From Ginkgo biloba (taxonomy: Eukaryota > Plantae > Ginkgophyta): DNA of 17,341 nt. Shown here in pieces: positions 1-17,341 of the stretch (within the stretch, counting starts at the first letter, position 1; every line of letters begins with the position of its first letter). The translations under genes were made by a program, and so were the position numbers. The stretch lies in contig JANKJI020000002.1 in NCBI GenBank assembly GCA_024626585.2, positions 28,814,507 to 28,831,847 of the forward strand, read 5' to 3'. The notes under the pieces are model-generated. The model was not told where the DNA came from, ran no database searches, and saw only the letters and a list, made by a program, of their open reading frames with translations.

Positions 1-1550
1 CCTATCTAATTTAATATATTTATAGGGTAACATAGACTATATAACCTCCCAACCACCTCAATAATACTTTTGAGGCCTATCCTTGTCATTGACCCTTCAA
101 ATAGAATTCAAACTGCCAATTAAATCATAATTTCCCTATCAACTACAATAAACTATGGAGGGAATCCATTTATAATATCCCAAAATTTTCCTTGTTGATG
201 TTAACATATTCACTCTAGGAACACCTTATCTTCATTATATTCTAACAATATTTGAGATATTCTATCTCCATGATATGTTTATATCACGTGCAAAAAAAAT
301 ATAAGATATATTCATAGGAAGATTTAGATAGGAATTTTTTTATATTTATGTTAGTAGCATCACCTAATTACTATCCTCTCTATCATTAATGGATCATAAT
401 AGATCCTATTAAATCCAATATCAATATCAAATCCACATTTATATCCCATCTAGATGTTGGTACAACTACATCTTAATACCACACTAGAATGATATATTCC
501 ATCTAAGCACACCTCAAATTCTTTATTTTACAAATCCATTTTTAAAATTATGTATTTAGGCCATCAATATCCCTTTTATTTCATCTATTAGGGGGCATTC
601 TTTTATTATAAAAAATTGGCACCTTAATTCAAGAAATTATTTAGTCTAGAGGCCCATAACCTAATCTAAATTTAACTAAAGTAAATAAAACCAAGGTTAA
701 AGTTAGTTCTAAGTTTAAAATATATGATATAAATATTTAAATTAAAATTACAAAAAATAAATATCCTCAAATTCATTAACAAAGATGCCTCTTATTTATC
801 CTAGTAGTAACCACCTATCCCTTCCTCATCATAAGGGATAATATCCTATCTAATGTATATACCAAAAATATTTATCCTATCCATGAGGTAAGAATATAAT
901 ATTACTTAGAAGCATCCAAACCATATATACAAGGCCCTATAACCAAGTTATAAGAAAGATACTTCTCTAAGGAAATTATACCACTCTATCACCTTAGATA
1001 TGCATATTTTCTCAAGGAAACTATACTAAACCCACCTTGGGACATAAATATTATTTGGGAATACTTTGAAATTACCTATCCTAAAGAAAATAGTATGAAT
1101 TAGGATAAAATTTTATCAAAATATTTTCATAAATAACAATATAAATAGGTGGGGAATTGAGAATGCTATACCATTAATAATAGGGATCATTTTCATTCTA
1201 ACCTCTTTTATTTTTCCATTCTTACTTACATTATTTATAGTTAAACTAATACACCTTAACTTCATATGTATGTCATGTATTCTTTAATTTTGAGCATATC
1301 ATGTATAAATTTGATTTATATAATATTTATCCTTTGGTTTTTTATTTCATTTCAATTTATTGTTAGTTATATGCTTTTATTTTAAAAACACACATGAACT
1401 TACACACACCTCAAAGGTATCTTATGGTTTTGGAATGGTACCTCCACGTATGAGGGCACAGTCATACATTAACCTATGTGAAGGGAAGTGGCTCTTGCCG
1501 CATTGATATAACTACCATTATAGCTTGAAGGTGGGGAGAACACAAATATG

Positions 1551-1818
1551 CATTTCGCGCATTGCAATCAATTGTTTGCAGAAGCTCTTCCTCTTCCAAT
1601 TTCAAAAGAGGATAGAACCCTACACAACATTCCTAATCTCCTTAGAAATTCTACATCTAGTACAAAATATAGAAAAATTGATCTATCCCTCCAACAACCG
1701 AAGTCTATGATATGGAACCTTGAATATGTAATCACTTTGCAGTACAACAATTTCTGCATATCATTTATGCGGATTGCAATCTATTATTCCCGAAGCTCTT
1801 CCTCTTCTGATTTTAAAA
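1551..1818. repeat. Imperfect direct repeat of about 57 bp (1551-1607 and 1762-1818)
   Basis: catttcgcgcattgcaatcaattgtttgcagaagctcttcctcttccaatttcaaaa versus catttatgcggattgcaatctattattcccgaagctcttcctcttctgattttaaaa. An identical 16-mer gaagctcttcctcttc sits at 1581 and 1792, 211 bp apart. Confidence 0.8.
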
Positions 1819-3887
1819 AATAAATCGATCAAAGAAAAATAATTCTTATGAAACAAAACTCTTATTGGCAAGTGGCATGAAATCATGAATGAAACAAAAA
1901 AAATTATTGCACAACAATCAGTAGTGGCCAAATATAAATTCAAGGGCACATACTTATTGCACATATCATTGTGAATTGGTTGGTTAATATTATTATAAAT
2001 TCCAGCATATTTCCACTATGTTGGAACTATTTATGGTACAAGTTACTGCCATTTTTCCCATAATATTGATGTGATGCTTTCCTAAAANNNNNNNNNNNNN
2101 NNNNNNNNNNNNAATCTTGGATTTATTTTATTCTTTTAATAAAAGTTTTCACAATATGAAAATAAAAATTAATAGAATATACTCTACAACATATAGCATT
2201 GAAAATAAATGCTAATAAAATTTATAGAAACAGATCAAATGTCTAATGATACTAAAACTTGGGAGAAATCTAATTCTTACAAACATAATTTTTTTTAATT
2301 GGTTGCATAGTAAGAAAACTAATTGAATAGTGAAAACTATAAGCCCTGCCTATGGCAGAAACTAAACTTTACATATACACCCCACAACAAAATGAGATGT
2401 AAATAAAACAATTGATTCTAACATAATGTTTTGTTAACGTGCAACAATGACACTTGCCATCTTTTTCATAAAAGCCCACAATAACATTAACATTGTATAT
2501 AGTGATAAGACAATAATGGTGATAGATGATTTGTTGGCACAACAATTCTTGAAGAAGACAACAATAGGGATTGATGCATCAATCAAACTAAAACTATTAC
2601 TTTTTTACAAATTATATGATCATTGTACACTTCTGCTCGAAAATGAGATGATGCTCATTTTTATCTAACTAAAGTTTATTATGCAACAATTGCTTACCCC
2701 CCATTGAGTTGTTATACTGTTTACAGGATCATAAATAAGTGACGTCTACAATGGGCCACTTGCCTTCTCTAGATAAACATCACTATGAAATTTTTGTACC
2801 AAGAAGATAAGCATAGCAAGATTTTACTTAGAATTGGATCAATTAAAATTCTCTCAAAACACTATTCAGACATCATGCATTTGACTTTTAGGCTTGTTGA
2901 AGGAGAGATGAATTGGGCAACTAAATGGTGCCAAGTACCTGAATCAAGGCAAATATCATATAGATTCTTAGTCACCTATTCCTGCTATTTTTGAACAATC
3001 ACAAGTTTCCTTAGAATTTGCAAGAAACATGGAATTTACTTAGAATAAGATTCATTCCTAGAACATTTCGACGAGCCCGATTCTCCTCAACTGATTGATT
3101 ATACCATCAGAATACTGTATCTTGAATGTCATTATAATAGTACTACATAGATTCAAATCACTTCTTTTATTAGAGATATTGTAAGCTCCCTATTGTACTT
3201 TCTAAATAATGAATTAGGATCAACTATCCTTTCCCCACCATGGTCATTGATATAATGACTTAGTAATAGAACTGTGGATAAACAACATCTTTTGGGCTAT
3301 GCCATACAAATTATGTAAGGATGTGTGTGCTAAATGTGAATTTCTAAAAATAAATTAATAAAATGGAACTTCACACTTTTAACTTCAACAATTAATAAAT
3401 AAAATTTACTATTTTCCTTTATTTTACATAAGAGAAAAGGGAGAATCATATATCACAAACATAAATAAACATGAATCAAACTTTCTCATCACATCTGGGC
3501 CTAATAAATTATTTAATACACCACTAAAAGTAGTTTATGAAAATGTTAACCTTTCCCTAATGAGAACTCTAAAAGTCTTAAGGAGAAATAAACAACAAAN
3601 NNNNNNNNNNNNNNNNNNNNNNNNNNNNNNNNNNNNNNNNNNNNNNNNNNNNNNNNNNNNNNNNNNNNNNNNNNNNNNNNNNNNNNNNNNNNNNNNNNNG
3701 TACACATGCGTATACACAGGTTATTTTGAAATGTATGCAAACATAATAATTTTGGATTTACCAGCCAAAGCTGTAACAAAGCATGAATGGGTGGAGTTCA
3801 TTTTAATCCGCCAAAAGGTAGGTTTGGTTTGTATAACAATGTATTAAATTAATTTTACAGTTAGTACTAAGAAATGAGTACGTTTAC

Positions 3888-3970
3888 CACTGCTTCTACA
3901 AAAGGTGAATTAANNNNNNNNNNNNNNNNNNNNNNNNNNNNNNNNNNNNNNNNNNNNNNNNNNCCTTGAT
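3888..3970 (-). CDS. maf: Maf internal exon IK...LNSPFVEAV spanning the N-gap at 3914-3963
   Basis: Acceptor tttggatccAG|ATC AAG G at 3970. After the gap the sequence reads (n)TT AAT TCA CCT TTT GTA GAA GCA GTG|GTaaac, with the donor at 3887. The nominal 83 nt fits the roughly 27-aa I.EG...HPL..PFVEAV segment. Confidence 0.8.
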
Positions 3971-4099
3971 CTGGATCCAAAGATAAGTTTCCATTTGTTC
4001 ACTAGAAGGTTGTAAGTACAAAAGAGCATTTGAATAGCTAGCTAATAATATCTAATCATTTTGGGCTGCAATCAAGGGATTAAAAGGTGTTGAGCTTAC

Positions 4100-4141
4100 C
4101 AGACTTTCAATTACATCATCAGGAATCGCATGAAAGTAGAT
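4100..4141 (-). CDS. maf: Maf internal exon IYFHAIPDDVIESL (42 nt, phase 0/0)
   Basis: The minus strand reads gtttgctcAG|ATC TAC TTT CAT GCG ATT CCT GAT GAT GTA ATT GAA AGT CTG|GTaagc, with a canonical acceptor and donor. The upstream intron is 4142-4347 and the downstream intron is 3971-4099. Confidence 0.88.
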
Positions 4142-4347
4142 CTGAGCAAACAAAACTAATTTGAAGTGAAGAAAGACATAATTTCTAGAGAATGGACAAA
4201 AGCAAATTTACAAGCAAAGGACCAGGGCCCAACGCAATTTTAATGACTTCTGCAAATGACCAATAAATGACATGCAATCTCGATGACTTCCAATAAAACA
4301 AATACAGATTTTTCATTAAGTGAACTACATCTTGCGAAAACATATAC

Positions 4348-4605
4348 CTCAGTTTTGTCCCATCCTCCTTTCTTCATCCCTGTCTTGAGATTCGTCACCA
4401 ATACAGATCCTACAGTGCTTGCAGGGGATCTCGAATAACTTGATCTGCAGTTATATATGGATTCTAAGCTTATTTCACCGTTGTTGATATTTACAAGCTT
4501 TGACATAATGTCCTCTGCTTTCGCTTCAACTAAAGCCATAGCTTTCTCATCAATATCTTTGCCCATTCTTTCACGGGGAGGGCTTCTTCCTCTACTTGAC
4601 ACCAT
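4348..4605 (-). CDS. maf: First (fused) exon of the chimeric Maf ORF: about 16-aa non-Maf leader MVSSRGRSPPRERMGK plus Maf segment from DIDEKA to GWDKTE
   Basis: ATG at 4605 opens a frame that stays open to GAG|GTATAT, a donor at 4347. Maf similarity starts at about 4557 (GAT ATT GAT GAG AAA). The ORF track's 121-aa ORF reads on into the intron after TE. Confidence 0.75.
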
Positions 4606-5577
4606 ATGGAAATTTTAATAACAAATATCTTTCCATAGCCATCTTTCCCTCATAATCAGGTATCAATATTAGAGGAACAAAATAATAATTATGGGTTTGG
4701 AGATGGATATGTAGGGTTTTCAAGAAATCACATAACAATTTTTTCACCACTTTATGGGGCTTACTAGGCCTACATGCATGCAACACATTCACTTGCTAAA
4801 AGAACATTCTTAGATTCACATAAAACCTTACATCTTTAAAAAATTTGAAGCTCAATAAGTACAGGGATAAAAAAATATTTAACTAAGATTCAAAACACAA
4901 GCCCATTCAATAGCTTCACATATTCATAATTTCAAAATTTTTGACAAACTACCCAAATAAAAAACCATGGCTTCAAACTTGAATCTTCAAACAACATTGC
5001 ACCACAGACATAAACTTCAACCAACTCTTAACTAAGCTCTGATACCACTTTGAAGGAACATCAGAGTGCATAGCTAAACACATGCATCTAAACTCCTAAC
5101 AATAAACACAGGATAATGAATCAAGTATAGTAAACATCTATGAGTTAGTAGTTCTCAATGCAACCATAAGAATGAGCAAAGTAATATGATTCATTCACAT
5201 GCTTGTTTTGCTTAGAAGTAATTAGAAGTAAATACGATGATAGCTAATTATATAGTTAAAGGCTTAATTGTGCAATGCTAATTGGGGGATAATTGGGAGG
5301 AGGGTGATTGGAACAAGGGGCATTGAAAATAGGAATAAGGTCCCAAACTCAATTCATTGCATGAGGAGAAATAATTTTTTAAATAGGAAATAAAAGGTTC
5401 AAGTTTTGATTTATATCTAGTTATATATTCTATCCACATTTGCAGTTTGTCTATGTAGGCATACATGAAGGACTGCTTTTGTATGCTTGCATTATAAAAA
5501 CATTAGCCTATAAAATACTCTACATTCAACCCACCACTTTATGAAGAAATAGAAACAGGAATCTTTTGATCTTATGA
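4559..5577 (-). mobile_element. 5' portion of an LTR retrotransposon: LTR 3' end at 5051, PBS and about 480-bp leader; distal LTR boundary uncertain (candidate TG at 5524, or in the gap from 5578)
   Basis: An LTR-terminal CA at 5052-5051 is followed by the PBS. No gag/pol motifs or second LTR copy were recognised, so the superfamily cannot be assigned. Confidence 0.65.
5036..5047 (-). promoter_or_regulatory. LTR-retrotransposon primer-binding site complementary to the 3' end of tRNA-iMet
   Basis: Plus-strand gctctgatacca equals TGGTATCAGAGC on the minus strand, the canonical plant PBS. It follows ...gttccttCA plus a 3-nt spacer (aag), the expected geometry after a 5' LTR. Confidence 0.88.
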
Positions 5578-6403
5578 NNNNNNNNNNNNNNNNNNNNNNN
5601 NNNNNNNNNNNNNNNNNNNNNNNNNNNNNNNNNNNNNNNNNNNNNNNNNNNNNNNNNNNNNNNNNNNNNNNNNNNNNNNNNNNNNNNNNNNNNNNNNNNN
5701 NNNNNNNNNNNNNNNNNNNNNNNNNNNNNNNNNNNNNNNNNNNNNNNNNNNNNNNNNNNNNNNNNNNNNNNNNNNNNNNNNNNNNNNNNNNNNNNNNNNN
5801 NNNNNNNNNNNNNNNNNNNNNNNNNNNNNNNNNNNNNNNNNNNNNNNNNNNNNNNNNNNNNNNNNNNNNNNNNNNNNNNNNNNNNNNNNNNNNNNNNNNN
5901 NNNNNNNNNNNNNNNNNNNNNNNNNNNNNNNNNNNNNNNNNNNNNNNNNNNNNNNNNNNNNNNNNNNNNNNNNNNNNNNNNNNNNNNNNNNNNNNNNNNN
6001 NNNNNNNNNNNNNNNNNNNNNNNNNNNNNNNNNNNNNNNNNNNNNNNNNNNNNNNNNNNNNNNNNNNNNNNNNNNNNNNNNNNNNNNNNNNNNNNNNNNN
6101 NNNNNNNNNNNNNNNNNNNNNNNNNNNNNNNNNNNNNNNNNNNNNNNNNNNNNNNNNNNNNNNNNNNNNNNNNNNNNNNNNNNNNNNNNNNNNNNNNNNN
6201 NNNNNNNNNNNNNNNNNNNNNNNNNNNNNNNNNNNNNNNNNNNNNNNNNNNNNNNNNNNNNNNNNNNNNNNNNNNNNNNNNNNNNNNNNNNNNNNNNNNN
6301 NNNNNNNNNNNNNNNNNNNNNNNNNNNNNNNNNNNNNNNNNNNNNNNNNNNNNNNNNNNNNNNNNNNNNNNNNNNNNNNNNNNNNNNNNNNNNNNNNNNN
6401 NNN
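5578..6403. other. Largest assembly gap (826 N); one of 15 N-runs in the window
   Basis: Run of N characters. The long poly-X ORFs in the track come from it. Confidence 0.99.
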
Positions 6404-7626
6404 TACCAAATCCCATCCGCACTCCCATTTCCTGGGAACTTAGTTGTTAAATACACCCTATTGTCCTAGATGACAAGGACTTTAATGGGTTCAATGAACC
6501 AACCCACCCTCTATTACAAATTAGGAATCGGCTTTGTTGGTAACCCAAAAAAAGGCCTAAAAATGAAGAAAGGGCACTTCAGAGGATCAAGAACCCTATA
6601 AAAACACAGAAAATCATGATTCTGAAAGTACAGCTTCCACAAGTGCCAATTCAAAGTCATCTATTGGAGTATAAGCTTGGAGGGCCATTTTAGGCCAGCA
6701 AATGTCACATTTGGTCTACAAAACTGTGCCCATTGTGTGGGGCATCTTGTGCTGATTCAAACAAGCAGTTGTACAACCCGTTTTGGACTCTTGAAGAGNN
6801 NNNNNNNNNNNNNNNNNTTGGCATCATTCCAATCACATTGGCACTGCATAGAGGTCTGAGGACTGCAAGTCAAAAGGTGCCACATGATAGAGGGAGCTCT
6901 TACGATGTAATACATGTGGAACGTCGACCCTGGGAAAATGTGAGCCTTGTTCCAATGACCCCTGACACATCAGGGGTCAACAAAACATCAAAAAGCATGT
7001 TGGCTCAATAGGAGCCGATACACCTCGATAAAGTCAATGAGACCTCATTAATGCATCCGTTCATTTTGTCCAAAAGAGAAACGTAACCCTGTTGGAGAAA
7101 ATTCCACCCTTGACTGCAATATGATATATATTAGCCTTACACTTGCCGTTTTGGGGTCTGTGGAGGTATGTACTTAAGGTGCAAAGGTACCGTACAGGAA
7201 TGGGCCCGTGGTCAAGGCTAATTTCAGCCAAAAAGAGAACAGAACAGCCTGCAGTTCAGACATAGACGAGACAGTACTGCTGCTGCCATTACTGCTTAAA
7301 ATGACAGCAGACGAGAAGTTGAATTTACAGTGGAAAACCAATCTTGCAGAGGGATTTGGTAGGGCCTTGTGATAGCTCCTACAAGAGGTATTTATATATT
7401 TCCTTTTGCTGTCCTTTCGCTTCATTTAAGACGTGTTATTCCATCAATGCTGCCTACTATTGTAGAAATATCAGTGTATACTTACTGATTTTAATCATTA
7501 ATTGTTGGGATTTGACCCCCTCGGTTCCCAGAGTTTGTTATTACTACGTGACTGTTAAAACGTGTTTATCTGCATGTTTTGTGAAATGTAAGCACGTTAG
7601 ATGACTGGAAATTATTTATACACTGC

Positions 7627-7685
7627 TGAAATGTGCAAGTANNNNNNNNNNNNNNNNNNNTATAAACCATGACTTGCACATTTCA
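7627..7685. repeat. Perfect 14-bp inverted repeat flanking a short N-gap
   Basis: tgaaatgtgcaagt (7627-7640) is the reverse complement of acttgcacatttca (7672-7685). Confidence 0.8.
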
Positions 7686-10379
7686 AACTGATGAAACCCC
7701 AACTTAACAAACCCTGAACTCTAAGTTAGAGGGTGAAGGGCATGTAGCAAGAGCAATAGGCATTGTGAGGACAAGACATGTGTGCTCATAAGACAATATT
7801 GAATGTTCAAGATAAGTCATATTGCTGTGTTACATTCTGGTCGCCAGTTTACAGCATAACCAACTGGGTTGGTATGGATGCTAGTATGATGACTTGCTTG
7901 CTTTTGCAACAAGATGTTTTATGTAGCAACTAAGTAAATCCTTCATTAGCCACTTGGGCTGGCAGCAACGAAGTGAGGAATGGCTAATCATCAAACCTGT
8001 TAGGAGAATTGTTACCTTATTGTAAGGGGAGGTAACCAGTAAAAGTACGTTGGAGCCAGTTACCTTGAGCTTGAAAGGGGGTTTAAGACCCATCTGCACT
8101 ATTGTGCATTGGCATTGTTGGATGCCACCAGATGTTGACAAAGTATGGTTGTGGAGTGAAATCCAAAATATTAGAGGTACAAATGTTGATAGGGAACCTC
8201 GGTATGAAAGAGGACCATGTCTTACAACAATGTTTGGCAGGCAACAATCAGCAAAAGACTACGGGAGTTGTCGCCAAGGCCAACAACAAAGGAGTAGCAC
8301 CTATTACGTAACAGCCCGCCTCTAAACCTGCATGTTGACAATGTTAAAAAATGACAATAATCACGGCAATATAGAGACATACATACATATTCATCTATGC
8401 AATGATAACGATATCAATTACAATCATAATGAGTAATGATAGACATTCACATGTATGCAAATATTTATTTATGATAATTTTATGGTAACGTTAAACAGGA
8501 AGTAGGTATATGCAAAGTTTCAAAAGATGGACTATTAGTACTAAGGCCAACTTGCAACAATGTCTTTAGCCTCTGTTGGTGACCGTGGGGACCACCCATA
8601 TGGGCTTACTACATTGGCAGCCAAATCTTTGACAACAAACCTTGCTTACCATCAATGCCTAGAAGTTGTCAACGATCTACTAGACTCACTCTTCAATCCC
8701 GACACTTGTAAAGGTGCTAGGTTTGTTTCAACCTCTCTTCAACACTAGTATTATCCTAGGAGCTAAGAATATCCTAGTATTATATTAATTTTTGGTATGG
8801 TCAACAAACCATGTGACCACAGCAANNNNNNNNNNNNNNNNNNNNNNNNNNNNNNNNNNNNNNNNNNNNNNNNNNNNNNNNNNNNNNNNNNNNNNNNNNN
8901 NNNNNNNNNNNNNNNNNNNNNNNNNGTGGGTTTCCTACATCAATAAATGATATCATGCACCATAGGAACAATCAATAGGCATATATGCATCAAAATGACC
9001 CCTCAATTAGAACCACCCTACTCTATATGAGTTGTTCATGTATAATTAGGGTTTTAGCCTATTTATATTCATTTGAACTACATTTAGAATTCTGGCTCAT
9101 ACTGTTTATATTAACTTATCCTACAGAGAATTTACATTCATTTACAATAATCTGAATTTTTGCAAAAAAAAATGGGGTTTCTAAATACTTACAAAAGAAA
9201 GGGACTTACCTAAATGAAATGCGTCATTTGAAGGTGCAAAAATAACTTGTGGATGAAATCATCCTGCTTCCAAGCCTGTATGTGGAGTACTCTAAAAATA
9301 AAACCCTAATTTGGGTCAAAATTGCTCCAAATGTCCTAGAAGCCCTGTGTCACCTTTGCCAGCCAATTGGAGCTATAAAATGGAAATACTTTGAATAAAC
9401 CCTCTAGGGTAAGACGTCACCCTCCAAAGTTAGCGCCTTGCTACTCAAATGTTAAAAAGAGGACAAGACGAACGTCACCTCCATAGCTCAATAGTGCAAA
9501 AAATGGAAGCCCAGATGACAATGCCTAANNNNNNNNNNNNNNNNNNNNNNNNNNNNAGATTAGCGCCCAAGCGAGAAGATTGAAACCAATCCCAAAACAT
9601 TGCTCAAGCCCTTACAAGCCTTGAATATATAGAAAAATGCAGTTGAATACCTCCATAGAAAGGCTAGACTTAATCTCGATGATGTTCTAACACCAAACAC
9701 TCTCCTATGGCCCCATTTGCCAAGTGTTGTCACTTTATTAGAGGTGCCCTACACTAGCTTAACCCTAGGGCCTTACTTTGCTTGCCTTACTCTATCCTCA
9801 ATACCTCTCGTCGAGGTGTAATCAAAAGTTATAATACATGTGTGTCAGCTTCATTATAAAACTTGCATTGTTTCCCACTTTTAAAGTTGCAATTACCCTA
9901 AATTTGCTCAATTGTAACATACTACCTATCATTAGCTCTAGTAACTAACAAAACCTACACCTAAATCCATTAGGACACCTAACATTATACCTTGAAACAC
10001 TAATGAGTACGGTCCTAATGTTTAAGGAGTGTTGTTCAATTCTTATACTACACAGGGTGCAAGTTCATATCTATTACAATGGCATCAAAGTTGAGTTATT
10101 AGTTATATTCAACAAGATCTCACCAGACTAATTGCAAGCCCTGTAANNNNNNNNNNNNNNNNNNNNNNNNNNNNNNNNNNNNNNNNNNNNNNNNNNNNNN
10201 NNNNNNNNNNNNNNNNNNNNNNNNNNNNNNNNNNNNNNNNNNNNNNCCTATTTACAATAAATTCACATGTAAACATTACAAACAAATAATTAATTCTAAC
10301 ACTAACTTGACTTAACTTAAAGTACAACTCAAAGCACAATTAGAAAGCCAAGTGACATGTGGCGAACATTAATTATCCA

Positions 10380-11471
10380 ACAGAGCTCACCCATGCTACC
10401 AAAACAAGTGAAGCCAAAAAATCCAATGGAGCCTATAATAGAACCAGACAACATTTATTAAAGATAGAGATAGACCATCCAAACATTTCCTTAAGGCCCT
10501 TAGGAAGAAGCATTGGAACAAATTCAAGCCATTAGGAATGGGATAAGAAAGTCACCGCCCCTCAATAAATAGATGAAGTCATCCACTACTGTTATGCTCA
10601 AATTTTCAAGTCTCAAGGTCAGTCAGAAACCTACATTATAGCTCTTAAGGCCTATAGAAGAGCAGTGCCCCAAAAGTTAAGTCTAGAACAAACTAGGATT
10701 TGTGATTCTCCCTTGAAGATTGAAGAGATGAAAGATGACTTAGATGACATCAATGAGAAGTCTTCCGACCTTGATGGCTTCCCTTGTATAAAGCCACTTG
10801 GGAGTTCATTGGCCCTATTCTCTTCAAGGGCAAGATGTATCAAGAAGACTTAAAAAAGGGTCACTTAGAGACATCATCAATCAAGGATTATCAAGTTCAT
10901 CCCCAAGGCTCGAGACCCTAAAGTTTATAACCAATTGGAGAGCAATAACCTTCCTTAATGTTTCTCACAAGATCCTGGCTTAAGCCATAGCCAAAAGAAT
11001 CAAACATCTCCTCCCCAAAGTGGTTAGACATGAACAAAATAGTTTCATCAAGGGAATTTATATCCTTGACAATCAAGTACGAGTCTAGGAGGAGGAAAAT
11101 GGGCCAGGCAATCTAGTCAGGACATCTTCTTTCTCAAAATTGACTTCAAAAAAGCACACGACAGCATAAAGTGGGACTTCACTCTAAGAATGTTGTCAGC
11201 ATTAGGATATGGAGGCTACTTACTAAGAATAGTAAAAACCTTTTTTGTTGATGCCTCTATTAACGACATTAAGTCTGCATCTTTTGGTTTGTTTAGATCT
11301 GTAAGGCAGAGATACCCTCTAGCCCTGGTCCTTTATGTGCTTGTTGCAAATGCTTTGGCATATTTAGTTGAATAATAAGTCTCTATAGGAAACATCTATT
11401 GTATATTTCTTTCTCCCAATGGAGCCCACTAGATGGTTAATGTGCATTTTGATGATGACTCTTTCTTTACC
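10380..11471 (+). mobile_element. Degenerate L1/Tx1-type LINE ORF2: linker and reverse transcriptase domain
   Basis: Motifs appear in order across stops and frameshifts: KSSDLDGFP (KSPGPDGF-like), NWRAITFLNVSHKILA*AIAKRIKHLLPKVVRHEQNSFIKGIYILDN, WARQSSQDIFFLKIDFKKAHDSIKWDF, RSVRQRYPLALVLYVLVANAL (RQGCPLSP-like) and VHFDDDS (FADD-like). The upstream SKHFLKAL...YCYAQIF resembles the endonuclease-RT linker. The start coordinate is approximate. Confidence 0.92.
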
Positions 11472-11953
11472 NNNNNNNNNNNNNNNNNNNNNNNNNNNNN
11501 NNNNNNNNNNNNNNNNNNNNNNNNNNNNNNNNNNNNNNNNNNNNNNNNNNNNNNNNNNNNNNNNNNNNNNNTAAAATCTAATATTTTTTTTTCACATTTT
11601 GTAATTCCTATCTTGAATAAAAGCAAATGCAAAAGTGCTAATATGAAGGGCACTATTGGGAAGGGTTTTATTCTATGCCTATTTTAAGATTATATATCAT
11701 TTGCTATTTAAACTTTATAAAGTGAGAGAGATCATTCACAATTATTATTACTTTTCAAGAGAGGGCACCATTATGAAGGGTTTTGTGAGAGGGTTATTCT
11801 ACACACCATTAGTAAGATAATAACATATCTTTTTTCTATCAAAATTCTATGCATAATTATGAGTTGATGTTGGACATTATTATAATCTTATGAATGTCTT
11901 ATTATTATTTAAATATGTGAATGATTCGATATGGCATAAAATATTTTGTATGT

Positions 11954-12530
11954 AACAACCTTCTCCTCTAAAACGTACAATATAAGCTTATTAGATTTGT
12001 AATTAAGATGGAAAATGCATAAGAGAGTGAGATGACTCTAGTCATGCATTTAAAGATAGAAAACAACCATAAATTGATCTCACAATGAAGGCCCATATAT
12101 AACAACTATTTAGACTTGTTAATTTATGGTAGTTAATACTTACTTATGTTAGTTTTAGTGTTAGTCAGGGAGAAGACTATTAGACTAGGTTTGACTAGTA
12201 GCTAAAGATGCAACCACCTTTTTTTTGGTTATGGGGACTATCTAAGGGCTTGGAAAAAGATAACAACCAAACCTTTGGTCCATAAATACAATAATTAATG
12301 CTTAGTTGCTATTATATCTCCACTGGTCTCTACCACATAACACCACTTTATCAAGGATGCTAGGTGTAGGCCAATATTACTAGTTTTTGGCATGAGGATA
12401 AACCTAATGCTAAGGGTATCTATCCTTTACTAATGGTTTGATGATTCTCAGTTTAAACCTTAGGGCTACACTTATAAATCTAAGTAAAAAAATCTTATTT
12501 ATAAGAATATTTACCATCGATACACTAACA
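11954..12530. repeat. Copy 1 of a non-coding dispersed repeat (probable LTR fragment or solo LTR) lying between the two LINE parts; may extend left to the gap at 11571
   Basis: Collinear with 16071-16690 through many shared blocks: ctcctctaaaac, ttagatttgta, aatgcataa, ttaatttatgg, ttatgttagtttt, gactagtag, atggggac, taagggcttg, caaacctt, tttttggcat, agggtatc, taagaatatt. It ends in acactaaCA, where LINE coding similarity resumes. Confidence 0.85.
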
Positions 12531-13600
12531 AATCATGGAAAATGGTAATTAGAAATGACATTTTGATGGTAAGCATCTAGGCAAGAAGCCCTAGAAGGAG
12601 CTCTCTTTGCAAAGACTTATTTTTTCTCTTGCTAAGATCTATAGATCCCAAATTTTCAAGAGTATTTGGCAAGATTGGGAGCAATGCAAGAAGCTTTTGA
12701 TTAAGAGAGGGATTGCACCAAGAAGAGGCTTGTCTTTTGCCAATAAATCCTTATGGTGGTCCCCTTTGATTCAACAAGAGGAACATTGCTTGGGGGAAAT
12801 CCAATGGTATAATGGCCTCAGATACTTTAGGAAAGGAATCAAAACAGTTTTAGACTTGTATAAGACAAGTATGTGCCAGTAGAAAGAGGAGTAGACCCTT
12901 GGGGATGAATTTTTGTTGGCAAACCATGACAAAATTGTGATTGTTGCCTTTGATCTTGAACACTTTGAATTAAGAATTGTTTCCTCCCCACCACAATAGT
13001 AGTGGAAAGTCTAAGCTTGGAATGTGTCAAAGCTACTTCAAAAAGTTTCTATATCCCATGTCTACAACCTGTTAAACCCTCAGGGATTGACATTTGAGAA
13101 ATTAAACCAAAAATGGAACTTGCAAAACTCTAAGCTTCTTTGGTTTAGGAGATTTGAGATGCTTCCGCATGTTCCATAAAGGCTTTTTTGGCATGGTGAA
13201 TCCTTCATTAGGGCCAACCCACCGAAGAGAGGCTGGCCAAAATTGATTATCATGACATTGTTCACCCTTTGTGTGGCCAACCTAAGTCGATCATGCACTT
13301 GTTTTGGTGGTGCCCTTGGGCAAACACATTAGGGAAGTGGAGAGAGGAGTCGCCGTCCTACTAGAAGTAAGAGTCGAGGTGCCAATGGACGAAGGGGTCA
13401 CTCCTATATGGCCTTAGATCAATCCCCCCCCAACCAAAAAAGGTAAAAGCAGATTGGTGGGAAAACTCCCCCTCTCAATTTGGCCATCTAGCCCAAGAAG
13501 GATGATACTTGCAAGAAAGATGACCGAGGTAGTGGTTGGGGGGACCTTGAGCTAGACAATATTGTGTCTCCCATTTGATATGTTTGCTTCTATTGGTCTT
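12531..13600 (+). mobile_element. 3' part of an L1/Tx1-type LINE ORF2 including the zf-RVT CCHC region; probably the same element as 10380-11471
   Basis: SWKMVIRN at about 12532, SQIFKSIWQDWE..KSLWWSPLI (ORF 12607), and at about 13185-13325 AW*ILH*GQPTEERLAKIDYHDIVHPLCGQPKSIMHLFWWCPWA, a decayed zf-RVT motif (W.ILH..LPT..RL...CPLC...ES..HLFW.C). A W-rich C-terminal stretch follows at about 13455-13520. The end coordinate is approximate. Confidence 0.82.
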
Positions 13601-15049
13601 TGTGGCCCATATGGTGTGATCTTGGGGAGTCGCATGCTTGAACACCGAATTGAATCTGATCGAATTGGTTGGGTGAGAATTTGCAAACAATGGAGACAAA
13701 CTGGTGCACAGCCACAAAGTGGAAACCCTACGTGTGAAAACCAACTCAATTGCATTTCATTAGAAAAAACTCACTATTTATAAGTGAGAGAACAAAAGTG
13801 ACTTCTCACNNNNNNNNNNNNNNNNNNNNNNNNNNNNNNNNNNNNNNNNNNNNNNNNNNNNNNNNNNNNNNNNNNNNNNNNNNNNNNNNNNNNNNNNNNN
13901 NNNNNNNNNATTATGGATATTAGTAAGAGCCTATGATTTAGGGTAACATTTTATGATTTAATCTTGTGATTTTAGCTTAGATTCAAATTCTTAAAATTTT
14001 TTAAGTGTTCACTTAAAATTAAAAGTTTAAAATCAATCATAATTATTAGGGACAAAGTAGACTTCAAAAGCATATGACAATGTTCTCGTCTTTCGATGTA
14101 AAGGAGAAATATTTTTCCTAAGTTCTTCATAATGTAAGAACTATATATATAAAAGTGGACCCATGTATGGGTAAATAGTCTTATTACTTCATATTATAGA
14201 GTTTAATATTTATTAGTGCACATGTCCAACAACTCTAATGAAATTAAAACTCTAAAATCCCAATCCCTGTAAATTGCTCATATTGCATATGCCATTGTAA
14301 GCTACTCTAAAAGCATTGTGGCAATGGTGTAAAATGCTTGGGATATATCTTGTGCATCCCATAATGATGTGTGCATATATGCACAAGGGGATTGCTCATA
14401 GGTATGGGTCATTTATTAATCATGTTGTGAATATGTGTGTGACCACTAAGGAAGTCATCATTTGATTGAATTATGGCTTATGTCATAAGAGTAGGACTCC
14501 TACATTTTAGTAATCTCTTTGTGCTTAAAAGAATGCCTATGTTTGGCATGAACGACTTCTCCTTCTAAATTGTGGCATCATAATATGCCTAATTACTGAC
14601 ATTGCCAATAGGGAATCGTTGCATGGTTGATGTTTTGAACTTTTAAAGTTCTTTGTTGATATAGTTCAATTGGGACCATAATTAAAGCAAGCATGCAATC
14701 ATGACATATGATGTCTCAAAAAAAAATAACAAATAAAATGAAAATATATAAGTGTCCACAAATGACCAAAAAGTAATCAATGGGACTATAATAATGTGCA
14801 CAAATGTTACAAATCAGGAGAGTGCTTCTAGCATCTCCAATGTTAAATCTCAAACATAAAAGACAACTCTCCTAAAAGGATTTTACATAAAGTGCAACAA
14901 ATAGAAGATAATGCGTACTTCCANNNNNNNNNNNNNNNNNGGCCCTTCTAAGATCCTACCTAGGGTATAAGAGACCCCTTAGAGCACCAATCTAGGACGC
15001 TAAAAATTTGCCAATCTTGTAGTGAGATTTGTGAGTCATTCATAATCAC

Positions 15050-15915
15050 AAAATTGCCAAAAGTATGTCTAATAATCTCCTCACAATCTTATTGGCAATG
15101 GTTGTCGAACTAGGGTATGTCGTCTGTCTGCCTGACCCTATCTCTCTCCTACCTCTAAAGTTTAAGCTCCTTTGTTTGGCCCAAAGAAGTTGGTGNNNNN
15201 NNNNNNNNNNNNNNNNNNNNNNNNNNNNNNNNNNNNNNNNNNNNNNNNNNNNNNNNNNNNNNNNNNNNNNNNNNNNNNNNNNNNNNNNNNNNNNNNNNNN
15301 NNNNNNNNNNNNNATCTGGGTCTCTAGGTAATGTTCGATGGCTTGGTGGAGGCTCTGTGCATGTTCTGGGCACATTTGAGCTATTATTGAGGTCACCAAC
15401 TGAAAGAAAGACGTGATGTGTTGGACGTTATTTGGATGTCGTGTCACACTCCCCAACAAGTAGCATTTATAGAGGAATAGCTCTCTAAGGAAGAGACTAA
15501 CACACTATTAGTACTTAATATGAAATGAGTATGGTGAGGGACCCCCCTATATCCCTACAAAGGCAATAGTATATCCGTGTAATCTCATTAAAGACAGGGC
15601 ACCAAAAAATGAATGCTCATCTATCTCTAGGTAAATGCTATTCTATCTTTGTTTGAATTTGATGGGAGCATACTCTGAATTGCCTGATAGAGAACCGCAT
15701 ACCATGTGACATATGCAGAGGTAAGAAGGCTATAGGATCAATGGTGCCTTCATAGATACAAAGAAAGTTCTCACGATGGATGGCTAGTTTAGGGTTAAGA
15801 GCTATGGGTGGAGAAATCCACATGGACTAAATATAGGGACTATAAATATACCCTCAAATTTGCACAATAATCTCCTTCCTTGTAAGTCAAATATTAGGTG
15901 CATCCGATGGGAATC
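15050..15915 (-). mobile_element. 3' remnant of a second, unrelated LINE (RTEX/L2-like C-terminal region)
   Basis: The minus-strand translation is HMSHGMRFSIRQFRVCSHQIQTKIE*HLPRDR*AFIFWCPVFNEITRIYYCLCRD...CVSLFLRELFLY..LL...QHITSFF. It matches the C-terminal signature I.QFR.SSH.L.IE...PR..R(IC..C...E.H)FIF.CP.Y.EIR, with the central C..C part deleted. The clade assignment comes from recalled motifs and the boundaries are approximate. Confidence 0.72.
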
Positions 15916-16070
15916 NNNNNNNNNNNNNNNNNNNNNNNNNNNNNNNNNNNNNNNNNNNNNNNNNNNNNNNNNNNNNNNNNNNNNNNNNNNNNNNNNNNNN
16001 NNNNNNNNNNNNNNNAATTGCATATTCCATCTTTGCAATCAAATCTACCTTTTGAGCTCTAATACCTTTG

Positions 16071-16690
16071 AACAACATGCTCCTCTAAAACCTACAAAAC
16101 AAGCTCATTAGATTTGTAGGTAAGATAAATAATGCATAAAAGAGTTAGGCGACTTTGGTCATCCATTTAGAAATGTAAAATAACTATAAATTAAGTACAT
16201 AGCAAGGACCCATACATACTATTATTTTCTCTTATTAATTTATGGGGTTTAACATTCAATTATGTTAGTTTTTACGTTAGTAGGGGAAAATATTGTCAAA
16301 CTAGGGTCGACTAGTAGATAGGATTCCAAACACCTTTTGTTGGCCATGGGGACCGCTTAAGGGCTTGAGCAAAGTGGTAGTCAAACCTTCGGTGCATAAA
16401 TGCAATTGTTAGCATCTATTGGCTATTAGAGATTAACTAGACTCCATCCCTTAATCTCAATTTGTGAAGGATGACAGGCATAGGCCATTATGGTCTCTTT
16501 TTGGCATAAAGATAACCCTATATGTTAGGGTATCCACCCTTCCCTAATAGTTTTGTGGTTTATCGGTTAAACCCTAGGTCTATAACAATAACCCCAAGTT
16601 GGAATCGGTAAGAATATTCACCATGGCCGTATTTTTAGTCCGTGGGACATGGCTTCACCAATGGCCATCCGATCCAAACTGACACTAATA
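16071..16690. repeat. Copy 2 of the same dispersed repeat, in the same orientation
   Basis: Block-by-block similarity to 11954-12530. It ends in acactaata (copy 1 has acactaaca) and has about 60 extra bases near the right end. Confidence 0.85.
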
Positions 16691-16749
16691 GTCAACAACC
16701 CTGTAATTACACCTATAGTTGCAATTGGTAGAAAACAACATTGACATCC

Positions 16750-16960
16750 ATCTCACTAAGAATGGCAAATAGCCAACTATCAATGTTCCCAAACAATAAA
16801 TGCAAGGGATAAATAATAGCCTCATATAGAGGCACCTTTAACCAAGGCATATTCATCCCCCAGAAGGTCTTTGAATGGAGTCTTATCTTCCCTAAGCCAA
16901 GTCATTAGGGTTTTTGTAGTAGTAAGGTAAGTAAAATTCAAAAATTGAATTTTAGCATGT
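16750..16960 (-). mobile_element. Possible very decayed LINE RT fragment
   Basis: MTWLREDKTPFKDLLGDEYALV loosely parallels the W.RES.QP..LLLDFEKAYD.V motif. In another frame it is followed by FLVRWMSMLF (F..WI..LF-like). The match is weak. Confidence 0.25.
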
Positions 16961-17341
16961 ATGCATAAAGTAAAAATCATCACAGTAAAACTATCGTCTC
17001 TAAATGTATTAATTAGGCCNNNNNNNNNNNNNNNNNNNNNNNNNNNNNNNGGTTCTACTACACCCAATTGCAAGGGTTAGTACCCTTCTAAACAAAACAC
17101 ATAAAAAACTATTCTATAGGGAAACTGTAGAAAATACTTTATGTATTCTAGAAATTGAGAATAGTGCTACAATTCAAGAATACTTACAGTGGTCAAGACT
17201 TACCCAAAAGAAATGGTGAAGTCTACCTTCCAAAACACTTATGTTGAAGCAAATCAAAAATCAACTAAGAGAAAAGAAGCAATTGGCATAGAATATAAAT
17301 ATGGGCACTATTACTATGTTGAAACAAGTCATTGGTTTCCC

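Follow-up and report, generated by a model that had tools for sequence, protein, structure and literature searches.

The window is a 17,341-nt stretch of AT-rich plant nuclear DNA from Ginkgo biloba in which 15 runs of N are scattered over 17 kb. Its minus strand reads from an LTR end through a primer binding site (PBS) and a leader into the sequence of a Maf-like gene. The features are listed in the order in which they are met on that strand.

5052 to 5577, minus strand: 3'-terminal part of an LTR, ending in ..CA at 5052-5051; the upstream continuation is lost in an 826-N gap (5578-6403).
5036 to 5047, minus strand: PBS, TGGTATCAGAGC, complementary to the 3' end of tRNA-Met.
4559 to 5035, minus strand: internal leader of 477 nt, from the PBS to the Maf junction; 4888-5035 is high-copy and 4559-4887 low-copy.
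4243 to 4605, minus strand: 121-codon ORF (MVSSRG..) with its ATG at 4605-4603; it spans the leader, the Maf fragment and exon 6 and enters intron 6.
4440 to 4558, minus strand: processed Maf mRNA fragment, made of exon 3 (from 7 nt inside) and exon 4 and reaching as far as the join of exon 4 to exon 6.
4390 to 4439, minus strand: first 50 nt of exon 6, common to the element-borne copies and the authentic gene.
4348 to 4439, minus strand: exon 6 (YSRSPAST..WDKTE), 92 nt, 100% identical to the reference protein, with one RNA difference (4429).
4142 to 4347, minus strand: intron 6, 206 nt, GT..AG, removed in RNA (joint 4141 to 4348 in 11 X24 reads and in the X15 mRNA contig).
4100 to 4141, minus strand: exon 7, IYFHAIPDDVIESL.
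3888 to 3970, minus strand: exon 8 (IKEG..NSPFVEAV), 81 nt, with the N gap 3914-3963 inside it.
3190 to 3699, no strand assigned: segment missing from the X2 contig rec15, within an exon that is undivided in Nelumbo and Diphasiastrum; in it, an A-tailed repeat of very high copy number (3318-3599) lies between low-copy sequence (3190-3317) and an N gap (3600-3699).
3153 to 3189, minus strand: end of the last coding exon (ELTISLIKEVI), with the stop codon at 3155-3153.

Contigs and reads from four DNA and RNA runs (X1, X2, X15 and X24) were aligned to the window. X2 is an independent DNA resequencing run from another tree than the reference individual, and 37% of its contigs were read. X24 is a polyA RNA run, 6% of which was read, and X15 is the run that holds the mRNA contig rec8, its status as RNA being a guess. 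The X1 contigs have zero differences from the window and close the N runs at 3600-3699, 3914-3963 and 6799-6817 at zero length (rec7 has 1219 letters over 1238 places). Because RNA and X2 put 48 nt in the gap at 3914-3963, this zero-length closure makes X1 look non-independent, and the run is probably derived from the assembly.

The reference protein for the window exons was Gb_14530 (P0001; the name is the one given by the source), which has 196 residues and a PF02545 Maf domain. It is the sole database protein retrieved with the 121-codon ORF and the best protein match of the Maf-derived sequence. The structure of the parent gene was deduced from the loci of Nelumbo (L001) and the lycophyte Diphasiastrum (L002), together with the independent contig X2 rec15. 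Exon borders were recovered by laying each plant's protein on its locus, and they are concordant between the two plants. The exons that bear on the window are as follows.

Exon 3: starts ACTGCAG followed by A.. (T-A-D-I-D-E) and ends ..EAK.
Exon 4: ends ..TAD-Q/T.
Exon 5: 70 nt, GTG...AAAG (VVxEG..FIxG).
Exon 6: starts G-YS...
Last exon: VGS...stop, undivided.

The Maf-like gene downstream of 4439

The sequence from 4439 to 3153 is an authentic, expressed Maf-like gene comprising exons 6-9 with their own introns, and it is not cargo of the element. The intact window exons are 100% identical to Gb_14530, and polyA RNA is spliced at the window introns. The mRNA contig X15 rec8 has a depth of 74. 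Among the X24 reads, 45 of 74 are at least 99% alike to the window and lie on exons 6-9, and 20 of 74 are less than 90% alike and lie on 4440-4558. The 3' UTR runs to about 2700-2895; X15 rec8 covers 2895-3189 and X24 reads reach about 2670. The gene resembles the plant Maf-like proteins annotated as 7-methyl-GTP pyrophosphatase-like (PF02545; Gb_14530 and the Nelumbo protein P0024) in that exons 6-9 are identical to Gb_14530, expressed and spliced. Unlike those genes, the window has neither exons 1, 2 and 5 nor the beginning of exon 3, and no further Maf exons were found in it.

Over the stretches 2113-3189 and 3700-4439, no more than two differences separate the window from X2 rec15, an independent genomic contig of 5302 nt. 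The contig departs from the window exactly at 4439, and its next 1452 nt occur nowhere on 4440-5577. This 1452-nt extension is as would be expected for the true intron 5.

The gap at 3914-3963 lies inside exon 8. On the minus strand, one flank (3970-3964) reads ATCAAGG and the other (3913-3888) encodes the end of L-N-S-P-F-V-E-A-V and is followed by GT. Both flanks fall within one 27-codon block of Gb_14530 that is a single exon in Nelumbo. Of the 81 nt of this exon, 7 + 26 are visible and 48 are missing, compared with 50 N in the sequence. The RNA reads whose match stops at 4100 go on with IKEGLVFNVA, and X2 rec15 crosses the gap collinearly with 48 letters in it (738 letters over 740 places overall). 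The single-exon flanks, the 48 missing nucleotides and the crossing by X2 rec15 together show that the flanks of the gap are continuous and in frame.

A second irregularity interrupts the last exon at 3190-3699. Depth exceeds 2000 on 3223-3592. From 3700 to 3189, X2 rec15 contains 41 letters, and from 3886 to 3189 the RNA contains 33, which spell GSIDSVMGLPK. The initial 35 nt of the last exon should lie within the N gap at 3600-3699.

The LTR-type element and its Maf fragment

The PBS begins 3 nt past the LTR-type ..CA on the minus strand. The 12-mer TGGTATCAGAGC matches the window exactly and at one site only, against an expectation of 0.07 matches when one mismatch is tolerated, and plant copia elements have the identical 12-mer as their tRNA-Met PBS (PMC3852365). 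In three runs, many contigs match 5036-5070 alone, with loose ends at 5034-5036 and at 5070. Dozens of contigs in X2 and X15 cover 4888-5070 at 80% identity or more, as repetitive elements do, and about 10-32 contigs cover each site of 4888-5035. The remainder of the leader (4559-4887) has a summed X2 depth of 5-9 times single-copy. Within the LTR, the summed depth comes to 7-8x over 5073-5257 and is very high over 5443-5577. The region from 5577 to about 4390 on the minus strand is most likely the 5' part of an old LTR-type retroelement.

The element is non-autonomous or decayed. Stop codons break all three frames of 4559-5050, and a Pfam search with the ORFs at 4595-4795 (leader) and 5281-5502 (LTR) matched no family; in the frames as they stand, no gag/pol coding capacity was found. 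A second copy of 4559-5577 was not found in the window and may sit outside it or in its gaps. Nor was a polypurine tract (PPT) or a target-site duplication found in the window, where the start of the LTR falls in the gap 5578-6403 and a 3' LTR is missing. Rfam and tRNA scans of the window returned nothing. Near 4940 a stretch reading K-F-stop-N-Y-E-Y-V-K resembles the N terminus of copia gag; the pieces between its stops are shorter than 20 residues.

The same PBS could in principle come from an endogenous pararetrovirus (caulimovirid) instead of an LTR retrotransposon, as caulimovirid genomes start with the tRNA-Met 12-mer and have a long leader after it. To judge from article titles, the 12-mer is used by caulimovirids too, and the articles that carry it are mostly on badnaviruses and caulimoviruses; a long non-coding leader also lies downstream of the PBS in the window. 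A viral origin is nevertheless very improbable, given the ..CA placed 3 nt ahead of the PBS, the approximately 19 nt 5' of the PBS that are common to many contigs in the style of an LTR end, and the lack of any caulimovirid protein domain in the domain searches of the window.

Maf homology sets in abruptly at 4558 in the protein alignment, at residue 27 of Gb_14530. At the nucleotide level it begins at 4558-4556, right after the internal CAG of ACTGCAG and 7 nt into exon 3, and the element side of the junction ends ..GGCAAAG. The true mRNA upstream of this point, read from the X15 loose end at 4558, encodes ..LGFTFTVMTA and is unlike the window. Within the fragment, the exon 3/exon 4 border is fused without an intron, and the 70 nt absent between 4440 and 4439 are exactly exon 5, an exon that Nelumbo and Diphasiastrum both conserve. 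Its residues are encoded by the loose ends of the RNA at 4438 and 4439 (VVHEGIIREK.. and ..NEEEARLFIKG). Two smaller losses are also present, a 30-nt deletion inside exon 3 at 4539/4540, where the RNA loose end at 4539 spells the missing IRREKPEDLV, and a deletion of about 5 nt in exon 4 before ITADQ. The fused exon 3/4 border and the exact skip of exon 5 indicate that the Maf piece is of RNA origin.

Every RNA read deviates from the window at 4459, 4466, 4478, 4493, 4511, 4519, 4529 and 4531. RNA and window thus differ at no fewer than 8 of 119 sites on 4440-4558, compared with 2 of 453 sites on exons 6-9 and the 3' UTR (Fisher p = 9e-5), that is, by at least 6.7% on the fragment and by 0.4% from about 4439 down. 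These comparisons support the reading of 4440-4558 as an old, diverged, spliced Maf copy carried by an LTR-type element. Loss of introns from the donor locus itself through a cDNA was considered and ruled out, since the fused exons are about 7% off the mRNA whereas exons 6-9 are identical to it.

The ORF at 4605-4243 stays open across the fragment because the deletion of about 5 nt and the missing 70 nt add up to 75. It aligns to residues 25-137 of Gb_14530 with 35 gap positions and is without exons 1, 2 and 5. The N-terminal GSSS motif (GSxS) is absent, and ITADQ, which includes the (I)TAD Asp, falls out of frame. A Pfam search with the 121-residue product returned no Maf match even at E ≤ 1, only noise, and a PDB sequence search with the fused-exon piece returned only coiled-coil noise. 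By these sequence criteria the ORF does not encode a Maf enzyme, and its product is predicted to have no Maf activity.

Diverged copies carry the same junctions. X2 rec18 matches 4390-4665 at 87% identity (277 letters over 276 places), and X15 rec11 matches 4390-4603 and 4660-4801 at about 90% identity (228 letters over 214 places); each spans the junctions at both 4558 and 4439. Their lengths leave no space for extra sequence, so both are without the 30 nt and the 70 nt. The likeness of both contigs to the window ends at 4390, 50 nt into exon 6. Two further X2 contigs, rec19 and rec20 (87-89% identity), also extend across 4558, so that the element-Maf junction is found in four contigs (X2 rec18, rec19 and rec20, and X15 rec11) at 87-90% identity. 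X2 rec21 covers 4591-4792 with one difference from the window. The presence of the same junctions in diverged contigs supports capture by a retroelement followed by amplification. A leader-Maf chimera in which a piece of exon 3 is followed by exon 4 and the first part of exon 6 would then have arisen once and multiplied by retrotransposition or segmental duplication, as the copies support. In the part of X24 that was read (6%), no polyA RNA was found on 4600-5577; the paralogous chimera occurs in X15, RNA by guess, at about one-quarter of the depth of the mRNA contig.

Part of the initial annotation of this region stands. It had described, on the minus strand, an LTR end CA with a PBS, then a leader, an ATG and a sudden switch into Maf sequence in mid-gene, and the exact tRNA-Met 12-mer, the ATG at 4605-4603 and the onset at 4558 agree with that description. 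Its proposal that an LTR-type element holds Maf sequence of RNA origin is borne out by the fused exon 3/4 and 4/6 borders and the skipped exon 5. It had also named a non-repetitive leader and PBS region as grounds for abandoning the proposal and a count of copies with the same Maf junction as a check; the region is repeated in three runs, and at least three diverged contigs in one independent run have the leader-Maf junction. Its suggestion that MVSSRGRSPPRERMG may be the start of gag is unsupported, and a related X15 contig diverges at 4602, in the second codon of the ORF.

The junction at 4558 has a donor-like ..AAG on the element side and an acceptor-like CAG on the Maf side, and is on that account read as a splice join, which it resembles more than it does a random template switch. 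In the route suggested by these junctions, an element located upstream in a Maf gene would have given rise to a chimeric read-through transcript, splicing would have connected the element donor (..AAG) with a cryptic acceptor that lies 7 nt into exon 3, and reverse transcription of the chimeric RNA would have produced a copy that was later duplicated. Such a splice-mediated capture (read-through, splicing, reverse transcription) has a precedent in the transduction of oncogenes by retroviruses, for which read-through transcription plus splicing is the classical model. The likeness extends to the acceptor-like CAG at the start of the host sequence, the donor-like ..AAG at the end of the element sequence, the spliced exons and the exon skip. 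The present case differs in that the element is a plant element and in that we infer its route.

The join within exon 6

The element and the gene meet within the first 50 nt of exon 6. At position 4429 the window has T, as does the paralogue X15 rec11, and all 12 RNA reads (12/12) and X2 rec15 have C. The T therefore indicates that the element-derived part extends into exon 6 and that the switch lies in about 40 nt common to both. The dinucleotide preceding exon 6 in the window is AA, not AG, and the observed mRNA reads ..AAAG followed by GTTATTCG..; the observed mRNA therefore cannot arise from the arrangement in the window. The only contig that has the join is X1 rec5. The retroelement with its captured fragment and the authentic gene thus appear somewhat more probably than otherwise to have two histories that are joined in exon 6.

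The evidence leans toward a crossover made in silico, during short-read assembly, as the origin of the join. An element copy and the authentic gene would have been stitched within the approximately 50 nt of exon 6 sequence that they have in common. The locus resembles known chimeric contigs collapsed on a short repeat, with two loci joined in a common stretch, an independent contig that disagrees and 15 gaps in 17 kb; unlike in the established cases, we infer the chimera in the reference individual.

Alternatively, the join may be real in the reference tree: an element-borne processed Maf fragment or its cDNA would have recombined with the donor gene in exon 6, replacing exons 1-5 along with intron 5. 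The outcome would be an LTR-headed null or chimeric allele, or else a partial duplicate of very recent origin. The gap-free contig 3964-5577 of the assembly carries the join, and so does X1 rec5, if X1 is real data. The T at 4429 is common to a paralogous copy, as homologous recombination would give, and X2 has 86% of the sampled words of the stretch. These points are set against the zero-length N gaps that make X1 appear assembly-derived, the departure of the independent contig X2 rec15 at 4439, a homology of a mere 40-50 nt or so, and a further structural oddity of the scaffold at 3189/3190, suggestive of assembly problems. An intact gene is also required by the RNA of other trees. On balance a real join is unlikely, though it retains an appreciable share of the probability. 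The specific form in which a spliced fragment, captured through cryptic-acceptor splicing, recombined into its own donor gene over about 50 nt of homology, a natural 'knock-in', is about as unlikely.

The initial annotation had instead proposed a single event, in which one half-spliced Maf pre-mRNA was captured by template switching and replaced gag-pol, so that everything from 5051 to at least 3888, introns included, is cargo. The LTR, PBS, leader and Maf sequence do occur in that order within one gap-free contig, and the 5' exons are fused while the 3' introns are present. Capture of one half-spliced molecule predicts equal divergence on both sides, and the jump at about 4439 (at least 6.7% against 0.4% from the mRNA) does not fit that prediction. 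Moreover, the paralogous copies stop at 4390 and have none of the introns, X2 rec15 shares 2113-4439 and not 4440 onward, and neither a 3' LTR nor a PPT was found in the 3.1 kb below the Maf stop codon. A single capture is accordingly very unlikely. The Maf stretch down to 3888 divides instead into a diverged copy (4440-4558) and the authentic gene from 4439 down. The introns ascribed to a half-spliced template belong to sequence that RNA and X2 rec15 match almost perfectly (4439-2113, and not 4440-4558), and the Maf part does not end at 3888 but continues to the stop codon at 3155-3153. The "half-spliced" architecture is composite.

Relation to known captures of host sequence

Transduction of host fragments by plant LTR retrotransposons is established from maize Bs1 and other elements, reviewed in PMC13317346, where surveys of rice and sorghum are cited. 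The Ginkgo element is like Bs1 in being of LTR type with a tRNA-Met PBS, in holding an intron-less, partial and non-functional host piece and in occurring as several diverged copies. It is unlike Bs1 in that the window shows no more of it than the 5' LTR/PBS side, in its very short cargo of about 170 nt from three partial exons, and in that a new protein is without support. A 2026 study put the number of coding fragments captured in this way at about 400,000 for each gymnosperm genome (PMC13477047). The Maf fragment belongs to the same class of events, being old and possibly transcribed; unlike in that BLAST-based survey, the exon borders here are direct evidence of an RNA intermediate.

This gap-rich assembly can stitch a captured fragment to its donor gene and so mimic a "half-spliced retrogene". 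Because it closes N gaps at zero length, X1 should also not count as independent evidence elsewhere in the genome. If the knock-in reading were true, a gymnosperm gene would have had its promoter and first five exons swapped for an LTR, a leader and a shortened ORF. That LTR elements pick up pieces of host exons is amply documented for plants, and a single further case is not news in itself. What the Maf fragment offers is an unusually legible RNA footprint, in that a conserved exon of 70 nt is skipped exactly, two exons are fused at their border and the Maf sequence sets in right behind an internal CAG. Together these three marks favour read-through splicing over random template switching as the way in which the host sequence would have entered the element.

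Sequence across the assembly gaps

Contigs of run X1 cross the N gaps at 3600-3699, 3914-3963 and 6799-6817 with zero letters between the flanks. They have a share of 0.98, no differences from the window and a uniform depth of ~77. The gap at 3914-3963 holds 48 nt according to RNA and X2, the independent resequencing DNA from another tree, versus 0 in X1. Run X1 seems to have been generated from the assembly itself, and independent support for the Ginkgo genome should not be drawn from it.

An apparent extra segment within the last Maf exon

The last coding exon of Maf is undivided in Nelumbo, Diphasiastrum and the X2 genomic contig that matches the authentic gene (rec15), and the equivalent exon in the window is interrupted by 3190-3699. 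Some 410 nt of this segment can be read and the remainder is an N gap; the X2 contig has only 41 letters at its place. The 3' end of the insert in the gene sense reads ..caatag|G, which is acceptor-like, and the visible part contains a short repeat.

3318-3599, A-tailed on the plus strand, very high-copy (summed depth >2000)

An insertion polymorphism, a newly gained intron and a wrongly placed contig are all possible explanations of the 3190-3699 segment.

Repeats in the window

The supposed LTR (5052-5577, minus strand) is unevenly repeated, because repetition of 5443-5577 is far above that of the adjoining 5258-5442. The 5443-5577 stretch, which borders the 826-N gap, is extremely high-copy, with summed depths of 11,235 in X2 and 379 in X15. 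Two other features were detected.

11070-11372, with 10792-10980, plus strand, degenerate fragment of a reverse transcriptase (RVT_1, E 3.3e-5, under the Pfam cut-off), probably a decayed LINE
11954-12225 and 16071-16341, dispersed direct repeat of ~272 nt, 73-76% identical

Single-base differences and a paralogous leader-Maf chimera

The window differs from RNA or other trees at 4429 (T>C) and 3009 (C>G). The 3009 difference is also present in X2, and is therefore a polymorphism. The base at 4429 sets the window and one paralogue apart from the real Maf gene. X15 contig rec11 (window 4390-4801) is a paralogous leader-Maf chimera with ~314 additional nt between 4660 and 4603. In X15, a run assigned to RNA by guess only, its depth is 17 and that of the contig from the true Maf mRNA is 74. 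On these grounds the paralogous chimera is possibly transcribed.
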